NCBI RefSeq assembly: GCF_965641715.1
Contig: NZ_OZ282453.1
Length of the DNA stretch: 64,000 bases
Reading direction: 5' to 3' (one strand)
DNA from: Escherichia coli
GTDB lineage: Bacteria; Pseudomonadota; Gammaproteobacteria; Enterobacterales; Enterobacteriaceae
The notes beneath the pieces are model-generated. The model had not been told where the DNA came from. It did no database searches and was given only the letters and a program-made list of their open reading frames with translations. Numbering within the stretch: position 1 is the first letter of the stretch; each line of letters begins with the position of its first letter. Positions 1 to 64,000 of this stretch are shown here, in pieces. The position numbers and the translations under genes were made by a program.

Positions 1-374
1 GACAAGACCATGCAGAACGCAAATTTTTTGTCGGTGGACTTGGTAACTACCAGTTTGGTTTTTACATGATTAATAACTCAAGGACAGCCAATGGCACCGA
101 TGGTCAGGCGTACATGGACAATAACGGTAACTGGCTTTGTGGCTCGCAAGTTATTCCTGGCAACTATGGCAATTTTGATTCCAGATATGTGAGAGATGTT
201 CGCCTGGGTACGCGAGTTGTTCAATTGATGGCGCGTGGTGGTCGTTATGAAAAAGCCGGACACGCAATTACCGGATTAAGAATCATTGGTGAAGTAGATG
301 GCGATGATGAAGCCATCTTCAGGCCAATACAAAAATACATCAATGGCACATGGTATAACGTCGCACAGGTGTAA
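1..374 (+). CDS. Silent alternative tail-fibre C-terminal segment, promoterless; frame is open from position 3, first Met at 66
   Basis: 102-aa track ORF ends ...RPIQKYINGTWYNVAQV, parallel to the C-terminus of the expressed tail fibre (...[17 protein letters not shown]); opposite strand to the expressed fibre and followed by its own assembly gene. Confidence 0.5.
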   Translation, partial: QDHAERKFFVGGLGNYQFGFYMINNSRTANGTDGQAYMDNNGNWLCGSQVIPGNYGNFDSRYVRDVRLGTRVVQLMARGGRYEKAGHAITGLRIIGEVDGDDEAIFRPIQKYINGTWYNVAQV

Positions 375-905
375 ATGATGCAGCATTTAAAAAATATTAA
401 GTCTGGAAATCCTAAAACGAAAGAACAATATCAGCTAACAAAGAATTTTGATGTTATCTGGTTATGGTCCGAAGACGATAAAAACTGGTATGAGGAAGTG
501 AAAAACTTTCAGCCAGACACAATAAAGATTGTTTACGATGCAAATAATATTATTGTCGCCATCACTAAAGATGCCTCCACGCTTAACCCTGAAGGTTTTA
601 GCGTCGTTGAGGTTCCTGATATTACAGCCAACCGCCGCGCTGATGATTCAGGAAAGTGGATGTTTAAGGATGGAGCTGTAGTTAAACGGATTTATACGGC
701 AGACGAACAGCAACAACAAGGCGAATCACAAAAGGCCGCATTGCTTTCCGAAGCTGAATCAGTCATCCAGCCGCTGGAACGCGCTGTCAGGCTGAATATG
801 GCAACAGACGAGGAACGCACACGACTGGAAGCATGGGAACGCTACAGTGTTCTGGTCAGCCGTGTGGATACGGCAAATCCTGAATGGCCACAAAAGCCTG
901 AATAA
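375..905 (+). CDS. Tail fibre assembly protein, alternate copy
   Basis: 176 aa; N-terminus [25 protein letters not shown] is a clear paralogue of the 177-aa assembly protein at 934-1467 on the other strand. Confidence 0.8.
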
Positions 906-933
906 AAATTAAGGCCCGCGATCGGGCCTTGTC

Positions 934-1467
934 TCATTCAGGTTGTTCGGGAAATGTTACTGGCAGGCTGGAGGTGTCTGTAGATTCGACTTTCTGCGCA
1001 TAGAGCATCCACTCGGTTAATTTTTGTTTATTCTCGTCGGAAATGATGCCCAGCCGTAGCTGTGAGTCCCATAGCTGGGTTTTATCCCTAACGAGCTGTA
1101 GCAGGCTTTGCTTTTCATTTTCCGCCTGCTGCCTCTGCTCTTCCTCGGTATAAGTTCGCTTTACCACTACGCCATCTTTGAACATCCATTTACCAGAAAT
1201 ATCAGCCCGGCGATTTGCTGTAATATCAGGAACCTCAACGACGCTTGCGCCTTCTGGATTAATTGCTGAAACATCCTTTTCAATACAAATAATAACGTTG
1301 TTGTGGTCATAGACCATTTTCAACGTATCAGGCTGAAAGTTCTTTTGTTCCTCATACCAGTTTTTCCCATCCTCTGTATAAAGCCATTTGATGTTAAATT
1401 GTTTCGTTAGCTGGTATTGCTCTTTTGTTTTAGGGTTGCCAGCAGTAATATTTTTTAAGTGCATCAT
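934..1467 (-). CDS. Tail fibre assembly protein (P2 gpG-like)
   Basis: 177 aa directly downstream of the tail fibre gene, same strand; Tfa-like N-terminus [20 protein letters not shown]. Confidence 0.85.
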
Positions 1468-1469
1468 AA

Positions 1470-3698
1470 TTAAATACTCCCCGCGTTATACCACGTCCCA
1501 TTAATGCAATACTGAATTGGCCTTGCCTGAGTTGTATCAATTAATTCATCACGGTTTCCGTTAACTGAACCCGTAACGACATAACCTGACCTGTCAGACC
1601 AGCCGGGACCATTCCATGTCTGAACAGATGACAGACCGCCAAGGCGAATACCTGTAATAAACCTTGAGTTACATTCTGCCTGCGTGTATGCACCAACATC
1701 TCCCGCAGAGGGTTTGCGGGTCGTGGTGTAAAACTCTGACCAGTTAGCCTCAAATCCATAACCATCACGCGCTGAACGATAAAAAATACCGCCGTTCCTG
1801 TAATTCACGCGGAACTGTACAGCAGGGCAGCTCCCCGTATTCATATTGAAGTGGAGGATTAATGTCGATGCACCGCTGATATCTGCATCATAAACACCGC
1901 TATTCCAGTTCCAGCCAACAGCTTTATCATTTGCAACCCTGCTTCCTGTTTGCCCTAAAGCAAATGCAGGCTGCTGGTTTTTCGTGTTGTAGTCTCTTCG
2001 CCAGCCAGGAGCATAAGCATCACCATGATTAATATAAGTGAATTGAGCGTTAGAGGTGCCGCCTCCGGTGGAAGTGCTTGGTGTTGTTACACGGATGGTC
2101 ATGGCACCTTTATTACCCATAACCTCAATAACGCAACCTGCAAGATGAATAGTTCCACAGCCAGTATCGGTAATAATTTTATTATTGCCGTATGACCATG
2201 AACATTTGCACATCCAGTATGGGTGATTGAATGCCCCTTGAGAATCCAGCCATTCAATCAATTGTGCCGTTGTCCAGTTCCCTGCCCCTGTACTAATAGC
2301 ACTGTGAAAAGCGCGACATGCACCAATATTTTTTGTGAAGGTATCTTTTCCTGGAATATCTGCGCCGTTCTGGTTTTTCTGTAATGCGCCAGAAGCCTGA
2401 TTTACCGTTTCTTGTAAACCGAGGTATTCGATAACGGCAGCAACGGTCGATTTCGCAAGAATATCCCGCCCGACTTTTGTCAGGGTTGCCAGGCTGGCGA
2501 CATCATTCCCCGTAAAATACGGAAACCTGTCTGCCGCAGTAGCAAGCCCGGCCAGCGCCGTCAGGGTGGCATCTTTCGGTTGCTTACCCGCAAGCGCGTT
2601 AGTCATGGTGGTCGCAAAATTCGGGTCGTTTCCCAGCGCCGCCGCTAACTCGTTCAGCGTATTCAGTGCGTCAGGTGACGAATCTACAAGGGCGGCAATC
2701 GCAGCCATAACGAAAGCCGTGCTTGCGATTTGGGTATTATTCGTTCCCTGTCGCGCAGTTGGCGTTGTTGGCGTTCCGGTCAGCGCAGGACTGTTTAAGG
2801 GCGCTTTCTTGTTCGTTTCATCCATTACCGCCTTAACCGCTTTCGATGTCGCGGCCAGTGTTTCAGACGTGCTGTTGGTGGCACTACTGAGCTGGACTAT
2901 CCCTTTTTGTGCCGTCGTGGCGTCCTGAGCGGTATATTTTGCGTTAGCAAGGTCATACGCGGCCTTTACTGCTTTCGGCGTTGCAGCCTGCGTTTCAGAC
3001 GTGCTGTTGGTGGCGCTACTGAGCTGAACTATCCCTTTTCGCGCAGTGGTAGCGTCCTGTGCGGTGTATTTGCCATTAGCCAGGTCATATGCCGCCTTAA
3101 CAGCCTTTGGCGTTGCCGCAAGCGTTTCAGACGTGCTGTTAGTGGCGCTGCTAAGTTGAACAAAGCCTTTTGCGGTCAGCGAGGCGTCCGGGTGACGTCG
3201 TGAGTGTTCATGCTCTTTCAGTTTGTCATCCACGTAATCCACTGTGGCCATTACCATGGTGTTATCCACGGTAAGCGCCACGGTGGCAGTGCTGGATACG
3301 GTCAGAATGGTGCGAAATGTTTGTGCACGTCCTGACCCTTCGGCAACGGTTGGCTTGTAACTTTCGGCAGTATTGCCTACTGCGATTAAATCGCCGTGCT
3401 CATCAAACACACCAATTTCCCGGATCCAGAATCCGCCCGTTTCTGGAGGAATAACCAGCTCCGCAATAATGCGGTTCTGATGTGTTGCGTCCAGGATGAC
3501 GCGATTAACAGTGTGTCGCCACACCTCATGCACCAGACGGGTCTGCTTACTGTCTGGTGTGGGCAACGTGCCGCCACCGTCGCCCACGGCCATATGAGTC
3601 AGGCGGACAGGCTTACCATCTGGCGCGGCTGCCTGAGCTAATTTTTTTGCACCCGTATCGGTGATAACGGTTTTAAATTTTCGTGTTGTGGTACTCAT
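1470..3698 (-). CDS. Tail fibre protein (P2 gpH-like)
   Basis: 742 aa; conserved fibre N-terminus, three internal 44-aa repeats ([10 protein letters not shown]...), C-terminus ...[11 protein letters not shown]; sits between gpI-like and assembly genes. Confidence 0.85.
2830..3215 (-). repeat. Three tandem 132-bp repeats (44-aa units) inside the tail fibre gene
   Basis: Motif gtttcagacgtgctgtt(g/a)gtggc recurs at 2860, 2992 and 3124, period 132 bp; protein repeat ...[13 protein letters not shown](L/Q)AATPKAVKA... Confidence 0.8.
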
Positions 3699-3700
3699 GC

Positions 3701-4231
3701 TTAATCGTCCGGATAAATGGTAATGACTTCACCGTCGTAAGTTGCTGCCGCCGCGAAAATATCTCCCGGGATCTCCTGAATGATATTCAGCCCTGTCATG
3801 TGGCGGCTGACCGGGCGGGCATCAGCAATCAACCGCTCCATTTCCAGATACATTTCCTCCGTCACGCCACTGTCCAGCGTGCCGACTTCAACGGTAAATG
3901 TTCCCGGTTCTCCGTCGAACTCCCACCACTCAGACACGCGAATGAGGTATCCCAGCGGCTCAATGGCCCGGCGCAGTGCGCTGATGGTCCCTTTGTGTCG
4001 GTGTATCAGCCATGCATCACGAATCACCTGTCGCTTTGTCTCTTCCGGCCAGTTGCGATCCCAGCGGTCAACGGAAAATGCCCAGGCGAGATAAGGCAGC
4101 AAATGCACCGGGCAGGTGTCCGGTGACCACAGCGTGTTGAGGTCTACCGGGATGTCTGTAATGCGCGCTCCGACAGCTTCGGCGCAACGCATGAAACGGC
4201 TGGCTGATGGCGGTAACAGTGAATTACTCAT
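3701..4231 (-). CDS. Baseplate/tail protein gpI-like; start moved to internal ATG at 4231
   Basis: Track ORF 3701-4264; the sequence from MSNSLLPP... resembles P2 gpI as I recall it (LLPYLAWAFSVDRWD motif); ATG at 4231. Confidence 0.75.
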   Translation of the reverse strand: MSNSLLPPSASRFMRCAEAVGARITDIPVDLNTLWSPDTCPVHLLPYLAWAFSVDRWDRNWPEETKRQVIRDAWLIHRHKGTISALRRAIEPLGYLIRVSEWWEFDGEPGTFTVEVGTLDSGVTEEMYLEMERLIADARPVSRHMTGLNIIQEIPGDIFAAAATYDGEVITIYPDD

Positions 4232-5120
4232 TGCGCCCACCTTCGCTGATGGTGAATGACTCACAGCGCGCCGCCTGTATGTCGCTGATGGCCAGATTCT
4301 GTGTGGGTTCGATTATCTCCACGCGTTGCACACCGTGCACATGCAGTGCGGCAGCAATGGCGGACAACGCCACGTCCTGACCGATAAGCCCCTGCTCAGC
4401 CAGCCACTTCCTGAACGACGATTCAGCCGCCGCCAGAATAGGTTCGGATTCCGGGCCGGGGTAAAAGTACAGTTTTGCATTCAGCCGCCATGTCACGATT
4501 CTGGCACTCTGTACGGTCAGGCGGTCGGCCACCGGGCGGGTATCCTCTGCATTCAGAACGGCGCGAACGGTATTAAGCAACGCCTCCGTTGCTGTGCCGT
4601 CGCCCTCAGTGGACAGGATGGAAACCGTCACGTTGGCCGGAGACGGGCTGATGGCCCGCGCATCGCGCACCAGACCGCTGGCGCTGCGTGCAAAATACTC
4701 GTATGCGCCTGACGGGCCAGCAACACTCAGACCATCATACGCCCGTTGCGCCCGCAGTCTCAGCGAGGTGTCGCTCTCCATCACCGCGTCGGTGGTATCC
4801 GTTGCCGGAGTGATAACCAGGCGCTTTGTGTTCATATTGCCCGCGAGGTTGTCCAGGTCTGTTCCGGTGCTGTGGCTCAACATGCAGGCGCGTGCGCCCT
4901 CGTTAACCCGCTGGCGTAACAGCATTTCACGAAACGACATGGTTTGAGCGATAACGTTCAGGGGTTCCGATTCCAGCTCCAGCGCGGCGGAGACGGCTTC
5001 ACGCTGTTCGGCGGGATAAGCCGCAATCATCATGGCCTTTGTGTCAGCCAGAATTGCTTCAAAGTCAGGCTCCGCGATGATGGCGGGTTCCGGTAACTGG
5101 GAAAGGTCAACGGCAGGCAT
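4224..5120 (-). CDS. Baseplate assembly protein gpJ-like
   Basis: 298 aa; position between W and I and size match P2 gpJ. Confidence 0.8.
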   Translation of the reverse strand: MPAVDLSQLPEPAIIAEPDFEAILADTKAMMIAAYPAEQREAVSAALELESEPLNVIAQTMSFREMLLRQRVNEGARACMLSHSTGTDLDNLAGNMNTKRLVITPATDTTDAVMESDTSLRLRAQRAYDGLSVAGPSGAYEYFARSASGLVRDARAISPSPANVTVSILSTEGDGTATEALLNTVRAVLNAEDTRPVADRLTVQSARIVTWRLNAKLYFYPGPESEPILAAAESSFRKWLAEQGLIGQDVALSAIAAALHVHGVQRVEIIEPTQNLAISDIQAARCESFTISEGGRNE

Positions 5121-5123
5121 GAT

Positions 5124-5474
5124 TTACTCCCTCAGCGTGATGGTTAATTCAACATTCTGCATGGTCTGCATGACAGTACCCGACAGCGTCACCCCGGCGC
5201 GGCCTCCTGCTTTCCAGACAACGTCGATGGCATCCAGGGCAATGCGGGGTTCCCATCGCGTCAGTGCAATCACGGCAGCACTCATGCATTGCAGACGCGT
5301 GGTGTTATTCATGGGTTCGTCAATTAAATCAGGCACAAGGCTGCCATATTCCCGTCGCATAACCCGGCTTGCCAGCGGGGTGATCAGGATGTCCCTGACT
5401 GACTGTTTCAGGTGCTCCATATCGTTCAGGTTTCCCGTCCCGTCCGGGTTCATTCCTGTGTAGCGGGTTGTCAC
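5124..5474 (-). CDS. Baseplate protein gpW-like (GPW/gp25 family)
   Basis: 116 aa; size and position between V and J. Confidence 0.8.
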   Translation of the reverse strand: MTTRYTGMNPDGTGNLNDMEHLKQSVRDILITPLASRVMRREYGSLVPDLIDEPMNNTTRLQCMSAAVIALTRWEPRIALDAIDVVWKAGGRAGVTLSGTVMQTMQNVELTITLRE

Positions 5475-6052
5475 TGCGGGCCTCCTGTCGAATCGCTGCC
5501 ACCTTTAACGCCACCGTGTTTATGCGTATGCACTGTGATGCCGTTTGAGGTGAAATCGCCGCCGCTGTGCGTGATATTGCCGCTCATCTTTCCCCCTTTT
5601 GTGACGTCAAGCGTCGCTGTTCTCAGAAGGTCTGTGCATTCCACGACAGGCGTGTCCAGTGTCACACTGACGGATGCCTGCAGGGTGGCCGTTTTCATGC
5701 CGCTGGCGCTCAGTGCGCCTGCGTCTGCGTCGTAGCGGAACACCGCGCCATCCGGCGCGCTGACCACGATTTCTTTCAGGCTTTTGCCTGGGGCCGGAAT
5801 GGCATCACTCCACAGGCTGCCAATTATCATGGCGGTTTCCGGGTTGCCGCCAATGCAGGCAATGACCACCTGTTCGCCTGGTGATGGCGGCAGCCACACA
5901 TTGAAGGCTCCCGCGCGCGTGGTGTTCCAGCGCAACCAGCCTGTTTCCAGTTCGCCGCTGCGAACGCGCACGCGCCAGGACTTCTCATCAACTTCAGAGA
6001 TGATCCCGGTGCGGATGATATTGCTCAGTAGCCGCATGAGTTCTGCGCTCAC
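5471..6052 (-). CDS. Baseplate spike protein gpV-like
   Basis: 193 aa; position upstream of W; gpV-like N-terminal fold pattern. Confidence 0.75.
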   Translation of the reverse strand: MSAELMRLLSNIIRTGIISEVDEKSWRVRVRSGELETGWLRWNTTRAGAFNVWLPPSPGEQVVIACIGGNPETAMIIGSLWSDAIPAPGKSLKEIVVSAPDGAVFRYDADAGALSASGMKTATLQASVSVTLDTPVVECTDLLRTATLDVTKGGKMSGNITHSGGDFTSNGITVHTHKHGGVKGGSDSTGGPQ

Positions 6053-6693
6053 CGTACAGCCTCCGCAATCCGGCCCAGCACCGTGTTATAAATCAGGCGC
6101 TCATCTGCCTGGCTGATACCCAGCAGCTCACGTACCGGGTAATCGGTGAAAATGCCCGGCGCAACCTGATCGCGCTCACCGAACTGATGAACGCGTGCAA
6201 TACGTGCGGCCACGCCGCTGTAACCCACCGTCACACCGGAAGCATCTGCACGGGCTTTCAGGTAGCGGGCGGTGCGCAGTTTTACGAACATGGGGACGCG
6301 CCTGGTGCTGTCCTGGTTGATGCGCCGGGTGCGTATTTCCAGAAAGCGGTCGATGTCATCCCGGTAAAACGTGCGGATGCTGTTTTTATCCTCATCCCAC
6401 CCGGTGATGGTTCGCCCGTATTTCCCCGTGTCGTGATGCCAGTTTTTCAGCGTGCGTGCTTCGTTATTCCAGATAAAGCGAATGCGCTCCTGTATCCGGG
6501 TTACGCGGCGTCTGCGTGGTGTCCATGCGGTCCCGTCCGGCGCTTTCTGTGACCGGATGCGCGCCTGCTGGGCGCGGCGTAAATCCTGTGCCAGCTTTCT
6601 GGCGATGTTATTGATGGCCTGCTGATTCAGGCTGTCGCGGATGGCCTCAAAGGTTTCATCCACGCGGGTGAATGCCTTATCCATCGCTTTCAC
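6049..6693 (-). CDS. Phage virion morphogenesis / tail completion protein (gpS-like); start uncertain
   Basis: 214-aa track ORF in the R-S position; overlaps the R-like ORF by 17 nt, so the true start may be internal. Confidence 0.55.
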   Translation of the reverse strand: MKAMDKAFTRVDETFEAIRDSLNQQAINNIARKLAQDLRRAQQARIRSQKAPDGTAWTPRRRRVTRIQERIRFIWNNEARTLKNWHHDTGKYGRTITGWDEDKNSIRTFYRDDIDRFLEIRTRRINQDSTRRVPMFVKLRTARYLKARADASGVTVGYSGVAARIARVHQFGERDQVAPGIFTDYPVRELLGISQADERLIYNTVLGRIAEAVR

Positions 6694-7144
6694 CCCACGT
6701 CACATCCTGGAATACATGCGACCAGTCGCCTTCGGAGGAGGGCAGGCGGGGTTTTGGCTCCGGCAGGTGTTCTGCCTGCGGTGTCCCCTGACTGTTGCGC
6801 GTGATGCGAACGCGTTCCCGCAGGGGGAGCGTAAACAGGAGATCGGCGCTGTCATCGTCATTGATAACGGCGGAAAATTTGATGTCCTGATTACACTCCG
6901 GATTAAGCAACAACTGTGGCTGATTTTCGGATAACCACGCCAGCAGCGGCAGCGTGAGGTCGTCCAGCTCTCCGGCGTAATCCATGACAAACATCACCAT
7001 CTGATAGCGGTAAACAAACGAGGGCGTTTCTCCGGTCGTTTCAATGTTGCCGCTCTCCACGAAAATGGTGAATTTTTCCGGGTTGGCCTGACACCATCGG
7101 CATGAACGGGTCATGGCTTCACGCAGGGAATCAGTTTTCAGCAT
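6677..7144 (-). CDS. Tail completion protein gpR-like
   Basis: 155 aa; MLKTDSLR... and LAWLSENQP motifs resemble P2 gpR as I recall it; no TM segment, so not a spanin. Confidence 0.6.
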   Translation of the reverse strand: MLKTDSLREAMTRSCRWCQANPEKFTIFVESGNIETTGETPSFVYRYQMVMFVMDYAGELDDLTLPLLAWLSENQPQLLLNPECNQDIKFSAVINDDDSADLLFTLPLRERVRITRNSQGTPQAEHLPEPKPRLPSSEGDWSHVFQDVTWGESDG

Positions 7145-7184
7145 GGTTGTTGTCCTCGTTATTCACTTGTTGCAGTTCATGAGG

Positions 7185-7730
7185 TTACAGGGCTACACGT
7201 TCTTTCATCCAGCCATAGACAAACGACTCGTTAGCCTCGCGTTTCTCTGCCAGCTCCAGATAGCGTTCGCCCTGCGTACAGTTCATTGCAGACAACATCA
7301 CCATCTCGCCGTCCCGACCGCGTTTTTCCAGATATGCACGCAATGCGTTAATCGTGCGTGGGCCAGTGCGTCCGTCCGTGTCCATATCGGGATACAGTTT
7401 CCCGCCCTGATTGAATACGTTCAGCCAGCGCTGAAGCATTCTGGTTGCCACAGACGGCCCCATATTTACTCCGGTGTCACACAGTTCTGCGGCAATATCC
7501 GGGGACAGCTTCGCTATCTGATCAAAACGCGGTCCGTACCAGTAATCAGCTTCAAGGATTTCCAGTGCCTGTCCGCGAGTTAAATCACGCATATCGCCAC
7601 GGTATCCGTGCGCCCGTGCCACCTTTTCAGTGATGCCCCATTTTGTCGGACCGCCTCTGTCATCCGGGTGATTGACGTAGCCGCCTTCTTTGCCAAGAAC
7701 GACATCAAAAATTTCGTCTTTCGATTTCAT
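7185..7730 (-). CDS. Endolysin, glycoside hydrolase family 108 with peptidoglycan-binding domain
   Basis: 181 aa; motif GGYVNHPDDRGGPTKWGIT typical of GH108 muramidases; located after the holin. Confidence 0.8.
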   Translation of the reverse strand: MKSKDEIFDVVLGKEGGYVNHPDDRGGPTKWGITEKVARAHGYRGDMRDLTRGQALEILEADYWYGPRFDQIAKLSPDIAAELCDTGVNMGPSVATRMLQRWLNVFNQGGKLYPDMDTDGRTGPRTINALRAYLEKRGRDGEMVMLSAMNCTQGERYLELAEKREANESFVYGWMKERVAL

Positions 7731-7784
7731 TTCGTCACCTCTGTGAATGATTTTTATGGTGATTACCGGCTTTAAGCCTGCGAC

Positions 7785-8108
7785 TTATTCATCTCCCTTT
7801 TGGGTTATGCGGTTAAAGGCGGCAATGATCTTGTCGCGTGCTTTTTCTGCGCCCATAAAACCGATAGATGCGCCGAAAAACGTCACGGCATCTTCAGGAA
7901 CTCCGAAGAAGCGCAACGACCCGGCCACGGCCATGGCAAGAACGCCGCACGCCAGCGATCCCGTTACGGTCTGAACCAGCGTTCGTCCGTCATAAAGACT
8001 CATCAGCGCGGAAATGCTGACTGCCGCGCCTGCTGCATACACCGTTGGCAGGTGGTCAAAGAGCCACGCAATAACCTGCTCTGTGATCCCTGTTTGAATA
8101 GTGCTCAC
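7785..8108 (-). CDS. Holin (class I-like); start proposed at GTG 8108 after GGGGGAG
   Basis: Track ORF 7785-8327 overlaps gene X in another frame; internal GTG at 8108 with upstream Shine-Dalgarno gives a 107-aa product with about three hydrophobic segments. Confidence 0.5.
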   Translation of the reverse strand: MSTIQTGITEQVIAWLFDHLPTVYAAGAAVSISALMSLYDGRTLVQTVTGSLACGVLAMAVAGSLRFFGVPEDAVTFFGASIGFMGAEKARDKIIAAFNRITQKGDE

Positions 8109-8110
8109 TA

Positions 8111-8317
8111 CTACTCCCCCCACAACTGAATCATTTCTCGTTTCTTCTTCTCCGGCTCCGGCATCTCCACGTCCTGCCCGGGGTCCAGAAATACCTGCTG
8201 ACAGAGTCCGGGGTTGGCATCCAGCACCTTTTCGGTGACGCCCTGCGTCGTGCCGTAGTACCGGAAACAGAGCGAATCCACGGTGTCGCCTTCCAGTGCC
8301 TTCACTTTCATCAGCAC
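8111..8317 (-). CDS. Tail protein X-like
   Basis: 68 aa; ...LEGDTVDSLCFRYYG... pattern resembles P2 gpX as I recall it; position between L and holin. Confidence 0.7.
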   Translation of the reverse strand: MLMKVKALEGDTVDSLCFRYYGTTQGVTEKVLDANPGLCQQVFLDPGQDVEMPEPEKKKREMIQLWGE

Positions 8318-8805
8318 AACTCCGCAAAGATTCGCGGTCGTCCCAGAATGTCAGAGATGGCCCAGCTCACATCGCGCCACAAATCCGATGTCTGTATATC
8401 CAGTGCGTCCGCCCGGCGGTCGCCCTTATCCGTTGTGTCCGCATCGCGGTAACGCTCCAGAATCAGGGCGCGTGTGGCGGTATAAACGGCATTGCGCCAG
8501 TGCCAGAGATTGACGCTTTCTCCGTTAATTACGGGTGCCGGAACATCGGCCAGCGTCTGGTGGCCAGCCGCCTGCTGTTCCTGCTGCCACGCTTCCAGCT
8601 CGCGGGTAACGTGTGCCACGGCCCCGGTGGCGGTATGCAGCAGGCGGGAGGTGGTCACACGGCCCGGCAGTCGTATCGCCAGACGCAGCTCACGCAGCAC
8701 AATATCCGGCCAGAATGCGCCCGCTGAAATACGGGTATCACCATCATCGGTATCGGTGATGTCGTCCTCTGCGGGGCCGGGGTTGGTTCTGGCAACCATA
8801 CTCAT
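8311..8805 (-). CDS. Head completion protein gpL-like; start moved to ATG 8805
   Basis: Track ORF 8311-8814 starts at GTG; the ATG at 8805 is preceded by AGGAG; position after M. Confidence 0.7.
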   Translation of the reverse strand: MSMVARTNPGPAEDDITDTDDGDTRISAGAFWPDIVLRELRLAIRLPGRVTTSRLLHTATGAVAHVTRELEAWQQEQQAAGHQTLADVPAPVINGESVNLWHWRNAVYTATRALILERYRDADTTDKGDRRADALDIQTSDLWRDVSWAISDILGRPRIFAELC

Positions 8806-8906
8806 GGGGTTCACTCCTGAAAAAATCGGGCGGTGGGTGCGCGGTGTAAACGGTCACGGAGTCAAACCGGAACACCGTGCACGCCGCCCGCTGACGGGGT
8901 CAGTCG

Positions 8907-9707
8907 TTAAACGCGCTTCGCCTTCTGCGTCGCGGTGGTTTTTCGTGTTGCAGGCTTCCGCGTTGTCTTTTTACTTTTGCTGCTTTCGTCCTGCGCCTGC
9001 TGTGCGCTGGCGTCATCTGGGGCGGCTGCGGAATCGGCTTTTTTCAGGGCGCGGGAAAGGGTTGCAATCTCGCGTTTCACACCTGCGTTCGGGTTCAGGT
9101 GCATCGCTTCGCGCAGCAGCTTCAGTGACAGGGCCATGCTGTCCGCATCGCTCAGGCCACGGCGGGCAAAGGCGCACGCCTTGCATAATTTGGCGCGTAC
9201 TTCGTCCGGCATATCCTGGTCGGTGACAATCTCCCGGAGGGTGTCCAGTGGTTCGATAAAGGCGGACAAATCCGCGTCGGCATCCGTCCCGGCCTGCGTC
9301 AGTACCGGGTTGCAGATTTCTTCGGTCAGCACTGTGGCAGCAGTACGGCCAAAGTTATCCGGCATGATGAGGTTGTGACGGACCACATACGCACCAATAC
9401 GCAATGCCAGCGGAAGATCGCCACAGTCAATCGCCCACACCATCAGCGTGGCAATCACCTCATCCTGCTGCCCGCCGTCAGCCTCCAGCGTTCCTTCAAT
9501 CCAGCCAGAAAAGTCCGGTAACAACTCTTTTTTGATGGCGGCTTTGGCGCTTCTGGCCTGTACGCCCTTAAGTCGGGCCTGTGCCAGACGCAGACGATAC
9601 AGCACCTCTTCATGCGCGGTACGTGCGGCGTGATCCACGCCTTCATTCGCCCGGCCTGCGCGCTGCGCCATCACGTTCTGCCAGTGTTGCTGTGCAGGGG
9701 TAATCAT
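8907..9707 (-). CDS. Terminase small/endonuclease subunit gpM-like
   Basis: 266 aa; position between N and L as in P2. Confidence 0.75.
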   Translation of the reverse strand: MITPAQQHWQNVMAQRAGRANEGVDHAARTAHEEVLYRLRLAQARLKGVQARSAKAAIKKELLPDFSGWIEGTLEADGGQQDEVIATLMVWAIDCGDLPLALRIGAYVVRHNLIMPDNFGRTAATVLTEEICNPVLTQAGTDADADLSAFIEPLDTLREIVTDQDMPDEVRAKLCKACAFARRGLSDADSMALSLKLLREAMHLNPNAGVKREIATLSRALKKADSAAAPDDASAQQAQDESSKSKKTTRKPATRKTTATQKAKRV

Positions 9708-9752
9708 TCTTTCTCTCCGTTACAGGCGGGCATGATGCCCGCCGTGAGTTGA

Positions 9753-10805
9753 TTAGCTGTCGGCGAACTTCAGGCCAGTGACCATCGCGCACTTGCCATA
9801 GTCTTCAACGACATAAGCGTCATTGATGGACTGGTAAGTGGCGATGCGGTTGTATTCCGGCTCGTCTTTCATCAGGCGACGCATTGAGCCTCTCTGCCAG
9901 TAAATTGACAGGTTGTTGAATGAGGTAATCAGCATCGTTGCATCCGGGAAGAACGGCGCAAGGAATACATCCAGCCCGCCAATGGTGCGCGATGACAGGA
10001 TGAGCTGTCCGGCGAGTAATTCCGCATTGGGATTCTGGCCGCTGATGCTGTTCAGAACGGGCAGACGCAGCGAGTTAAACAGGTTGCGCCCCATAATCAC
10101 CACGAGGTCGTCTGCTTCCTTGTGCCATTCATCCAGCAGGGATGAGCGCGCGTCCTGTACGAGTGCATCAGCGTTCGCATACTTACCCGCGTGCGCCACG
10201 GTGTTGTCCATGTTGCGGGAAGTCAGCGTCACGTCATTCATTACGCGTTCACTGGCATCGGTTCTGATGTGCTCCAGCCAGCCCACGTTAACGTCCTGAA
10301 GCAGCTTGTTGGTGCTGAAATTGGATTTTTCCGCGTGTGATGTGCCGTTAAAGCCGATCATGATGCGGTCAAGCGCCACCTGCCGGGCAATCTGTGTGCT
10401 GATGCGCGACTGAAAATCGCTGTGAGCCGCCCAGGCATCAAGCTTCGGATACGAAATAAAGGTGTCGTAGTTCACCTGTTCACACTGGTACTGACGAGCC
10501 TTCATATCGACAGCGTTAATCGGATTACGGCGATCTGTGCCGTCATAACTGGTATTCGTGCGCGCAATCGGCCCGGTGGTGTCCAGGAGAACTTTTTCGC
10601 CTTTCTGGTCAGTTACACCGATTACGTTAATTCTTTTCGTAAATTCGGTACTTTCCTTTGAAGCGTTTTCAAAACGCTGTTGTACCGATGGATTGACGGT
10701 AAATCGCGATACCAGCGCAGAAACCGGGATATTGTTAAGCGACGCCTGCTGCGTCATGTAGCAGCCCAGCTTGTTACGGGCATTATCTGACATCACCAGA
10801 TTCAT
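9753..10805 (-). CDS. Major capsid protein gpN-like
   Basis: 350 aa; strong resemblance to P2 gpN (GFNGTS, NLSIYW regions); position after scaffold. Confidence 0.9.
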   Translation of the reverse strand: MNLVMSDNARNKLGCYMTQQASLNNIPVSALVSRFTVNPSVQQRFENASKESTEFTKRINVIGVTDQKGEKVLLDTTGPIARTNTSYDGTDRRNPINAVDMKARQYQCEQVNYDTFISYPKLDAWAAHSDFQSRISTQIARQVALDRIMIGFNGTSHAEKSNFSTNKLLQDVNVGWLEHIRTDASERVMNDVTLTSRNMDNTVAHAGKYANADALVQDARSSLLDEWHKEADDLVVIMGRNLFNSLRLPVLNSISGQNPNAELLAGQLILSSRTIGGLDVFLAPFFPDATMLITSFNNLSIYWQRGSMRRLMKDEPEYNRIATYQSINDAYVVEDYGKCAMVTGLKFADS

Positions 10806-10828
10806 AAAAATTTTGCTCCTTTGTCTTA

Positions 10829-11665
10829 TCAGAAGTCAGCCAGTTGGTCGGAGGCTGCGCCCGTTGCGGTGAACCGGTTCTGCGGATCGCCGTCCTGCGT
10901 GCGCAGTTTTTCCTTCAGTGCTGTCAGCTCTGTGGTCAGTGACGTGATTTTCTGACGGTCCTGCTTATGGCGGGCTTCCAGTGCATTAAAACGGTCGATA
11001 ATGTCGGCCTGTGACGTTGCGACGCCTTCCACCGCTTCCTGAATACGGGAAAAACTGGCGTCATCCGCTTTGCGGCCACGGCCAATAATTCCCATTACGC
11101 GGTTAAACCACTGGGTGCCTTCTTCCTGGCGTTGTTCTGCCATTTCGATGATTTCAGACTCGATGGCTTCGGAGATAAGCGGAGCCTCACCCTGGACACT
11201 GTTGAATTTCATCACTGCCTGACGTTGCTGTGCCGTGAATTTCAGACGTTCAGTGCCCAGGCTTGCCGGGGTGTCGGTCATCGCCAGCCCGACCAGATAG
11301 GCGCGCCCGTTAACGGAGAACTGCGGGTGCAGTTCGATACTGGAATAAATTTTCTTGCCGTCAGCGACAAGCTTCTTCATGCGCTCGGTCGGTTCGATTT
11401 CTGCATACAGCGCAGTACGCCCGGCCAGCGGACCTTCCGTAATGTCTTCCGTACTCAGTGCGGTGACATCGCCCATTGCGGAAAATTCGCTTGACGGGCA
11501 TGGCGAGAGATAGTGCTCAACGTTCACGCGGGCAGCGTAAACATCCGGGTCGAAGTTCTCAGCAGCTTCACGCAGATGCACCGGACTGATTTCGCGGCCA
11601 TCAACAGTTGATCCGGAGACAGCCACGCGAAACTTTTTGCGTGATGTCTTTTTTTCATTAGCCAT
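10829..11665 (-). CDS. Capsid scaffolding protein gpO-like; start proposed at ATG 11665
   Basis: Track ORF runs to 11698; from MANEKK...FRVAVSGSTVDGREISP it parallels the P2 gpO N-terminus; LVGLAMTDTPASLGTE motif. Confidence 0.85.
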   Translation of the reverse strand: MANEKKTSRKKFRVAVSGSTVDGREISPVHLREAAENFDPDVYAARVNVEHYLSPCPSSEFSAMGDVTALSTEDITEGPLAGRTALYAEIEPTERMKKLVADGKKIYSSIELHPQFSVNGRAYLVGLAMTDTPASLGTERLKFTAQQRQAVMKFNSVQGEAPLISEAIESEIIEMAEQRQEEGTQWFNRVMGIIGRGRKADDASFSRIQEAVEGVATSQADIIDRFNALEARHKQDRQKITSLTTELTALKEKLRTQDGDPQNRFTATGAASDQLADF

Positions 11666-11819
11666 AGTTTTTGCCCCTCTGACTGGTTCTTCAGTCATGA
11701 TGGCAAAGCGTAACAGGCTGATACAAAGGGCTTTTGTTGTAAGAAAATGGCCAGAACAGGGGGTTAAGGAGAACGGTTTCGCGCGCGGGTAATCTTCCTG
11801 TAATTACTCAGGGGGAGCA

Positions 11820-13571
11820 ATGATTCAGGACGCTTTTGTGCGCCAGCGTGCGCGACAACTTTACTGGCAGGGTTATCCGCCCGCTGAAATATCACGTCTG
11901 ATGGGAATAAACCCGAACACGATTTATGCGTGGAAAAAACGCGACCAGTGGGATGAAACGCCACCCGTGCAGCGTGTCACGCAGTCCATCGATGCGCGCC
12001 TCATCCAGCTTACTGAAAAACAGAATAAAACAGGCGGTGACTTTAAGGAAATAGACCTGCTGACCCGGCAGCTTAAAAAACTGCATGATGGCCAGCCGGA
12101 TGCGACGGCCACAGGAAAGAAAGGCCGGGCGAAAAAGCTTAAAAATCATTTCACGCCGGAACAGATTGCCGCACTGCGGGAAAAAATCATCAGCAGGCTG
12201 GAGTGGCATCAGCGGGGCTGGTTTGACTCCCTGACCCTTTGCAGGGAAGCCGGGATACGTAACAGGATGATCCTGAAATCCCGACAGATTGGGGCGACCT
12301 GGTATTTTGCACAGGAAGCACTGCTGATGGCGCTGCGTGACGATGTGGCGCAACCTTACCAGCGTAACCAGATTTTTTTGTCTGCGTCGCGTCGTCAGGC
12401 GTTCCAGTTTAAAAGCATTATTCAGAAGGCTGCATCTGAAGTTGATGTGGAGCTGAAAGGGGGCGATAAAATCATCCTCTCCAACGGCGCAGAGCTGCAT
12501 TTTCTCGGCACTTCTGCTGCGACGGCACAGTCCTACACAGGCAATTTTTATTTTGATGAATTTTTCTGGGTCAGTCGCTTTGCTGAACTGCGCAAGGTGG
12601 CTGGCGCTATGGCAACCCTCAGCGGGCTGCGACGCACCTACTTCTCCACGCCATCAACCGAAACGCACGAGGCATACGTCTACTGGAACGGCGACCGCTG
12701 GAACGAGAAAAAGGCCGCGCATAAACGCCAGCGTTTTTCTGTGGACTGGAAAACGCTGCATAACGGGCTTATCTGCCCCGACCGGACGTGGCGGCAAATT
12801 GTCACGCTGGAAGATGTGGTTAATCACGGCTGGAAACACACCGATATTGATGAAATTCGTGATGAAAACACCGAAGACGAGTTCCGCAATCTCTATATGT
12901 GTGAGTTTGTCCGCGAAGGGGAATCGGCATTTAACCTGAATATCCTGATTGGCTGCGGTGTTGACGGATACGACGACTGGAAAGACTGGAAACCTTTTGC
13001 TCCCCGCCCGATGGGGAATCGTCCGGTATGGATTGGGTATGACGCAAACGGCAGCAGTGGAAACGGCGACAGTGGCGCGGTGTCCGTGGTGGTTCCTCCG
13101 GCTGTTCCTGGTGGCCGTTTTCGAACGGTGGAGACGCGACGCGTTCAGGGGCTGGAGTTTGAAGAACAGGCCAGAGTCATTGAAGAGTTCACGTGTCGCT
13201 ACAACGTGGAACACATCGGCATTGATGTGACGGGCGGGAACGGGGAGGCTGTTTATCAGATAGTGAAACGGTTTTTCCCTGCCGCTATTCCGTACACCTT
13301 CACGCTGTCATCAAAACGGTCGCTGGTACTGAAAATGCTGCAAATAATGCGTGCCGGGCGGTGGGAATACGATCGCGCCGAACGCGAGCTGGTCGCGGCC
13401 TTTAACGCCGTGCGTAAGGTGAAAACACCGGGCGGCTTTATCACTTACGAAACGGACCGCGCGAGGGGGATCAGCCACGGCGACCTTGCGTGGGCAACCA
13501 TGCTTGCTGTCATTAACGAACCAATTGGCGGCGAAGGAGAAAACGAGCGTTTCACGGTTATGGAGTTCTGA
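11820..13571 (+). CDS. Terminase large (ATPase) subunit gpP-like
   Basis: 583 aa; divergent from O as in P2; ATG preceded by GGGGGAG; terminase ATPase region. Confidence 0.9.
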   Translation: MIQDAFVRQRARQLYWQGYPPAEISRLMGINPNTIYAWKKRDQWDETPPVQRVTQSIDARLIQLTEKQNKTGGDFKEIDLLTRQLKKLHDGQPDATATGKKGRAKKLKNHFTPEQIAALREKIISRLEWHQRGWFDSLTLCREAGIRNRMILKSRQIGATWYFAQEALLMALRDDVAQPYQRNQIFLSASRRQAFQFKSIIQKAASEVDVELKGGDKIILSNGAELHFLGTSAATAQSYTGNFYFDEFFWVSRFAELRKVAGAMATLSGLRRTYFSTPSTETHEAYVYWNGDRWNEKKAAHKRQRFSVDWKTLHNGLICPDRTWRQIVTLEDVVNHGWKHTDIDEIRDENTEDEFRNLYMCEFVREGESAFNLNILIGCGVDGYDDWKDWKPFAPRPMGNRPVWIGYDANGSSGNGDSGAVSVVVPPAVPGGRFRTVETRRVQGLEFEEQARVIEEFTCRYNVEHIGIDVTGGNGEAVYQIVKRFFPAAIPYTFTLSSKRSLVLKMLQIMRAGRWEYDRAERELVAAFNAVRKVKTPGGFITYETDRARGISHGDLAWATMLAVINEPIGGEGENERFTVMEF

Positions 13572-14617
13572 TGAGCAGAAAAAATAAAAAAGTGCGCATG
13601 AGTTCACGCATTGATCTCGCTGATGCGCTCAGGAAAGAATCGTCGCTCAGTGCATTCACATTTGATGGTCCTTACCGCCTGACCGGGCATGACCTGCTGG
13701 ACAATATGTACTGTGCTGATAACGGGCGGTGGTATGAAACCCCGGTGGACTGGTACGGTCTGGCAAGAGCCGCCCGGCAAACGTCCTGGCATCAGTCTGC
13801 GCTTTACTTTAAGCGCAATGTATTGCTCGGTTGCTACATCCCGCACCCGCTGCTTTCCCGGCAGGATTTCTCGGCGCTGGCGCTGGACTGGTTTGTGTTC
13901 GGTAACGCATTCCTTGAGCTTCGGAGCAATATGCTCGGCGAACCACTTAAATTACGGCACGCACTGGCGAAATACATGCGACGCGGAAGCGATCTTGAAT
14001 CATGGTGGTATGTGCAGGATGGCAAGGACGCGTTTCAGTTTCGCCCTGGCAAAGTGTGCCACCTGATGAATCCGGACATTAACCAGGAAATTTACGGCAT
14101 GCCGGAATATCTTGGCGCATTACTCTCGGCCAGCCTGTCTCATTCGGCGGACATGTTCAGAAAACTGTACTACGACAATGGATCCCACGCCGGGTGCATC
14201 ATCTACATCGGTGCAGCGCAGGTAAACCGCGAAAGCATGGACTCCCTGAAGGAAACGCTACAGGGTGCGCGTGGTGGTGGTGCATTTAAAAACGTGCTCA
14301 TTCACGCGCCCAACGGGGGCAAAGAAGGTGTGCAAATTTTGCCGTTCCAGCAGATCACCGCAAAGGATGAGTTCATGAATGTTAAGGCGGCATCCCGTGA
14401 TGATGTGCTGGCTGCGCACCGCGTTCCGCCGCAACTGATGGGGGCGATGCCGGGCGAAAAAAGTGCGTTTGGTGATGTGGAGAAGGCAGCGCGGGTTTAC
14501 GCAATTAACGAGCTGATGCCCGTCATGGAGGCCATGAAGCATATCAATGACTGGCTTGGCGAAGAGGTGATCCGCTTTAACCCTTACGCACTGCTGGACA
14601 CCCAGCCCACATCCTGA
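13571..14617 (+). CDS. Portal protein gpQ-like
   Basis: 348 aa; start overlaps the P stop (ATGA); P2 portal-like. Confidence 0.9.
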   Translation: MSRKNKKVRMSSRIDLADALRKESSLSAFTFDGPYRLTGHDLLDNMYCADNGRWYETPVDWYGLARAARQTSWHQSALYFKRNVLLGCYIPHPLLSRQDFSALALDWFVFGNAFLELRSNMLGEPLKLRHALAKYMRRGSDLESWWYVQDGKDAFQFRPGKVCHLMNPDINQEIYGMPEYLGALLSASLSHSADMFRKLYYDNGSHAGCIIYIGAAQVNRESMDSLKETLQGARGGGAFKNVLIHAPNGGKEGVQILPFQQITAKDEFMNVKAASRDDVLAAHRVPPQLMGAMPGEKSAFGDVEKAARVYAINELMPVMEAMKHINDWLGEEVIRFNPYALLDTQPTS

Positions 14618-15141
14618 CGCGCTTCGCTTGTCTGCTGCTTCGCCGGGGCATAAAAAATTTATGCCCCGACTCTCCAGCTCCTGTATCAATCAGATAATTT
14701 CACGACGTCTTCCAGCTTATCGCCATCATCGACGGTCAGGCTCTTACGCAATCCCACCGCGTTGACTGCATGTTCTTGCCGCCTCAGTGCGATTTTGACG
14801 GCCTTATCTGTCACCCCATCAAATCAAAAGCCCTCACGCCTTTTTCACGCTCAGTGTGAGAAATACAGCCATTCTGTTGTGTCGCTGCGACATCGTTCAG
14901 GGAATGCTATTTACCCCCTGAAACGCGGGCTGTTCCCCCGTCACCTGCGCGCAGAAAAAACGCGTTTTTTTGTGCACGCACGGATCCTTGACGGATCCAG
15001 TCGCCACGCGGGCCGGAAGGGTAAAAAGTTGTTCAAAAAAATTGTGCAAATTTGTGCACTATTGTGCGGTGTATAAAATGAAAATATGGCGGTGTTATTA
15101 CTGCCCAACAAGCCGTTATACTTACGTTATGGGCGTGCATA
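14618..15141. other. Non-coding interval where cos and the packaging site are expected by P2 synteny; cos itself not identified
   Basis: Lies between portal stop and phd start; contains inverted repeat GGGGCATAAA/TTTATGCCCC (14645-14667), palindromes CTGCGCGCAG and A6CGCGT6 (14945-14970), two GGATCC sites 11 bp apart and TTGTGC repeats. Confidence 0.3.
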
Positions 15142-15498
15142 ATGGAAATGAATATGAAAACTGTAACTGATGATGAATTTCGTGAGAACCTGAGTGAAAT
15201 TCTGGATTACCTTTCTTCCGGTGGCAGTGTCGTTATCACGGCGCAGGGAGGGAAGGATGTTGTTCTTGCTGGTTCTGATCTTAGTCCTGAAATACGGGCT
15301 GTCCTTGGCAAAACCAAAAAACTGCGGGATCAAATAAACAAAATGAAGCAACCACTCTTAATAAATGCAGTGAGAGATCTGGAAAAACGTCATCCAGCTC
15401 TTGTCGCACAGAGAAAAAAAGGATTGTCTTTTGAAGATGCAATGAAGCGTACAAGAGAAAAACATGCGGATATCATTAAAAAGCTTGAGGATAACTGA
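15142..15498 (+). CDS. phd: Phd/YefM-family antitoxin (118 aa, C-terminally extended)
   Basis: N-terminus ...KTVTDDEFRENLSEILDYLSSGGSVVITAQGGKDVVLAGSD has the Phd/YefM pattern; stop overlaps the doc start (ATGA at 15498). Confidence 0.7.
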   Translation: MEMNMKTVTDDEFRENLSEILDYLSSGGSVVITAQGGKDVVLAGSDLSPEIRAVLGKTKKLRDQINKMKQPLLINAVRDLEKRHPALVAQRKKGLSFEDAMKRTREKHADIIKKLEDN

Positions 15499-15905
15499 TG
15501 GACATAGTGTTTTTGTCAAAAGAACAAGTAGAACGTATCCATGCTGAAACTTTACCCCAGAGCGGAAATGCCAATGACGGGCTACTTGAAGGTGCTTTAA
15601 ATCGCGTCAGGACACTACACTACTATGAAGGGGTTGATGATATTCATGCTCTGGCTGCTATGTATTTGATTGGTATAGCCAAGGCTCATGCCTTTCATGA
15701 TGGGAATAAACGCACAGCTTTTCAGGCTGCATCAATATTTTTAATGATGAACTCTTCCGAACTTTCAAACTCCCTGCTGCTGGTTAAATTAACGGTGTTT
15801 TCAGCAATGGGGATAGCTACCCTTGAGGAAGTTACCTTTGCTTTGAAATTGCTGTCTGATTATGGCAATGAATTAATCAGCGACTACGAAGAAGATTATA
15901 TTTAA
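15498..15905 (+). CDS. doc: Doc-family toxin (Fic fold)
   Basis: 135 aa; Fic/Doc signature HAFHDGNKRTA present; coupled to the upstream antitoxin. Confidence 0.85.
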   Translation: MDIVFLSKEQVERIHAETLPQSGNANDGLLEGALNRVRTLHYYEGVDDIHALAAMYLIGIAKAHAFHDGNKRTAFQAASIFLMMNSSELSNSLLLVKLTVFSAMGIATLEEVTFALKLLSDYGNELISDYEEDYI

Positions 15906-16071
15906 TGCTGGCATACTCTGTCGTGTTAAGACAACAGCCTTTGCGGAGACAGGGCAGGGTGCCAGACTTGCCCGCAGCGCGTCTGACATGAGCAGTTATT
16001 CATCTTTTTTATTGTTTTTCTCCATGCAGGGCGACAGTGCGCCCCGATAAAATTAAAAGCCGTCAAATTCG

Positions 16072-16407
16072 TCATTCATGCGTTTTTTCTTCATGGTCTG
16101 TCACTTCTCTCCTGATAACTTCATTGCACAAATCAACGCACTCATTGCAGATGTAAACAGACGGTCCGGCAATCACCTTTGTGACTTCGTACTGGGATTT
16201 ATTGCAGAAGCTGCAATAAATCGTCTCCTCACCTGAAGTCCATGTTTTGCTGGTTTCGCCAGACATCAGTTGTTTGAGGTCTTTTTCACGACGAAGAACT
16301 ATCTGGCCACATTCAGCTATTTTTTGGATGTTGACATTTTCTTCTTTCGCCAGCGCTTCCATCCGCTCAATCAGTCGCTGCGCTTTTTCTCTGTCAATGC
16401 GTTGCAT
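16072..16407 (-). CDS. Small protein with C-terminal ClpX-type C4 zinc-binding domain
   Basis: 111 aa; C-terminus [36 protein letters not shown] matches the ClpX N-domain (LYCSFCGKSQHEV...YICDECVDLCNDII); N-terminal half predicted helical/charged. Confidence 0.7.
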
Positions 16408-16470
16408 TGTGTCCCCCTTGTTTATGTTCCCGGGTTAAAGTCATCAGGGCGGATGCGCCCTGATGTTGTG

Positions 16471-16782
16471 TTATTCGGGAAATAACGCCCGGATATTTCC
16501 GGCCATCTGACTGGTTATCTGTGCGGTTGATACTGGCTGTGACGCGGGGCGTTCTGTCCTGGTTTGTGTCACTGATAACGCTTCATCATCAGCCCATGCA
16601 GCCAGTCGGTAAGCCTCTGCCGGATTCATTTTCAGAAGTGCCAGCCCGGCCAGAAAAGCCACGCGTTGGCCGCTTTTGCGCGCTTCTGGTGTAAGGCTGT
16701 CCAGCCAGGCGCATGCTTCACCTTCGTTCTTGACGGCGGCGGGCTTCAGATAGAAACTTATCCGTCTGGTTGGAGTCGTCAT
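16471..16782 (-). CDS. parR: ParR-like DNA-binding partition adaptor; start at ATG 16782
   Basis: 103 aa from MTTPTRRISFYLKPAAV...; aligns with what I recall of R1 ParR (RRTIAFKLNPDV...LDS...AGLAL); ATG lies 5 nt after the parM stop, with AGGAG upstream. Confidence 0.55.
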   Translation of the reverse strand: MTTPTRRISFYLKPAAVKNEGEACAWLDSLTPEARKSGQRVAFLAGLALLKMNPAEAYRLAAWADDEALSVTQTRTERPASQPVSTAQITSQMAGNIRALFPE

Positions 16783-16786
16783 TGGT

Positions 16787-17746
16787 TTACTCCTTGTCCA
16801 TTGCGTACAGCCCATTAACCAGAGCAAACTGTGGCACCCCGTCCGCGATGAAAGTCGCATTAACTCCGCAGGCTTCGCGGATAGCGGGTGCCACAATCTC
16901 CGCCCCGCCACCGACAACCATCACCCGCCCGTAACCCGAAAAAACCGCCAGCGCGCGGATCACGCGTTGTTTCAGTGTTTCTTCCTTTTCACGAATAACC
17001 GCCATCAGGCTGGCGTAATGCGCGTCATTGTGGATGTGCTGGCGCAACCAGGCTTCATCATGGCGATGTTCGATAATGGTATTGGCGATGTGGTGACTGA
17101 TACGCATACCGTTAGTGGCCATCACCGACAGTACGGCATCGGCCATCAGGGAAACGCCTACGTGTGGATCGCAAAACACCTGGCTGATACCTGCCAGTTG
17201 CCCCTGAACCTTTGCCACATCCAGTGTGGTTCCGCCCAAATCCACAATCAGCAGGGATTCAAGCGGACTCATGTCAGCCAGTGCTTTAAAGCCAGCCGGA
17301 ATGGATTCAGGCATAACCCGTACGTTACGGATAGTGAATGTTTCGCCGTTCTGGTACTCCACCGGGCGCATAACGTTCGCTTTTTTGCGGCTGATGTTGG
17401 CCATGTCCGGCTGTGCGTTTGTGTCGAAATACTCGCTCAATGGCAGGGTGACAACCACATCCACCTCCTGTGGCGTGATGCCTGATTTGACCAGCGCGTG
17501 ATGAATGGCAATGACATTCACATCGCTGTACTGGTATTGCGTGTCGGTCGTCTGGACAAAGCGATCGCTGACCGGATCAAAACCATAGCGCACGCCATCA
17601 AGCATGTAGTTCGCGGGCTGCGAGCCACCGAACGGCGCAGACCATTCCGACTTGAAGCTGTTCGGGCTGATGGCGTTGCGGCGTTCGCCGTTCTCAGTCC
17701 ATGCCAGCTTGATGTTGGTGGAGCCGTCGTCGATACAAATTTTCAT
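16787..17746 (-). CDS. parM: ParM/StbA actin-like partition ATPase
   Basis: 319 aa; MKICIDDGSTNIKL..., ISPNSF, YSDVNV, KKAN, FTI.NV.VMPESIPAG, DLGGTTLD and VMV.GGGAE blocks parallel plasmid R1 ParM. Confidence 0.9.
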   Translation of the reverse strand: MKICIDDGSTNIKLAWTENGERRNAISPNSFKSEWSAPFGGSQPANYMLDGVRYGFDPVSDRFVQTTDTQYQYSDVNVIAIHHALVKSGITPQEVDVVVTLPLSEYFDTNAQPDMANISRKKANVMRPVEYQNGETFTIRNVRVMPESIPAGFKALADMSPLESLLIVDLGGTTLDVAKVQGQLAGISQVFCDPHVGVSLMADAVLSVMATNGMRISHHIANTIIEHRHDEAWLRQHIHNDAHYASLMAVIREKEETLKQRVIRALAVFSGYGRVMVVGGGAEIVAPAIREACGVNATFIADGVPQFALVNGLYAMDKE

Positions 17747-17783
17747 GTCGCTTTTCCTTATGTTGATTAATTAATCGTTTACA

Positions 17784-17890
17784 GGATTTTTAAATCCCGC
17801 TTTTGCCTGTTTTGTGCGCGCTTCATATATCGCGGCACGTTTTTTGCTCATTTATGGGATTTGTGAATCCCGTTTCTGTCTGTTTTTTGT
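17784..17890. repeat. Two imperfect 33-bp direct repeats, each with a GGGATT/AATCCC hairpin and T-run, upstream of parM and overlapping the 3' end of gene A
   Basis: GGATTTTTAAATCCCGCTTTTGCCTGTTTTGTG (17784-17816) and GGATTTGTGAATCCCGTTTCTGTCTGTTTTTTGT (17857-17890). Confidence 0.5.
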
Positions 17891-20645
17891 TTCCACTGGT
17901 CAGGCCACCCCGCAGCAGGTCTGCTTTGCGGCTGGCGCGTTCAGTGGTTTCACTGATTCTCTGTGCGTGCTCTGCGTCGCGGATGGCGCGCAGCATGTCA
18001 GAAAGCACGGTAACGGGTGTTTTCATGGTGTTCTGGTCCTGCTGAAGTGTGGATGCCAGGCGTGCGGCGGCTTCAGGGTCTGATGCCCCCAGCTGTGCCA
18101 GATAGCTGGCGACCGGGTTATGGCGGATCTCCGTGCTGCTTACGCCATGATTACGGCTCAGGCGCTGCCAGAGCTGCGTGATTCGGCTGTCCGGGCGGGT
18201 ATCCGGTTTGCGTACAATTTCAAATCCCTGCGGTGCAATGATGCTGCCGTCAACGTACAGACTGCCGCCCCGTAACAGGTGCTGCATCTGTTGTTCACCG
18301 ATATGCAGGCCGAGAGATTCAGCAGACTCCCGCCATTCTTTAGCGAGTAATTCGTGGTTATCAGGCAAAGGCCGTGGCTGTTTGCGGCTCTGTGTCCAGC
18401 TCTGCATTTCATCACTGCTGTTTTTTGCCTGTTTGTCACGAAGCGAACGCATCAGCGCCCGGCGTTCGTGCCGTTTCAGTGAGCGCATCCATTCGTTCAC
18501 GTCAACGCCGTCAGGAAGCTGCGGCCACGGTGCTGGCCGTTCTTTCGACTGTTCTGTCCCGCTGTTGCCTGTTTCCTGTACACGGGGACAGTTATTGCCA
18601 CGAGTCCAAGGGGCGGCAGGGCCGCCCTGAAGGTCAAAACCATTTTCGCGGGCGCTGTCTTCCGTTTCCGGTTTACGTCTTACCAGTTTCCAGTTATCCG
18701 GATGCGTGCACACACGGGAGGATTCCCCGATGAGTGGTGACCAGATCCCGTAAATCTGTACGCTCTGTTCGCCGTAATCATTCAGCTCATCTGCGAGGTC
18801 GTAGGCGGTGCGAATCAGGTAGTCTTTGCGTGGAACAAGTACGCCGCCCTGTTTTTCAATGTAGGTGGCAAAACACCCGGCATCGGCGGCAGCGAGTACC
18901 GCATCCATTGCGTCATCTTTCAGTCGTTGCGGGCCTTCCGGGTTGCGTGCCATCTGGCTGGCAAGGCGGCGCAGTTCACGCCACACCTGACGGGAGGGGA
19001 TGCCAAAGAACTGGAACTGGCGGACCCGATGAAGGCGCGCCCAGCCGATGGCGCGCTCCACACTCTCGGCCATTGATTTTCCGGTTTCGTGGTCAACGCG
19101 TGGCTTGCCCGTTTTCGGGTCGATGCCATCCACGGCGCGGCTGTCCAGGTTCTTTCCGATGTAGGTCGCGATATAGCTGGTTGGTGTGCCTTTTGAGCCG
19201 TCGACATACTCCGCCTTAAAGCGCGGAGTAATATCATTGCCCAGCTCGTGGCGGTCTTCCTGAATGGCAATATCGCGGGTGATGGCCACGATGCTGTCGA
19301 TTTCTTCCGGATGAGCAAAGACCATCATATGCCAGTGCACGGTGCCGTCATGGTGAGGCTCCACCGTGCGGATGCCATACCAGCGAAGACCGTCGCGGTT
19401 CAGTTTTTTGCGGACCGCCGCAAAAAACGTGTTAACCAGGTAATCGCTGGAGTCGCGCATGGTGGCCCCGTTCCATTTGGGATTCGGATGACCGTTCTCT
19501 GTTGTGGCGTGGTATTTTGACGGGCAGGTGACAGTCAGAAACACCGCTTTGTCGCCACGGGCTTCGGCCAGAAGTTCCAGCCCCTTCATGGTGGCCATCA
19601 TTTCTGCCTTACGGTGAACCGGGTTACTTACTCCCGCGTAATACACCGTCTCGAGATCAATCGTGAACCCGTCTTCATTTTCCAGCATGAAACTTTTCAG
19701 GAAATCGCGTGTTTTCTCGCGCTGTGCGCGAAACTCGCTTAACGCGTCCTGGCTCAGATAGGGCGATGTTTTTCTGGAAACCAGACAGGCGGCGCGGAGT
19801 TGTTCTTCTCTCCACTCGCAACGTAACAGCCACAGTTTGCGTTTCCACCATTCTGCACAGGTCAGGCGAAGGATTGCGCCCGGCAGCAGCTCCGTGTCCG
19901 GTTCGTTCCTCTGGTCTTTGTCTGTTGTCAGTGCGTCATAATGTGGAGGCATGGCGTGCAGGTGTAACGCCATGCGGGCCAGCATCTGATACGCCTTCAG
20001 CGTTACATCCATGGTCAGTTCGCCATCGGTCGCGCCAAAGCCATCGCAGAGTTTTTCGAAGGTGCTGCTGAACATCGCCGCCGTCATGGTGGCCAGTGTC
20101 TGTATCTGGTGTTTGTTGAGCTGCGGCAGGTAAAGCAAATCGTCCAGGCGTTCGCGTCCGGCAAGGGAGCGATAACCCTGTGTCAGCCAGCGGTGATCGG
20201 TGCGCTCCAGACGTTCGAATATTTTGCGCAGGTTTCCGCGCGCGTAGCGTTCAGCCTGCCAGCTCTTTTTGCCTTTCTGACGATCGGCTTCCTGTTTTTT
20301 GCGCAGGAAGGAGAGGTGGCGAATAAGCGGATCGCGCAGATAGGACGGCAGCAGGCGCAGCGAGGCCATGGCTTCATCCACCGCGCCGCGTGCCTGTTTT
20401 CTGGCATCTCCTGCCAGTGTGATGGTTTTGTCCTGTTTTTCCTGTGCGTCCAGGCTTTTATTAATCAGGTTGCCCAGCGGCGTTGCGGAGAACGCCGCAT
20501 CAGCCATTTCCTGGCGGTGCTCGTTCTCTACCCGGTAGGCATCCAGCCAGGAGGAAAGCGCGGATTCAGGAGCGGGGATCCCCGTTCCTTCACGCCCCAC
20601 TGCGTGGCGCGGTTGTTGCCAGTCCCTGATGTACTCTGCCGTCAT
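17823..20645 (-). CDS. Replication initiation protein (P2 gpA-like rolling-circle endonuclease)
   Basis: 940 aa; P2 A position; HUH-like motif ...HHDGTVHWHMMVF...; translationally coupled to the upstream 121-aa ORF. Confidence 0.65.
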   Translation of the reverse strand: MTAEYIRDWQQPRHAVGREGTGIPAPESALSSWLDAYRVENEHRQEMADAAFSATPLGNLINKSLDAQEKQDKTITLAGDARKQARGAVDEAMASLRLLPSYLRDPLIRHLSFLRKKQEADRQKGKKSWQAERYARGNLRKIFERLERTDHRWLTQGYRSLAGRERLDDLLYLPQLNKHQIQTLATMTAAMFSSTFEKLCDGFGATDGELTMDVTLKAYQMLARMALHLHAMPPHYDALTTDKDQRNEPDTELLPGAILRLTCAEWWKRKLWLLRCEWREEQLRAACLVSRKTSPYLSQDALSEFRAQREKTRDFLKSFMLENEDGFTIDLETVYYAGVSNPVHRKAEMMATMKGLELLAEARGDKAVFLTVTCPSKYHATTENGHPNPKWNGATMRDSSDYLVNTFFAAVRKKLNRDGLRWYGIRTVEPHHDGTVHWHMMVFAHPEEIDSIVAITRDIAIQEDRHELGNDITPRFKAEYVDGSKGTPTSYIATYIGKNLDSRAVDGIDPKTGKPRVDHETGKSMAESVERAIGWARLHRVRQFQFFGIPSRQVWRELRRLASQMARNPEGPQRLKDDAMDAVLAAADAGCFATYIEKQGGVLVPRKDYLIRTAYDLADELNDYGEQSVQIYGIWSPLIGESSRVCTHPDNWKLVRRKPETEDSARENGFDLQGGPAAPWTRGNNCPRVQETGNSGTEQSKERPAPWPQLPDGVDVNEWMRSLKRHERRALMRSLRDKQAKNSSDEMQSWTQSRKQPRPLPDNHELLAKEWRESAESLGLHIGEQQMQHLLRGGSLYVDGSIIAPQGFEIVRKPDTRPDSRITQLWQRLSRNHGVSSTEIRHNPVASYLAQLGASDPEAAARLASTLQQDQNTMKTPVTVLSDMLRAIRDAEHAQRISETTERASRKADLLRGGLTSGNKKQTETGFTNPINEQKTCRDI

Positions 20646-20651
20646 AGTGAT

Positions 20652-21017
20652 TTACTTCGTCATGCCATTCAGGGTGTCGCGGCAGACTGTAGCCAGCCGC
20701 TGAATTTCCAGCACGGTGTCTTCTGTGTCGGCATGGCGATGTGTGATGCGGATGCTGTCGGCAATCACATCGACGATTGCAGAGGATGGGCGCTGGTAAA
20801 TGCCAATAACGGACGGGGTGCCACCTTCAATGCGGTAAAGCCTGTAATTTCCCTCGTGGCTGTCAATCATGTAGCGACCATCAATAACAATCTTTCCGTC
20901 AGCGAGCTGCGGTACAGGCAGGGATTTCAGGTACATGTCATAACGATCACGCACGCGAGCGGCAAGATCACGTTCTGTGTTGAGCAGGTATTCAAGAAAG
21001 TCGTTGGCGAGAATCAT
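20652..21017 (-). CDS. Hypothetical early protein
   Basis: 121-aa ORF with ATG and upstream AGAGGA; ends 7 nt before the A start. Confidence 0.5.
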   Translation of the reverse strand: MILANDFLEYLLNTERDLAARVRDRYDMYLKSLPVPQLADGKIVIDGRYMIDSHEGNYRLYRIEGGTPSVIGIYQRPSSAIVDVIADSIRITHRHADTEDTVLEIQRLATVCRDTLNGMTK

Positions 21018-21089
21018 TGCGGCAATCCTCTTGTTACAGATGTGCGAAGGCCTCCCGCCGCAAGGTGCAGGAAAGGCCCGGAACAGGAG

Positions 21090-21320
21090 TTAATGGAGTT
21101 TGTTTTGCTGCTGGATGAGCTGTTGAAGCTCGTGCAGATCATCCGCCAGATAGCTGAAAACAGAGGCGGAATAAATGTTTGATAGTGCGTGGCTGCGCTC
21201 ATGCAGCATATTGATGTGCATGATTTGCGCGACGCGTGATGCGCGGGAAAGTCTGCGGTTGATTTCAGTCTGGATGTGACGACGCTCCGCGATAGCGCGG
21301 TGTGGTTTGCGGTTTGCCAT
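21090..21320 (-). CDS. Hypothetical basic small protein
   Basis: 76-aa ORF (MANRKPHRAIAERR...); preferred over the overlapping low-complexity 205-aa ORF in another frame. Confidence 0.4.
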   Translation of the reverse strand: MANRKPHRAIAERRHIQTEINRRLSRASRVAQIMHINMLHERSHALSNIYSASVFSYLADDLHELQQLIQQQNKLH

Positions 21321-21642
21321 GGTGTGGCCCCTTGTGTAGTAAGTTGTGAAAACTCACCATCCAGAGCTGCGAAACTGTGGGTGGCGAGACGTACGAGGTT
21401 CGCAGTACCGGCTACACAAGAACCCGGCCCGACCGAAGTCGGCCCCGTACGCCCCGCCATAATTCTGACGCGAAAAAAACGTGGCAATACAGTACGCACA
21501 AAAAAACCGCTGGCGCGGTTGTGCGCTTGTGTAGTCAGCAGGCTGCGAAACCCGGCACCCGTTTTGTGAGGTGCAGCGGAAATGTAACCTGACTGATTGC
21601 GGCATGGCAAGCGGTTTTTTTGTGTGTGCATGTTCTGGTTTC

Positions 21643-21942
21643 TTAGTGGTTCAGAAAAAAATCAAAAACCTTGTCAATGCGTTGCAGCAGCTCTTGCTGT
21701 ATTGCTTCCGGCGTTTCCGGTTCGCCTGGCGCCTCCAACGTCGCGCAGAAATCCTCGATTTCATGACGGAGCGTCAGGCGAATGGCGAGAGGTGTGGTTC
21801 TGGCGTGCTCCAGCTCATCCAGCAGCGCCAGCACAGCAGACGGCGAGAGCATTGCGCGAAACGCCAGTAATTTTTGAGGCGTTGCCATTCGTTGCAGGTC
21901 AGTCGCCAGTTCGCGTAATTCCTGGTGGTTGATGGCGCTCAT
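21643..21942 (-). CDS. Hypothetical early protein
   Basis: 99-aa ORF; start overlaps the stop of the upstream ORF. Confidence 0.5.
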   Translation of the reverse strand: MSAINHQELRELATDLQRMATPQKLLAFRAMLSPSAVLALLDELEHARTTPLAIRLTLRHEIEDFCATLEAPGEPETPEAIQQELLQRIDKVFDFFLNH

Positions 21943-22184
21943 GCTCTGGCTTCCTTCAGTAGCTGGTTAAACATGTTGGTAAGTGGATTGCCGCACCCGA
22001 ACGGCATCGGGTTTATCTGGTAAGAAAAGCGACCGCCTGTTTTGCGCTCTTTTCTTATGACTGAACCGCTGCGCCAGAGTCGGCGTAACTCCGCATTAAT
22101 GGCTGTGGTTGGGGTATTCAGTGCTGCGGCGATTTCTCCACCGCTACACCCCGGATTGGCGGCGATATAGTCCAGAATGGTCAT
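21939..22184 (-). CDS. Hypothetical early protein, possibly a winged-helix DNA binder
   Basis: 81-aa ORF in a coupled chain; weak HTH-like pattern. Confidence 0.45.
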   Translation of the reverse strand: MTILDYIAANPGCSGGEIAAALNTPTTAINAELRRLWRSGSVIRKERKTGGRFSYQINPMPFGCGNPLTNMFNQLLKEARA

Positions 22185-22384
22185 CTGCGTGACTCTTGTA
22201 CCTGTCGGATAAGGTTCACCCGCACCACATTCGTGGCGCAGAAGTAAGTGCCGTCAGTGAGATAGATGTGATGTGCATCCTTTTCTGAACGGTGTTTGTC
22301 GATTGTGGTAATCAGGCGTTCGTCGACTTCGTATTCACGCCCTCTGGAGGTAAAACGAACGACAGGAAAATGCTTAATTGCCAT
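22181..22384 (-). CDS. Hypothetical early protein
   Basis: 67-aa ORF, coupled to the downstream gene. Confidence 0.45.
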   Translation of the reverse strand: MAIKHFPVVRFTSRGREYEVDERLITTIDKHRSEKDAHHIYLTDGTYFCATNVVRVNLIRQVQESRR

Positions 22385-22469
22385 TACGCCTCCTTGGCGT
22401 GTGCGAATACCTCCGCGAATGCGGATTGTTTTACATTTTCTTATTTAATCTGTGGTTTTATTTGCTCTG

Positions 22470-22583
22470 TTATTCGCCAGTGAAAAAGCGTTCAATCTTT
22501 TTTATTGAATGAATAATTCGCATAATCCCAATAGCGCAGGCCACCGAAATAATCAGAACAAGCCATGAGATAAATATACTCAT
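22470..22583 (-). CDS. Unannotated 37-aa hydrophobic peptide (MSIFISWLVLIISVACAIGIMRIIHSIKKIERFFTGE)
   Basis: My own translation; ATG overlaps the stop of the upstream 81-aa ORF (ATGA); one predicted TM helix plus a basic tail; below the track length cutoff. Confidence 0.35.
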   Translation of the reverse strand: MSIFISWLVLIISVACAIGIMRIIHSIKKIERFFTGE

Positions 22584-22825
22584 GCGATATTCCCCAGCTT
22601 ATACGGTTCAATATGTTCCCCGCACTCTGCGGCACAGATCAGCTCGGAAAGTTCGTTAAGTGCATCCAGATCATCAGCGTAAAAAGCCACGTCATACAGA
22701 CTTCGGATTGCTCTGGTCAATGAGTCACGGGCCGCACGTTCAGCATGAGCGCCTGATGCACTTAAGCGAAAATAAAAACGCTCAAGTGCTTTGTTAATGA
22801 GAGTTTTATATTCTTTGCCCATCAC
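22580..22825 (-). CDS. Hypothetical early protein
   Basis: 81-aa track ORF. Confidence 0.45.
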   Translation of the reverse strand: MMGKEYKTLINKALERFYFRLSASGAHAERAARDSLTRAIRSLYDVAFYADDLDALNELSELICAAECGEHIEPYKLGNIA

Positions 22826-22833
22826 AACGCCCT

Positions 22834-23121
22834 TTAATCTGCTTTCTGTATTTCAGCTTCTGAATCCATACAAATAATTTCGATATAGGGTTCATCGCCA
22901 TTAACCTGGCGTGCCTTTTCAGCTTCGCTAATGATTTCTCGTACGGTCTGGTACGGAAGTTCCACAAGCAGTCGCGTGCCGTTCAGATAAACGTAAGTGG
23001 CTTCGTCGGCTCCGTTTTTACCCGCCGGAGTTACTCCGTCAATAGCGGATGCACGTAATAACAGTTCACCGCGAAAATCAATAAAACGGATAAATACACC
23101 TTGTGCATGGTCTTTGGTCAT
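22834..23121 (-). CDS. Hypothetical early protein; start moved to internal ATG 23121
   Basis: Track ORF 22834-23235 overlaps the upstream gene by about 100 nt; the internal ATG removes the overlap. Confidence 0.4.
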   Translation of the reverse strand: MTKDHAQGVFIRFIDFRGELLLRASAIDGVTPAGKNGADEATYVYLNGTRLLVELPYQTVREIISEAEKARQVNGDEPYIEIICMDSEAEIQKAD

Positions 23122-23131
23122 AAAGCACCTG

Positions 23132-23473
23132 TTATAAATCAGCCTGTTTAATAAAACTTTGCCCGCGAAGCAGACGATCAACCGTGCGAAGTGCTTCGTA
23201 TAATGTGAAATCCTGCCCGAACTGATTGTCGCCACTGCTTAGAGCAAAAATGCGGTTTCCGGTAAACGGATTGCGTGGGCATTTGTGGATCACGATTCCA
23301 GCTTTCTCAATCAGCCAGGCATGCTCGCCGATTTGTTTTACTGGGTAGCCATCCGGCGTTGCATGTGTATCACTCAGGCTGTAGCGGATGTTGCTGCGTG
23401 ATGCACTGGTAGCAAAACGGTTAGCGTGGCGTTCTGCACCATTGCGAAAGCGTGAATTACGTTGCTGTTTCAT
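23132..23473 (-). CDS. Hypothetical early protein
   Basis: 113-aa track ORF. Confidence 0.45.
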   Translation of the reverse strand: MKQQRNSRFRNGAERHANRFATSASRSNIRYSLSDTHATPDGYPVKQIGEHAWLIEKAGIVIHKCPRNPFTGNRIFALSSGDNQFGQDFTLYEALRTVDRLLRGQSFIKQADL

Positions 23474-23474
23474 G

Positions 23475-23582
23475 TTAAAGACTCTGTACAGATTTAATTA
23501 TTCCGGCATAGAGGCCGAACTCAAAATATTTGCGATTAAATCGCATCGCATTGTTTTCACGTTTTGCGGACTGCTGGTTCAT
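23475..23582 (-). CDS. Unannotated 35-aa basic ORF (MNQQSAKRENNAMRFNRKYFEFGLYAGIIKSVQSL)
   Basis: My own translation; GGAGG 8 nt upstream of the ATG; its TAA stop lies 1 nt before the ATG of the 113-aa ORF. Confidence 0.3.
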   Translation of the reverse strand: MNQQSAKRENNAMRFNRKYFEFGLYAGIIKSVQSL

Positions 23583-23725
23583 TTTCGTTTGCCTCCGCAC
23601 ATGAGAATTGCGCCGCTTAAGAGGTAACCGAAGTTAATTGATAGTATTACAATTAACATAAGGTCCAATTTGTCCATGCCACACATAATTACCCTCATTG
23701 CAGTAGTTGCGGGTTGTCAGGTTTC

Positions 23726-23932
23726 TCACCCGATAAACCAGATAACAAACGCTATAAACATCGCCCCAATAGCTGCCGGGAAAAGTCCTTTGGTATAAGC
23801 GGCGATATATTCAATGCTGAGTTCAATAAAGCGTTCTTCATGTCCCGTTAACTTGCGAAACAAATAGATCTCTATTACGCCTATCTCAATAAAAACAAGG
23901 GTCAGAATGGCGCTGATGATATGGCTGGTCAT
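23726..23932 (-). CDS. Small membrane protein
   Basis: 68 aa with two hydrophobic segments; immediately downstream of cox. Confidence 0.5.
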   Translation of the reverse strand: MTSHIISAILTLVFIEIGVIEIYLFRKLTGHEERFIELSIEYIAAYTKGLFPAAIGAMFIAFVIWFIG

Positions 23933-23938
23933 TTATGA

Positions 23939-24226
23939 CTAAAGTCCCAGCCACAACAACCATGCGTCGCGGCGTTCTTTCGGTTGCTCAAAAAACGCTT
24001 TGCGCATGCCTTCGTTAAATGCTGGCAGATATACCCAGTTTTCTGATGCACGCGTCTTTACTGAACCTGGTTTCACAAAGTCAATTGTCGGTAGCTTTGC
24101 TGCGTCAATCATGGTTCTGACTGTGGATTCCTTGCGGCCGATCATCTTGGCGAATAGTTGATATGGCACCGCTTCAAGTGGATATGGTGCTACCTGAATG
24201 AACCCCCCAAGCTCTGATTCGCTCAT
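23939..24226 (-). CDS. cox: Cox-like regulator/excisionase
   Basis: 95 aa; PYQLFAKMIGRKESTVRTMID...LPTIDFV...NWVYLPAFNEG...RDAWLLWLGL parallels P2 Cox as I recall it; divergent from C. Confidence 0.8.
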   Translation of the reverse strand: MSESELGGFIQVAPYPLEAVPYQLFAKMIGRKESTVRTMIDAAKLPTIDFVKPGSVKTRASENWVYLPAFNEGMRKAFFEQPKERRDAWLLWLGL

Positions 24227-24339
24227 TGTGGTAATCTCCCTAATTCGTTCGAATGGCTCAAAATGGCTTATATCGGCTTATTTGAGTGTTTTTATGTTTG
24301 TGCCCGATGTGGCATGTTGCGATGGAGGATATGCCCGAT
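24227..24339. promoter_or_regulatory. Lysis-lysogeny switch region (divergent early and repressor promoters) with candidate operators
   Basis: Between cox and C; three GGCT(C/T)A repeats at exact 10-bp spacing (24255, 24265, 24275); two palindromes TGCCCGAT(G/A)TGGCAT (24301-15, 24332-46). Confidence 0.5.
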
Positions 24340-24660
24340 ATGGCATCTTTGTCAAGCATGGGTGAAAAATTTCGCCTGATTCGTGAAGCAGAAGGTATGA
24401 CCCGCCAGGAGTTTGCGGATTGTGTTGGGCTGCCTTATGGGACGGTAACTAACTATGAGGTGAGGGGGAAGCAAGTAACAGAGGGTGCCTTACTTAAGGT
24501 TACGAAACACCCTAAATTTAAGAAGTATGCTTATTGGTTATCAACAGATGAAACGATGCCGGAGGTCGGGCAAATTTCTCCGGCTCTCTCTCTTGATGGT
24601 TCCTGCAATTCGGAGGGAGATCGCGTTTCAACCGAAAAAATCCAAAAATTATCCCGCTGA
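24340..24660 (+). CDS. C-type immunity repressor (HTH); start among in-frame ATGs 24322/24331/24340
   Basis: HTH segment QEFADCVGLPYGTVTNYE and ...KYAYWLSTDETMPEVGQISPAL resemble P2 C as I recall it; same strand as int. Confidence 0.7.
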   Translation: MASLSSMGEKFRLIREAEGMTRQEFADCVGLPYGTVTNYEVRGKQVTEGALLKVTKHPKFKKYAYWLSTDETMPEVGQISPALSLDGSCNSEGDRVSTEKIQKLSR

Positions 24661-24756
24661 GGCCAGAAAACTGGTTAGACCTGCTTTTTGTCTGGTCTGA
24701 TTATTGCTGGAAAGAGGCTGGAGAAATTGTAGAGCGGTTCATTGGAGGGCTTCGTA

Positions 24757-25761
24757 ATGTCGATTAAGAAGCTCGAAGATGGTCGTTATTTGCTGGACAT
24801 CAGGCCGAACGGACGCAAGGGAAAGCGCGTGCGTAAGGTATTTGACAAAAAATCGGTAGCGGTGGCCACTGAACGCTACATCATGGCGAACGCTGAAAAG
24901 CGGGAATATATACAGGGCTACCGTGATCGTCGAACGCTAAATGATTTGCTTGAGTTGTGGTGGATGTATCACGGCCAGCACAGGCGTAAGGCGGAAGAAG
25001 ACCGAAAACAACTGCGCAACATAATCAATGAGCTTGGCGCTGATATGCAGGCTGTGGATCTTGATAAGCTGAAAATTATCGCGTGGCGTTCTCAAAAGAT
25101 AGCTGAAGGATTGAAACCGTCATCTGCTAACAGGTACATGAATCGGTTATCCGGAATGTTTACCGTGCTGAAAAAAATAGGTCTTTGGGATGCAGAACAT
25201 CCAGTAAGGGGAATTTCTATTCTTTATGTATCTCCACGAGAAATGGCGTTCCTGTCACAGAAGGAAGTGGCGCTATTGCTCGATACACTGGAGGGCGACT
25301 ACTGGCGTGTTGCGCTTTTGTGTTTAAGCACAGGGGCGCGCTGGAGTGAAGCTTGTAAGCTTCGTGGTGAACAGATAGTTCATAACCGTGTAACGTTTCT
25401 TGAAACCAAAAATGGCCGGAAGAGAACAGTGCCAATTTCGCAGGCAGTTTGTGAGGCGATCAAAACCAGAGAAACAGGCGGCTTGTTTGAGGTGAAGTAC
25501 CGGGAATTCTGCCTGGCGCTGAAAAGAGTTAAGCCCGACTTACCAAAAGGCCAGGCTGCACATGTGCTGCGGCATACGTTCGCCAGCCATTTTGTGATGA
25601 ACGGAGGAAACATTATTGCGCTTCAGAAGATTCTTGGTCACGCAACCATTCAGCAAACAATGGCATATGCGCATTTTGCACCGGATTACCTGCAGGATGC
25701 GGTGGCCCTTAATCCGCTGAAAGGTGGCGTAAGTGTCCACGCAGTGTCCACGGGGGATTAA
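24757..25761 (+). CDS. int: Tyrosine integrase, P2 type
   Basis: MSIKKLEDGRYLLDIRPNGRKGKRVRKVFDKKS... parallels the P2 Int N-terminus; ATG 24757 preceded by GGAGGG; C-terminal catalytic region HVLRHTFASHFVMNGG...LGH. Confidence 0.9.
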   Translation: MSIKKLEDGRYLLDIRPNGRKGKRVRKVFDKKSVAVATERYIMANAEKREYIQGYRDRRTLNDLLELWWMYHGQHRRKAEEDRKQLRNIINELGADMQAVDLDKLKIIAWRSQKIAEGLKPSSANRYMNRLSGMFTVLKKIGLWDAEHPVRGISILYVSPREMAFLSQKEVALLLDTLEGDYWRVALLCLSTGARWSEACKLRGEQIVHNRVTFLETKNGRKRTVPISQAVCEAIKTRETGGLFEVKYREFCLALKRVKPDLPKGQAAHVLRHTFASHFVMNGGNIIALQKILGHATIQQTMAYAHFAPDYLQDAVALNPLKGGVSVHAVSTGD

Positions 25762-25919
25762 TTTTATATAGCCTGAAACGGCTTAAAGGGCGATACTGAA
25801 TAACAATTTTTCAGTATTGCCCGTCTAAATGGTTATGTTGTTATCTGTATGATTATTAATGTTTTTTCAGATTAAACAGCAGTTTGCAAATGGGCGTTTG
25901 TTGATAAAGGAGCCTTAGA

Positions 25920-27077
25920 TTGTCAGAGACTGAAAAAGGGTTAAAAATCCTTGTTGATGAAAATATGCCTTATGCCCGCGACTTATTTAGCCGTTTGGGT
26001 GAGGTGACCGCGGTTCCCGGGCGTCCAATCCCCGTCGCTCAACTGGCAGACGCGGATGCGCTGATGGTGCGTTCGGTCACGAAAGTGAATGAATCTTTGC
26101 TGGCAGGAAAACCCATTAAATTTGTTGGCACTGCCACTGCGGGGACCGACCATGTCGATGAAGCATGGTTGAAGCAGGCGGGAATTGGTTTTTCCGCTGC
26201 ACCTGGCTGTAATGCGATTGCGGTGGTGGAATATGTTTTCTCCTCCCTGCTGATGCTTGCCGAACGCGATGGATTTTCACTGCACGAGCGTACCGTGGGG
26301 ATCGTGGGCGTTGGTAATGTTGGTCGGCGTTTACAGGCACGACTGGAAGCGTTAGGGATTAAAACCTTGCTTTGCGATCCGCCTCGCGCTGACCGTGGGG
26401 ATGAGGGTGATTTCCGCTCGCTGGATGAATTAGTTCAGCATGCGGATATTCTGACTTTCCATACGCCACTTTTCAAAGACGGGCCGTACAAAACGCTGCA
26501 TCTGGCGGATGAAAAACTGATCCGTAACCTGAAGCCAGGAGCGATTCTGATTAACGCCTGCCGTGGCGCAGTCGTCGATAATACCGCGCTGCTGACCTGC
26601 CTGAATGAAGGCCAGAAGTTAAGCGTAGTGCTGGATGTCTGGGAAGGCGAACCGGAACTTAACGTGGAGTTGCTGACAAAAGTGGATATCGGCACGCCGC
26701 ATATTGCAGGCTATACCCTGGAAGGTAAAGCACGCGGTACTACGCAAGTGTTTGAAGCCTATAGCAAGTTTATTGGGCATGAACAGCACGTTGCGCTGGA
26801 TACATTACTACCCGCGCCAGAGTTTGGTCGCATTACACTGCATGGCCCGCTCGATCAACCGACGCTGAAAAGGCTGGTGCATTTGGTGTATGATGTGCGC
26901 CGCGATGACGCACCGCTGCGTAAAGTCGCCGGGATACCGGGTGAGTTCGATAAACTGCGCAAAAACTATCTTGAGCGCCGTGAATGGTCATCTCTGTATG
27001 TAATTTGTGATGACGCCAGTGCGGCATCATTGCTGTGTAAACTGGGTTTTAACGCCGTTCATCATCCGGCACGTTAA
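25920..27077 (+). CDS. pdxB: Erythronate-4-phosphate dehydrogenase; start codon uncertain (TTG 25920 or ATG 25965)
   Basis: Near-identity over ...[21 protein letters not shown]... to E. coli PdxB as I recall it. Confidence 0.9.
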
Positions 27078-27142
27078 TCTCTTCTTCATGCTCTCTGCTG
27101 TAACATTGGCAGGGAGCTTTGCTATTTCTGGAGTAAACCACC

Positions 27143-28156
27143 ATGTCTGAAGGCTGGAACATTGCCGTCCTGGGCGCAACTGGCGCTGTGGGCGAAGCCC
27201 TGCTTGAAACGCTGGCTGAACGTCAGTTCCCGGTTGGGGAAATTTATGCACTGGCACGTAACGAAAGCGCAGGCGAACAACTGCGCTTTGGTGGTAAGAC
27301 AATCACCGTGCAGGATGCTGCTGAATTCGACTGGACGCAGGCGCAGCTGGCATTTTTTGTCGCAGGCAAAGAAGCTACCGCTGCCTGGGTTGAAGAAGCG
27401 ACCAACTCAGGTTGCCTGGTGATCGACAGCAGCGGACTGTTTGCTCTCGAACCCGACGTACCGCTGGTGGTGCCGGAAGTAAACCCGTTTGTACTGACCG
27501 ATTACCGCAACCGGAATGTCATCGCCGTACCGGACAGTCTGACCAGTCAGTTGCTGGCGGCACTGAAACCGTTAATCGATCAGGGCGGTTTATCACGTAT
27601 CAGCGTTACCAGCCTGATTTCAGCCTCCGCCCAGGGCAAAAAAGCGGTCGATGCGTTAGCGGGGCAGAGTGCGAAATTGCTCAACGGCATTCCGATTGAC
27701 GAAGAAGATTTCTTCGGGCGTCAGCTGGCGTTCAACATGCTGCCGTTACTGCCGGATAGCGAAGGTAGCGTGCGTGAAGAACGTCGTATCGTTGACGAAG
27801 TACGCAAAATCCTGCAGGACGAAGGGCTGATGATTTCGGCAAGCGTCGTCCAGGCACCGGTATTCTACGGTCATGCCCAGATGGTCAACTTTGAAGCACT
27901 GCGTCCGCTGGCGGCAGAAGAAGCGCGTGATGCGTTTTCTCAGGGCGAAGATATTGTGCTCTCTGAAGAGAACGAATTCCCGACTCAGGTAGGGGATGCT
28001 TCGGGTACGCCGCATCTTTCTGTTGGCTGTGTGCGTAATGACTACGGTATGCCGGAGCAAGTCCAGTTCTGGTCGGTGGCCGATAACGTTCGCTTTGGCG
28101 GCGCGCTGATGGCAGTAAAAATCGCCGAGAAACTGGTGCAGGAGTATCTGTACTAA
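27143..28156 (+). CDS. usg: USG-1 protein (aspartate-semialdehyde dehydrogenase paralogue)
   Basis: 337 aa; position between pdxB and truA. Confidence 0.9.
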
Positions 28157-28968
28157 TGTCCGACCAGCAACAACCGCCAGTTTATAAAATTGCGCTGGGC
28201 ATTGAGTACGACGGCAGTAGGTATTACGGCTGGCAACGGCAGAATGAAGTCCGCAGTGTGCAGGAGAAGCTGGAAAAGGCGCTCTCCCAGGTGGCGAACG
28301 AACCGATCACCGTCTTCTGCGCCGGGCGTACTGACGCAGGGGTACACGGTACCGGGCAGGTGGTGCATTTCGAAACAACCGCGCAGCGCAAAGACGCTGC
28401 GTGGACGTTGGGCGTAAATGCGAATTTACCTGGTGACATCGCCGTGCGTTGGGTTAAAGCTGTACCTGATGATTTTCATGCCCGATTTAGCGCCACGGCT
28501 CGCCGTTATCGCTACATCATCTACAATCATCGGCTGCGCCCGGCGGTACTGAGTAAAGGGGTAACCCATTTTTACGAACCGCTGGACGCTGAACGGATGC
28601 ATCGGGCTGCGCAATGCTTGCTGGGCGAGAATGATTTCACCTCGTTCCGTGCGGTGCAGTGCCAGTCCCGAACCCCGTGGCGCAACGTTATGCATATTAA
28701 TGTCACGCGTCACGGTCCTTATGTGGTGGTTGATATCAAAGCGAATGCCTTTGTACATCATATGGTCAGGAATATTGTCGGCAGCCTGATGGAAGTCGGT
28801 GCCCACAACCAGCCGGAGAGCTGGATAGCAGAGTTGCTGGCGGCAAAGGACAGAACGCTGGCGGCAGCAACGGCAAAAGCGGAAGGGCTGTATCTGGTCG
28901 CGGTGGATTACCCTGACCGGTATGATCTTCCAAAACCGCCAATGGGCCCGCTATTTCTGGCGGACTAA
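28156..28968 (+). CDS. truA: tRNA pseudouridine(38-40) synthase
   Basis: 270 aa; TruA sequence; conserved locus. Confidence 0.95.
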
Positions 28969-29050
28969 CGAGAATAATGCTCGGAACATTTCAGGCTGTA
29001 GCCAACGTAGTTACAGCCTGAAAGATGACGAGTACAAGGCATAGGCAAAT

Positions 29051-29710
29051 ATGGACCTGATTTATTTCCTCATCGATTTTATCCTGCACATTGACGTGCA
29101 TCTGGCAGAGCTGGTCGCGGAGTACGGCGTCTGGGTTTATGCCATTTTGTTCTTAATTTTGTTCTGTGAAACCGGTCTGGTGGTAACGCCGTTTTTACCG
29201 GGTGATTCATTGCTGTTTGTTGCCGGAGCGTTGGCATCACTGGAAACCAACGATCTCAACGTCCATATGATGGTGGTGCTGATGCTGATCGCCGCGATTG
29301 TGGGTGACGCGGTCAATTACACTATCGGGCGGTTGTTCGGTGAAAAGTTATTCAGTAATCCCAATTCGAAAATTTTCCGTCGCAGTTATCTCGACAAAAC
29401 CCATCAGTTTTATGAGAAACATGGCGGCAAAACGATTATTCTCGCCCGTTTTGTGCCGATCGTCAGAACGTTCGCCCCGTTTGTTGCGGGAATGGGCCAC
29501 ATGTCGTACCGTCATTTCGCTGCTTATAACGTGATCGGCGCACTGTTGTGGGTACTGCTTTTTACCTACGCAGGCTATTTCTTCGGTACAATCCCGATGG
29601 TTCAGGATAACCTTAAGCTGCTGATCGTCGGGATTATTGTGGTTTCTATTTTGCCGGGCGTCATCGAAATAATCCGTCACAAACGCGCTGCGGCACGCGC
29701 CGCAAAATAA
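29051..29710 (+). CDS. dedA: DedA-family inner membrane protein
   Basis: 219 aa hydrophobic; conserved locus. Confidence 0.9.
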
Positions 29711-29865
29711 AAAGTAACTCCGCGGTTCGACCACTTTTTTATCCAAAGTTTCGGGCTGTTATGTTTTAATGTGCAACATTCATGGTCTGTTGGGGGCAAA
29801 AATGGCATTATGCGTCCCCAAAGATAAAACTGGCATCGAACCAGGTTCAGACAGAAAGGTCCCTA

Positions 29866-30780
29866 ATGAGCTGGATTGAACGAATTAAAAGCAACATTAC
29901 TCCCACCCGCAAGGCGAGCATTCCTGAAGGGGTGTGGACTAAGTGTGATAGCTGCGGTCAGGTTTTATACCGCGCTGAGCTGGAACGTAATCTTGAGGTC
30001 TGTCCGAAGTGTGACCATCACATGCGTATGACAGCGCGTAATCGCCTGCATAGCCTGTTAGATGAAGGAAGCCTTGTGGAGCTGGGTAGCGAGCTTGAGC
30101 CGAAAGATGTGCTGAAGTTTCGTGACTCCAAGAAGTATAAAGACCGTCTGGCATCTGCGCAGAAAGAAACCGGCGAAAAAGATGCGCTGGTGGTGATGAA
30201 AGGCACTCTGTATGGAATGCCGGTTGTCGCTGCGGCATTCGAGTTCGCCTTTATGGGCGGTTCAATGGGGTCTGTTGTGGGTGCACGTTTCGTGCGTGCC
30301 GTTGAGCAGGCGCTGGAAGATAACTGCCCGCTGATCTGCTTCTCCGCCTCTGGTGGCGCACGTATGCAGGAAGCACTGATGTCGCTGATGCAGATGGCGA
30401 AAACCTCTGCGGCACTGGCAAAAATGCAGGAGCGCGGCTTGCCGTACATCTCCGTGCTGACCGACCCGACGATGGGCGGTGTTTCTGCAAGTTTCGCCAT
30501 GCTGGGCGATCTCAACATCGCTGAACCTAAAGCGTTAATCGGCTTTGCCGGTCCGCGTGTTATCGAACAGACCGTTCGCGAAAAACTGCCGCCAGGATTC
30601 CAGCGCAGTGAATTCCTGATCGAGAAAGGCGCGATCGACATGATCGTCCGTCGTCCGGAAATGCGCCTGAAACTGGCGAGCATTCTGGCGAAGTTGATGA
30701 ATCTGCCAGCGCCGAATCCTGAAGCGCCGCGTGAAGGCGTAGTGGTACCCCCGGTACCGGATCAGGAACCTGAGGCCTGA
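29866..30780 (+). CDS. accD: Acetyl-CoA carboxylase carboxyltransferase beta subunit
   Basis: Starts [18 protein letters not shown]... with the CDSCGQ...CPKCDHH zinc finger; the track ORF is extended upstream to 29782. Confidence 0.95.
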
Positions 30781-30790
30781 TAACTGATAA

Positions 30791-30817
30791 GGGCAGGGCC
30801 ACTGGCTCTGCCCTTTT
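30791..30817 (+). terminator. Possible intrinsic terminator after accD
   Basis: GGGCAGGGCC/GGCTCTGCCC stem followed by TTTT. Confidence 0.4.
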
Positions 30818-30849
30818 GCTATTCTCACCGTAACGAATCAGCGGATACC

Positions 30850-32118
30850 ATGATTATCAAACGCACTCCTCAAGCCGCGTCGCCTCTGGCTTCGTGGCTT
30901 TCTTATCTGGAAAACCTGCACAGTAAAACTATCGATCTCGGCCTTGAGCGCGTGAGCCAGGTCGCGGCGCGTCTTGGCGTTCTGAAACCAGCGCCATTTG
31001 TGTTTACCGTTGCGGGTACGAATGGCAAAGGCACCACCTGCCGTACGCTGGAGTCGATTCTGATGGCGGCAGGGTACAAAGTGGGCGTCTACAGTTCGCC
31101 TCATCTGGTGCGTTATACCGAGCGCGTACGTGTGCAGGGTCAGGAATTGCCGGAATCGGCCCACACCGCCTCTTTTGCGGAGATTGAATCGGCACGCGGT
31201 GATATTTCCCTGACCTATTTCGAGTACGGTACGCTGTCGGCGTTGTGGCTGTTCAAACAGGCACAACTTGACGTGGTGATTCTGGAAGTAGGGCTGGGCG
31301 GTCGTCTGGACGCAACCAATATTGTCGACGCCGATGTCGCGGTAGTAACCAGTATTGCGCTGGATCATACCGACTGGCTGGGGCCAGATCGCGAAAGTAT
31401 TGGTCGCGAGAAAGCAGGCATCTTTCGCAGCGAAAAACCGGCAATTGTCGGTGAGCCGGAAATGCCTTCTACCATTGCTGATGTGGCGCAGGAAAAAGGT
31501 GCACTGTTACAACGTCGGGGCGTTGAGTGGAACTATTCCGTCACCGATCATGACTGGGCGTTTAGCGATGCTCACGGCACGCTGGAAAATCTGCCGTTGC
31601 CGCTTGTCCCGCAACCGAATGCCGCAACAGCGCTGGCGGCACTGCGTGCCAGCGGGCTGGAGGTCAGTGAAAATGCCATTCGTGACGGGATTGCCAGCGC
31701 AATTTTGCCGGGACGTTTCCAGATTGTGAGCGAGTCGCCACGCGTTATTTTTGATGTCGCGCATAATCCACATGCGGCGGAATATCTCACCGGGCGTATG
31801 AAAGCGCTACCGAAAAACGGGCGCGTGCTGGCGGTTATCGGTATGCTACATGATAAAGATATTGCCGGAACTCTGGCCTGGTTGAAAAGCGTGGTTGATG
31901 ACTGGTATTGTGCGCCACTGGAAGGGCCGCGCGGTGCCACGGCAGAACAACTGCTTGAGCATTTGGGTAACGGCAAATCATTTGATAGCGTTGCGCAGGC
32001 ATGGGATGCCGCAATGGCGGACGCTAAAGCGGAAGACACCGTGCTGGTGTGTGGTTCGTTCCACACGGTCGCACATGTCATGGAAGTGATTGACGCGAGG
32101 AGAAGCGGTGGCAAGTAA
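30850..32118 (+). CDS. folC: Dihydrofolate synthase / folylpolyglutamate synthase
   Basis: 422 aa; FolC sequence; conserved locus. Confidence 0.95.
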   Translation: MIIKRTPQAASPLASWLSYLENLHSKTIDLGLERVSQVAARLGVLKPAPFVFTVAGTNGKGTTCRTLESILMAAGYKVGVYSSPHLVRYTERVRVQGQELPESAHTASFAEIESARGDISLTYFEYGTLSALWLFKQAQLDVVILEVGLGGRLDATNIVDADVAVVTSIALDHTDWLGPDRESIGREKAGIFRSEKPAIVGEPEMPSTIADVAQEKGALLQRRGVEWNYSVTDHDWAFSDAHGTLENLPLPLVPQPNAATALAALRASGLEVSENAIRDGIASAILPGRFQIVSESPRVIFDVAHNPHAAEYLTGRMKALPKNGRVLAVIGMLHDKDIAGTLAWLKSVVDDWYCAPLEGPRGATAEQLLEHLGNGKSFDSVAQAWDAAMADAKAEDTVLVCGSFHTVAHVMEVIDARRSGGK

Positions 32119-32770
32119 GTTTCAGAATCGGTTAGTGGGCACGATCGTGCTGGTGGCGCTGGGGGTGATTGTACTTCCAGGGCTGCTGGACGGGCAGAAA
32201 AAACATTATCAGGATGAGTTTGCGGCTATCCCGCTGGTGCCAAAAGCGGGCGATCGCGATGAGCCTGATATGATGCCAGCCGCCACCCAGGCGTTGCCGA
32301 CGCAGCCGCCGGAAGGCGCAGCGGAAGAGGTGCGGGCAGGTGATGCCGCAGCACCGTCGCTCGATCCGGCCACTATTGCAGCCAATAACACCGAGTTTGA
32401 ACCGGAACCTGCACCGGTCGCCCCACCGAAGCCGAAACCGGTGGAGCCGCCTAAGCCGAAGGTTGAAGCACCACCTGCGCCGAAGCCAGAACCGAAGCCG
32501 GTCGTGGAAGAAAAAGCAGCGCCAACGGGTAAAGCCTATGTTGTGCAACTGGGCGCGCTGAAAAATGCCGATAAAGTGAATGAGATTGTCGGTAAGCTGC
32601 GCGGTGCCGGTTATCGGGTTTATACGTCGCCATCCACGCCAGTGCAGGGTAAAATTACCCGTATTCTGGTTGGGCCAGATGCCTCGAAAGATAAGCTGAA
32701 AGGATCGCTTGGCGAACTGAAGCAGATCTCTGGTTTGAGCGGCGTGGTGATGGGCTACACGCCGAATTAA
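32108..32770 (+). CDS. dedD: Cell division protein DedD (SPOR domain); GTG start at 32108
   Basis: Matches DedD from ...ASKFQNRLVGTIVLVALGVIVLPG...; Pro/Ala-rich linker. Confidence 0.9.
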   Translation: MASKFQNRLVGTIVLVALGVIVLPGLLDGQKKHYQDEFAAIPLVPKAGDRDEPDMMPAATQALPTQPPEGAAEEVRAGDAAAPSLDPATIAANNTEFEPEPAPVAPPKPKPVEPPKPKVEAPPAPKPEPKPVVEEKAAPTGKAYVVQLGALKNADKVNEIVGKLRGAGYRVYTSPSTPVQGKITRILVGPDASKDKLKGSLGELKQISGLSGVVMGYTPN

Positions 32771-32779
32771 TACGGTTTT

Positions 32780-33230
<451 letters not shown>

Positions 33231-33392
33231 CATTGCACGATGCCGCAAAGGCATAAAAAGTCGATGGCGTTGAATATTTTTTCAGCGCCATTTTTATTGA
33301 TGCGCGGGAAGGAAATCCCTACGCAAACGTTTTCTTTTTCTGTTAGAATGCGCCCCGAACAGGATGACAGGGCGTAAAATCGTGGGACACAT

Positions 33393-33881
33393 ATGGTCTG
33401 GATTGATTACGCCATAATCGCGGTGATTGCTTTTTCCTCTCTGGTTAGCCTGATCCGCGGCTTTGTTCGTGAAGCGTTATCGCTGGTGACATGGGGGTGT
33501 GCTTTCTTTGTTGCCAGTCATTACTACACTTACCTGTCAGTCTGGTTTACGGGCTTTGAAGACGAACTGGTTCGAAATGGGATTGCCATCGCGGTACTAT
33601 TTATCGCTACCCTGATCGTTGGTGCTATTGTGAACTTCGTGATAGGCCAGCTGGTGGAGAAAACGGGGTTGTCAGGCACCGACCGGGTGCTGGGCGTCTG
33701 TTTCGGTGCGTTGCGCGGTGTGTTGATTGTTGCTGCCATTCTCTTCTTTCTCGACTCCTTTACCGGGGTGTCGAAAAGCGAAGACTGGAGCAAATCACAG
33801 CTGATCCCGCAGTTCAGTTTTATCATCAGATGGTTTTTTGATTATCTGCAAAGCTCGTCAAGTTTCTTGCCCAGAGCGTAA
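33393..33881 (+). CDS. cvpA: Colicin V production membrane protein
   Basis: 162 aa; conserved locus upstream of purF. Confidence 0.9.
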   Translation: MVWIDYAIIAVIAFSSLVSLIRGFVREALSLVTWGCAFFVASHYYTYLSVWFTGFEDELVRNGIAIAVLFIATLIVGAIVNFVIGQLVEKTGLSGTDRVLGVCFGALRGVLIVAAILFFLDSFTGVSKSEDWSKSQLIPQFSFIIRWFFDYLQSSSSFLPRA

Positions 33882-33917
33882 GTGCTCTGAGATGTGGCTT
33901 AACGAGGAAAAAGACGT

Positions 33918-35435
33918 ATGTGCGGTATTGTCGGTATCGCCGGTGTTATGCCGGTTAACCAGTCGATTTATGATGCCTTAACGGTGCTTCAGCATCGCGG
34001 TCAGGATGCCGCCGGCATCATCACCATAGATGCCAATAACTGCTTCCGTTTGCGTAAAGCGAACGGGCTGGTGAGCGATGTATTTGAAGCTCGCCATATG
34101 CAGCGTTTGCAGGGCAATATGGGCATTGGTCATGTGCGTTACCCCACGGCTGGCAGCTCCAGCGCCTCTGAAGCGCAGCCGTTTTACGTTAACTCCCCGT
34201 ATGGCATTACGCTTGCCCACAACGGCAATCTGACCAACGCTCACGAGTTGCGTAAAAAACTGTTTGAAGAAAAACGCCGCCACATCAACACCACTTCCGA
34301 CTCGGAAATTCTGCTTAATATCTTCGCCAGCGAGCTGGACAACTTCCGCCACTACCCGCTGGAAGCCGACAACATTTTCGCCGCCATCGCTGCTACAAAC
34401 CGCTTAATCCGCGGCGCGTATGCCTGTGTGGCGATGATTATCGGCCACGGTATGGTTGCTTTCCGCGATCCAAACGGTATTCGTCCGCTGGTTCTGGGAA
34501 AACGTGATATTGACGAGAACCGCACAGAATATATGGTCGCTTCCGAAAGCGTAGCGCTCGATACGCTGGGCTTTGATTTCCTGCGTGATGTCGCGCCGGG
34601 CGAAGCGATTTACATCACTGAAGAAGGGCAGTTGTTTACCCGTCAATGTGCTGACAATCCGGTCAGCAATCCGTGCCTGTTTGAGTATGTATACTTTGCT
34701 CGCCCGGACTCGTTCATCGACAAAATTTCCGTTTACAGCGCGCGTGTGAATATGGGCACGAAACTGGGCGAGAAAATTGCCCGCGAATGGGAAGATCTGG
34801 ATATCGACGTGGTGATCCCGATCCCGGAAACCTCGTGTGATATCGCGCTGGAAATTGCTCGTATTCTGGGCAAACCGTACCGCCAGGGCTTCGTTAAAAA
34901 CCGCTATGTTGGCCGCACCTTCATCATGCCGGGCCAGCAGCTGCGTCGTAAGTCCGTGCGCCGTAAACTGAACGCCAACCGCGCCGAGTTCCGCGATAAA
35001 AACGTCCTGCTGGTCGACGACTCCATCGTCCGTGGCACCACTTCTGAGCAGATTATCGAGATGGCACGCGAAGCCGGAGCGAAGAAAGTGTACCTCGCTT
35101 CTGCGGCACCGGAAATTCGCTTCCCGAACGTTTATGGTATTGATATGCCGAGCGCCACGGAACTGATCGCTCACGGTCGCGAAGTAGATGAAATTCGCCA
35201 GATCATCGGTGCTGACGGGTTGATTTTCCAGGATCTGAACGATCTGATCGAAGCCGTTCGCGCTGAAAACCCGGATATCCAGCAGTTTGAATGCTCGGTG
35301 TTCAACGGCGTCTACGTCACCAAAGATGTTGATCAGGGCTACCTCGATTTCCTCGATACTTTACGTAATGACGACGCCAAAGCAGTGCAACGTCAGAACG
35401 AAGTGGAAAATCTCGAAATGCATAACGAAGGATGA
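33918..35435 (+). CDS. purF: Amidophosphoribosyltransferase
   Basis: 505 aa; starts MCGIVGIAG... Confidence 0.95.
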
Positions 35436-35529
35436 TGCCTTCGCTCAGGGTGTCGGTCTGGCACCCTGACTTGCAACTCCCGCCGAAATCCTGCAAAGTC
35501 TGCCTGCAAGTCTGACAGGGCAACTATTT

Positions 35530-36099
35530 ATGAAACGACTCATTGTAGGCATCAGCGGTGCCAGCGGCGCGATTTATGGCGTGCGTCTATTACAGGTTCT
35601 GCGCGATGTCACAGATATCGAAACGCATCTGGTGATGAGCCAGGCGGCGCGCCAGACCTTATCCCTCGAAACGGATTTTTCCCTGCGCGAAGTGCAGGCA
35701 TTAGCTGATGTCACGCATGATGCGCGCGATATTGCCGCCAGCATCTCTTCCGGTTCTTTCCAGACACTGGGGATGGTGATTTTACCCTGTTCAATCAAAA
35801 CCCTGTCCGGCATTGTCCATAGCTATACTGATGGCTTACTGACCCGTGCGGCAGATGTTGTGCTGAAAGAGCGTCGCCCGTTGGTGCTCTGCGTGCGTGA
35901 AACACCATTGCACTTAGGCCATCTGCGTTTAATGACGCAGGCAGCAGAAATCGGTGCGGTGATTATGCCTCCCGTTCCGGCGTTTTATCATCGCCCGCAA
36001 TCCCTTGATGATGTGATAAATCAGACGGTTAATCGTGTTCTTGACCAGTTTGCGATAACCCTTCCTGAAGATCTCTTTGCCCGCTGGCAGGGCGCATAA
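35530..36099 (+). CDS. ubiX: Flavin prenyltransferase UbiX
   Basis: 189 aa; UbiX sequence. Confidence 0.95.
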   Translation: MKRLIVGISGASGAIYGVRLLQVLRDVTDIETHLVMSQAARQTLSLETDFSLREVQALADVTHDARDIAASISSGSFQTLGMVILPCSIKTLSGIVHSYTDGLLTRAADVVLKERRPLVLCVRETPLHLGHLRLMTQAAEIGAVIMPPVPAFYHRPQSLDDVINQTVNRVLDQFAITLPEDLFARWQGA

Positions 36100-36280
36100 C
36101 TCCGCTGTTGCCCTGTTTCAGGGCAATTTTGCAACCGCGATCAAATCCTCGACATTTTGTTTCTGCCATTCAATCGAAACGCTGCGATTCAACCGCTATA
36201 CCTGCTATCTTCAACTTTAGGACAATAATGCAACGTCTTATTAACATATTTAACGTTGAATGTTACTGTTGTCGTCAAGA

Positions 36281-36296
36281 TGGCATAAGACCTGCA
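36281..36296 (+). promoter_or_regulatory. Sigma-54 (-24/-12) promoter of argT
   Basis: TGGCATAAGACCTGCA fits TGGCAC-N5-TTGCA with GG and GC 12 nt apart, 68 bp upstream of the argT ATG; argT is known to be nitrogen-regulated. Confidence 0.6.
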
Positions 36297-36363
36297 TGAA
36301 AGAGCCTGCAAACACACAACACAATACACAACATAAAAAGCCATTTTCACTTGAGGGTTATGT

Positions 36364-37146
36364 ATGAAGAAGTCGATTCTCGCTCTGTCTTTGTTAGTCG
36401 GTCTCTCCGCAGCGGCTTCCAGCTATGCGGCGCTACCGGAGACGGTACGTATCGGAACCGATACCACCTATGCGCCGTTCTCGTCGAAAGATGCTAAAGG
36501 TGATTTTGTTGGCTTTGATATCGATCTCGGTAACGAGATGTGCAAACGGATGCAGGTGAAATGTACCTGGGTTGCCAGTGACTTTGACGCGCTGATCCCC
36601 TCACTGAAAGCGAAAAAAATCGACGCCATTATTTCGTCGCTCTCCATTACCGATAAACGTCAGCAGGAGATTGCTTTCTCCGACAAGTTGTACGCCGCAG
36701 ATTCTCGTTTGATTGCCGCCAAAGGTTCGCCGATTCAGCCAACGCTGGATTCACTGAAAGGTAAACATGTTGGTGTGCTGCAGGGATCAACCCAGGAAGC
36801 TTACGCTAACGAGACCTGGCGTAGCAAAGGTGTGGATGTGGTGGCCTATGCCAACCAGGATTTGGTCTATTCCGATCTGGCTGCAGGACGTCTGGATGCT
36901 GCACTGCAGGATGAAGTTGCTGCCAGCGAAGGATTCCTCAAACAACCTGCTGGTAAAGACTTCGCCTTTGCTGGCTCATCAGTGAAAGACAAAAAATACT
37001 TCGGTGACGGCACCGGTGTAGGGCTACGTAAAGATGATGCTGAACTGACGGCTGCCTTCAATAAGGCGCTTGGCGAGCTGCGTCAGGACGGCACCTACGA
37101 CAAGATGGCGAAAAAGTATTTTGACTTTAATGTCTACGGTGACTGA
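36364..37146 (+). CDS. argT: Lysine/arginine/ornithine-binding periplasmic protein
   Basis: 260 aa with signal peptide; ArgT sequence. Confidence 0.95.
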
Positions 37147-37366
37147 TACGTCGCAGGGAAGCTGTACCTGATGGAATGATCATCATGGTGCACGCCAGGT
37201 TTGTTGCACTATCGTGGTGCATTGAAATGCATACTTAAGCATTTTTAATGAAAAATAATACGTCTAACGGGGCGGGATATTTTGCCTTGATGGTCAATTT
37301 TATGGCACGATAAGTGTAACAAACCTGTAAATATTCCCTATAAAAAGACTGTCAGTTGAGGACATT

Positions 37367-38149
37367 ATGAAAAAACTGGTGCTATCGCTCTCTCTGGTTC
37401 TGGCCTTCTCCAGCGCAACTGCGGCATTTGCTGCGATTCCGCAAAACATCCGCATCGGTACCGACCCGACCTATGCGCCATTTGAATCAAAAAATTCACA
37501 AGGCGAACTGGTTGGTTTCGATATCGATCTAGCGAAGGAGTTGTGCAAACGCATCAATACGCAATGTACGTTTGTCGAAAACCCACTGGATGCGTTAATC
37601 CCGTCCTTAAAAGCGAAGAAGATTGACGCCATCATGTCATCGCTTTCCATTACGGAAAAACGTCAGCAAGAAATAGCCTTCACCGACAAACTGTACGCTG
37701 CCGATTCTCGTCTGGTGGTGGCGAAAAATTCCGACATTCAGCCGACAGTCGAGTCGCTGAAAGGCAAACGGGTAGGCGTATTGCAGGGCACCACCCAGGA
37801 GACGTTCGGTAATGAACATTGGGCACCAAAAGGCATTGAAATCGTCTCGTATCAGGGGCAGGACAACATTTATTCTGACCTGACTGCCGGACGTATTGAT
37901 GCCGCGTTCCAGGATGAGGTCGCTGCCAGCGAAGGTTTCCTCAAACAACCTGTCGGTAAAGATTACAAATTCGGTGGCCCGTCTGTTAAAGATGAAAAAC
38001 TGTTTGGCGTAGGGACCGGCATGGGCCTACGTAAAGAAGATAACGAACTGCGCGAGGCACTGAACAAAGCCTTTGCCGAAATGCGCGCTGACGGTACTTA
38101 CGAGAAATTAGCGAAAAAGTACTTCGATTTTGATGTTTATGGTGGCTAA
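37367..38149 (+). CDS. hisJ: Histidine-binding periplasmic protein
   Basis: 260 aa; HisJ sequence; paralogue of argT. Confidence 0.95.
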
Positions 38150-38238
38150 TCGCCATCGGTGAAAGAAAGCCCGCTCCCTTCGGGTAACCGGAGGGAGACA
38201 AGAGGCGGTAATTCACCACACACGACAGGACAGGCTGC

Positions 38239-38925
38239 ATGTTGTATGGGTTTTCAGGTGTTATTTTACAGGGTGCGCTCGTCACGCTGGAGCTGGCTAT
38301 CAGCTCTGTAGTGCTCGCTGTAATCATCGGTTTAATTGGCGCTGGCGGTAAGCTCTCGCAAAATCGGCTTTCGGGGCTGATTTTCGAAGGGTACACCACG
38401 CTGATTCGTGGCGTGCCGGACTTAGTGTTGATGCTGCTGATTTTCTACGGTTTGCAGATTGCGCTAAACACGGTGACGGAGGCGATGGGCGTCGGGCAGA
38501 TTGATATCGATCCGATGGTCGCTGGTATTATCACTCTCGGTTTTATCTACGGTGCTTATTTTACCGAAACGTTCCGTGGTGCTTTTATGGCAGTGCCGAA
38601 AGGACATATAGAGGCGGCAACGGCGTTCGGTTTTACTCGTGGGCAAGTGTTTCGGCGGATCATGTTTCCGGCGATGATGCGTTACGCCCTGCCAGGCATT
38701 GGCAACAACTGGCAGGTGATCCTCAAATCTACCGCACTGGTTTCGTTACTCGGCCTGGAAGATGTGGTCAAAGCCACGCAGCTGGCAGGCAAAAGTACCT
38801 GGGAACCGTTCTATTTCGCTATCGTCTGTGGCGTGATTTACCTGGTTTTCACCACCGTTTCCAATGGTGTGCTGCTGTTCCTTGAGCGCCGCTACTCCGT
38901 GGGTGTGAAGAGGGCTGACCTGTGA
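38239..38925 (+). CDS. hisQ: Histidine ABC transporter permease
   Basis: 228 aa. Confidence 0.95.
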   Translation: MLYGFSGVILQGALVTLELAISSVVLAVIIGLIGAGGKLSQNRLSGLIFEGYTTLIRGVPDLVLMLLIFYGLQIALNTVTEAMGVGQIDIDPMVAGIITLGFIYGAYFTETFRGAFMAVPKGHIEAATAFGFTRGQVFRRIMFPAMMRYALPGIGNNWQVILKSTALVSLLGLEDVVKATQLAGKSTWEPFYFAIVCGVIYLVFTTVSNGVLLFLERRYSVGVKRADL

Positions 38926-39638
38926 TCGAAATCTTACATGAATACTGGAAACCGCTGCTGTGGACCGACGGTTATCGCTTTACTGGTGTGGCGATCACTC
39001 TGTGGCTGCTTATTTTGTCGGTAGTGATAGGCGGAGTCCTGGCGCTGTTTCTGGCGATTGGTCGTGTCTCCAGTAATAAATACATCCAGTTTCCAATCTG
39101 GTTATTTACCTATATTTTTCGCGGTACGCCGCTGTATGTTCAGTTGCTGGTGTTCTATTCCGGCATGTATACGCTGGAGATTGTTAAGGGGACCGAGTTT
39201 CTTAACGCCTTTTTCCGCAGTGGCCTGAACTGTACCGTGCTGGCGCTGACGCTTAACACCTGCGCTTACACTACCGAGATTTTTGCTGGGGCAATCCGTT
39301 CGGTTCCGCATGGGGAAATTGAAGCCGCCAGAGCCTATGGCTTCTCGACTTTTAAAATGTATCGCTGCATTATTTTGCCTTCTGCGCTGCGTATTGCGTT
39401 ACCGGCATACAGCAACGAAGTGATCCTGATGCTGCACTCTACTGCGTTGGCATTTACTGCCACGGTGCCGGATCTGCTGAAAATAGCCCGCGATATTAAC
39501 GCCGCCACGTATCAACCTTTTACCGCCTTCGGCATTGCCGCGGTGCTCTATTTAATCATCTCTTATGTCCTGATCAGCCTCTTTCGCAGAGCGGAAAAAC
39601 GCTGGTTGCAGCATGTGAAACCTTCTTCAACGCACTGA
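38922..39638 (+). CDS. hisM: Histidine ABC transporter permease
   Basis: 238 aa; overlaps hisQ stop. Confidence 0.95.
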
Positions 39639-39645
39639 GAATACG

Positions 39646-40419
39646 ATGTCCGAGAATAAATTAAACGTTATCGATTTGCACAAACGCTATGGCGAACACG
39701 AAGTGCTGAAAGGGGTGTCACTGCAAGCGAATGCCGGGGATGTCATAAGCATCATCGGATCGTCGGGATCGGGGAAAAGTACCTTTCTGCGCTGCATTAA
39801 CTTCCTCGAAAAACCGAGTGAAGGGGCGATCGTGGTCAATGGCCAGACGATCAATCTGGTACGCGACAAAGACGGTCAACTCAAAGTCGCCGATAAAAAT
39901 CAACTGCGCTTACTGCGCACACGCCTGACGATGGTATTCCAGCACTTCAATCTCTGGAGCCATATGACGGTGCTGGAAAACGTCATGGAAGCGCCGATTC
40001 AGGTGTTGGGCCTGAGCAAGCAGGAAGCGCGCGAGCGGGCGGTGAAGTATCTGGCAAAAGTCGGGATAGACGAACGTGCACAGGGGAAATATCCGGTGCA
40101 TCTTTCCGGCGGTCAGCAACAGCGTGTTTCTATCGCGCGGGCGCTGGCGATGGAACCGGAAGTTTTACTGTTTGATGAACCTACCTCGGCGCTCGATCCT
40201 GAACTGGTAGGCGAAGTGTTGCGCATTATGCAGCAACTGGCAGAAGAGGGGAAAACCATGGTGGTAGTGACTCACGAAATGGGCTTTGCTCGTCATGTTT
40301 CTACTCACGTCATTTTCCTCCATCAGGGGAAAATAGAGGAAGAAGGCGCGCCGGAGCAGTTATTTGGCAACCCGCAAAGCCCTCGTCTGCAACAGTTCCT
40401 TAAAGGTTCGCTGAAATAA
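39646..40419 (+). CDS. hisP: Histidine ABC transporter ATP-binding protein
   Basis: 257 aa; Walker [10 protein letters not shown]. Confidence 0.95.
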
Positions 40420-40425
40420 TTGCCT

Positions 40426-40456
40426 CTCCGGTGGCTAACGCTGCCGGAGTATTTTC
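40426..40456 (+). terminator. Possible terminator after hisP
   Basis: CTCCGG...CCGGAG stem followed by TATTTTC. Confidence 0.4.
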
Positions 40457-40615
40457 AAGGGGAATTTGCGAGTCAGCTTCCGCTGAAATGTAAAAGTTGC
40501 AGTCCGCTAAAAATACTTCTGAATTCGCTGTCCAAAGATAAAAACTGCCTGCTGCATTGGGTGTTAATCGTGGTTATTGTCGCGTCATCTTAAATTTGAG
40601 GGGTGACGGAACGCC

Positions 40616-41506
40616 ATGACAATATCGACAACTTCCACGCCGCATGATGCGGTATTTAAATCTTTTTTACGCCATCCAGACACCGCGCGGGATTTTATTG
40701 ATATTCATCTTCCCGCGCCGCTGCGCAAACTGTGTGATTTAACGACGCTTAAACTGGAACCAAACAGTTTTATAGATGAAGACCTGCGGCAATATTATTC
40801 CGACCTCTTGTGGTCTGTGAAAACGCAGGAGGGAGTGGGTTATATTTATGTAGTGATAGAGCACCAAAGTAAGCCGGAAGAATTAATGGCTTTTCGCATG
40901 ATGCGTTATTCCATTGCGGCAATGCAAAACCATCTTGATGCGGGCTATAAAGAGCTTCCATTGGTGATCCCGATGCTGTTTTATCATGGTTGCAGAAGTC
41001 CTTATCCTTATTCACTCTGCTGGCTTGATGAATTTGCCGAGCCTGCGATTGCCCGTAAAATATATTCATCGGCTTTTCCGTTGGTGGATATTACCGTGGT
41101 GCCGGATGACGAGATTATGCAACATCGCAAAATGGCGCTGTTGGAGTTAATTCAGAAACATATTCGTCAGCGCGATCTGTTGGGATTAGTCGACCAAATT
41201 GTTTCGCTGCTAGTTACAGGGAACACTAATGACAGACAGCTAAAAGCCCTGTTTAATTATGTATTACAAACGGGAGATGCCCAGCGTTTCCGTGCATTTA
41301 TTGGTGAGATAACAGAACGCGCACCACAAGAAAAGGAGAAACTGATGACCATTGCTGACAGATTACGTGAAGAAGGCGCAATGCAGGGCAAACACGAAGA
41401 AGCTCTGCGTATTGCTCAGGAGATGCTGGAAAAAGGATTTGACCACGAAGTCATCCTGACGCTGACCCGACTTTCACCAGACGATCTTATCGCGCAAAGC
41501 CACTAA
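40616..41506 (+). CDS. rpnB: Recombination-promoting nuclease RpnB (YfcI, transposase_31 family)
   Basis: 296 aa; [18 protein letters not shown]... Rpn-family N-terminus; conserved position after hisP. Confidence 0.8.
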
Positions 41507-41553
41507 CCCTGTAACACCGGGAGTTAACTGGCGGATGTTTGCAGTAAACCACA

Positions 41554-42447
41554 TCAGCGAACGACATCCGCCAGCGCCTCTTCTAAATCGTACCAGCGAA
41601 ACGCAAAACCCGCTTCTTCCAGCCGTTTAGGCAGCGCGCGTTGTCCACCTAATACCAGTACTGAAGATTCGCCCATTAACAGCCGAATGGCGGTTGCGGG
41701 GACGCGCAAAATAGCCGGGCGATGCAGCGCATGACCGAGCGCATGGGCAAATTGTTCATTGCGTATCGGGTAGGGTGAAACCATATTAAATGACCCGCGC
41801 AGCTCGTTATCCAGCAGCCAGAGAATGCCGTTGACCATATCATCGATATGAATCCAGGCCAGATACTGCCGACCGGAACCAATCGGCCCGCCCAGGCCAA
41901 GACGAAACGGCGGCAGCATTTTACCGAGAATACCGCCATCCGGTGCCAGCACTACGCCGGTACGCAGCAGGCACACTCGCGTTTTGTCACTTTGCGCCCG
42001 GCAGGCAATTTCTTCCCAGCGGGCGCAGAGTTTATGGGTAAATTCGTTATGCGGCGGTTCCTCTTCGGTAACCACCACTTCACCTAAGTCGCCATAATAG
42101 CCCGTTGCCGAGCCGGAAATGAGTACCGACGGTGGCGTGTCGCTGGCATTAATCAAATCGACCAGTTTTTGCGTGATATTCCAGCGGCTTTGGCAGAGAC
42201 GCTCTTTTTGCTCGTGAGTCCAACGTTTATCAGCAATCGGTTCTCCGGCCAGGTTGATTACCGCATCAACGCCGTTGAGGTTGCTTTGATCGGCAAGCCC
42301 TTGCCATAGTGTCACCCGAGGGCCGAGAACGGAACTGGCTTTCTGCGGGTTACGCGTCATTACCGTGATTTGATGGCCCAGCTCCAGCAAACGTGGAATC
42401 AAATGGCGACCAATTAATCCCGTCCCTCCGGTGATCACTATGTTCAT
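41554..42447 (-). CDS. yfcH: Epimerase-family protein YfcH
   Basis: 297 aa; Rossmann motif ITGGTGLIG. Confidence 0.85.
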
Positions 42448-42467
42448 GCAGCCTCCCGATATGGCGG

Positions 42468-42830
42468 TTAACGCTGCCAGCTTAAGGTCATGGATACCGA
42501 ATCGGCGTAGCGCAGCGCGTGCAGTTTATCGATCTCCACTTCAGCATACGTCACCCAGTGATGTTCACGTGCGATATCGAGCACATCCTGAGTTAATTTT
42601 TCCAGCAAAGAGAAACGGTTATTCTCTACATGCTGAATAATGTTTTTCGTTACGGTGCGATAATTCAGCGCATCGTTGATATCTTCGCTGGTGCGCGCTT
42701 TATCGGCGGGGTAGTGGATCGTCACATTGATAACAATATCCTGACGGTTGTTAATTTCTTCTTCCTTAATTCCGATAAATGTACGTAAACGAAGGTTCTT
42801 TATACGAATAATAGCGGCAGGTTGTGCCAT
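42468..42830 (-). CDS. folX: Dihydroneopterin triphosphate 2'-epimerase
   Basis: 120 aa; FolX sequence. Confidence 0.9.
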
Positions 42831-42886
42831 TGCAGGTTCTCCGTTGTTTTACTTAGGATGAAATAATACACGAGAACCTGTTTCTG

Positions 42887-44363
<1,477 letters not shown>

Positions 44364-44366
44364 TGA

Positions 44367-44921
44367 GTGATGAAACTGATGTTTGCATCGGACATTCATG
44401 GGTCGTTACCGGCGACGGAACGTGTTCTGGAGTTGTTTGCCCAAAGCGGTGCCCAGTGGCTGGTGATCCTTGGCGACGTGTTGAATCACGGCCCGCGTAA
44501 TGCTTTACCGGAGGGTTACGCGCCAGCCAAAGTCGCTGAACGGCTTAATGAAGTGGCACATAAGGTTATCGCTGTGCGCGGCAACTGCGACAGCGAAGTG
44601 GATCAAATGCTGCTGCATTTCCCGATAACCGCGCCGTGGCAACAGGTATTACTGGAAAAACAACGTCTGTTTTTGACGCATGGTCATCTTTTTGGCCCGG
44701 AAAATCTGCCTGCTTTAAACCAGAACGATGTGCTGGTGTACGGCCATACCCATCTGCCAGTGGCAGAACAGCGGGGGGAGATTTTCCACTTCAACCCCGG
44801 CTCGGTGAGTATTCCGAAAGGCGGTAATCCGGCGAGTTATGGCATGCTGGATAATGACGTACTTAGTGTAATCGCACTCAATGATCAAAGTATCATTGCG
44901 CAGGTCGCGATTAATCCGTAA
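44367..44921 (+). CDS. yfcE: Phosphodiesterase YfcE (calcineurin-like)
   Basis: 184 aa; DIHG and GNCD motifs. Confidence 0.85.
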   Translation: MMKLMFASDIHGSLPATERVLELFAQSGAQWLVILGDVLNHGPRNALPEGYAPAKVAERLNEVAHKVIAVRGNCDSEVDQMLLHFPITAPWQQVLLEKQRLFLTHGHLFGPENLPALNQNDVLVYGHTHLPVAEQRGEIFHFNPGSVSIPKGGNPASYGMLDNDVLSVIALNDQSIIAQVAINP

Positions 44922-44978
44922 TTTACCCACAACTCATAATGCGCCGTAAGAGCGCCAGAAAAAGAAGGTTTCCTGATA

Positions 44979-45521
44979 ATGGAACAGCGTCGTTTGGCAA
45001 GTACTGAATGGGTGGATATTGTCAATGAAGAGAACGAAGTCATTGCACAAGCCAGCCGGGAACAAATGCGGGCACAGTGTCTGCGTCATCGTGCAACTTA
45101 CATCGTCGTGCATGATGGCATGGGCAAAATTCTGGTCCAGCGTCGTACCGAGACAAAAGACTTTTTACCCGGCATGTTAGATGCGACCGCAGGCGGTGTG
45201 GTTCAGGCCGATGAGCAACTGCTGGAATCCGCGCGTCGCGAAGCGGAAGAAGAGTTGGGCATTGCCGGTGTCCCCTTTGCCGAGCACGGGCAGTTCTATT
45301 TCGAAGATAAAAATTGCCGTGTCTGGGGCGCGTTGTTCAGCTGCGTCTCTCACGGTCCCTTCGCCCTACAGGAAGATGAAGTCAGTGAAGTTTGCTGGCT
45401 GACGCCGGAAGAAATCACCGCACGCTGCGATGAGTTCACTCCAGACTCGCTGAAAGCGCTGGCGTTGTGGATGAAGCGCAATGCCAAAAATGAAGCCGTA
45501 GAGACTGAAACGGCAGAATGA
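44979..45521 (+). CDS. yfcD: NUDIX hydrolase YfcD
   Basis: 180 aa; Nudix box region. Confidence 0.8.
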
Positions 45522-45555
45522 AAAAAGAGCCGCAATTGCGGCTCTTAACATTTTT
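45521..45555. terminator. Bidirectional intrinsic terminator between convergent yfcD and yfcC
   Basis: AAAAAAGAGCCGCAATTGCGGCTCTTAACATTTTT: perfect hairpin flanked by A-run and T-run. Confidence 0.7.
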
Positions 45556-47074
45556 AGTGGTAGCCCATCAACTGAGCGCCGATCACCACGACGCTGGACA
45601 TAATAAACAGCAGTCCAAGCAGGGTCGCGCCCACCTTCAGCCAGTTACGGAAGTCCACCCGGCAAACACCGAGCGTCGCCATTAACGAAGCTGAGGTCGG
45701 GTAAATGATGTGACTGAAGCCATCACCAAACTGGAAAGCCAGCACGGTAACCTGACGGTTAACACCGACCAGATCGCCAAGCGGTGCCAGTAACGGCATG
45801 GTTAACGCCGCCTGACCAGAACCGGACGTCACGAAGAAATTAAATACCGCCTGGAAGAGCAACATAAACCAGGCCGCGACCGCGTTGTCCAGACCGCTAA
45901 TGGCATTGGCAATGCTGTTGAGGATAGTATTTAACACGCTGGCATCACCCGCTTCACCATTACCGACCAGCAGCAAAATCCCTTTGGCGAAACCCACCAG
46001 CAGGGCAGGGGCGATCATCATTCGCGCCCCTTCGGTGAAGGATGAAGCCATGGTATTAACCGTCATACCGTTAAGGCGGAAAACAACGCCGATGATGCCA
46101 ATCACCAGACCCATGGTGAAGAACTGGCTGGCAATTTCTGGAATAAACCAGGCATTAACGATCACGCCCCAAATCACCCAGACCATTACGGCAGTCAGGA
46201 CAATCAATACCAGCCAGTCACCAAAGGTAAACGGACGTTGTTCAACATCCGCCTGCTTTTCACGAAAGAAGCGGTCGGACTCATGCACGCGTGACAGAAG
46301 AGGATTCTTTTTCACTCGTGAGGCGTACACCATGGTAAAGATCAGGCCAATCAGAGTGGCGATAACCCACACCACGATGCGCAACCCGGAGCCAGAAAGC
46401 ACCGGAACGCCGGCAATCCCCTGAGCAACAACCACACAAAACGGGTTCATCCACGAACTGGCAAAACCGATTTGCGTGGCAATATAGGTCACCAGGACGG
46501 TGGTAATACTGTCATAGCCCAGCCGGACCATTAGCGGTGCGATGATAATGGCAAAGGCGACGGCCTCTTCCCCCATACCAAATACCGCGCCGCCAAGTGA
46601 AAACAGAATAAACAGCGCAGGAATAAAGAGAATTTCATTCCCGCGGGTATGGCGAATAAGCGCCAGGATACCGTTATCAATGGTTCCTGTACGCATCACA
46701 ATGCCAAACGCGCCGCCAATCACCAGCATAAACATGATGATGCCAACGGCTGTCCCGTATTTCGATCCTGAGGTTAACCCTTCAAACGGGAAGTTCATCA
46801 GGCCCGGGCGTTCATCGCCCGTCGTGAACAGCTGTACGCGGTGATACTCAGGTTCGCCTGCTTCGTTAGTCAGAATGCGAAATGAGTGTGGATCTACGAC
46901 TTTGCGTGTTTTTGTTTGACCATCAACCTGATACTGCACTTCCTGACTGTCAAACATCCCCACCGGAACTACCCAGGTGGCAAGGCTGGTTAAAATAGCA
47001 ACAAAAAAGATAATCACCAACGTATCGGGCATTGCCCATCTTCTTGTTGGTTTGGATTCAGTGATTGCGGACAT
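45554..47074 (-). CDS. yfcC: Inner membrane protein YfcC
   Basis: Start set to MSAITESKPTRRW... (track ORF extends to 47095); polytopic membrane protein. Confidence 0.85.
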   Translation of the reverse strand: MSAITESKPTRRWAMPDTLVIIFFVAILTSLATWVVPVGMFDSQEVQYQVDGQTKTRKVVDPHSFRILTNEAGEPEYHRVQLFTTGDERPGLMNFPFEGLTSGSKYGTAVGIIMFMLVIGGAFGIVMRTGTIDNGILALIRHTRGNEILFIPALFILFSLGGAVFGMGEEAVAFAIIIAPLMVRLGYDSITTVLVTYIATQIGFASSWMNPFCVVVAQGIAGVPVLSGSGLRIVVWVIATLIGLIFTMVYASRVKKNPLLSRVHESDRFFREKQADVEQRPFTFGDWLVLIVLTAVMVWVIWGVIVNAWFIPEIASQFFTMGLVIGIIGVVFRLNGMTVNTMASSFTEGARMMIAPALLVGFAKGILLLVGNGEAGDASVLNTILNSIANAISGLDNAVAAWFMLLFQAVFNFFVTSGSGQAALTMPLLAPLGDLVGVNRQVTVLAFQFGDGFSHIIYPTSASLMATLGVCRVDFRNWLKVGATLLGLLFIMSSVVVIGAQLMGYH

Positions 47075-47194
47075 AGCGCAAATATTCCCTTGCACAAAAC
47101 AAAGTGGTAAGTATGCAAAGTGAAATGGCGCAATTCATTGATGCAGCGCAGTTAAGCAAGATAATCAGAAAGGATTAATGCAAATTAAGAGAAT

Positions 47195-47223
47195 AAAAAA
47201 CCGGAAATAGTGACTATTTCCGG
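47195..47223 (-). terminator. Intrinsic terminator of the ackA-pta operon
   Basis: On the minus strand, hairpin CCGGAAATAGTCACTATTTCCGG followed by TTTTTT; a second hairpin at 47231-47253. Confidence 0.7.
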
Positions 47224-47263
47224 TTCAGATATCCGCAGCGCAAAGCTGCGGATGATGACGAGA

Positions 47264-49408
47264 TTACTGCTGCTGTGCAGACTGAATCGCAGTCAGCGCG
47301 ATGGTGTAGACGATATCGTCAACCAGTGCGCCACGGGACAGGTCGTTAACCGGCTTGCGCATACCCTGCAGCATCGGCCCGATGGAGATCAGGTCGGCAG
47401 AACGCTGTACCGCTTTGTAGGTGGTGTTACCGGTGTTCAGATCCGGGAAGATGAACACGGTAGCGCGACCTGCAACCGGAGAGTTCGGCGCTTTAGATTT
47501 CGCAACGTCAGCCATTACCGCAGCGTCGTACTGCAGCGGACCGTCGATCATCAGGTCAGGACGTTTTTCCTGCGCCAGACGAGTTGCTTCGCGAACTTTT
47601 TCTACGTCGCTACCTGCACCAGAAGTACCGGTGGAGTAGGAGAGCATAGCAACGCGCGGTTCGATACCGAAGGCTGCAGCGGAATCAGCGGACTGAATCG
47701 CGATTTCTGCCAGCTGTTCTGCGGTCGGATCCGGGTTGATCGCACAGTCACCGTAAACGTAAACCTGTTCCGGCAGCAGCATGAAGAACACGGAAGATAC
47801 CAGGGAGCTGCCCGGTGCAGTTTTGATCAGCTGCAGCGGCGGACGGATGGTGTTTGCGGTAGTGTGAACAGCACCGGAAACCAGACCATCAACTTCATCC
47901 TGTTCCAGCATCAGCGTACCGAGCACCACGTTGTCTTCCAGCTGTTCGCGGGCAACGGTTTCGGTCATGCCTTTGTTCTTACGCAGCTCGACCAGACGAC
48001 CAACATAGCTTTCGCGAACCACTTCTGGATCAACGATTTCAATGCCTGCACCCAGTTCTACACCCTGAGACGCTGCAACACGGTTGATCTCTGCCGGATT
48101 ACCCAGCAGTACGCAAGTTGCGATACCACGTTCAGCACAGATAGCGGCTGCTTTAACGGTACGCGGTTCGTCACCTTCCGGCAGTACGATACGTTTGCCC
48201 GCTTTGCGCGCAAGTTCAGTCAGCTGATAACGGAACGCTGGCGGAGACAGACGACGGCTGCGCTCAGAAGTGGCAGTCAGAGAATCGATCCAGTCAGCGT
48301 TGATGTAGTTAGCAACGTATTCCTGAACTTTCTCGATACGCTCGTGATCGTCAACTGGAACTTCCAGGTTGAAGCTCTGCAGGCTCAGAGAAGTCTGCCA
48401 GGTGTTGGTGTTCACCATAAATACCGGCAGGCCGGTAGCGAAAGCACGTTCGCACAGTTTAGAAATGCGCGCGTCCATTTCGTAGCCGCCAGTCAGCAGC
48501 AGGGCACCGATTTCTACGCCGTTCATGGCAGCCAGGCAAGCGGCAACCAGCACGTCAGGACGGTCTGCGGAAGTCACCAGCAGAGAACCGGCACGGAAGT
48601 GCTCCAGCATGTGCGGAATGCTGCGTGCGCAGAAAGTGACGGATTTAACGCGGCGAGTATTGATGTCGCCTTCGTTGATGATGGTCGCATTCAGGTGGCG
48701 AGCCATATCGATCGCACGAGTCGCGATCAGGTCAAAGCTCCACGGCACAGCGCCGAGAACCGGCAGCGGGCTGGATTCTTGCAGCTTCGCCGGATCAACA
48801 TTGTTTACTTTAGCTTTGGAAGAGTCGTCGAAAATCTCGGACAGATCCGGGCGAGTACGACCCTGTTCATCAACCGGTGCGTTCAGTTTGTTAACGATAA
48901 CGCCGGTGATGTTGGTGTTTTTGGCACCGCCGAAGCTGTTGCGGGTCAGTTCGATACGCTCTTTCAGCTGTTCCGGGGTGTCAGTGCCCTGAGACATAAC
49001 GAAGACGATTTCCGCATTCAGCGTTTTAGCGATTTCGTAGTTCAGAGACTGGGCAAACTGGTGCTTACGTGTCGGGACCAGACCTTCAACCAGAACGACT
49101 TCAGCGTCTTTGGTGTTAGCGTGGTAGTTTGCGACGATCTCTTCCATCAGCACATCTTTCTGATTGCTGGAAAGCAGACCTTCAACGTAGCTCATTTTCA
49201 GCGGTTCAGCGGCCGTCGTGGTGGAAGAGTTCGCACGCACGATAGTCGTAGTCTGATCGGGCGCATCGCCACCGGTACGCGGCTGAGCGATAGGTTTGAA
49301 AACGCTCAGACGAACGCCTTTGCGTTCCATTGCACGGATCACGCCAAGGCTGACGCTGGTCAGACCGACGCTGGTTCCGGTAGGGATCAGCATAATAATA
49401 CGGGACAC
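47264..49408 (-). CDS. pta: Phosphate acetyltransferase
   Basis: 714 aa; starts [22 protein letters not shown]... Confidence 0.97.
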
Positions 49409-49482
49409 GGTTTATCCTCTTTCGTTACCGCCGATTTGGCGGGTTACAAAACAGCACCGCCAGCTGAGCTGGCGGTGTGAAA

Positions 49483-50685
49483 TCAGGCAGTCAGGCGGCT
49501 CGCGTCTTGCGCGATAACCAGTTCTTCGTTGGTTGGGATAACCACCGCAGGACGGGTACCTTCTTTGTTGATGAAACCAGATTTGCCGAAACGTGCAGCC
49601 AGGTTGCGTTCATGATCAACTTCAAAGCCCAGCACGCCCAGTTTGCCCAGAGACAGTTCACGAACCATCGCGGCATTTTCACCGATACCACCGGTGAATA
49701 CAACAGCGTCCAGACGACCATCCATCAGCGCAGTGTAGGCACCGATGTATTTCGCCAGGCGGTGGCAGTAAACGTCCATTGCGCGCTTCGCGTCTTCTTT
49801 CGTCGCGTAGTTGTCTTCAACATAGCGGCAGTCGCTGGTCACTTCGGTCAGACCCAGCAGGCCAGACTCTTTGGTCAGCAGTTTGTTGATTGCGTCAACG
49901 CTCATGCCCAGGGTGTCGTGCAGGTGGAAGATGATCGCCGGATCGATATCACCAGAACGGGTACCCATGACCAGACCTTCCAGCGGGGTCAGGCCCATAG
50001 AGGTGTCAACGCATTTACCGTTGCGGATAGCAGAAACGGAACCACCGTTGCCCAGGTGGCAGGTGATGATGTTCAGTTCTTCTACCGGTTTGTTCAGCAT
50101 TTTTGCCGCTTCCTGGGTTACATAGAAGTGGCTGGTGCCGTGCGCGCCGTAACGACGGATGCCGTGCTCTTTGTACAGGTTGTACGGCAGGGCGTAGAGG
50201 TAAGACTCTTCCGGCATAGTCTGGTGGAACGCGGTGTCAAATACAGCAACGTTTTTGTCTTTCAGCTGTGGGAAAGATTTCAGAGCTTCTTCGATACCGA
50301 TCAGGTGAGCCGGGTTGTGCAGCGGTGCAAAAGAAGCTGCATCTTTGATACCCTGAATAACAGACTCATCGATCACTACGGAGCTGGTATACTTTTCGCC
50401 GCCGTGTACGATACGGTGACCGATAGCAGTCAGCTGCGCAGACAGTTCTGGTTTTTGTGCCAGAATAGTATTAACGATAAAGTTGAGCGCTTCGCTGTGA
50501 GCGGCGCCTGCACCTAAAGCCGCTTCCTGTTTATTGCCGTCCATTTTCCATTTGATACGTGCTTCGGGCAGGTGGAAACATTCGGCTAAACCAGAAAGGT
50601 ACTCTTCACCATTTACTGCATCGATGATGGCAAATTTCAGTGAAGAACTACCGCAGTTCAGAACCAGTACTAACTTACTCGACAT
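49483..50685 (-). CDS. ackA: Acetate kinase
   Basis: 400 aa; starts [20 protein letters not shown]... Confidence 0.97.
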
Positions 50686-51022
50686 GGAAGTACCTATAAT
50701 TGATACGTGGCTAAAAAAACGTCAGGGAGCCATAGAGCGTAGCGCATGATGACACCGACATTTATGATTAACATCATGCACTGCAAATTTTTTTTGCATG
50801 ATGGAAGAAATATCTTGAGTCTATGCCATTTTGCGTAATTTTCAGCCAATGGCATAATGTATATGAATTTGACGACTCAATGAATATGTACTACTTAGGC
50901 CTTCAGGCTGCTAAAGGATACCTGATAGTGGGTATGGAAGACAAAATGTTTTGAACGTTGTCCCGCTGAGTTGTGAATTTGCACAAATTTTTGAATCTTT
51001 ATATGTGAAGTTGAGGTGAAGC

Positions 51023-51478
51023 ATGTCAACGCCGGATAATCGTTCTGTTAATTTTTTTAGCTTGTTTCGCCGGGGACAGCATTACTCAAAGACGTGGCCG
51101 CTGGAAAAACGCCTTGCCCCGGTCTTTGTCGAAAATCGCGTTATCAAGATGACGCGTTATGCGATCCGTTTTATGCCGCCGATCGCCGTATTTACTCTCT
51201 GCTGGCAGATTGCCCTGGGCGGTCTGCTTGGGCCGGCAGTTGCCACTGCCCTGTTCGCCTTAAGTTTACCCATGCAGGGATTGTGGTGGCTGGGCAAGCG
51301 TTCTGTCACGCCATTACCCCCTGCAATCCTCAACTGGTTTTATGAAGTTCGCGGTAAATTGCAGGAGTCTGGACAGGTGTTGGCACCCGTTGAAGGCAAG
51401 CCTGATTACCAGGCATTAGCTGACACGCTTAAGCGCGCCTTCAAACAACTGGATAAAACTTTCCTTGATGATTTGTAA
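51023..51478 (+). CDS. yfbV: UPF0208 membrane protein YfbV
   Basis: 151 aa; conserved position divergent from ackA. Confidence 0.85.
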
Positions 51479-51482
51479 TTGA

Positions 51483-52055
<573 letters not shown>

Positions 52056-52065
52056 GGAGGCCCGC

Positions 52066-52716
52066 GTGCGGTGCAAAGGTTTTCTGTTTGATCTTGATGG
52101 AACGCTGGTGGATTCCCTGCCTGCGGTAGAACGGGCGTGGAGCAACTGGGCCAGACGTCATGGGTTAGCGCCGGAAGAGGTGCTGGCTTTCATTCACGGT
52201 AAACAGGCGATCACCTCTCTGCGCCATTTTATGGCGGGCAAATCCGAGGCTGATATTGCCGCCGAGTTTACGCGTCTGGAGCAAATCGAGGCCACGGAAA
52301 CCGAAGGTATTACCGCGCTTCCGGGGGCAATCGCCTTACTCAATCATTTGAATAAAGCAGGTATTCCGTGGGCCATTGTGACTTCTGGCTCCATGCCGGT
52401 AGCGCGAGCGCGCCATAAAATAGCGGGGCTTCCCGCACCAGAGGTGTTTGTAACCGCTGAGCGAGTGAAGCGCGGAAAACCAGAACCTGATGCGTATCTG
52501 TTAGGCGCGCAGCTGCTGGGGCTTGCGCCGCAGGAGTGTGTGGTGGTGGAAGATGCTCCCGCTGGCGTGCTTTCTGGCCTGGCGGCGGGTTGCCATGTCA
52601 TTGCGGTTAACGCTCCGGCAGATACCCCGCGCCTGAATGAGGTCGATTTGGTCCTCCACAGTCTGGAGCAAATTACTGTGACCAAACAGCCAAATGGCGA
52701 TGTTATTATTCAGTGA
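52066..52716 (+). CDS. yfbT: HAD-family sugar phosphatase YfbT
   Basis: 216 aa; FDLDGTLVDS motif; GTG start. Confidence 0.85.
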   Translation: MRCKGFLFDLDGTLVDSLPAVERAWSNWARRHGLAPEEVLAFIHGKQAITSLRHFMAGKSEADIAAEFTRLEQIEATETEGITALPGAIALLNHLNKAGIPWAIVTSGSMPVARARHKIAGLPAPEVFVTAERVKRGKPEPDAYLLGAQLLGLAPQECVVVEDAPAGVLSGLAAGCHVIAVNAPADTPRLNEVDLVLHSLEQITVTKQPNGDVIIQ

Positions 52717-52734
52717 AACACCTGATCATGATTT

Positions 52735-52759
52735 AGCCCCGTCTCGTCGGGGCTTTTTT
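52735..52759 (+). terminator. Intrinsic terminator after yfbT
   Basis: AGCCCCGTCTCGTCGGGGCTTTTTT. Confidence 0.7.
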
Positions 52760-52802
52760 ATGGCAGAATCAAGTCATCCCCCTCAATTAACAAGGATAAG
52801 TT

Positions 52803-54635
52803 GTGAACGGTGAATTGATTTGGGTTCTTTCATTACTGGCCGTTGCCATCGTCTTGTTTGCGACGGGCAGAGTGCGTATGGATGCGGTCGCTTTGTTTGT
52901 TATTGTCGCGTTTGCATTAAGCGGAACGCTGACAGTCCCCGAAGTATTTTCCGGCTTTTCTGATCCTAACGTTGTCCTGATTGCCGCCTTGTTTATTATT
53001 GGCGATGGTTTGGTCCGTACCGGTGTTGCCACCGTAATGGGGACATGGCTGGTCAAAGTGGCGGGCAACAGTGAAATCAAAATGTTGGTTTTGTTGATGC
53101 TGACCGTCGCGGGGCTTGGCGCGTTTATGAGTTCAACCGGCGTTGTCGCTATCTTTATTCCCGTGGTGTTAAGCGTTGCCATGCGTATGCAAACTTCGCC
53201 GTCACGTCTGATGATGCCGTTAAGTTTTGCCGGGCTGATTAGCGGCATGATGACGCTGGTGGCGACGCCGCCGAACCTGGTAGTCAACAGTGAATTGCTG
53301 CGTGAAGGCTATCACGGCTTCAGTTTCTTTAGCGTAACACCTATTGGCCTGGTCGTGCTGGTGCTGGGTATTTTGTATATGTTAGTGATGCGTTTCATGC
53401 TGAAAGGGGATACCCAGACCCCGCAGCGCGAAGGCTGGACGCGTCGAACCTTTCGCGATCTTATCCGTGAATATCGACTGACCGGGCGTGCGCGACGTCT
53501 GGCTATTCGCCCCGGATCGCCAATGATTGGTCAACGGCTGGATGATCTCAAATTACGTGAGCGTTATGGCGCTAACGTCATCGGTGTTGAACGCTGGCGG
53601 CGTTTTCGTCGCGTTATCGTGAACGTTAATGGGGTTTCTGAATTTCGCGCGCGTGACGTTTTGCTTATTGATATGTCTGCGGCTGATGTCGATCTCCGGC
53701 AATTTTGTAGTGAGCAATTGCTGGAGCCGATGGTACTGCGCGGCGAGTATTTTTCTGACCAGGCCCTTGATGTGGGCATGGCAGAGATTTCATTAATTCC
53801 TGAGTCAGAACTTATTGGTAAATCGGTGCGCGAAATTGGTTTTCGTACCCGCTACGGACTGAATGTGGTGGGGCTAAAGCGCAATGGCGTGGCGCTGGAA
53901 GGTTCGCTGGCGGATGAGCCTCTGCTGCTGGGCGATATCATCCTGGTTGTGGGTAACTGGAAACTGATCGGTATGCTGGCCAAACAGGGCCGCGACTTCG
54001 TAGCGCTGAACTTACCGGAAGAGGTGAGTGAAGCATCGCCCGCGCACAGCCAGGCACCCCATGCCATTTTCTGTCTGGTGCTAATGGTGGCGTTAATGCT
54101 GACAGATGAAATTCCTAATCCTGTTGCCGCTATCATCGCCTGCCTGCTGATGGGGAAATTCCGCTGTATAGATGCTGAAAGCGCCTATAAATCCATTCAC
54201 TGGCCGAGCATTATTTTGATCGTTGGGATGATGCCGTTTGCTGTGGCATTACAGAAAACGGGAGGTGTCGCGCTGGCGGTGAAAGGGCTGATGGACATTG
54301 GCGGTGGTTACGGGCCACATATGATGCTGGGTTGTTTGTTTGTCTTGTCGGCGGTTATTGGGCTATTTATCTCTAATACCGCGACGGCGGTGTTGATGGC
54401 TCCGATTGCGCTGGCTGCTGCCAAAACGATGGGGGTGTCGCCTTATCCATTCGCGATGGTCGTGGCGATGGCAGCATCCGCCGCCTTTATGACACCGGTT
54501 TCTTCACCGGTTAACACACTGGTTTTAGGTCCGGGAAATTACAGCTTCAGTGACTTTGTGAAGCTGGGGGTACCGTTCACCATTATCGTGATGGCGGTTT
54601 GTGTGGTGATGATCCCGATGCTGTTTCCGTTTTGA
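52803..54635 (+). CDS. yfbS: Putative transporter YfbS (two TrkA-C-like domains between transmembrane halves)
   Basis: 610 aa; hydrophobic N- and C-terminal halves with a soluble central region; GTG start. Confidence 0.85.
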
Positions 54636-54640
54636 CAAGA

Positions 54641-54680
54641 GCCTGATGTCGCATCCGGCGCTTATTGCCTGATGCGACGC
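54641..54680. repeat. REP element between convergent yfbS and yfbR
   Basis: GCCTGATGTCGCATCCGGCGCTTATTGCCTGATGCGACGC. Confidence 0.5.
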
Positions 54681-54693
54681 AGACTCCCGCTGC

Positions 54694-55293
54694 TTACAGC
54701 GGTGAATCCTGGCTAATCTCATCGAGCGAAAGATGGAAGCTGGGAACAAATACTTCCATGAAGTAGTCCATCTCCTGGCTGCGACGCGCTTCAAGCGTCG
54801 CTTCCAGTCGCGTTTTTGCCAGCAAGAATTCATTATTTCCGGCCGCGAGTTCTTCCAGACATTTCAGATATGCACACAGTGCATCTGCCTGTTTCACCAG
54901 CGATTTTTCTTCATCGCTATATGCATGCTCGTCAATTAACGGCGCAAAGATATCCCGCAGCTCTTCCGGAACCATATCGACCAGTTTTTGCTGAGCGATT
55001 TTTTCAATAGCCTTGTACTCCTGAGCGATTTGCGAATTGAAGTATTTCACCGGAGTAGGGAGATCGCCGGTGAGCACTTCTGAGGCATCGTGGTACATCG
55101 CCAGTAAAGCGATACGTTCGGCGTTGACATTACCGCCAAATTTCCGATTTTTGATAGCTGCCAGCGCATGGGCGACCATCGCTACCTGCAAACTGTGTTC
55201 GGACACATTTTCCGTCCGCACGTTGCGCATGAGCGGCCAGCGGTTAATGAGTTTCAGGCGGGAGAGATGGGCAAAAAAATGGCTCTGTTTCAT
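54694..55293 (-). CDS. yfbR: 5'-deoxynucleotidase YfbR (HD domain)
   Basis: 199 aa; HD motif region ...[12 protein letters not shown]... Confidence 0.9.
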
Positions 55294-55376
55294 AGTGACC
55301 TTACGTATGATGACATCATCAGGTCATTGTGGCGGGATAACACTGCCGGATGCAATCTCCGGCAGTGAAATTAAGA

Positions 55377-56594
55377 TTACAGCTGATGATAACCAGAAAG
55401 GAAACGCGCGAACTTGCTCAAAGACAGCTCGATATCATCGACACGCGGTAGCGTGACAATGCGGAAGTGATCCGGCCACGGCCAGTTGAATGCCGTCCCT
55501 TGCACCAACAGAACTTTTTCCTGCAACAGGAAATCCAGCACCATTTTCTGATCGTCGTGAATGTTAAAGCGTTTGGCGTCGATTTTCGGGAACATGTACA
55601 GCGCACCACGAGGTTTCACGCAGGAAACGCCCGGAATATCGTTGATCAATTCCCACGCGCGGTTACGCTGCTCATAAAGACGACCGCCAGGGGTAATAAA
55701 TTCACTGATGCTCTGATAACCACCCAGCGCGGTCTGAATGGCGTGTTGCGCAGGAACGTTAGCACACAGGCGCATTGAAGCCAGCATTTCCAGACCTTCG
55801 ATGTAGCCTTTGGCGTGTTTTTTCGGCCCGTTCAACACCATCCACCCCTGACGGAAGCCTGCAACGCGGTACGTTTTCGACAGTCCGTTAAAGGTAATGG
55901 TCAGCAGGTCAGGTGCCAGCGGCGCAATTGAGTGATGCTCAGCGTCGTCGTAGAGAATTTTGTCATAAATTTCATCGGCGAAGATAATGAGATTATGCTG
56001 ACGTGCAATCTCCACAATCTCCATTAAAAGCTCTTTGGAATATACCGCGCCGGTTGGGTTATTTGGGTTGATAATAACGATCCCACGCGTACGAGGCGTA
56101 ATTTTAGCGCGAATATCATCGAGGTCCGGGAACCAGTCAGAGGATTCATCGCAAAGATAATGCACCGCTTTACCGCTGGAAAGCGAAACCGCCGCGGTCC
56201 ATAGTGGGTAATCTGGTGCAGGAACCAACATTTCGTCCCCGCTGTTCAGCAATGCCTGCATTGCCTGAACGATAAGCTCCGATACACCATTGCCGATGTA
56301 AATATCTTCCACGGTAACATCACACATGCCACGAGCCTGATAGTGCTGCATGATGGCTTTACGCGCGGAGTAAAGACCTTTGGAATCGCAATACCCTTGA
56401 GCGGTAGGCAGGTTGCGTATCACGTCAACGAGGATTTCATCTGGCGCGTCAAAACCGAACGGGGCTGGGTTGCCGATGTTCAGTTTCAGTACCTTGTTAC
56501 CTTCTTCTTCCAGGCGTTTTGCTTCTTTCAGCACCGGACCACGGATGTCATAACAGACATTCTCTAATTTGCTGGATTTTTCAATGGGGGACAT
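55377..56594 (-). CDS. alaA: Glutamate-pyruvate aminotransferase AlaA (YfbQ)
   Basis: 405 aa; class I aminotransferase; conserved locus. Confidence 0.9.
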   Translation of the reverse strand: MSPIEKSSKLENVCYDIRGPVLKEAKRLEEEGNKVLKLNIGNPAPFGFDAPDEILVDVIRNLPTAQGYCDSKGLYSARKAIMQHYQARGMCDVTVEDIYIGNGVSELIVQAMQALLNSGDEMLVPAPDYPLWTAAVSLSSGKAVHYLCDESSDWFPDLDDIRAKITPRTRGIVIINPNNPTGAVYSKELLMEIVEIARQHNLIIFADEIYDKILYDDAEHHSIAPLAPDLLTITFNGLSKTYRVAGFRQGWMVLNGPKKHAKGYIEGLEMLASMRLCANVPAQHAIQTALGGYQSISEFITPGGRLYEQRNRAWELINDIPGVSCVKPRGALYMFPKIDAKRFNIHDDQKMVLDFLLQEKVLLVQGTAFNWPWPDHFRIVTLPRVDDIELSLSKFARFLSGYHQL

Positions 56595-57510
56595 GAATCT
56601 TGACCTTTTTTGCTGTTATCGCCACTCCCTGCCGTGGAAGTCAGCTTAGAACAATGTACTCCCCCAGGACGGTGTTTTGAAGGTCTGCAGAATAAGATTT
56701 TGCCAGAGGGGAAGGCTCGATTGTGCTGTTAATAACTTAATAATGACAAAATAATGAGGTGTATATGCTTTACATGCAATGTTATATAGTGAATTGTTCT
56801 GATTCTTAATTGTAAGTCTGGTTTTTTTATCTGTAAGATAATTGTGTGAAAATGCCTCATTTAAGAATTCACTAATGAAACGCGATGATGATATTTCCGC
56901 ATTACGGAGAGTTTAACAGCGTGATGATTTCCGAGGTGTCGCAATGGGGGCAAGGTGTGAAACTATTGTTAAGCGGAATTAATGAATGAGGATGATGCTA
57001 ATTAATTATTATTTAATATTCAAAAAGGTTTTGATGTGCTTATTAATAATAGAAGATTACTTTGCCTAACATAACATAACTTTGCATCAGATAATTCGCA
57101 ATGACCCTTATAAATAAAAGGTTTTTGGGGTAAAATGCTCGCATAAATGACGGATCCCTGCTCTTGATGCCGCCTCACCATTGCTGTTTGTACGTGTTCG
57201 CGTATGACCAGCGATGCTGCACGAGAGTGGAACAAGGACTCACATTTACATTTATACAAACACGCGCATGTCATAAATAGAAAAGAGTGAGTAACTTAAT
57301 AGATATGCGATCCCTGAAGATATATTCTGTGATCTACTTCAGGCATTATAACGGAACAATGTGAGTCGCTTTTTTAGTGCAACTCATATGCATTTTTACT
57401 TTCGTCCGGGTTCCGGATGAAACTGCCAGGGAGGCACATTACAAATGGAATTGCTTGTTTGTGTGTGCACAGCATTAACCAGCTCAGTATGAGCCGCCAG
57501 TAAGTGATAA

Positions 57511-58452
<942 letters not shown>

Positions 58453-58495
58453 TCGACGGACGATAGATAATTCCTGAGACAATAGTGTAAAAAAC

Positions 58496-58535
58496 GAGCC
58501 GCTGGGGGTGTTTTAAACCCCAGCGGCTTTTTTTT
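58496..58535 (+). terminator. Intrinsic terminator after lrhA
   Basis: GCCGCTGGGG...CCCCAGCGGC 10-bp stem followed by eight T. Confidence 0.8.
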
Positions 58536-59082
58536 AGTAAAGAACCTTCTTCACATCGTGCAGAACGTACAAAACTGTTCATTTTTCAATCACCAGAGAT
58601 TCACGCCCCGTACGCACAAATAATCGCCTGAAAAAAATCACCTGCTACAATGATGTTAAAAAATACGTAAATTTGTTGCTGCGTTTTTGTTATGGAATGA
58701 CAAAAGCGTGTCACAGATCAAGAAAATACTCTCTTTTGGGGGGAGGAATCGACACAAATTCCTGTCAAAATAGACCCGTATTTTTTCCATTGCTTCACAA
58801 CGGACACGATTCAACAACATCTAATTATCCTGGAGTCGTCAAGGATCTGGGGTGAAAGGGCATTAAATGCTAATGGTGTTGATATTATGTAAACTAATGT
58901 GAAGAAACTTTTGTTAAAGTTGACAAAAGGTTATAGAAAGGAGTAAAAGACCACATCAATTAGCTGTATAAAAGAGTTTCTACAGTAATTGTAAGGTTTT
59001 TTTTATTCCTCCCCATGAATCGATGTGGCGTCCATCTGCCGTGAAGAGCAGTGAATCTGGCGCTACTTTTGATGAGTAAGCA

Positions 59083-59526
59083 ATGAGTATGTCAACATCC
59101 ACTGAAGTCATCGCTCATCACTGGGCATTCGCTATCTTTCTTATCGTTGCCATTGGCCTGTGTTGCCTGATGCTGGTAGGCGGTTGGTTTTTAGGCGGTC
59201 GCGCACGCGCGAGGTCAAAAAACGTGCCGTTTGAATCCGGTATCGACTCGGTCGGCTCCGCCCGCTTACGCCTGTCCGCCAAGTTTTATCTGGTGGCCAT
59301 GTTCTTCGTTATCTTCGACGTTGAAGCGCTGTATCTGTTCGCATGGTCAACCTCTATCCGCGAAAGCGGCTGGGTAGGCTTTGTGGAAGCTGCAATTTTT
59401 ATTTTTGTGTTACTGGCAGGTCTGGTTTATCTGGTGCGTATTGGCGCGCTGGACTGGACGCCCGCGCGTTCACGCCGCGAGCGTATGAACCCGGAAACGA
59501 ACAGTATCGCTAATCGTCAACGCTAA
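59083..59526 (+). CDS. nuoA: NADH-quinone oxidoreductase subunit A
   Basis: 147 aa. Confidence 0.95.
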
Positions 59527-59541
59527 CCGCGAGGCATTAAG

Positions 59542-60204
59542 ATGGATTATACGCTCACCCGCATAGATCCCAACGGTGAGAACGACCGTTACCCCCTGCA
59601 AAAGCAGGAGATCGTAACCGACCCTCTGGAGCAAGAAGTTAACAAAAACGTGTTTATGGGCAAGCTCAATGACATGGTTAACTGGGGTCGTAAAAACTCA
59701 ATTTGGCCGTATAACTTCGGTCTTTCCTGCTGTTACGTTGAGATGGTGACTTCGTTTACCGCGGTGCATGACGTGGCGCGTTTTGGCGCAGAAGTATTGC
59801 GTGCTTCGCCGCGTCAGGCTGACCTGATGGTGGTTGCAGGAACCTGCTTTACCAAAATGGCACCGGTTATTCAGCGTCTCTATGACCAGATGCTGGAACC
59901 AAAATGGGTTATCTCAATGGGTGCCTGTGCCAACTCTGGCGGTATGTACGATATTTATTCCGTTGTGCAGGGCGTCGATAAATTCATCCCGGTTGATGTG
60001 TATATCCCGGGCTGCCCGCCGCGTCCTGAAGCGTACATGCAGGCACTGATGCTGTTGCAGGAATCTATCGGTAAAGAACGTCGTCCGCTCTCCTGGGTGG
60101 TTGGCGATCAGGGCGTTTATCGCGCCAATATGCAATCAGAGCGCGAACGCAAGCGCGGTGAACGCATTGCCGTAACCAACCTGCGTACACCTGACGAGAT
60201 TTAA
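59542..60204 (+). CDS. nuoB: NADH-quinone oxidoreductase subunit B
   Basis: 220 aa; Fe-S cysteine motifs. Confidence 0.95.
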
Positions 60205-60297
60205 TTTGCGCCTGTCGGCAAAGGGATTTTTCTTCGCTTATTCCTAAATCTATTTCGCGAAGCTTACTGCGCCGACAGTCACCACGGACCATTTGCA

Positions 60298-62100
60298 ATG
60301 GTGAACAATATGACCGACTTAACCGCGCAAGAACCCGCCTGGCAGACCCGCGATCATCTTGATGATCCGGTAATTGGCGAACTGCGCAACCGTTTTGGGC
60401 CGGATGCCTTTACTGTTCAGGCGACTCGCACCGGGGTTCCCGTTGTGTGGATCAAGCGTGAACAATTACTGGAAGTTGGCGATTTCTTAAAGAAACTGCC
60501 GAAACCTTACGTCATGCTGTTTGACTTACACGGCATGGACGAACGTCTGCGCACACACCGCGAAGGGTTACCTGCCGCGGATTTTTCCGTTTTCTACCAT
60601 CTGATTTCTATCGATCGTAACCGCGACATCATGCTGAAGGTGGCGCTGGCAGAAAACGACCTGCACGTACCGACCTTCACCAAACTGTTCCCGAACGCTA
60701 ACTGGTATGAGCGTGAAACCTGGGATCTGTTTGGCATTACATTCGACGGTCACCCGAACCTGCGCCGCATCATGATGCCGCAAACCTGGAAAGGTCACCC
60801 GCTGCGTAAAGATTACCCGGCGCGCGCTACCGAATTCTCGCCGTTTGAGCTGACCAAAGCCAAACAGGATCTGGAGATGGAAGCCCTGACCTTCAAACCG
60901 GAAGAGTGGGGGATGAAGCGCGGCACCGAAAACGAGGACTTCATGTTCCTCAACCTCGGTCCGAACCACCCGTCGGCGCACGGTGCTTTCCGTATCGTTT
61001 TGCAGCTCGATGGCGAAGAGATTGTCGACTGCGTACCAGACATCGGCTACCACCACCGTGGTGCGGAGAAAATGGGCGAACGCCAGTCCTGGCACAGCTA
61101 CATTCCGTATACCGACCGTATCGAATACCTCGGCGGCTGCGTTAACGAAATGCCTTACGTGCTGGCGGTAGAGAAACTGGCCGGGATCACCGTGCCGGAT
61201 CGCGTTAACGTCATTCGCGTAATGCTCTCCGAACTGTTCCGCATCAACAGCCACCTGCTGTATATCTCGACCTTTATTCAGGACGTCGGCGCAATGACGC
61301 CCGTGTTCTTCGCCTTTACCGATCGTCAGAAAATTTACGATCTGGTGGAAGCAATCACGGGTTTCCGTATGCACCCGGCGTGGTTCCGTATTGGCGGTGT
61401 AGCGCATGACCTGCCGCGTGGCTGGGATCGCCTGCTGCGTGAGTTCCTCGACTGGATGCCGAAACGTCTGGCGTCTTACGAGAAAGCGGCGCTGCAAAAT
61501 ACCATTCTGAAAGGTCGTTCCCAGGGCGTTGCCGCCTATGGCGCGAAAGAGGCGCTGGAGTGGGGCACCACTGGCGCGGGCCTGCGTGCTACCGGGATCG
61601 ACTTCGACGTGCGTAAGGCGCGTCCTTATTCTGGCTATGAAAACTTCGACTTTGAAATCCCGGTTGGTGGTGGTGTTTCTGACTGCTACACCCGCGTAAT
61701 GCTGAAAGTGGAAGAGCTGCGCCAGAGTCTGCGCATTCTTGAGCAGTGCCTCAACAACATGCCGGAAGGCCCGTTCAAAGCGGATCACCCGCTGACCACG
61801 CCACCGCCGAAAGAGCGCACGCTGCAACATATCGAAACCCTGATCACCCACTTCCTGCAAGTGTCGTGGGGGCCGGTGATGCCTGCCAATGAATCTTTCC
61901 AGATGATTGAGGCGACCAAGGGGATCAACAGTTACTACCTGACCAGCGACGGTAGCACCATGAGTTATCGCACTCGTATCCGCACGCCGAGTTATGCGCA
62001 TTTGCAGCAAATTCCGGCGGCGATCCGCGGCAGCCTGGTGTCTGACCTGATTGTTTATCTGGGCAGTATCGATTTTGTTATGTCAGATGTGGACCGCTAA
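60298..62100 (+). CDS. nuoC: NADH-quinone oxidoreductase subunit C/D (fused)
   Basis: 600 aa; fused 30K/49K subunits as in E. coli. Confidence 0.95.
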
Positions 62101-62102
62101 TT

Positions 62103-62603
62103 ATGCACGAGAATCAACAACCACAAACCGAGGCTTTTGAGCTGAGTGCGGCAGAGCGTGAAGCGATTGAGCACGAGATGCACCACTACGAAGACCCGCG
62201 TGCGGCGTCCATTGAAGCGCTGAAAATCGTTCAGAAGCAGCGTGGCTGGGTGCCGGATGGCGCGATCCACGCGATCGCCGATGTGCTGGGTATTCCGGCG
62301 AGCGACGTCGAAGGCGTGGCAACGTTCTACAGCCAGATCTTCCGCCAGCCGGTTGGCCGCCATGTGATCCGTTATTGCGACAGCGTGGTCTGTCATATCA
62401 ACGGTTACCAGGGTATTCAGGCGGCGCTCGAGAAAAAGCTGAACATCAAACCAGGGCAAACGACATTTGATGGCCGCTTTACGCTGCTGCCAACTTGCTG
62501 CCTGGGGAACTGTGATAAAGGGCCAAACATGATGATCGATGAGGACACTCACGCGCATCTGACCCCGGAAGCGATCCCTGAACTGCTGGAGCGGTATAAA
62601 TGA
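62103..62603 (+). CDS. nuoE: NADH-quinone oxidoreductase subunit E
   Basis: 166 aa; 2Fe-2S cysteines. Confidence 0.95.
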
Positions 62604-63937
62604 AAAACATTATCCGTACTCCCGAAACGCATCCGCTGACCTGGCGTCTGCGCGATGACAAACAGCCAGTGTGGCTGGACGAATACCGCAGCAAAAACGG
62701 TTACGAAGGGGCGCGTAAGGCGCTGACCGGGCTGTCTCCGGACGAAATCGTTAATCAGGTAAAAGACGCTGGTCTGAAAGGGCGCGGCGGCGCGGGCTTT
62801 TCGACTGGCCTGAAATGGAGCCTGATGCCGAAAGACGAATCCATGAACATCCGTTACCTGCTGTGTAACGCCGATGAAATGGAGCCGGGCACCTATAAAG
62901 ACCGCCTGTTGATGGAGCAACTGCCGCACCTGCTGGTGGAAGGTATGCTCATCTCCGCGTTTGCGCTGAAAGCTTACCGTGGCTACATCTTCCTGCGTGG
63001 CGAATATATTGAAGCGGCAGTGAATCTGCGCCGCGCCATTGCCGAAGCGACTGAAGCGGGGCTGCTCGGCAAAAACATTATGGGAACAGGTTTCGATTTC
63101 GAACTGTTCGTCCATACCGGGGCAGGGCGCTACATCTGCGGTGAAGAAACAGCGTTAATCAACTCCCTGGAAGGGCGTCGCGCTAACCCGCGTTCGAAAC
63201 CGCCATTCCCGGCAACTTCCGGCGTATGGGGCAAACCGACCTGTGTCAACAACGTCGAAACCCTGTGTAACGTTCCGGCGATCCTCGCTAACGGCGTGGA
63301 GTGGTATCAGAACATCTCGAAAAGTAAAGATGCTGGCACCAAGCTGATGGGCTTCTCCGGTCGGGTGAAAAATCCGGGCCTGTGGGAACTGCCGTTTGGT
63401 ACTACCGCGCGCGAGATCCTCGAAGATTACGCCGGTGGTATGCGTGACGGTCTGAAATTCAAAGCCTGGCAGCCAGGCGGCGCGGGCACCGACTTCCTGA
63501 CCGAAGCGCACCTTGATCTGCCGATGGAATTCGAAAGTATCGGTAAAGCGGGAAGCCGTCTGGGTACGGCGCTGGCGATGGCGGTTGACCATGAGATCAA
63601 CATGGTGTCGCTGGTGCGTAACCTGGAAGAGTTTTTCGCCCGTGAGTCCTGCGGCTGGTGTACGCCGTGCCGCGACGGTCTGCCGTGGAGCGTGAAAATT
63701 CTGCGTGCGCTGGAGCGTGGCGAAGGTCAGCCGGGCGATATCGAAACACTTGAGCAACTGTGTCGATTCTTAGGCCCGGGTAAAACTTTCTGTGCCCACG
63801 CACCTGGTGCAGTGGAGCCGTTACAGAGCGCCATCAAATATTTCCGCGAAGAATTTGAGGCGGGGATCAAACAGCCGTTCAGCAATACCCATTTGATTAA
63901 TGGGATTCAGCCGAACCTGCTGAAAGAGCGCTGGTAA
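62600..63937 (+). CDS. nuoF: NADH-quinone oxidoreductase subunit F
   Basis: 445 aa; NADH/FMN-binding glycine-rich region and 4Fe-4S motif. Confidence 0.95.
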
Positions 63938-63989
63938 CCGAATTTCGATTAACGCTCAGTCTCTGACTGAGAAAACTGGAAGCATGCTA

Positions 63990-64000
63990 ATGGCTACAAT
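63990..64000 (+). CDS. nuoG: NADH-quinone oxidoreductase subunit G, first codons only (runs off window)
   Basis: ATG GCT ACA AT... encodes MATI..., the expected NuoG N-terminus, at the expected position after nuoF. Confidence 0.5.

Follow-up and report, generated by a model that had tools for sequence, protein, structure and literature searches.

A probable Gin/Cin-type invertible host-range segment in a P2-like prophage of Escherichia coli

In the tail-fibre region that opens a 64,000-nucleotide stretch of Escherichia coli DNA (contig NZ_OZ282453.1 of assembly GCF_965641715.1; this whole stretch is referred to as the window), we identified what is most probably an invertible host-range segment of the Gin/Cin type, belonging to a P2-like prophage (P88-like, Xuanwuvirus) and with its S'/U'-type tip switched on. 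We place the probability of this reading at about 0.85. The inversion itself, and its current activity in the prophage of the present genome, are judged highly probable on the grounds of homology and of the arrangements found in relatives. The prophage at present expresses a tip of the Mu S'/U' type, and the tip of the P2 H/G type is silent. Switches of this kind are already known from Mu, P1, e14, phage P88 and P2-like prophages in an enteropathogenic strain of E. coli.

Layout of the fibre region

Positions 1–25,000 of the window align with phage P88 at 96% identity across 78% of their length and with Citrobacter phage Shae_phiSM at 95% identity across 84%. Its structural genes belong to the P2 family, and its late genes follow the order typical of P2 (…V W J I H G); gene order and annotation in a syntenic prophage (L028) agree with this late region. 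A sequence-only reading of the stretch had described a fibre gene and an assembly gene on the minus strand facing a second, paralogous assembly gene and an alternative fibre C-terminus, and all four coding features were recovered at the positions it gave (Table 1). PHROGs and Pfam assign the products as tail fibre and tail fibre assembly proteins. The two assembly proteins share 58.8% identity over 177 aa (E 2e-75), and their genes pair as an inverted repeat of 361 nt with 70% complementarity. The two fibre tips have only their last ~70 aa in common (38% identity, E 7e-8) and also share a 40-nt inverted repeat, 80% complementary. The GC content of the cassette is 44.7%, as against 53–59% in the late genes on either side. 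Based on its pattern match, the hairpin between the assembly genes likely terminates the H operon as it is now oriented.

Table 1. Features of the fibre region, with positions in the window.
Feature	Position	Strand	Details
Putative invertible segment, in-window portion	1–2421		of ~3.07 kb in total; mapped onto L014
Silent alternative fibre tip, 3' end, S-type/P2-H-type	3–374	plus	123 codons and TAA at 372–374
Tail-fibre assembly gene, U/P2-G type, silent	375–905	plus	176 aa; PHROG 136 tail fibre assembly, E 6e-81
GC-rich hairpin and minus-strand T-run, between the two convergent assembly genes	911–930	minus	consensus terminator scan
Tail-fibre assembly gene, U' type, expressed	934–1467	minus	177 aa; PHROG 136, E 3e-75
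H, tail fibre gene	1470–3698	minus	742 aa
H variable part, expressed S'-type tip	1470–2422	minus	aa ~426–742; likeness to P1 Sv' and Mu S'
gix-like crossover site within H, 26 bp	2409–2434		central dinucleotide 2421–2422; right-hand segment boundary
H constant part	2423–3698	minus	aa 1–425; N-terminal collar domain and three 44-aa fibre repeats

The constant part of H is 95.6% identical to aa 1–452 of P88 H and 73% identical to P2 H. Pfam places a Phage_tail_fib domain at aa 6–153 and three Phage_fiber_2 repeats at aa 173–301, and at the DNA level H contains three tandem repeats of 132 nt (2828–3189). The expressed tip shows 93.7% identity to P1 Sv' and 88.4% to Mu S', and the assembly protein encoded next to it shows 98% identity to Mu U' and 96% to P1 U'. 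A divergent patch at 2001–2400 is 96% identical to P1 Sv'; because of it, the best match to window 1–4300 among complete E. coli genomes reaches only 93.7%. No entry identical to the exact 742-aa H protein is on record.

On the plus strand, frame 3 is free of stops from base 3 to the TAA that closes the silent tip. This tip is 92% identical to the C-terminus of P88 H and 90% to P1 S. Its resemblance to the P2 gpH tail, previously put forward, was borne out: over its final 90 aa it shows 80% identity to the terminus of P2 H, with no difference in the final 30 aa. The silent 176-aa assembly protein shares 98% identity with P1 U, 94% with Mu U and 93% with P2 G, and its exact sequence also occurs in P2-like, P1-like, Mu-like and phage-plasmid loci. 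At the DNA level, window 1–374 matches the closing part of the silent fragment of the P2-like relative L014 without a difference. In L014 the silent frame, preceded by a TAA in the outer half-site, begins precisely at the crossover site and remains open for 340 codons (gene-called as 326 aa). By this comparison, the first ~216 codons of the silent tip would lie upstream of window position 1. NCBI annotates the silent tip in relatives as "missing N-terminus".

Crossover sites and orientations among relatives

The coding strand of the crossover site within H reads TTATCGAATACC TC GGTTTACAAGAA and matches the boundary site in gene S of the Mu G segment (TTATCCAAAACC TC GGTTTACAGGAA) at 23 of 26 bases. 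The sequence-only reading had expected both crossover sites upstream of the window; one of them lies instead inside it, where it splits H into the constant part (aa 1–425) and the variable part (aa 426–742). Homology to the P1/P7 C segment ends at 2390–2392 and homology to P88-like P2 phages begins at 2396. The inner half-site has a G-to-A change, reading CAAGAA instead of CAGGAA, and the left site of L014 has the identical change; it resembles a natural hixL half-site. No third site, as in the shufflon of one P2-like prophage of strain E2348/69, was found in the window; a weak site-like match at 49–66 has the wrong spacing.

On the map of L014, window position 1 corresponds to L014 4683, the centre of the left site to 4038–4039 and the invertase gene to 3384–3971. 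Upstream of position 1 we therefore expect the other ~645 bp of the segment together with the left site and the invertase gene, with a predicted left site of the form TTATCTAAAACC TC GGTTTACAGGAA ~645 bp away and inverted relative to 2409–2434. A scan of the P2-like relatives other than L031–L034 gave a direct reading of a matching partner site in 10 of them (L001, L002, L006, L014, L016, L018–L020, L022 and P88). The crossover sites of L021 are degenerate, and a pattern search in L028 did not find the left site.

Both orientations are represented among related loci. The orientation of the window is found in L001, L002, L014, L016 and L018–L020, and the flipped one in L006, L021, L022, P88 and L028. 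In flipped relatives, window 1–2438 and window 2396–6000 align to opposite strands, with overlap confined to the crossover repeat. The junctions are exactly reciprocal among P2-like, phage-plasmid and P1-like loci, with the strand switch at window 2396–2438. L028, a prophage of 96–99% identity that also sits next to pdxB at the same site, has its cassette in the flipped state. When the segment was inverted in silico, with L014 supplying its DNA-identical silent segment, the result was an uninterrupted 764-aa ORF, 96.3% identical to full-length P88 H.

Among complete E. coli genomes, 149 share the arrangement of the window across 80% or more of positions 1–4300, and 357 have the flipped Sc+S junction. 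A window-type junction query taken from L016 matched only five, since the S' arm varies strongly immediately within the crossover site; the counts of 357 and 5 therefore give no fair orientation ratio, and 149 is used here to approximate the number of genomes in the orientation of the window. In the ATCC 25922 phage-plasmid, which carries the closest allele, orientation is alike in its two assemblies. Experiments on enteropathogenic E. coli E2348/69 detected inversion of two P2-like prophage segments within clonal cultures (PMC4272514).

Invertase, proposed mechanism and alternative readings

All 16 P2-like relatives examined carry the remaining silent tip and an adjoining Gin-type invertase gene, which is intact in 14 of them and frameshifted in L021 and L032. 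The relatives' invertase shows 81% identity to Mu Gin and 73% to P1 Cin, with the VRVST motif in common, and among solved structures it matches Gin best (4M6F, E 9e-101). Over its first 200 nt, the gene shares 97–100% identity with gin. In switches of this type the Fis-dependent recombination enhancer sits in the 5' part of the invertase gene, and P1/P7 annotations also place it there. Based on these relatives, we infer a gene for a serine invertase of ~195 aa beside the left site upstream of the window, with a predicted recombination enhancer in its 5' end.

We propose that the invertase, together with the host protein Fis bound to the enhancer, would exchange strands at the central dinucleotides of both sites and so turn the ~3.07-kb segment around. 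Codons 1–425 of H would thereby be fused in frame with the silent tip to encode a P88-like fibre of 764 aa, and the other assembly gene would come to stand behind the fused fibre gene in the late operon, where it would be co-expressed with the newly joined tip. A lysogen population could then release two kinds of virion with different receptor specificity.

The strongest competing reading keeps the full layout but has it frozen in the S'/U'-on state through a lost or inactivated invertase or left site, so that the silent genes would be unexpressed relics. The invertase region of the present genome lies outside the window, the frameshifted genes of L021 and L032 demonstrate that frozen copies exist, canonical P2 is itself a frozen version with a kept site in H, and the inner half-site of the window carries one substitution. 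However, the silent parts are free of decay: besides the tip that matches L014 base for base, window 1–2000 is ~100% identical to the cassettes of L006, L016 and L008, which have intact frames, and the 176-aa protein is exactly as carried by many other elements. As the invertase gene is also intact in most relatives, we regard a fossil as unlikely.

Two further readings are far less probable than a fossil. The adjoining pairs of tip and assembly gene could in principle represent two independently expressed fibre sets, as in two-fibre phages, with no DNA rearrangement involved. But the second tip has neither a start codon nor an N-terminal baseplate-attachment domain, and a scan of the plus-strand region with the silent genes (window 1–905) found no promoter-like site. 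The opening of the silent frame of relatives exactly at the crossover site, with its "missing N-terminus" label, also speaks against two sets, as do the reciprocal junctions, which denote physical inversion; this reading is very improbable. The least probable is an assembly artefact, that is, a collapse or chimera among several cassette copies in one genome. A cassette that is ~100% identical across co-occurring mobile elements could confuse short-read assemblers, and the window starts within it; yet the join to P2-like sequence falls exactly at the crossover site with H in frame, and many closed, complete genomes share this arrangement.

An invertible segment thus remains the preferred reading, and its value lies mainly in annotation and interpretation, with knowledge of these systems unchanged. 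The plus-strand "partial tail fibre" and second assembly gene would be the off-state half of a host-range switch rather than pseudogenes, and the fibre predicted from a single assembly would be just one of two that the prophage can make. Since the site at 2409–2434 would be the exact fusion point, the alternative 764-aa fibre becomes predictable. Segments of this type also account for breaks in assemblies and for the "inversions" between strains that turn up when E. coli genomes are compared.

Comparison with known invertible segments

The Sc-Sv-U/U'-Sv' layout had been likened to that of named invertible systems, and the relationship proved to be one of homology and not of mere likeness: window 1–2390 shows 95% DNA identity to the C segment of P7 and 94% to that of P1. 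The P1 cix sites differ from the window's site, with its central TC, in having a central TT and other half-sites. The P1 C segment is also larger (4.2 kb, with longer variable parts), and the P1/P7 homology stops ~20–30 bp short of the window's site.

The Mu G segment shares with the window's segment the gene order (Sc / S-U / U'-S' / invertase) and a size of ~3 kb. It carries TTATCCAAAACC TC GGTTTACAGGAA at both ends, a 26-bp site of the same type that is likewise centred on TC, whereas the outer half-site in the window's H reads TTATCGAATACC. The likeness to Mu amounts to 98% for U', 94% for U and 88% for the S' tip. The catalytic domain of Mu Gin is nearly identical to that of the relatives' invertase, but the C-terminal DNA-binding domain differs. 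The constant fibre part and the whole phage backbone are P2-like here, not Mu-like.

Window 1–2000 is ~100% identical to cassettes in other P2-like prophages, in a Mu-like prophage and in IncFII-RepA phage-plasmids, and the likeness ends at the crossover sites. It is conceivable, if doubtful, that the cassette moves as a unit between unrelated co-resident phages by invertase-catalysed exchange at gix sites rather than by homologous recombination.

The e14 P segment of E. coli K-12 is likewise a prophage system, in which the serine invertase Pin flips alternative fibre C-termini (PMC4272514). The e14 backbone is that of a lambdoid defective prophage, unlike the P2-like prophage of the window, and the likeness considered here is one of principle.

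Canonical P2 has a near-perfect site, TTATCGAATATC TC GGTTTACAGGAA, at the same codons of H (VIEYLGLQE), fused to an S-type tip; its H and G are of the type of the window's silent tip and 176-aa assembly protein. It is without an invertase, a second tip or a second assembly gene, and the non-essential fun(Z) comes after G. P88 is of the same phage type as the window prophage, with the same sites and the 95.6% identical constant fibre part, and its gp39–gp43 region includes a silent fibre fragment (gp42) and an annotated invertase (gp43), which gets no mention in the P88 paper. The sequenced form of P88 has the segment the other way round and expresses the S/U type, and the expressed tip of the window differs from P88 in its P1-type patch beside the site.

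Paired tips, assembly genes and the crossover site in H

The left end of the window carries two tail fibre tips, each paired with an assembly gene, and the coordinates proposed for these genes in the sequence-only reading were borne out. All four products fall into tail fibre or tail fibre assembly families (PHROGs, Pfam). The 176-aa and 177-aa assembly proteins share 58.8% identity (protein comparison, E 2e-75) and their genes constitute a 361-nt inverted repeat, while the silent and expressed tips have their last ~70 aa in common (38% identity), their 3' ends forming an inverted repeat of 40 nt. This layout of paired tips and assembly genes is more than chance. The lengths of H among relatives (742, 744, 764 and 788 aa) suggest that the number of Phage_fiber_2 repeats in this protein varies; a look-up of the 742-aa H of the window gave no exact protein match.

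Positions of features in the window
Feature	Position	Strand	Description
H, tail fibre gene	1470–3698	minus	742 aa; ORF listing and direct reading
Assembly gene after H	934–1467	minus	177 aa; ORF listing and direct reading
Second assembly gene	375–905	plus	176 aa; ORF listing and direct reading
Silent tip, open frame	base 3 to TAA at 372–374	plus	123 codons, 0 stops; directly before second assembly gene
Crossover site in H	2409–2434		26 bp; coding strand TTATCGAATACC TC GGTTTACAAGAA; central dinucleotide 2421–2422
Tandem repeats in H	2828–3189		three of 132 nt; three Pfam Phage_fiber_2 repeats, H aa 173–301
Variable region after portal gene	15142–17746		
Doc-family toxin gene	15498–15905		118-aa ORF upstream
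Zinc-ribbon ORF	16072–16407		111 aa, ClpX-type zinc ribbon
ParM-like partition gene	16787–17746		after zinc-ribbon ORF
C4 antisense RNA	21377–21464	minus	Rfam match above gathering score
isrK	21500–21574	minus	Rfam match above gathering score; adjoins C4
Prophage integrase ORF	24742–25761		
naRNA4 (CssrE) repeat element	32833–33176		host chromosome; four tandem copies

The crossover repeats had been placed upstream of the window, but we identified one such site inside H. Its central dinucleotide divides the protein into a constant part (aa 1–425) and a variable part (aa 426–742). The site matches the Mu G-segment boundaries, TTATCCAAAACC TC GGTTTACAGGAA, at 23 of 26 bases, whereas the cix sites of P1 and P7 have a different core, CCTTGG. 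The homology partner switches exactly at this site: similarity to P1/P7 stops at 2390–2392 and P88-like sequence starts at 2396. The inner half-site contains a single G-to-A change, also found in the left site of L014, a related P2-like locus. It resembles a natural hixL half-site, and we infer that the change would be tolerated.

Orientation of the cassette and its predicted upstream parts

In three related loci (L006, L022 and L023), window 1–2438 and 2396–6000 align to opposite strands, and the two alignments overlap solely in the ~43-bp repeat that surrounds the site. Comparison of the two orientations shows junction sequences that are exact reciprocals. In loci oriented as the window, the H-side half-site is joined to the arm starting ...GGTAAATCAG, and that on the invertase side continues into ...GGTAAACAGG; the opposite pairing is observed in the flipped loci L006, L022, L023 and P88, and also in L021, where the S-type arm is degenerate. 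A prophage inserted at the same position beside pdxB, L028 (E. coli O145:NM FWSEC0002), is 96–99% identical and carries its cassette flipped relative to the window. Both orientations also occur among IncFII-RepA phage-plasmids (L005 versus L009–L013) and P1-like plasmids (L007 versus L015/L024). Orientation counts from junction queries against complete E. coli genomes were biased by allele variability. Two ATCC 25922 assemblies compared for flipping were uninformative. In the phage-plasmid of that strain (L029), both arms (3370–3394 and 6431–6455) start S'-like, …GGTAAATCAG, so its two tips coincide in their first residues, in contrast to the tips of P2-like loci.

An in-frame TAA in the outer half-site precedes the silent frame, which becomes open exactly at the site. 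In L014, the silent segment is DNA-identical to window 1–374, and joining it in silico to the constant part of the window's H produced an uninterrupted 764-aa ORF that matches P88 H at 96.3% identity along its entire length. For this cassette, the analysis establishes the gene layout, one crossover site, the in-frame fit of the alternative tip and the homology to proven systems. Its initial interpretation as a probable invertible or fossil cassette (1–3698) is supported by this homology, the site in H and the reciprocal junctions in relatives. In published work, sequencing of whole genomes from clonal cultures detected ongoing inversion in two P2-like prophages of enteropathogenic E2348/69, one of which has three repeats (PMC4272514).

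We examined the upstream parts in 16 distinct P2-like loci (L001, L002, L006, L014, L016, L018–L022, P88/L025, L028 and L031–L034). All 16 contain the rest of the silent tip beside the cassette, annotated by NCBI as 'missing N-terminus', and a gene for a serine recombinase of ~195 aa, after which come the tail genes U and T. The left-site scan covered the loci from L001 to L028 in this list; a second, inverted site was seen in 10 (L001, L002, L006, L014, L016, L018–L020, L022 and P88), the crossover sites of L021 are degenerate, and the left site was not found in L028. The recombinase shares 81% identity with Mu Gin and 73% with P1 Cin, and has a catalytic domain nearly identical to that of Gin, which is also its best solved-structure match (4M6F, E 9e-101). 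The first 200 nt of its gene show 97–100% identity to gin; P1 and P7 records annotate an enhancer in the corresponding 5' region of cin. Inversion by Gin, Cin and Hin needs Fis bound to an enhancer in the invertase gene, and strand exchange takes place at the central dinucleotide. Mapping the window to L014 predicts a left site ~645 bp before position 1, an invertase gene ~0.7–1.3 kb upstream and a total segment length of ~3.07 kb.

The cassette could instead be a frozen copy in the source genome. Canonical P2 (L027) represents such an outcome, with an S-type tip fused at the site and neither invertase nor second tip; at codons ~370–385, the same as those of the window's site, its H carries a near-perfect gix-like site, TTATCGAATATC TC GGTTTACAGGAA, which appears to be a frozen relic of the switch. 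The invertase gene is frameshifted in L021 (8420–8975) and L032 (862–1508), and these loci may be further examples; the L032 frameshift may be a sequencing error, this record having many other frameshift annotations. We consider a frozen copy unlikely for the window, as its silent parts are without decay and positions 1–2000 are ~100% identical to the cassettes of L006, L016 and the Mu-like prophage L008. Because the gene is intact in 14 of the 16 relatives, we estimate a probability of roughly 85% that the source genome retains the left site and an intact invertase.

Prophage backbone and host surroundings

The genes that follow 3698 (I, J, W, V, S, R and those after them) belong to a P2-like prophage. 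Window 1–25000 shows 96% identity over 78% of its length to Escherichia phage P88 (Xuanwuvirus) and 95% over 84% to Citrobacter phage Shae_phiSM. Window 40000–64000 identifies the host as E. coli, with 99.8% identity to the pta-nuo part of chromosomes of this species. The integrase ORF and the start of host pdxB at ~25.9 kb (region 24742–27077) flank ~25.8–25.9 kb, which places the prophage end and attachment site there; comparison with L028 puts the other end roughly 10 kb upstream of the window. That syntenic prophage lacks ~15070–16415, which overlaps the variable region containing the toxin, zinc-ribbon and partition genes. In the early region, C4 and isrK may provide this P2-like phage with an antisense-RNA immunity element of the P1/P7 type.

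Relation to known invertible segments

At the DNA level, window 1–2390 shares 95% identity with the C segment annotated in P7 and 94% with its P1 counterpart. Of the assembly proteins, the 176-aa one matches P1 U (98% identity), Mu U (94%) and P2 G (93%), and the 177-aa one matches Mu U' (98%) and P1 U' (96%). In H, the variable part that is expressed matches P1 Sv' (93.7%) and Mu S' (88.4%), while the silent tip matches P1 S (90%) and the end of P88 H (92%). Its likeness to P2 gpH, proposed in the sequence-only reading, was right, with 80% identity over the last 90 aa. In Mu terms, the state of the prophage resembles G(-): S'/U' is switched on, S/U off. The two tips of Mu confer different host ranges. 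P2 H belongs to a late operon, and therefore the choice of tip matters only upon prophage induction.

A mosaic patch occupies window 2001–2400, in the expressed tip just inside the crossover site. Here identity to the L006, L016 and L008 cassettes is 56–84%, as opposed to ~100% elsewhere; it reaches 96% with P1 Sv' and 97.6% with the phage-plasmid (48.5 kb) carried by E. coli ATCC 25922. The GC content of window 1–2000 is 44.7%, compared with 53–59% in the adjoining P2-like late genes, and an identical cassette is present in L008 and in IncFII-RepA phage-plasmids (L005, L009–L013). The low GC and the identical copies fit a module exchanged among unrelated phages. The system itself is already known from Mu G, P1/P7 C, e14 P, P88 and the P2-like prophages of E2348/69.

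Follow-up and report, generated by a model that had tools for sequence, protein, structure and literature searches.

The tail fibre gene at 1470-3698 of the window (the whole stretch of Escherichia coli DNA analysed here, 64,000 nt long) carries three tandem, in-frame modules of the PF03406 family. We read these three modules as the proximal shaft of the fibre, and the array that they make up as a spacer of variable length that also serves as a joint for exchange of the distal part, a reading to which we assign a probability of about 0.8. In this proposal, the units would be 44-residue modules of the proximal shaft in a fibre of the P2 gpH type, and homologous recombination between units at different positions would produce an in-frame fibre in which modules have been gained or lost. 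Because the unit is 132 nt long, a length divisible by three, and its core is conserved, such an exchange would always be in frame. It could occur either inside one gene or between the fibre alleles of co-resident prophages, and it would often bring in a different distal part as well; the array would then be a joint for swapping receptor-binding parts among P2-like, lambdoid and Mu-like fibres.

The fibre gene and its parts, from the N-terminal to the C-terminal end of the protein, are as follows.

1470..3698, minus strand: tail fibre gene of the P2 gpH type, an open reading frame of 742 aa (stop codon at 1470-1472)
3240..3683, minus strand: N-terminal domain PF12571, aa 6-153 (Pfam, E = 1.4e-53), with at least 96% identity in 48 relatives from IMG/VR
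3072..3203, minus strand: R1, the first unit, aa 166-209, whose first 13 residues are unlike those of the internal units
2940..3071, minus strand: R2, the internal unit, aa 210-253, in the 44-aa register and matching PF03406
2808..2939, minus strand: R3, the last unit, aa 254-297, which ends VMDETNK and joins the distal shaft
2436..2807, minus strand: post-array shaft segment, aa 298-421, common to P2, P88, Shae_phiSM and one lambdoid Stf
2409..2434, no strand assigned: gix-like crossover site inside the fibre gene (aa 422-430), the 26-mer TTCTTGTAAACCGAGGTATTCGATAA, with 3 mismatches to Mu gixL
1473..2408, minus strand: receptor-binding tip now expressed, aa 431-742, Mu S'-like (phmmer against PDB 8ju3)

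Tandem Repeats Finder reported one array, at 2828-3161, with a period of 132, 2.5 copies, 82% matches, no indels and a score of 444. Within it, a 98-nt core occurs three times, at 2828-2925, 2960-3057 (84%) and 3092-3189 (74%), and the spacing is exactly 132 nt. On the coding (minus) strand the array is in frame and comprises three 44-aa units at aa 166-297 (window 2808-3203), preceded by the N-terminal PF12571 domain and followed by the distal shaft and tip. The count at the DNA level comes to 2.5 copies (two full and one partial) because the first 13 residues of R1 and the last 7 residues of R3 differ, the latter reading VMDETNK where the other units have AYDLANG. PF03406, the curated Pfam family Phage_fiber_2 ("phage tail fibre repeat"), matched the whole protein in three stretches (E = 1.3e-61, 204.3 bits against a cut-off of 22), the best of which, aa 173-213, covers profile positions 1-41 of 42. 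With a score over the gathering cut-off, and as repeats of ~40 residues inside a phage tail fibre protein, the units belong to this family, and the match is far beyond chance. An earlier note on this DNA had described three tandem 132-bp repeats in the tail fibre gene, and the Tandem Repeats Finder array, the exact 132-nt spacing and the three PF03406 matches bear this out. The coordinates given there, 2830-3215, are correct to within about 20 nt, and the repeat peptide quoted there is also correct, with the qualification that the start of R1 and the end of R3 deviate as just described.

The setting of the array is that of a P2-like prophage. PF12571, the family "phage tail-collar fibre protein, N-terminal", is presumed to be the end that attaches to the baseplate, to judge from its name and its place in the protein. 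Open reading frames at 4224-5120 and 3701-4264 lie upstream of the fibre gene and one at 934-1467 lies downstream, giving the gene order baseplate J, baseplate I, fibre, fibre assembly gene, which is the same layout as P2 H/G/I/J. The gene has both features of the P2 gpH type, namely an N-terminal PF12571 domain and this late-operon gene order. In its 5' 1.2 kb, the gene has 96-97% DNA identity to the tail fibre genes of P88, 503458 and 520873, 95% to that of Xuanwuvirus P884B11 and 84.5% to P2 gene H, and the three-unit architecture is also found in P88, 503458, 520873 and P884B11 (95-97% identity), all of which were sequenced independently. P88 and Citrobacter phage Shae_phiSM match 78-84% of the window's first 25 kb, collinearly and at 95-96% identity, and the sequence in its far part is E. 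coli core chromosome (pta-yfcC). Because of these domains, the identity to P88 and P2, the 25-kb collinearity and the E. coli chromosome at the far part, we assign the gene to a P88-like prophage of E. coli (Xuanwuvirus, Peduoviridae), as its tail fibre of the gpH type.

Distal to the array, PDB 8ju3 aligned almost gap-free to aa 422-742 (phmmer, E = 3.8e-201), and the C-terminal 320 residues of the fibre are nearly identical to the phage Mu S' tip. A tail collar fibre in PDB 9d93 gave a weak match to aa 324-443. Window positions 1-2434 belong to an invertible segment of the Mu G / P1 C type, on which the distal end of the fibre gene sits. Homology to P88 ends at 2396-2409, and the Mu S/S' chimera junction in PDB 8ju3 aligns to aa 422. 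Two fibre-assembly genes are opposed on the segment (934-1467 on the minus strand and 375-905 on the plus strand), and an alternative fibre-tip open reading frame, in frame 3 of the plus strand, is cut off by the window edge and ends at 374. As in P88 and Shae_phiSM, the invertase and the partner site must be situated outside the window, on the far side of position 1. Neither strand of 2500-3800 was found to have promoter-like or terminator-like sites, and the plus-strand open reading frames at 2566-2928 and 2907-3203 result from the repeat as by-products on the antisense strand. Just past the array, at 2758-2775, the plus strand has a perfect tandem duplication of 9 bp (GTTGGCGTT twice), which encodes part of a TPTTPT motif and is probably trivial.

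We asked how old the units are and what keeps them alike. Aligned in codon register, the three pairs of units are 61-76% identical in DNA and 64-82% identical in protein. Adjacent units are 68% and 76% identical, with exact runs of 19-23 nt, and over all window unit pairs the longest exact runs in common are 17-23 nt. The pairs have dS values of 1.3-2.2 and dN values of 0.14-0.35, which correspond to a dN/dS of about 0.1-0.16. Because dS is high, dN/dS is 0.11-0.16 and the exact runs are short, the units are old duplicates held by selection on the protein, and not the outcome of a recent duplication. Per-codon synonymous entropy gave no convincing excess of DNA-level conservation in the unit core: synonymous variation is spread over the whole unit, and a low-entropy patch at codons 22-27 is accounted for by codon preference and by amino acids that have two codons. 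On these grounds, DNA-level selection on the core was dropped as a candidate. The window array is probably stable on short or laboratory time scales, because its units are too diverged for frequent slippage or RecA-type exchange, while arrays in relatives that have identical adjacent units would be less stable.

Structure predictions for the unit were of low confidence. An AlphaFold2 monomer of aa 150-345, built with a 9-sequence alignment, had a mean pLDDT of 41, and a pseudo-trimer of three copies of aa 158-314 joined by Gly/Ser linkers had a mean pLDDT of 30; the sole consistent signal in these models, itself of low confidence, is a short strand (VQL) and then two helices in every unit. By SEQRES sequence, the Mu S/S' entries are the only solved structures that contain the unit, and no experimental structure covering the unit was found among solved structures. 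For Mu gp49, only the N- and C-terminal parts are modelled (PMC11915804), and rotary-shadowing EM has led to the suggestion that the Pf2 (PF03406) region is a globular bead (PMC3368898). We infer that the trimeric fibre gains a fixed increment in physical length with each unit, and that this has a bearing on adsorption.

We then compared the number of units among relatives. IMG/VR was scanned with the N-terminal domain only, which leaves the search unbiased as to the array, and 80 loci were obtained. Units were counted with an HMM built from the three units of the window, in a set of 49 complete fibre genes made up of the IMG/VR relatives and the window. Database proteins that match the N-terminal domain were unsuitable for unit counts, being mostly partial, and the IMG/VR loci were used instead. 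The N-terminal domain is at least 85% identical to that of the window in 45 of the 49 genes. All 49 keep a strict 44-aa register that starts at ~aa 166, and the units are distributed as follows.

1 unit: 9 of 49 genes
2 units: 18 of 49 genes
3 units: 10 of 49 genes, the window included
4 units: 9 of 49 genes
6, 7 and 8 units: 1 of 49 genes each

Among named phages, P2 and Citrobacter phage Shae_phiSM have 2 units, P88 has 3 and Mu S has 1. The complete E. coli genomes VTB96929v, CE20 and Z142-6 have 2, 4 and 5 units, respectively, which together with the window's own 3 gives 2, 3, 4 and 5 units in complete E. coli genomes. No array of more than 5 units was found in the complete genomes searched with the 8-unit array, and the upper end of the range is less secure because all arrays of 6-8 units come from IMG/VR contigs of draft-assembly origin. 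As a rule, though, assembly shortens repeat arrays by collapse and does not lengthen them. The C-terminal end of the last unit is of three types among the relatives and, to judge by eye, goes with the kind of distal part that follows. One IMG/VR locus (L023) has a four-unit array with a frameshifted last unit (…ATSKARNTKSSEVCL), and its open reading frame stops after 341 aa; the gene is a pseudogene, unless a sequencing error lies inside the array. Database proteins with a matching N-terminal domain are nearly all labelled "partial": at 160-310 aa, they stop within the array or shortly behind it. The fibre locus evidently breaks short-read assemblies, whether through the repeats, through the invertible segment or through the two together.

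Several pairs of genes show where such differences in number arise. Gene pairs with 99.2-100% identical flanks differ by whole units only, one or two in number. For instance, the 8-unit gene L015 and the 6-unit gene L012 have flanks that are 100% and 99.92% identical, and three identical units in the former stand against one in the latter. In L022 (3 units) and L045 (2 units), both outer units are 100% identical and the difference is the middle unit of L022, and in L001 a block of two units is exactly duplicated. Other genes contain hybrid units. The single unit of L040 equals unit 1 of L037 over nt 1-86 and equals unit 2 of L037 over nt 61-132 but for two scattered mismatches; because both matches overlap in the 26-nt stretch at nt 61-86, the crossover lies there. 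VTB96929v is 100% identical to the window from the start of the gene through 495 nt, the whole of R1 and on to nt 71 of R2, and past that point it continues with the last-type unit and distal part of another allele, which leaves it with 2 units where the window has 3. The pattern in L003 resembles that in VTB96929v, and R1 is identical at 132 of 132 nt to unit 1 of both. These hybrid units locate the crossovers to the unit's conserved core.

The distal parts are exchanged as well. The N-terminal domain of the window type is joined to 16 distal-module clusters among close relatives and to 20 among all relatives. More than one copy number occurs within 8 of the 10 distal-module clusters that have several members, and the Mu S'-like cluster to which the window belongs is found with 1, 2 and 3 units, a pattern that indicates that copy number varies independently of the distal module. 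The distal edge of the array, query positions 324-341, is where many E. coli matches begin or break off. The homology also reaches into a lambdoid fibre, Stf L084, which is 94% identical to the window gene over nt 660-1346 (687 nt), starting inside R2. This gene, at 2261-5434 of a lambdoid prophage in E. coli S1-NGR-02-A, encodes a 1057-aa side tail fibre adjoining gpJ and lom and has two PF03406 units. Its homology to the window runs past the gix-like site, and L084 is equipped with an invertible tip segment of its own as well as a recombinase gene. In lambda, exchange of side-tail-fibre DNA via short, diverged homology by phage recombinases has been demonstrated experimentally (PMC3945230). 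Homology that is short and diverged suffices for phage recombinases of the Rad52 type, and exchange of this kind is documented for side tail fibre genes (PMC3945230). According to references cited in that paper (PMC3945230), mosaicism of tail fibre genes has been on record since the early 1990s.

Altogether, these comparisons favour homologous or unequal recombination between units, in register and often between different fibre alleles, over replication slippage, because the exact runs in the units of the window are only 17-23 nt long. According to the earlier note, slippage or recombination can alter fibre length where fibre shafts contain tandem repeats, a claim that an invariant copy number in all relatives would refute. 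Copy number is far from invariant, at 1-8 units among relatives. The recombination half of the claim is supported by the whole-unit differences and the hybrid units, and the slippage half is weakened for the window array, whose units are diverged. A change in the length of the protein is shown by these counts, and a change in the physical length of the fibre would be expected to go with it.

We considered what the array might be for, if not a spacer in the first place. It is possible, if somewhat doubtful, that it is a recombination adaptor first, whose core provides portable homology for distal modules across P2-like gpH, lambdoid Stf and Mu S fibres, with change in copy number as a neutral by-product. 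Such a role would fit the 16-20 distal-module clusters joined to one N-terminal domain, the homology boundaries that fall inside units (after nt 71 of R2 in VTB96929v and from gene nt 660 in the lambdoid Stf) and the many E. coli matches that start or stop at query 324-341. It would also fit the use of short, diverged homology by Rad52-type phage recombinases and the documented exchange of stf (PMC3945230). However, the units have no clear sign of selection at the DNA level, with synonymous variation spread over its entire length, and the fact that purifying selection acts strongly on the protein shows that the units are needed as protein. A role as adaptor is, in any case, compatible with one as spacer. 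That the array is a dedicated evolutionary device, in which the core is kept for in-frame distal swaps and the number of units is then adjusted to the length of the distal part, with more of them where that part is shorter, strikes us as unlikely.

Alternatively, selection could match the number of units to the length of the distal module, the one making up for the other, and so keep the total length in a range that works for a fibre folding back along the sheath. Unit number and distal length are negatively correlated (Spearman rho -0.62 over 49 genes, IMG/VR L001-L050 and the window; rho -0.53, p = 0.035, over 16 distal-module clusters), in a sample that is small and phylogenetically non-independent and in residue counts, which are not physical lengths. 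The variance in total length is not reduced, however (SD 103 aa for total length and 104 aa for distal length). A given distal module also occurs with 1-3 or with 4-8 units. The trend is weak and not robust, and we regard length compensation as decidedly improbable.

We give still less credence to a contingency locus, at which frequent slippage within the phage population would programme heterogeneity of fibre length. Near-identical units, as expected of such a locus, are absent from the window, where adjacent units are 68% and 76% identical with runs of 19-23 nt, and the median identity of adjacent units among relatives is 77%. Moreover, the differences between units are mostly synonymous, contrary to what is typical of slippage loci, where repeats are homogenised. 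It is true that close genomes differ in copy number, that some relatives have adjacent units that are 100% identical and would be unstable (three in L015, a two-unit block in L001), and that an exact run of at least 25 nt occurs in 36% of adjacent unit pairs, but we hold the idea to be highly improbable. Finally, chance similarity or an assembly artefact in the window is excluded by the Tandem Repeats Finder score of 444, the exact 132-nt spacing, the three PF03406 matches and the presence of the same three units in the independently sequenced P88, 503458, 520873 and P884B11.

Our preferred reading of the array, as spacer and joint, concerns well-known components: the repeat family, the gene type and the mosaicism of tail fibres are all established, and the finding is an ordinary one that specialists would expect. 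It brings little new biology, and its practical value is modest. In the open-access literature, we found no paper on copy-number variation of PF03406 units in P2-like fibres. The array is a natural in-frame joint that tolerates 1 to at least 5 units (possibly 8), which makes it useful for the design of chimeric fibres in phage- or tailocin-based delivery, and it is a spot where short-read assembly and the annotation of prophage fibre genes tend to break.

Among known systems, the closest counterparts are P88 and P2 gpH, which have in common with the window the PF12571 domain, PF03406 units that start at ~aa 163-166, the post-array shaft and the gene order. P88 also has three units and is 96% identical in DNA, but its tip differs from the Mu S'-like tip of the window (aa 431-742), and its homology stops at ~2396. 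P2 has two units and is without an invertible tip, and its DNA identity is 84.5%. Fibres of the lambda Stf/StfR type contain the same repeat family. PF03406 ("Pf2") was in fact first identified in lambda stf, and lambda-type fibres have an N-terminal PF08400 domain (PMC3368898). The lambdoid Stf L084 differs from the window in its N-terminal domain, which is annotated "prophage tail fiber N-terminal domain-containing protein", and in the position of its units, which lie at ~aa 459-542 of 1057 aa, whereas those of the window lie at aa 166-297. Mu S/S' (PDB 5YVQ, 8JU3, 9KI1) resembles the window in having a PF03406 unit (aa 106-148), a near-identical S' tip and a tip carried on an invertible segment with a gix site, but it has a single unit and a different N-terminal part. 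Lastly, in the collagen-like prophage fibre proteins EPclA-D of EHEC, repetitive shaft segments vary from copy to copy by whole periods, as in the fibres compared here (PMC3368898). The length steps in EPclA-D are multiples of 3 or 7 residues, and some of these proteins have a PF03406 unit (PMC3368898). Their length variation resides in collagen and coiled-coil segments, however, whereas in the fibre described here it resides in the number of PF03406 units.

Follow-up and report, generated by a model that had tools for sequence, protein, structure and literature searches.

A lysis cassette in an Escherichia coli prophage, in which a holin and an endolysin gene are followed almost at once by a tail gene, raises the question of whether its spanins are truly absent and, if so, whether the cassette was built without them or has lost them. 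Spanins are viewed as the obligatory third lysis step in Gram-negative hosts, and the need for them outside the laboratory has hardly been tested. The cassette lies in a 64,000-nt stretch of DNA, referred to here as the window. A preliminary, sequence-only reading of it had noted that holin and endolysin are followed after 40 bp by an R-like gene, at the place where P2 has its spanin genes (order Y, K, lysA, lysB, lysC, R). The coordinates and Pfam identities agree with this layout, and the P2 record agrees with the gene order.

Lysis cassette and prophage

The six-frame list of open reading frames (ORFs) and the Pfam matches concordantly give a minus-strand late (O-type) operon with the order L, X, holin, endolysin, 40 nt, R and S (Table 1). 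The 40 nt separate the endolysin stop codon (TAA, 7187-7185) from the start codon of R (ATG, 7144-7142). The tail proteins X, R and S share 98.5%, 98.7% and 98% of their amino acids with those of phage Shae_phiSM, R and S over their full length.

Table 1. Features of the lysis cassette and of the adjoining late genes, with positions in the window.
Feature	Position	Strand	Match or remark
L (head completion)	8311-8814	minus	PF05926
Tail protein X	8111-8317	minus	Phage_tail_X PF05489, E = 7e-20; stop TAG 8113-8111; directly upstream of holin
Holin, 107 aa, GTG start	7785-8108	minus	Phage_holin_3_1 PF05106 (lambda S family), E = 5e-19
Endolysin, 181 aa	7185-7730	minus	Glyco_hydro_108 PF05838, E = 1e-26; PG_binding_3 PF09374, E = 4e-25
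Diverged, apparently recombinant patch, endolysin 3' end	7185-7310	minus	21 mismatches in last 126 nt
Junction, 40 nt	7145-7184	minus	stands in for the 541-nt spanin interval of relatives
lysC (o-spanin) remnant, last 15 codons, 45 nt including stop	7131-7175	minus	in frame with endolysin
R (tail completion), intact, 155 aa	6677-7144	minus	P2_Phage_GpR PF06891, E = 1e-39
S (tail completion / virion morphogenesis), intact	6049-6693	minus	Phage_tail_S PF05069, E = 1e-27

The holin reaches 69 bits against PF05106 (cutoff 23.8) and matches PHROG 126 (holin/anti-holin; 3e-33), with a score of 51.2 against TIGR01594 that is slightly under the cutoff of 55.05. Its family match, small size and TM-like segment are those of a lambda-S-type holin, and the protein (WP_000104344.1) is identical between the spanin-less prophage of strain RM10740 and the spanin-bearing one of O111 9662. 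The endolysin scores 93.4 bits for PF05838 (Pfam gathering cutoff 21.2) and 88.1 bits for PF09374 (cutoff 24.6); it matches PHROG 315 (endolysin) and, under the model's cutoff, the NCBIfam holin-associated muramidase. It is soluble by sequence, with no TM or hydrophobic segment, signal or SAR segment, and carries at residues 15-18 an EGGY motif, which we take to be catalytic. A PDB sequence search aligns it with Sen1395 (6V3Z; E = 1e-111) over 179 amino acids. Catalytic domain, EGGY motif, PG_binding_3 domain and lack of a SAR or signal segment are the sequence features of GH108 (the N4 gp61 family), and the protein is predicted to be an ordinary soluble GH108 muramidase without a secretion signal. 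The sequence-only reading had set a GH108 muramidase against a T4-type lysozyme: the GH108 part is borne out by Pfam, but "T4-type" is only approximate, as P2 K, which has no Pfam match, is lambda-lysozyme-like, that is lambda-R-type, in a PDB sequence search (1AM7, E = 5e-44).

By megablast against phage genomes, the late region is 97-98% identical in nucleotides to Shae_phiSM, P88 and others, all Xuanwuvirus. Of 37 Shae_phiSM proteins compared, 31 have a full-length match in the window, mostly at 95-100% amino-acid identity and in the same order, and two more match partially. These matches identify the prophage, part of which lies in the window, as a Xuanwuvirus (P88-like Peduoviridae), for which P2 is the wrong yardstick. 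The visible late and replication genes are full length and 95-100% identical in amino acids to those of Shae_phiSM, the exceptions being DUF2570, which has no match, and H, for which 408 of 672 residues align at 87% and the distal part is divergent. Shae_phiSM is not taken here as a proven functional P2-like phage, because PhiSM has been described as a siphovirus (J Bacteriol 2019, C. rodentium phages). The prophage adjoins pdxB (integrase at ~24.7-25.8 kb, pdxB start at 25.9 kb); the left end of the window falls within it, in an invertible tail-fibre segment, so that this copy's genes for sheath, tube and tape measure of the tail, as well as D and ogr, would lie beyond the window start.

Several features of the prophage outside the lysis region were observed in passing. 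The apparent invertible segment spans positions 1-1467 and 1470-3698. H, intact with 742 aa, and a gene for tail-fibre assembly (934-1467) are on its minus strand; they are faced on the plus strand by alternative versions of the assembly gene (375-905) and of the fibre C-terminus (66-374). The tail-fibre invertase is expected slightly beyond the window; in the RM10740 copy, an IS66-family element is inserted in H instead. A toxin-antitoxin pair (Phd/YefM-Doc) and a zinc-finger protein of the ClpX type, both according to the RM10740 annotation, occupy a cargo slot between the portal gene and parM/parP (15142-16407), where Shae_phiSM and ETEC1730 have other cargo. ParM/ParR-like plasmid-partition genes (16471-17746) adjoin the replication endonuclease, likewise in other Xuanwuvirus members. 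Compared with RM10740 (L004), the early and regulatory region (18000-24000) is a mosaic with 2-6% divergence per kb, and the late region is identical. The C repressor and its Shae_phiSM counterpart are only 47% identical. These comparisons suggest that the same late module is combined with another type of immunity. In the chromosomal flank (32862-33135), extra short blast HSPs indicate about three tandem copies of a unit of ~91-94 nt, against one in RM10740.

The spanin interval of relatives and the junction in its place

The closest relatives with a GH108 endolysin, Citrobacter phage Shae_phiSM (OR565851) and the prophage of E. coli O111:H8 9662, are 97.5-98% identical to the window and carry 501 extra bases at this point. 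Their gene order, holin, GH108 endolysin, DUF2570, LysC and R, defines a subgroup that includes Shae_phiSM and ~32 complete genomes, O111:H8 9662 among them. In P88 and most E. coli prophages the order is holin, M15-peptidase endolysin, DUF2570, (LysC) and R; GH108 is a normal module alternative within Xuanwuvirus, P88 itself having the M15 peptidase. DUF2570 is a protein of 135 amino acids with an N-terminal transmembrane domain (MKLWTSLGVAFLLIAAWGTSM), and its gene is overlapped by that of LysC, which has the lipobox LLTGC. The two match the PHROG "Rz-like spanin" families 214 (1e-40) and 3001 (3e-25), and the spanin genes of the relatives also match PHROG 456, "Rz-like spanin". Because of the N-terminal transmembrane domain, the overlap and the PHROG matches, we regard DUF2570 and LysC as an overlapped i-spanin/o-spanin pair. 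From the stop of the endolysin gene to the first codon of R, these relatives have 541 nt and the window has 40 nt, a net loss of 501 nt.

No counterpart of this pair was recovered in the window. A scan of every ATG, GTG, TTG and CTG in the six frames of 6600-8330 gave 132 start sites, none followed by a lipobox, and the only TM-like segments in these frames belong to the holin and to one antisense ORF. With the spanins of relatives as queries, tblastn against the whole 64 kb matched nothing but the C-terminal end of LysC, left as a remnant at the junction (E = 2e-5); Shae_phiSM DUF2570 has no match in the window, and neither DUF2570 nor the Rz-like protein of Yersinia phage YpM41 matches significantly anywhere in the 64 kb. 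No o-spanin lipoprotein was found on the phage coding strands of the window or of the complete spanin-less ETEC1730 prophage (L005). The same lipobox scan recovers LysC (…LTLVLLTGC|AGTQ…) in the spanin-bearing L003 and L019. Beyond the lysC remnant there is accordingly neither an o-spanin, nor an i-spanin, nor a homologue of either, as a two-component system (Rz/Rz1, LysB/LysC) would have; a unimolecular spanin of the T1 gp11 type was likewise not found, since the lipobox scans of the window and of the ETEC1730 prophage gave no lipobox ORF for it. As for a disruptin of the phiKT gp28 type, the window holds no extra ORF beyond those of spanin-bearing relatives, and the junction is only 40 nt long. 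The claim of the sequence-only reading that no spanin pair is embedded here thus withstood the all-frame search of 6600-8330, tblastn and the lipobox scans.

Some candidates were considered and set aside. The sole lipobox-like ORF (8935-9378, plus strand), antisense to gpM, is not a replacement spanin, because it is also present in spanin-bearing phages. A hypothetical protein of 135 residues, the length of DUF2570, in the cargo slot of ETEC1730 is soluble in translation, with no transmembrane domain. A "truncated" DUF2570 of 115 residues on 252 contigs, which might have pointed to recurrent spanin decay, is only a gene-calling difference, as the DNA retains the normal ATG start. Opposite the endolysin gene lies an antisense ORF of 156 codons (7113-7583, plus strand) with an N-terminal hydrophobic segment, SVFSMVVVLVIHLLQFM, whose codons lie on the strand complementary to the junction and to the beginning of R; the ORF is thus junction-created. 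It is probably spurious, because no promoter motif was found nearby.

The junction, GTAGCCCTGTAACCTCATGAACTGCAAC, consists of 9 unique nucleotides (CCTCATGAA, 7184-7176) followed by the lysC remnant, and occurs in two variants, CAACAAG and CAACGAG; no promoter or terminator motif was found at it. The remnant has 3 mismatches in 31 nt to L003 and P88, contains the Shine-Dalgarno sequence GAGG of R (7157-7154) and overlaps the first 14 nt of that gene. It shows that the ancestor of the cassette had spanins, and the spanin-less state is hence derived. Because the nearest relatives hold holin, GH108, DUF2570 (Rz-like), LysC and R, the gap is best read as a specific 501-nt loss that left a lysC remnant and not as a different ancestral design. 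Endolysin and lysC share a reading frame in relatives, and in the window the endolysin stop is followed by the remnant in frame; this in-frame nature of the loss may be a coincidence.

The endolysin gene itself differs from the spanin-bearing allele unevenly, with 4 mismatches in the first 420 nt and the remainder concentrated in the terminal patch. The differences are mostly synonymous, those in the patch amounting to 6 amino-acid changes at the C-terminus. The patch is 92-94.5% identical to GH108 alleles of lambdoid prophages and of plasmids of ~47-51 kb, versus 87% to the Xuanwuvirus allele. A one-step simple deletion from an L003-type sequence was rejected, the flanks of the junction being too diverged (mismatches at 21 of 126 nt and 3 of 31 nt). 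Because of this divergence we adopted a model of a recombinant patch with an illegitimate join, and the most economical course of events would be recombination with a second GH108 gene, the right end of which was joined illegitimately inside lysC. Exact-pattern scans of IMG/VR, JGI metagenomes and GTDB species representatives returned no match for a donor of the patch or for further carriers, and among the blastn matches listed no E. coli allele ending in ERVAL occurs outside the five carriers described below.

Most probably, then, the locus is a P88-like (Xuanwuvirus, Peduoviridae) late-operon lysis cassette from which the overlapped spanin pair, consisting of an Rz-like subunit (DUF2570) in the inner membrane and an Rz1-like lipoprotein (LysC) in the outer membrane, was removed by a derived event. 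This event would have exchanged ~627 bp, beginning ~126 nt before the end of the endolysin gene and stopping 45 nt short of the end of lysC, for ~135 bp of diverged sequence from the 3' end of a GH108 gene, most likely that of another prophage, with an illegitimate join inside lysC. The endolysin ORF survives the net loss of 501 nt, as do the start of R and its ribosome-binding site; with these intact, the O operon should still express the tail genes R and S.

Spread of the spanin-less allele and competing explanations

Among 5426 complete E. coli genomes, 1153 contain related sequence. The 66-nt junction is rare, with five carriers in the 5426: RM10740, from a feral pig in the USA, and four ETEC strains from Belgian pigs. 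This corresponds to ~0.4% of the genomes with a P88-like late region and to 5 of the 37 of GH108 type; all complete-genome carriers with a stated host come from pigs. The exact junction-linked endolysin protein, ending in ERVAL, is found on 716 contigs, against 325 for the commonest spanin-linked GH108 allele, and in all 10 independent assemblies sampled the holin gene is followed by the GH108 gene and then, 40 nt further on, by R. When 11 spanin-less copies are compared, the core, which reaches from the 3' end of the holin gene as far as the junction, shows 0-1 differences, in contrast to mosaic flanks in which as many as 206 positions differ over 6.5 kb (up to 3%). The prophages occupy two attachment sites, on the pdxB side in the window and RM10740 and on the btuC side in the ETEC strains, with different integrases. 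Window and RM10740 differ by a single mismatch over positions 5-18 kb (13 kb), although their chromosomal flanks differ by 1-2%, which indicates that the allele has moved between strains recently, apparently by infection or recombination. We also observed two spanin-less P88-like prophages, L016 and L017, on one E. coli chromosome (GCA_019297365.1, NBJA01000001.1); they have 144 differences in 6.5 kb and an identical lysis core, and R is uncalled in one copy, consistent with a 1-nt frameshift.

Sister copies are damaged in various ways, with IS66 in H (RM10740), IS100 and IS66 (ETEC1730) and a frameshifted R (L016). In view of this damage, much of the spread could reflect host clonal expansion and recombination between resident prophages rather than infection. 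Exact-pattern scans found the junction in neither IMG/VR viral contigs nor JGI metagenome contigs, and for this reason there is no evidence of free virions.

That the gap is an artefact of assembly or sequencing has a negligible probability: the same junction recurs in the five complete genomes and the ten independent assemblies, with two point variants, so the layout does not arise from assembly. Spanin loss might instead be one lesion in a decaying, non-transmissible prophage, with a distribution produced by vertical inheritance, sampling of pig clones and gene conversion between co-resident P88-like prophages. The IS insertions in the RM10740 and ETEC1730 copies and the frameshifted R of L016 would fit such decay, as would the opportunity for gene conversion offered by two copies in one genome, the lack of a match in the viral (IMG/VR) and metagenome (JGI) collections and the pig origin of the complete-genome carriers with a stated host. 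Against it, the late genes of the window are all full length from Q/P to H/G, the 13-kb block is conserved across strains with 1-2% flank divergence, two attachment sites are used with different integrases, and the lesions vary among copies and therefore postdate the spanin loss. Decay as the whole explanation is possible but rather unlikely.

It is quite improbable that spanins are provided in trans by co-resident prophages. E. coli genomes usually carry lambdoid prophages with Rz/Rz1, and the ETEC carriers possess a second GH108-bearing prophage; the 64-kb window, however, holds no other prophage or spanin, and foreign spanins sit behind the late promoters and antiterminators of other phages and would be silent under a P2-type, Ogr-dependent programme unless co-induced. 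A different phage factor could also disrupt the outer membrane, be it the C-terminal patch of the endolysin or an unrecognised disruptin-like small protein. About 13% of phages of Gram-negative hosts are without recognisable spanins (PMC6139136) and phiKT employs a cationic peptide instead (bioRxiv 10.1101/515445), and here the loss coincides with the 6 amino-acid changes in the endolysin C-terminus in an allele that, with its 716 contigs, is evidently successful. We nevertheless consider such a factor very improbable: there is no gain, the 40-nt junction being without an ORF, the C-terminal changes are conservative (…WMKERVAL versus …WIKERVAA) and neither cationic nor amphipathic, the holin is the same as in spanin-bearing relatives, and the remaining gene set matches that of the spanin-bearing Shae_phiSM. 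Another disruptor, trans-complementation and a simply dead prophage are each without positive evidence.

Expected lysis and relation to known systems

Under the preferred reading, a derived removal of the spanin pair, lysis can be sketched by analogy with lambda and P2. Upon induction, the lambda-S-type holin would permeabilise the inner membrane, and the soluble GH108 muramidase would next degrade the murein; these first two steps should run normally, because spanin-bearing relatives have the identical holin and the endolysin is ordinary. No phage protein would then fuse or disrupt the outer membrane, and virion release would rely on mechanical or chemical fragility, with lysis delayed, or halted at the spherical-cell stage, where divalent cations stabilise the outer membrane. 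Lambda Rz/Rz1 nulls lyse when shaken and arrest as outer-membrane-bounded spheres with millimolar divalent cations (PMC6139136), and the annotation of the P2 record lists lysB and lysC as nonessential and as influencing lysis timing. Because these mutants behave so, the expected phenotype is a conditional, less efficient release, in which the outer-membrane step would depend on shear or low divalent cations. The distribution data suggest that such conditional release is compatible with continued spread. A fully infectious spanin-less Peduoviridae lineage, which breaches the outer membrane in an unrecognised way or for which spanins are dispensable or counter-selected in the pig or animal gut (for instance if a host defence senses them), is improbable; if true, it would offer a ready natural setting in which to study the role of spanins beyond laboratory culture.

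With removal of the spanin pair as the preferred reading, the locus is a cassette of a well-known type in a form that has lost genes, mechanistically ordinary and with no new mechanism. Its value lies in an unexpectedly wide, mobile distribution that makes it a convenient natural test of spanin importance. The natural comparators are of isogenic grade, separated by one 0.5-kb event in a late operon that is otherwise 98-100% identical, and the spanin-less form is present in hundreds of assemblies, at two attachment sites and in diverged strain backgrounds; the fitness cost of lacking spanins can therefore be measured directly, in a host with easy genetics. The case also warns annotators that an absent spanin in a P2-like prophage can be real and not a gene-calling failure.

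Among known systems, the cassettes of Shae_phiSM and O111:H8 9662 are the closest, sharing with the window the order X, holin, 54-nt spacer, GH108 endolysin, R and S at 97.5-98% nucleotide identity; they differ in that DUF2570 and the overlapping LysC are present and the 3' end of the endolysin gene is without the diverged patch. P88, the type species of Xuanwuvirus, has the late-operon backbone, the holin family and the DUF2570/LysC 3' end beside R in common with the window, but carries a Peptidase_M15_4 endolysin in place of GH108 and has kept its spanins. In P2, too, the lysis genes (Y-K-lysA-lysB-lysC) lie between X and R in the O operon and lysC overlaps the R start, whereas the holin belongs to PF04550, the endolysin K is of the lambda-R type, and lysA and the spanins are present.

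The endolysin also has relatives in other settings. It shares the GH108 and PG_binding_3 architecture with muramidases of the Sen1395/TtsA class (PDB 6V3Z, 6V40), Sen1395 being the depositor's name. That class is presumably linked to TtsA-type toxin secretion; the endolysin gene of the window, in contrast, stands in an ordinary phage lysis cassette. In a lambdoid prophage of E. coli SA31-1 (L007, 2556-3800), we observed a GH108 endolysin gene followed directly by a strong terminator-like hairpin and, past it, by three small ORFs, two with TM segments and one coding for a lipoprotein of 70 amino acids (…LLVGC); they may represent a set of spanin-like genes that are separated in this lambdoid setting. 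In Yersinia phage vB_YpM_41 (L008), the record of which annotates every gene as hypothetical, an Rz-like i-spanin of 92 residues (3098-3376; PHROG 1026, 6e-32) overlaps the stop of the GH108 endolysin gene.

The functional equivalent of a holin and endolysin without spanin is found, by analogy, in the lambda Rz/Rz1 null mutants; these are laboratory mutants, whereas the allele of the window is natural, persisting and spread. Our literature search found no published description of this spanin-loss variant, and the list of spanin-less phages in Table 10 of Kongari et al. 2018 (PMC6139136) includes no P2-like phage. Another apparently spanin-less case proved to have nested spanins (bioRxiv 10.1101/2024.01.23.576932). 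The naturally spanin-less phages (Kongari et al. 2018; phiKT with its disruptin gp28) resemble the window in having no recognisable i-, o- or u-spanin. Those listed, however, are whole lineages without a trace of spanins, at least one with a substitute protein, whereas in the window the remnant is proof of a recent loss and there is no substitute gene. As read from its DNA, the cassette thus differs demonstrably from the known spanin-less cases: the loss is recent, a remnant is left and no gene was added.

Follow-up and report, generated by a model that had tools for sequence, protein, structure and literature searches.

A plasmid-type ParM/ParR cassette appears to belong to the backbone of a P88-like prophage and adjoins a variable slot carrying a ClpX-type zinc-binding protein and Phd/Doc

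Why should a phage that integrates into its host's chromosome retain a plasmid-type ParM/ParR partition cassette? The question is posed by a P88-like prophage (Xuanwuvirus, Peduoviridae) of E. coli RM10740, which lies beside pdxB in the stretch of 64,000 nucleotides analysed here (the window, from whose first letter all positions are counted). Between its portal gene Q and replication gene A are found phd, doc, a gene for a protein with a ClpX-type zinc-binding domain (ZBD), parR and parM, and the RefSeq annotation lists the same five products. An earlier, sequence-only reading had named these proteins and assigned the interval to the gpA-gpQ (old/tin) hotspot of a chromosomally integrated P2-like prophage. 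These assignments held: the five identities were confirmed by profile and structure searches, both flanks were identified by profile search, and the integrase gene (24742-25761) abuts pdxB. The five-gene arrangement is already known from the work of Rousset et al. 2022, who noted a partition system in roughly one P2-like phage in four, include the same five-domain arrangement in their Table S5, and speculated on an episomal phase of the phages that carry the system (PMC9122126). The present locus has the same flanks, replication endonuclease and portal, as the hotspot catalogued there. The features at the two edges of the interval are the following.

13571..14617, plus strand: portal gene Q, hotspot flank (TIGR01540 portal_PBSX 3.9e-64; phrog_68)
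14618..15067, no strand: cos-proximal non-coding conserved region (identity 94-96% in P88, PhiR44_2 and phiSM)
14686-14814, minus strand: small annotated ORF within the cos-proximal region
15023..15067, no strand: TTGTGCA-type short tandem repeats (TRF), coinciding exactly with the breakpoint that bounds the variable cargo on its cos side
17823..20645, minus strand: gene A, replication endonuclease of 940 aa (phrog_91 1e-275, phrog_6857; RefSeq 'replication endonuclease')
18580..18629, no strand: conserved segment within gene A (~91% DNA identity in distant P2-like phages)

The P2 cos 19-mer found no match with up to three mismatches allowed. The segment within gene A is probably the ori or nick region.

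The two genes of the partition cassette are the following.

16787..17746, minus strand: parM, actin-like ATPase (StbA_N 5.6e-82 and ParM_N 5.4e-68)
16471..16782, minus strand: parR, adaptor of 103 aa (Plasmid_stab_B 2e-24; phrog_2515)

ParM aligns end to end with the R1 ParM structures (1MWK/4A62; E 7.5e-94) and is 47% identical to the IncFII protein. When aligned with the ParMs of D6, IncL/M and IncFII, its DDGSTNIK, PES and DxGGTTLD motifs are invariant and GGGA is nearly so, with A or S in the last position; the protein thus has the phosphate-1, phosphate-2 and adenosine motifs of an actin-fold ATPase, and all the nucleotide-binding motifs of R1 ParM. The parR gene, which starts 4 nt past the parM stop, had been recognised in the sequence-only reading; the gene stands, with a length of 103 aa and not the 148 aa of its maximal ORF. 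In ParR the N-terminal MTTPTRRISFYLKP is invariant, the linker is hypervariable (one truncated allele was seen), and the C-terminal NIxALFPE motif is one that plasmid ParRs share. The wider pattern (K/R)-N-x-x-x-L-(F/I)-P is conserved in the ParRs of P88, Serratia, D6, IncL/M and IncFII, and marks the tail as a candidate ParM-binding element. An AlphaFold 2 model of the ParR monomer, with an extended N-terminus and helices at 18-28, 32-52 and 54-61, is compatible with a ribbon-helix-helix (RHH) fold; Foldseek returned no PDB fold match for it.

Upstream of parM lie two direct repeats, the distal one within the last 22 codons of gene A.

17775..17815, minus strand: proximal direct repeat, with a palindrome at 17781-17800; overlaps a weak promoter-like stretch
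17848..17890, minus strand: distal direct repeat, with a palindrome at 17854-17873

Two direct repeats of 33 bp had been proposed here; the repeats are real, but the copies are ~41-43 nt long, differ by a 2-nt indel and lie 30-145 nt upstream of parM. Inside each is the 20-bp palindrome ACGGGATTnnnnAATCCCGT, which has three matches in the 64 kb against 0.17 expected, and whose arms are conserved and loops variable across 85 loci. A distinct repeat family precedes parM in each ParMR system compared (IncFII, IncL/M, D6, Serratia), and we regard the palindrome-containing repeats as a candidate parC and operator. The conservation of the palindromes could not be told apart from that of gene A: every phage with the same gene A 3' end also has parMR. 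The cassette is transcribed in the same direction as gene A, continuing from it, and the stretch between the two yielded no consensus sigma-70 promoter.

The order repeats, parM, parR is that of the ParMRC systems of R1 and NR1 (StbA/StbB, par locus), with which the prophage locus also shares A/C-rich, repeated sequence upstream of parM and, in ParR, the Plasmid_stab_B domain, the N-terminal R-x-I-x-F-x-L-x-P strand region and the C-terminal K/R-N-x-x-x-L motif. It differs from them in several respects. It is carried by an integrating P2-like phage; only two ~41-nt repeats with 20-bp palindromes, one of them buried in gene A, and perhaps three CAAAAACG-like motifs stand in place of the ten iterons of R1 (2 x 5 of 11 bp); ParR has fewer residues, with no helix following the putative RHH core; and the cassette is in line with the phage replication operon, its ParM belonging to a phage-specific clade. 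A similar order is seen in the P1-like phage-plasmid D6, where repeats precede a StbA-type ParM (47.5% identity) and ParR comes next; unlike the present element, D6 is a true plasmid prophage.

Is the cassette one of the hotspot's passengers, or part of the phage itself? We found parM-parR in 1306 of 5426 complete E. coli genomes (24%), at 1453 places, and at least 80% of the cassette is retained in 1277 of the 1306. It adjoins gene A in all 14 of 14 P88-type phage records. Homology to other phages breaks at 15067, 16075 and 16468, with the cos-side end falling at 15067-15080, and homology to phiSM ends directly past parR, at 16468. The presence of parMR in all P88-type records, together with this last breakpoint, argues that parMR is backbone and that only 15068-16467 is cargo. 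The whole block does not travel as a unit, the ZBD gene being present in 111 genomes and this phd/doc allele in 19, and the view of a parM-parR-ZBD operon carried as hotspot cargo is not upheld. The border is marked by a structure directly 3' of the parR stop.

16442..16465, no strand: hairpin with a 10-bp stem (MFE -25.2 kcal/mol for the whole fragment, z -4.8)

At this hairpin the conserved early operon gives way to the variable slot; it is kept across many cargo types, in which the loop varies and one stem variant is compensatory. Among 47 IMG/VR loci the slot after parR measures 533-3713 bp and has 39 distinct contents, which in other P88-like phages include IetA-like plus S8 peptidase (IetAS-like) and AbiL-like pairs; content thus varies between the identified endonuclease and portal genes, as in an accessory hotspot. 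Our reading departs from the published catalogue in that parMR, counted there as hotspot content (PMC9122126), behaves here as a constant part of a single lineage's backbone, the true variable slot starting past the parR hairpin.

The association with gene A also extends beyond E. coli. A Serratia quinivorans prophage has the order A (48%), dam, repeat-rich spacer, parM (59%), parR (38%), and E. albertii combines the A-parMR block (96% and 98% identity) with another type of head module. ParM at 95% identity or more occurs only in phage-like records; in ~5000 plasmids identity is below 60%, and nothing falls between 60 and 95%. With the nearest plasmid ParMs this distant, the suggestion of a captured plasmid stability block can at best refer to an ancient event. 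The dN/dS ratio is 0.07 for ParM (70 distinct full-length alleles), 0.26 for parR and 0.23 for the 3' part of gene A. Taken together, these sequence comparisons suggest that ParMR is probably functional and old in the P88-type lineage.

In light of these data, it appears likely, at a probability that we put at roughly 0.6, that the interval is a mosaic of a lineage-backbone partition cassette, a ZBD gene and phd/doc, in which ParMR segregates extrachromosomal phage circles. The cassette would be of the R1-type type II kind, with the candidate parC at the A/parM junction, parM and parR, and would form the distal end of an early replication operon, cox...A-parM-parR, fixed in the phage lineage. 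By the R1 ParMRC paradigm, ParR dimers would bind the upstream repeats, and ATP-ParM filaments, caught by the C-terminal tail of ParR, would push sister phage circles apart. P2-type replication yields monomeric circles. Partition would act on the extrachromosomal genome after infection and before integration, after excision, or during replication, and would leave fewer daughter cells without the phage or disperse templates. With 1451 of the 1453 copies in complete E. coli genomes chromosomal, and an integrase present, ParMR could serve in partition only for a short time or on rare occasions. A more specific version, which we advance tentatively and which may well be wrong, holds that ParMRC is a phage cytoskeletal element tied to rolling-circle replication, separating or positioning monomeric circles during the establishment of lysogeny or lytic growth and not serving plasmid maintenance, and that, separately, the ZBD protein is a phage-made decoy of the ClpX N-domain that reprograms ClpXP substrate choice; it would, for example, protect phage proteins or block ClpX-dependent rivals such as Mu-like phages.

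Alternatively, P88-like phages might be facultative phage-plasmids, in which ParMRC, with help here from Phd/Doc addiction, keeps the lysogen stable as an episome; this is the episomal phase of the published speculation, which the sequence-only reading had also suggested. We consider it unlikely. The cassette appears complete and is strongly constrained; a related parMR and a ZBD homologue occur in D6; the plasmid prophage P1 has Phd/Doc for its addiction module (PMC4963847); and one circular 'plasmid' record, pZ1323PEC0009-2 (34,461 bp), is a whole P88-like genome. That record still encodes the integrase, however, and could be an excised form, and a Shigella 'plasmid' match is a linear record with IS1 copies, probably an unplaced contig. 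The near-total chromosomal location of the copies, the chromosomal integration of phiSM (PMC6456863) and the restriction of Phd/Doc to 19 genomes also speak against a stable episome.

Turning to the cargo, three genes fill the slot of this prophage.

16072..16407, minus strand: 111-aa ZBD protein (zf-C4_ClpX 3e-17; PDB 1ovx/2ds5; phrog_6797)
15498..15905, plus strand: doc toxin, Fic fold (TIGR01550; Fic 5.6e-11; phrog_577 2.9e-26)
15154..15498, plus strand: phd antitoxin (Pfam PhdYeFM_antitox 5.5e-6; phrog_375; RefSeq WP_001561011.1)

The ZBD protein begins with a helical hairpin, which a flexible linker connects to a ClpX-type C4 zinc-binding domain. This domain matches PDB 1ovx/2ds5 at E 2e-19 to 1e-19 and, across 36-43 aligned residues, has ~72-78% identity with the N-domain of E. 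coli ClpX. In an AlphaFold 2 model (pLDDT 81.7) the domain superimposes on 2ds5 with an rmsd of 0.7 Å, and all four Cys ligands of the ClpX domain (PDB 1OVX, 2DS5-2DS8) are conserved at columns 65, 68, 87 and 90 of the family alignment. Unlike ClpX it has no AAA+ module (48-49 bits against ClpX equivalog cut-offs of 359-371) and carries in its place a 50-residue helical hairpin and a disordered linker N-terminal of the ZBD; it is a phage and plasmid accessory protein of a family, phrog_6797, with no assigned function. The gene had been taken for a translationally coupled member of the partition operon. Neither part of that view survives, with a gap of 63 nt holding the strong hairpin between parR and ZBD, and with full-length homologues lying on plasmid pEc1079_2 and, as orf93 (49%), 20 kb from parMR among the ead/Ea22-like early genes of D6. 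Its dN/dS of 0.6, from three sequences, is uninformative. We propose that it is a moron-type gene beyond the hairpin, which joins a helical hairpin to a version of the N-domain of host ClpX. In ClpX this domain is responsible for recognising certain substrates and adaptors (PMC5415555), and, going by domain identity alone, the protein would most plausibly act as a decoy or competitor for those that depend on it.

Phd and Doc have the makings of a type II toxin-antitoxin pair: Doc has the Fic fold with the HxFxDGNKR motif, present as HAFHDGNKR, and scores 53.6 against TIGR01550 DOC_P1 (cut-off 38.65), and its gene is overlapped by 1 nt, at 15498, by the upstream gene of an antitoxin with the Phd/YefM fold. 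As in P1, the antitoxin gene comes first, overlapping the toxin gene, and the Phd/YefM domain is N-terminal. P1 Phd is ~73 aa long. The present Phd, whose ORF is open from 15142 and whose RefSeq start is 15154, has 114-118 aa, with the profile match confined to the first ~40 residues (PhdYeFM_antitox covers residues 5-42), and at 16.6 against a cut-off of 20.8 it falls outside the NCBIfam phd_fam subfamily model. The carrier also differs, being integrated here and a plasmid prophage in the case of P1. This allele occurs in 19 E. coli genomes, all copies being at least 99.8% identical, and 17 of the 19 adjoin the ZBD gene, giving 17 genomes with the full combination. The pair appears to form a cassette of its own, complete with a promoter-like region, that was acquired a single time by one sub-lineage and replaced the genes usually found after ZBD; it would serve as an addiction or abortive-infection module.

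This neighbourhood raises the idea that ZBD and Phd/Doc form a functional pair, in which a decoy of the ClpX N-domain adjusts how fast ClpXP degrades Phd and so sets the trigger for Doc. P1 Phd is indeed a ClpXP substrate (PMC4963847, Table 2), the N-domain is selective for substrates and adaptors (PMC5415555), and the genes are convergent, 166 bp apart and adjacent in those 17 genomes. The near-identity of the phd/doc copies, however, apparently reflects one lineage, and hence no independent co-occurrence with ZBD; ~94 of the 111 genomes with ZBD have no phd/doc, nor is it found within the 4-5 kb flanks of the D6 and pEc1079_2 homologues. A pairing is therefore improbable.

It is quite improbable, too, that ParM/ParR serves to exclude plasmids or phages, whether by itself or together with the ZBD protein; a filament-based form of such exclusion had been put forward for this locus. 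The cassette does lie in the interval where defence systems accumulate (PMC9122126), and sister phages have IetAS-like and AbiL-like systems in neighbouring slots, yet parMR is invariant backbone with its own upstream repeats, as expected of a self-partitioning module. ParM (~47-53%) and ParR (22-25%) have low identity to the compared plasmid proteins, which makes centromere cross-talk unlikely, and StbA loci were not among the systems tested by Rousset et al. (PMC9122126). A search of PADLOC-DB 2.0 gave no match for ParM, ParR, ZBD or Phd, and for Doc weak matches only, to the candidate families PDC-S23 and PDC-M59B (7e-6 to 6e-4). That the cassette is a decaying, functionless relic of an old plasmid capture, as its almost constant integration, minimal repeat set, hypervariable ParR linker and truncated ParR allele might suggest, is very improbable given the low ParM dN/dS, the intact ATPase motifs, the retention of the cassette in 1277 of 1306 genomes and a synteny with gene A that is still seen in Serratia, where ParM identity has fallen to 59%.

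In roughly one complete E. coli genome in four, an integrated P2-like prophage thus carries a ParM/ParR cassette whose ParM is under stronger constraint than the adjacent part of the replication gene. The reason for which an integrating phage retains ParMRC is a real and testable question, and since P88 and phiSM form plaques on laboratory E. coli, the system lends itself to experiment; a clear phenotype would reveal what service a plasmid-type actin motor renders to an integrating virus. For annotation and the mining of defence islands, parMR should be scored as lineage backbone and the variable slot counted from the parR hairpin, since scoring parMR as cargo would leave every cargo set in P88-type phages wrongly "associated with ParM". 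Finally, the stand-alone ClpX N-domain protein represents a small, widespread and uncharacterised family of phage and plasmid proteins that is accessible to an obvious biochemical test.

The window matches the E. coli RM10740 chromosome at 100% identity. The interval between portal gene Q and replication gene A is part of a P88-type, P2-like prophage (genus Xuanwuvirus, Peduoviridae), whose nearest phage records, including P88, PhiR44_2 and Citrobacter phage phiSM, are 93–97% identical to it across the shared parts. Because the integrase directly abuts the host gene pdxB, the prophage is integrated. The features concerned are:

11820–13571, plus strand: terminase P
13571–14617, plus strand: portal Q
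15154–15498, plus strand: phd
15498–15905, plus strand: doc
16072–16407, minus strand: ZBD gene, encoding a 111-aa protein with a ClpX-type zinc-binding domain
16471–16782, minus strand: parR (103 aa)
16787–17746, minus strand: parM
17775–17815: proximal direct repeat
17823–20645, minus strand: replication endonuclease A (940 aa)
17848–17890: distal direct repeat, inside the final 22 codons of gene A
24742–25761: integrase, adjoining host pdxB
25920–27077: host gene pdxB

The P2 cos 19-mer was absent at three or fewer mismatches, and an Rfam scan of 14000–18500 returned one sub-threshold chance match and nothing else. In the early region, positions 22250–24000 are low in GC (0.43–0.45 versus about 0.55) and hold small minus-strand ORFs without NCBIfam matches; this stretch may be another accessory slot.

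All the genes named in the sequence-only reading are present where it placed them, and the RefSeq product names agree for all five. Phd matched Pfam PhdYeFM_antitox (5.5e-6), while Doc, whose translation contains the motif HAFHDGNKR, matched Fic (5.6e-11) and TIGR01550 DOC_P1 (53.6, above the curated cut-off of 38.65). On the minus strand, ParM was identified by StbA_N (5.6e-82), ParM_N (5.4e-68) and a full-length alignment with solved R1 ParM structures (E 7.5e-94), the parR product by Plasmid_stab_B (StbB/ParR family, 2e-24), and the ZBD protein by zf-C4_ClpX (3e-17) and E. coli ClpX N-domain structures (E about 1e-19). PHROGs families cover all three proteins (691 and 2515, "partition protein"; 6797, unknown). 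The five-gene arrangement is already published: the RefSeq accessions in the window are those given by Rousset et al. in their survey of the P2-like hotspot, where StbA-containing loci are absent from the table of tested systems (PMC9122126). Our literature search for papers testing the function of the parM-parR cassette (parMR) in P88-type phages found none.

The sequence-only reading had treated the three minus-strand genes as a single operon of accessory cargo. For parMR this proved wrong. Homology to P88 and PhiR44_2 spans 14400–15067 and 16075–18100, and homology to phiSM, which is without the ZBD gene, spans 14400–15080 and 16468–18100; these limits define the variable part as 15068–16467 and leave parM, parR and the repeats on the conserved side. 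Genome counts support this division into backbone and cargo. Among 5426 complete E. coli genomes, the parM-parR segment (16471–17890) was found in 1306 (1453 places, 1451 of them chromosomal), the ZBD gene in 111, the phd/doc allele of the window in 19, and 80% or more of the full interval in 17. All copies of the phd/doc allele are at least 99.8% identical, a uniformity pointing to a single recent lineage. Among 11 sampled rows, every one covering parM also fell under a "replication endonuclease" feature.

The variable slot, defined as the stretch from parR to the cos-side conserved region, was surveyed in 47 IMG/VR loci where both anchors are present, and ranged from 533 to 3713 bp with 39 distinct contents. 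In sister phages (L010, L047, L049 and L028, L057, L063) the slot is occupied either by an IetA-like AAA ATPase (PADLOC 4e-89) and a 734-aa S8 peptidase or by an AbiL-like protein of 399 aa and its 172-aa partner; among the other contents are ead/Ea22-like genes, a DUF4760 protein, and the ZBD gene with between one and four small genes behind it. In the window, the genes usually found behind ZBD are replaced by phd/doc, the breakpoint coinciding precisely with the ZBD stop codon. Three to four TTGTGCA-type repeats at 15023–15067 mark the exact cos-side breakpoint of the P88-like homology. A 49-aa minus-strand ORF (15926–16075) overlaps the ZBD stop (ATGA), and its first 11 or so residues also begin a 109-aa ORF in ZBD-less cargo types, so that it looks like shared junction sequence, not a gene.

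parR starts 4 nt past the parM stop and is preceded by an AAGGAG site. The ZBD gene had been proposed to be translationally coupled to parR; it is not, because a 63-nt gap containing a hairpin with a 10-bp stem separates the two. This hairpin (16442–16465; CAGGGCG-loop-CGCCCTG; whole-fragment MFE −25.2 kcal/mol, z −4.8) lies directly 3' of parR and is kept across many cargo types, with varying loops and one compensatory stem variant, CAGGGCA...TGCCCTG. It appears to close the parM-parR end of the early operon and, given a T-rich tail on the plus strand, may also terminate transcripts from the cargo side.

ParM is under strong constraint, with a dN/dS of 0.07 across 70 distinct full-length alleles, compared with 0.26 for parR and 0.23 for the 3' 900 nt of gene A. 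Its nucleotide-binding motifs are invariant or nearly so relative to the ParMs of the P1-like phage-plasmid D6, IncL/M and IncFII, which are 47–53% identical. In PLSDB just six records carry a ParM of at least 95% identity, the remaining 5000 or so all falling below 60%; those inspected at this level are phage genomes or megabase "plasmids", the latter taken to be misassigned chromosome. By these comparisons, the ParM clade is phage-specific and was not recently captured.

A scan for relatives using one genome per species returned 44 loci and one informative intermediate, Serratia quinivorans, which has the same gene order. There, A (48%) is followed by a methylase-like gene and a 165-bp spacer containing three or four units of "AAAAC plus short palindrome", ahead of parM (59%) and parR (38%). 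In Escherichia albertii NBRC 107761 (L090), an A of 96% and a ParM of 98% identity are joined to portal and terminase genes only 30–35% identical, with a ParR of 54%. Together, the Serratia order and the E. albertii junction imply that A and parMR move jointly as a replication-partition module, a block that in E. albertii seems to have recombined as a unit with a differing head module. Within gene A, about 45 nt of the segment 18580–18629, which encodes GGPAAPWTRGNNCP, match P2-like phages of Klebsiella, Salmonella (SopEPhi, SEN8) and Yersinia at 91% DNA identity, where the flanking sequence does not align. This segment, lying about 0.75 kb away from the repeats, is probably a cis-acting ori or nick region.

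ParR is variable, with 48 distinct sequences in 88 loci. Its N-terminal 18 residues (MTTPTRRISFYLKPxxVK) are all but invariant, residues 66–95 or so are hypervariable, with several types at about 53% identity, and the C-terminus retains NIxALFPE, which aligns with the terminal K/R-N-x-x-x-L of the Serratia, D6, IncL/M and IncFII (R1-type StbB) ParRs. In R1 ParR the equivalent C-terminal tail binds ParM (PDB 4A62). The monomer modelled with AlphaFold is consistent with a ribbon-helix-helix core; a sequence search against solved structures gave no matches, and Foldseek, run on this AF2 model against the PDB, returned none below E = 4.8. ParR types that share only about 53% identity were found behind ParMs of 98% identity, making ParR mosaic. 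Many E. coli matches to the 16471–17890 query start only at nt 258, which places a hotspot recombination boundary inside parR.

The two direct repeats upstream of parM, reported as 33 bp long, are indeed present, but measure about 41–43 nt with a 2-nt indel. Each contains a 20-bp palindrome (consensus ACGGGATTnnnnAATCCCGT), the two lying 73 bp apart; at three or fewer mismatches the palindrome has 3 matches across the 64-kb window, where 0.17 would be expected, and two of these fall at the repeats. Across 85 loci the arms are conserved, the 4-nt spacers vary and the rare arm changes are uncompensated, so that a protein-binding site fits better than an RNA stem. In every ParMR system compared, a distinct family of repeats lies upstream of parM: classic A/C-rich 11-mers in IncFII and TTCTCAA units in D6; CA(A/G)AAACG likewise precedes the P88 repeats. 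ParR would bind the P88-type repeats, which form a candidate centromere (parC). The phage collection held no phage with a P88-type A 3' end but without parMR, so exclusion cannot assign the repeats to ParR. Covariation between ParR and parC was dropped as a line of evidence, since two ParR types have an identical N-terminal strand and the same repeats. The CAAAAACG motif resembles R1 and Serratia repeats, a resemblance only, and as an exact word this type of iteron is not enriched in the window (8 matches versus 7.5 expected). A promoter scan between A and parM yielded nothing convincing. In one IMG/VR locus (L029), a single hybrid repeat replaces the two, as if the copies had recombined, deleting the end of gene A.

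parM and parR follow on from the early operon (cox...A) and share its direction. The best reading of these data is that ParMR would segregate extrachromosomal phage circles: ParR on the repeats and ParM filaments would separate replicated circles while the phage genome is extrachromosomal, whether after infection, after excision or during replication. This reading rests on the R1 paradigm and on the monomeric circles that P2 replication yields. A stable episomal lysogen maintained by ParMR is a weaker explanation. A 34,461-bp circular "plasmid", pZ1323PEC0009-2 (NZ_CP148288.1, L004), is a complete P88-like genome that still encodes an integrase and may be either an episome or an excised form; apart from this record the parMR copies are chromosomal, and the reported integration of phiSM (PMC6456863) also argues against stable episomal maintenance. 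The circular record includes Cox and the repressor, together with a Hok/Gef gene and a Com/methyltransferase pair near ogr. A Shigella 26.7-kb "plasmid" was rejected as episome evidence, being a linear record with IS1 copies and probably an unplaced contig.

The idea that the block travels as a unit did not hold for the ZBD gene, which is untied from parMR elsewhere: full-length homologues, 49–51% identical, occur in D6, 20 kb from its own parMR, and on plasmid pEc1079_2, in both cases amid ead/Ea22-type early genes. An AlphaFold model of the ZBD protein (pLDDT 81.7) comprises a helical hairpin (residues 6–48), a disordered linker (51–59) and the zinc-binding domain, which superposes on 2DS5 at 0.7 Å with 72% identity and appears to have been captured from the N-domain of host ClpX. 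A dN/dS estimate for ZBD was discarded, as it came from 3 sequences only. Since the ClpX N-domain recognises adaptor proteins and substrates such as MuA and FtsZ, and is dispensable for ssrA tags (PMC5415555), the simplest hypothesis is that the ZBD protein acts as its decoy or competitor. Phd/Doc, with a promoter-like TTATTA-16-TATACT upstream, looks complete and self-contained. It is tempting to link ZBD functionally to Phd, as P1 Phd is a ClpXP substrate (PMC4963847), but such a link has a low probability: the adjacency is seen in apparently one clonal lineage, and most ZBD genes have no phd/doc nearby.

Beyond the published arrangement, this analysis places the boundary between backbone and cargo and finds ParM strongly constrained and anciently linked to gene A; it also contributes a palindromic candidate parC, a mosaic ParR and the occurrence of the ZBD family on plasmids and phage-plasmids. 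Why an integrating phage lineage present in 24% of complete E. coli genomes retains an actin partition system of the R1 type is not a new question, but it is a worthwhile and easily tested one.

Follow-up and report, generated by a model that had tools for sequence, protein, structure and literature searches.

The 64,000-nucleotide stretch of Escherichia coli DNA considered here (the window) carries a P2-like prophage with a gap of 524 bp lying 3′ of the portal gene. The right half of this gap is crowded with palindromes and evenly spaced short repeats, and a Phd-like antitoxin gene begins where the gap ends. A preliminary description of these elements suggested either that they are an operator and promoter array for autoregulation of phd-doc, or that they belong to the packaging region expected beside a portal gene. 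What is the array for? Our answer, held with considerable confidence, is that the interval is the right-hand side, i.e., the non-portal side, of the cos site of a P88-like prophage (Xuanwuvirus, P2 family). We read it as cos because of its position, its conservation, an architecture homologous to that of known cos sites, and the independent mobility of the module, all four of which are direct observations. These lines of evidence are taken up in turn.

The genes surrounding the gap are those of a P2 relative. The small terminase subunit, a homolog of P2 gpM (37% identity; Pfam Phage_term_smal, E=5.5e-37), is encoded on the minus strand at 8907–9707. The large terminase subunit, a homolog of gpP (44% identity), is encoded on the plus strand at 11820–13571; it matches Pfam Terminase_5, Terminase_6N and Terminase_6C, and its N-terminal helix-turn-helix domain (Terminase_5) spans residues 6–63. 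The portal gene follows on the same strand at 13571–14617 (gpQ homolog, 47% identity; Pfam Phage_portal). Past the gap, the plus strand encodes the Phd-like antitoxin (15142–15498), whose Pfam PhdYeFM score of 29.2 bits is slightly under the 29.8 cut-off, and a Doc/Fic toxin (15498–15905; Pfam Fic/DOC). ParR-like and ParM genes, assigned by Pfam, are found at 16471–17746, and a gpA-type replication endonuclease is encoded on the minus strand at 17823–20645. The endonuclease was assigned by Pfam and comparison with P2, as was a ClpX-type zinc-finger protein encoded downstream of the portal gene, among the cargo-side genes. By BLAST, the region groups with P88 (Xuanwuvirus, Peduoviridae) at 92–96% identity, and homology to the P88 group ends at ~15067–15080.

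In the annotation of P2 and 186, cos directly follows the portal gene at its 3′ end. The order found here is the same: the portal gene ends at 14617, a conserved non-coding module of ~141 bp occupies 14927–15067, and variable cargo, ParMR and gpA follow. The arrangement, with the large terminase and portal genes directly upstream and ParMR and the gpA replicase downstream, matches that of P88, phiSM and P88_4B11. A hairpin, GGGGCATAAA/TTTATGCCCC, is seen in the sequence at 14645–14667, 3′ of the portal stop codon; it was not called in a terminator scan, and by analogy of position it probably corresponds to the annotated terminators tQ of P2 and tW of 186.

Direct reading of the letters bears out the inventory in the preliminary description. 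The palindrome CTGCGCGCAG is at 14945–14954, adjoining the right-hand nick predicted below, and the perfect 16-bp palindrome AAAAAACGCGTTTTTT, i.e., A6CGCGT6, is at 14955–14970. Two GGATCC sites, 11 bp apart as described, are at 14982–14987 and 14993–14998, one base before the positions obtained by a literal reading of the earlier text. Each GGATCC is contained in a copy of an 8-bp direct repeat, ACGGATCC, on the plus strand (14980–14987 and 14991–14998, 11-bp spacing), and the pair carries two Dam GATC sites (14980–14998). The three TTGTGC copies, also on the plus strand, begin at 15042, 15052 and 15062, an exact 10-bp spacing, and a TATAAA box is present beside them at 15072–15077.

Our reading adds several elements. 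A fourth, proximal TTGTGCA is found on the plus strand at 14970–14976. A 35-bp imperfect palindrome, TGCGCGCAGAAAAAA-CGCGT-TTTTTTGTGCACGCA, extends from 14946 to 14980 and encloses A6CGCGT6 (14955–14970). The most conserved block, 14925–14953, begins slightly left of the interval first described. Between the proximal and distal repeats, a moderately conserved G-rich block is followed by an A-run (GGGCCGGAAGGGTAAAAAG; 15008–15028), and a common variant of the block reads GGAAGTACAAAAAG.

Are the phased repeats a product of chance? The pattern TTGTGC-N4-TTGTGC-N4-TTGTGC occurs once in the 64-kb window, where 0.02 occurrences are expected even when two mismatches are tolerated. The heptamer TTGTGCA by itself is not enriched, with 14 copies in the window versus 14.9 expected. 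The signal is therefore the phased cluster and not the word. The phased TTGTGC triplet is not a chance arrangement.

Conservation across relatives sets the limits of the module. Three blocks are near-invariant in the 105 unique family sequences taken from IMG/VR, namely, 14925–14953, the T-run plus GTGCA at 14965–14976, and the A-run plus repeats at 15034–15067; at 15067/15068 conservation falls away to background. In more distant elements, such as the Novemvirus phiT5282H, the phage-plasmid pENTAS02 and an IncFII plasmid of Salmonella, ~14915–15071 alone is retained, at ~74% identity, the flanks having diverged. Klebsiella P2-like phages have the same architecture and are further diverged. 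The segment 15034–15067, with its A-run and three TTGTGC(A) repeats on the plus strand, is nearly invariant in Xuanwuvirus, Novemvirus, the plasmid and a satellite-like island described below, and TGCGCGC within CTGCGCGCAG (14945–14954) is kept in every lineage examined. Other elements are of narrower distribution. The A-run of A6CGCGT6 is specific to Xuanwuvirus, whereas the T-run plus GTGCA is universal; the GGATCC/ACGGATCC pair is lineage-specific, with no conservation in Novemvirus and the Klebsiella relatives, nor in the plasmid and the satellite-like island.

Some further candidates for function were considered and set aside. A hairpin or cruciform immediately right of the 19-mer described next, at +1 to +35 from its end, lacks energetic support: DNA folding z-scores for this segment range from −1.15 to +1.24 across lineages, with −1.15 for the 14946–14980 hairpin of the window, and the hairpin energies are unremarkable. 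An inverted pair, TGCGC[G/A]C / GTGC[A/G]C, is retained at +1 to +35 despite the unremarkable folding energy. For IHF, the nearest candidate by eye, TTCAAAAAAATTG, is one spacer base off WATCAANNNNTTR, and the Klebsiella relatives have a different spacing. CRP, FNR and Ogr-type TGT-N12-ACA patterns, likewise checked by eye, do not fit.

Homology to known cos sites was sought with an nhmmer profile built from 98 unique family cores, run against the circularised genomes of P2, 186 and P4 (~76 kb, both strands). The best match of the profile is the P4 cos junction (E=1.5e-4, model positions 20–158), and the second is the 186 cos junction (E=0.017). A weak match in P2 (E=7.9) is also at cos. Significance came from the family profile only and not from pairwise alignment: Smith-Waterman comparison of the window with the P2 and 186 cos junctions, in both orientations, gave scores within the shuffle null.

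The profile aligns 14927–14945 with the cohesive ends of P4 and 186. This 19-mer, GGGCTGTTCCCCCGTCACC, is the predicted cohesive-end sequence, assigned to the minus strand, and we infer nicks at ~14926/14927 on the top strand and at ~14945/14946 on the bottom strand. Read on the bottom strand, 14927–14945 is 5′-GGTGACGGGGGAACAGCCC, and 13 of its 19 positions are identical to the P2 sequence 5′-GGCGAGGCGGGGAAAGCAC; judged by sequence similarity, the segment has the character of a 19-nt GC-rich cohesive end. The published cos sequences of phiRSA1 (GGTGAGGCGGGGTCCAAC) and AP3 (GGTGGGGCGGGG...) start like GGTGACGGGGGAACAGCCC (PMC5694545, PMC5247547).

A 55-bp core is conserved between the P2 and P4 cos sites (Ziermann and Calendar 1990, as cited in PMC3931495, PMC5694545 and PMC9594776). 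From the profile match and an in-register comparison with P2, 186 and P4, we place its counterpart at 14921–14976. In this segment the 19-mer is preceded on its left by a short GC-rich flank; after it come a further 19 nt, a T-run that begins at +20, and then the first TGCA motif. Reading outward from the portal gene, the P2 sequence consists of GCGCGCA, then GTGCTTTCCCCGCCTCGCC, then CGCCCGCTTCACGGGGCGG-TTTTAATGCAC; the window sequence consists of ACGCG, then GGGCTGTTCCCCCGTCACC, then TGCGCGCAGAAAAAACGCG-TTTTTTTGTGCAC. If offsets are counted from the 19-mer's end, the T-run begins at +20 in the window and likewise in P2, and the elements of the core are in register, with the first TGCA at +28 in the window versus +26 in P2.

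The register extends well beyond the core. In the window, as in Novemvirus and the plasmid, TGCA motifs are found at +28, +100, +110 and +120, the first belonging to the proximal TTGTGCA (14970–14976) and the other three to the distal repeats (15034–15067). TGCA-type motifs are at +26, +98, +108 and +120 in P2, at +26, +98, +108 and +117/121 in 186, and at +26, +98, +108 and +121 in P4; a Klebsiella phage has them at +26, +35, +98, +108 and +118. P2, 186 and P4 each match all four window offsets within 2 nt. Shuffled sequences did so in 0 of 20,000 trials, and random placement of an equal number of sites did so in 2–4 of 20,000. The functional cos of the P2 family is thus suggested, from sequence comparison, to reach ~120 bp past the cohesive end and to include three phased TGCA repeats.

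Within the cos reading, the position of the cut deserves scrutiny. An alternative holds that the cos region is the same and that the staggered cut is made in the G-rich block, at ~15005–15023 (CACGCGGGCCGGAAGGGTA), with 14927–14945 serving as a binding site instead. The attraction of this proposal is a database record: the ends of the P88_4B11 record (LR595891) abut exactly at 15023/15024, 78 bp right of the predicted cut, and three sister P2-type records from the same study begin exactly at the P2 cos. Moreover, GG(C)GGAAAGGGCA in this block is conserved in Novemvirus and the plasmid and loosely resembles the P2 cohesive end, in inverted form. Against these points, the P88_4B11 study trimmed the repeats at contig ends, set nucleotide 1 relative to reference genomes, and left the ends unmapped (PMC6969025). 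Another sister record keeps Nextera adapters, and its ends are 9 nt inside and ~33 nt short of the true P2 ends. Given the method of choosing nucleotide 1 (PMC6969025) and the adapter remnants, we dropped the record ends as an experimental determination of cos; the break at 15023/15024 is evidence that cos is near, and it is not a mapped end. The sequence itself argues for the left position. The block at ~15005–15023 is less conserved than 14925–14953 and has the common variant noted above, with respect to the portal gene it faces the other way from the P2 sequence, and the profile alignment and the TGCA offsets register with the left 19-mer only. We therefore consider a cut in the G-rich block improbable and retain the 19-mer at 14927–14945 as the predicted cleavage site. 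Contig ends in IMG/VR fall at the equivalents of 14894, 14916, 14962, ~14990 and 15054; none is at the predicted nicks.

If the module is a packaging signal, it might be expected on elements that lack packaging genes of their own, and two such cases were found. P4 shares cos alone with its helper P2 (PMC9122126), and the island and plasmid described here resemble P4 in this respect, holding the module without terminase or portal genes. The first case is plasmid pSA20083530.2, an IncFII plasmid of 33,467 bp that is typed as non-mobilizable and whose size is within the range of P2-like genomes. It carries exactly the segment corresponding to 14927–15067 and nothing else of the prophage: tblastn with ten phage proteins gave zero matches on pSA20083530.2. 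The second case emerged from three IMG/VR loci in which the module is present with no portal gene upstream. One of these (L039) is a complete contig of 12,006 bp that encodes two integrases, a repressor-like protein, a P4-alpha-like primase, a P2-family major capsid protein and a MazF toxin; terminase and portal genes are absent from this island. In a complete genome, the same ~12-kb island resides at the tRNA-Arg gene argW beside yfdC and also encodes an Ogr/Delta-like zinc-finger protein. The island is present in 57 complete E. coli genomes. It keeps the 19-mer, TGCGCGC, the T-run plus GTGCAC and the three repeats, and it is without A6CGCGT6 and the GGATCC pair. By analogy with P4, the module on an island without packaging genes is the strongest indirect evidence for a packaging-signal role.

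The suggestion that the array governs phd-doc fared less well. According to that proposal, Phd or the Phd-Doc complex would bind the TTGTGC/GTGCAC repeats and the palindromes and so repress a promoter at the TATAAA box. The geometry invites the idea, as the repeats are ~90 bp upstream of the Phd-like/Doc pair, and short GTGCAC palindromes upstream of a phd-doc-like pair recall the phd-doc operator of P1, in which palindromic Phd sites overlap the promoter. In addition, TAAAAT (15074–15079) starts 16 nt after the TTGTGC at 15052–15057, so that the two could form a weak promoter, and the third TGCA repeat of P2 shares sequence with the −35 element of the old promoter. The distribution of the elements points the other way. 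The repeats and palindromes of the module are present in 1105 of 5426 complete E. coli genomes, at 1253 places in all and unannotated at every one, and phd-doc cargo is present in only 19. Immediately after the third repeat, 57 distinct classes of cargo junction were found among 167 loci, many of them opening with a convergent terminator hairpin. It follows that the repeats belong to the phage backbone and not to phd-doc. They are also present without phd-doc in P2, 186, P4, the plasmid and the satellite-like island, and the architecture is the same in P2, 186 and P4. An operator of phd-doc would be expected to be co-inherited with these genes and directly upstream of them; what is found is conservation that ends at 15067, before the cargo and thus before the TATAAA box. 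In contrast to the P1 operator, the repeats here are evolutionarily unlinked to phd-doc and lie outside the cargo segment bearing the genes. A sigma-70 promoter scan of 14550–15250 gave no consensus promoter. We consider an operator role for the array very unlikely.

The TATAAA box and phd-doc are instead cargo in a cos-proximal hotspot, a concept developed previously (PMC9122126), and they are outside the cos element. Over the 1,008 bp of cargo used as a query (15068–16075), E. coli C7 (NZ_CP010240) is 100% identical. TATAAA/TAAAAT (15072–15079) lies in the variable cargo segment 15068–15141 on the plus strand and is a possible −10 element for phd-doc. The second repeat, used as a −35, may with TAAAAT make a weak phd-doc promoter, a local accident in this prophage. 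A general role of the repeats as −35 elements of cargo promoters was rejected, as only 3 of the 57 junction classes fit, against a null of 0–5.

Least probable of all is the proposal that the repeats serve as iterons, either of a parC-like centromere used by the downstream ParM/ParR or of a replication origin: helically phased short repeats are typical of ParR sites and ParR-like and ParM genes are at 16471–17746, but the repeats are ~1.4 kb from parR with variable cargo between, parM is downstream in just 55 of the 83 family loci having enough flanking sequence, so that the repeats are not tied to a parMR operon as iterons would be, repeats at the same offsets are found in P2, 186, P4, Novemvirus and pENTAS02, none with adjacent ParMR, and the P2 origin is inside gene A.

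How might the cos module operate? We propose that a terminase consisting of the gpM-like small subunit (8907–9707) and the gpP-like large subunit (11820–13571) recognises the ~141-bp module 14927–15067. By homology, staggered nicks would flank the 19-mer GGGCTGTTCCCCCGTCACC (14927–14945) and generate 19-nt 5′ cohesive ends. In the counterpart of the 55-bp cos core, the right-hand part would consist of CTGCGCGCAG together with the T-run and the proximal TTGTGCA. At ~100–120 bp from the cut, the TTGTGC(A) repeats, three copies in helical phase, would be a conserved distal element presented on one face of the helix. A6CGCGT6 and the GGATCC pair, in this scheme, may be lineage-specific decoration of the spacer segments. 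The elements of the preliminary description would then make up the terminal ~120 bp at one end of the virion chromosome, and its suggestion of a packaging region beside the portal gene gains support from the position, the homology to the P2, 186 and P4 cos sites, and the occurrence of the module alone on an island and a plasmid.

We infer terminase binding at the distal repeats (15034–15067), which are probably a docking site for the enzyme. Docking is proposed because the positions of the repeats are kept from P2 to the P88-like phages while the word shifted from ATGCA to TTGTGCA alongside the terminases. The contact would most likely be made through the small subunit or through the N-terminal helix-turn-helix of the large subunit. 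Thus, the small subunit (8907–9707) is a candidate for the trans-acting reader of the cos signal, and the large subunit (11820–13571) is a second possible reader of the repeats.

A broader proposal is offered tentatively, and we judge it somewhat less probable than its negation. That is, the TTGTGCA module may define a separate packaging-specificity class within the P2 family, and one proximal plus three distal TGCA repeats may be a docking determinant, used throughout the Peduoviridae, that chooses the hitchhikers. If so, P88-like and Novemvirus-like helpers would have a clientele of their own, including the capsid-encoding 12-kb island found in 57 E. coli genomes and at least one non-mobilizable IncFII plasmid of phage-genome size, which would be a natural cosmid. 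More generally, our findings suggest that satellites and a plasmid have captured the TTGTGCA form of the signal, a point of relevance to the transfer of non-mobilizable plasmids by phages.

The array is best explained as an ordinary kind of element, a P2-family cos, that was left unannotated in the P88-type lineage. We found no description of cos in the literature on P88-like phages, and the papers on P88 and phiSM are silent on cos. The module is not a new kind of system; rather, it is an unannotated member of the known P2-family cos sites, and as such it is a cos element missing from the annotation of about a fifth of complete E. coli genomes. Its position gives the correct genome ends for P88-like phages, and its right limit, 15067/15068 here, is also the left edge of the hotspot for cargo and defence genes beside cos. 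The 141-bp segment also provides a handle for cosmids or transducing particles in the P88-like helper class. Three by-products are more worth following up than the site itself: the conserved arrangement of one proximal and three distal repeats, the satellite-like island with its own capsid gene, and the plasmid whose only prophage segment is the cos module.

The comparison with known packaging sites is instructive. Phage λ has a cos consisting of cosQ, cosN and cosB, in which the R sites are bound by the small terminase subunit, gpNu1. The present site resembles it in having a predicted nicking site and several one-sided short repeats that could position terminase. The layout is compatible with a cosB, in that three phased repeats are 100–120 bp from the cut and are conserved from P2 to the P88-like phages; there is no sequence relation. 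The two also differ in that the predicted overhang is 19 nt, versus 12 nt in λ, and no convincing IHF consensus is seen by eye. The packaging substrate of P2-type phages is the monomeric circle.

The cos sites of P2, 186 and P4 are the closer relatives, and the differences from them are of detail. The predicted cohesive-end sequence differs from that of P2 at 6 of 19 positions, the terminase proteins are 37–44% identical to those of P2, and nucleotide similarity to the three cos sites is detectable only with the profile. The place of the GC-rich hairpin of P2, 186 and P4 is taken here by the A6-CGCG-T7 palindrome, 14946–14980 occupying the hairpin position, and the repeat word is TTGTGCA, versus (A/C)ATGCA in P2, 186 and P4. 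What is shared is the plan: a site immediately 3′ of the portal gene and beside a variable hotspot, a C-rich 19-mer with GCGC-rich flanks, a 19-nt segment, a T-run at +20, and TGCA at +26/+28 and again at ~+98/100, +108/110 and +120.

Of 5426 complete E. coli genomes, 1105 carry the cos module (window 14905-15067 as searched), at 1253 places and in up to four copies per genome. No RefSeq feature falls on it in the 12 rows sampled from the search output; the annotation of a 12-kb satellite-like island places a hypothetical CDS over it.

That island is represented by IMGVR_UViG_2609460346_000011 (12,006 bp), where the module lies at about 8500-8660 on the minus strand, and by NZ_CP069093.1 (1502-1514 kb), and it is present in 57 of the 5426 complete genomes. 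It is inserted at a tRNA-Arg gene adjoining yfdC, and its cos is of the P88 type. Its genes encode two integrases, an Icd-like protein, a P4-alpha-like primase, an Ogr/Delta-like zinc-finger protein, MazEF, a 236-aa protein of unknown function, and a P2-family major capsid protein extended at its N-terminus; the island has neither a terminase nor a portal gene. It resembles a P4-type satellite with a capsid gene of its own. The 3′ end of the portal gene, together with its terminator hairpin (window 14612-14685), matches short stretches in other E. coli records at 93-98% identity. These stretches adjoin an Ogr/Delta-like zinc-finger gene (CP061270.1 and CP061233.1) and may be satellite or prophage remnants.

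The module is also found on the Salmonella plasmid pSA20083530.2 (NZ_CP030205.1, positions 4624-4763), an IncFII plasmid that is typed non-mobilizable and, at 33,467 bp, has the size of a P2-like genome. The 141-bp cos module is all that this plasmid has from the phage, and it encodes no phage proteins. An ORF at 5293-6306, about 530 bp from the module, is one that we take, by eye, to be IS91-like. The plasmid may be a natural cosmid, transducible by a P2-like helper.

Between the cargo hotspot and the gpA gene, window 16072-17746 encodes a ParM/ParR-like partition pair and a ClpX-type zinc-finger protein, here within an integrated P2-like prophage. parM lies downstream of cos in 55 of the 83 family loci whose flanks were long enough to tell. 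Database entries list related elements (pENTAS02, NZ_CP148288) as plasmids, an indication that some of the family live as phage-plasmids. The Phd-like antitoxin of the hotspot (window 15142-15498) has 118 residues; its match to PhdYeFM is limited to residues 5-42 and scores 29.2 bits, slightly under the Pfam cut-off of 29.8. The long C-terminal remainder matches no family.

In L191, an IMG/VR locus, a P88-like prophage has its cos core interrupted directly 3′ of ...CCCCCGTCACCTG, equivalent to window 14947|14948, by a sequence beginning GGTAATGACTCCAACTTATTGATAG..., which we take, by eye, to be an IS1 end. Packaging of this prophage is presumably inactivated by the insertion. The record of Escherichia virus P2_2H1 (LR595870.1) starts with the Nextera adapter GTCGGCAGCGTCAGATGTGTATAAGAGACAG, after which comes base 10 of the P2 cohesive end, and terminates with CTGTCTCTTATACACATCTGAC. 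These are contaminating adapter sequences, and the ends of the record lie near the physical ends of the DNA, not at them.

In the cos spacer, the direct repeat ACGGATCC contains two Dam GATC sites, 11 bp apart (window 14982-14998). The pair is confined to the Xuanwuvirus lineage, Novemvirus having one GATC and the plasmid none. The arrangement recalls, as a possible parallel, the pac site of phage P1, the cleavage of which is Dam-regulated.
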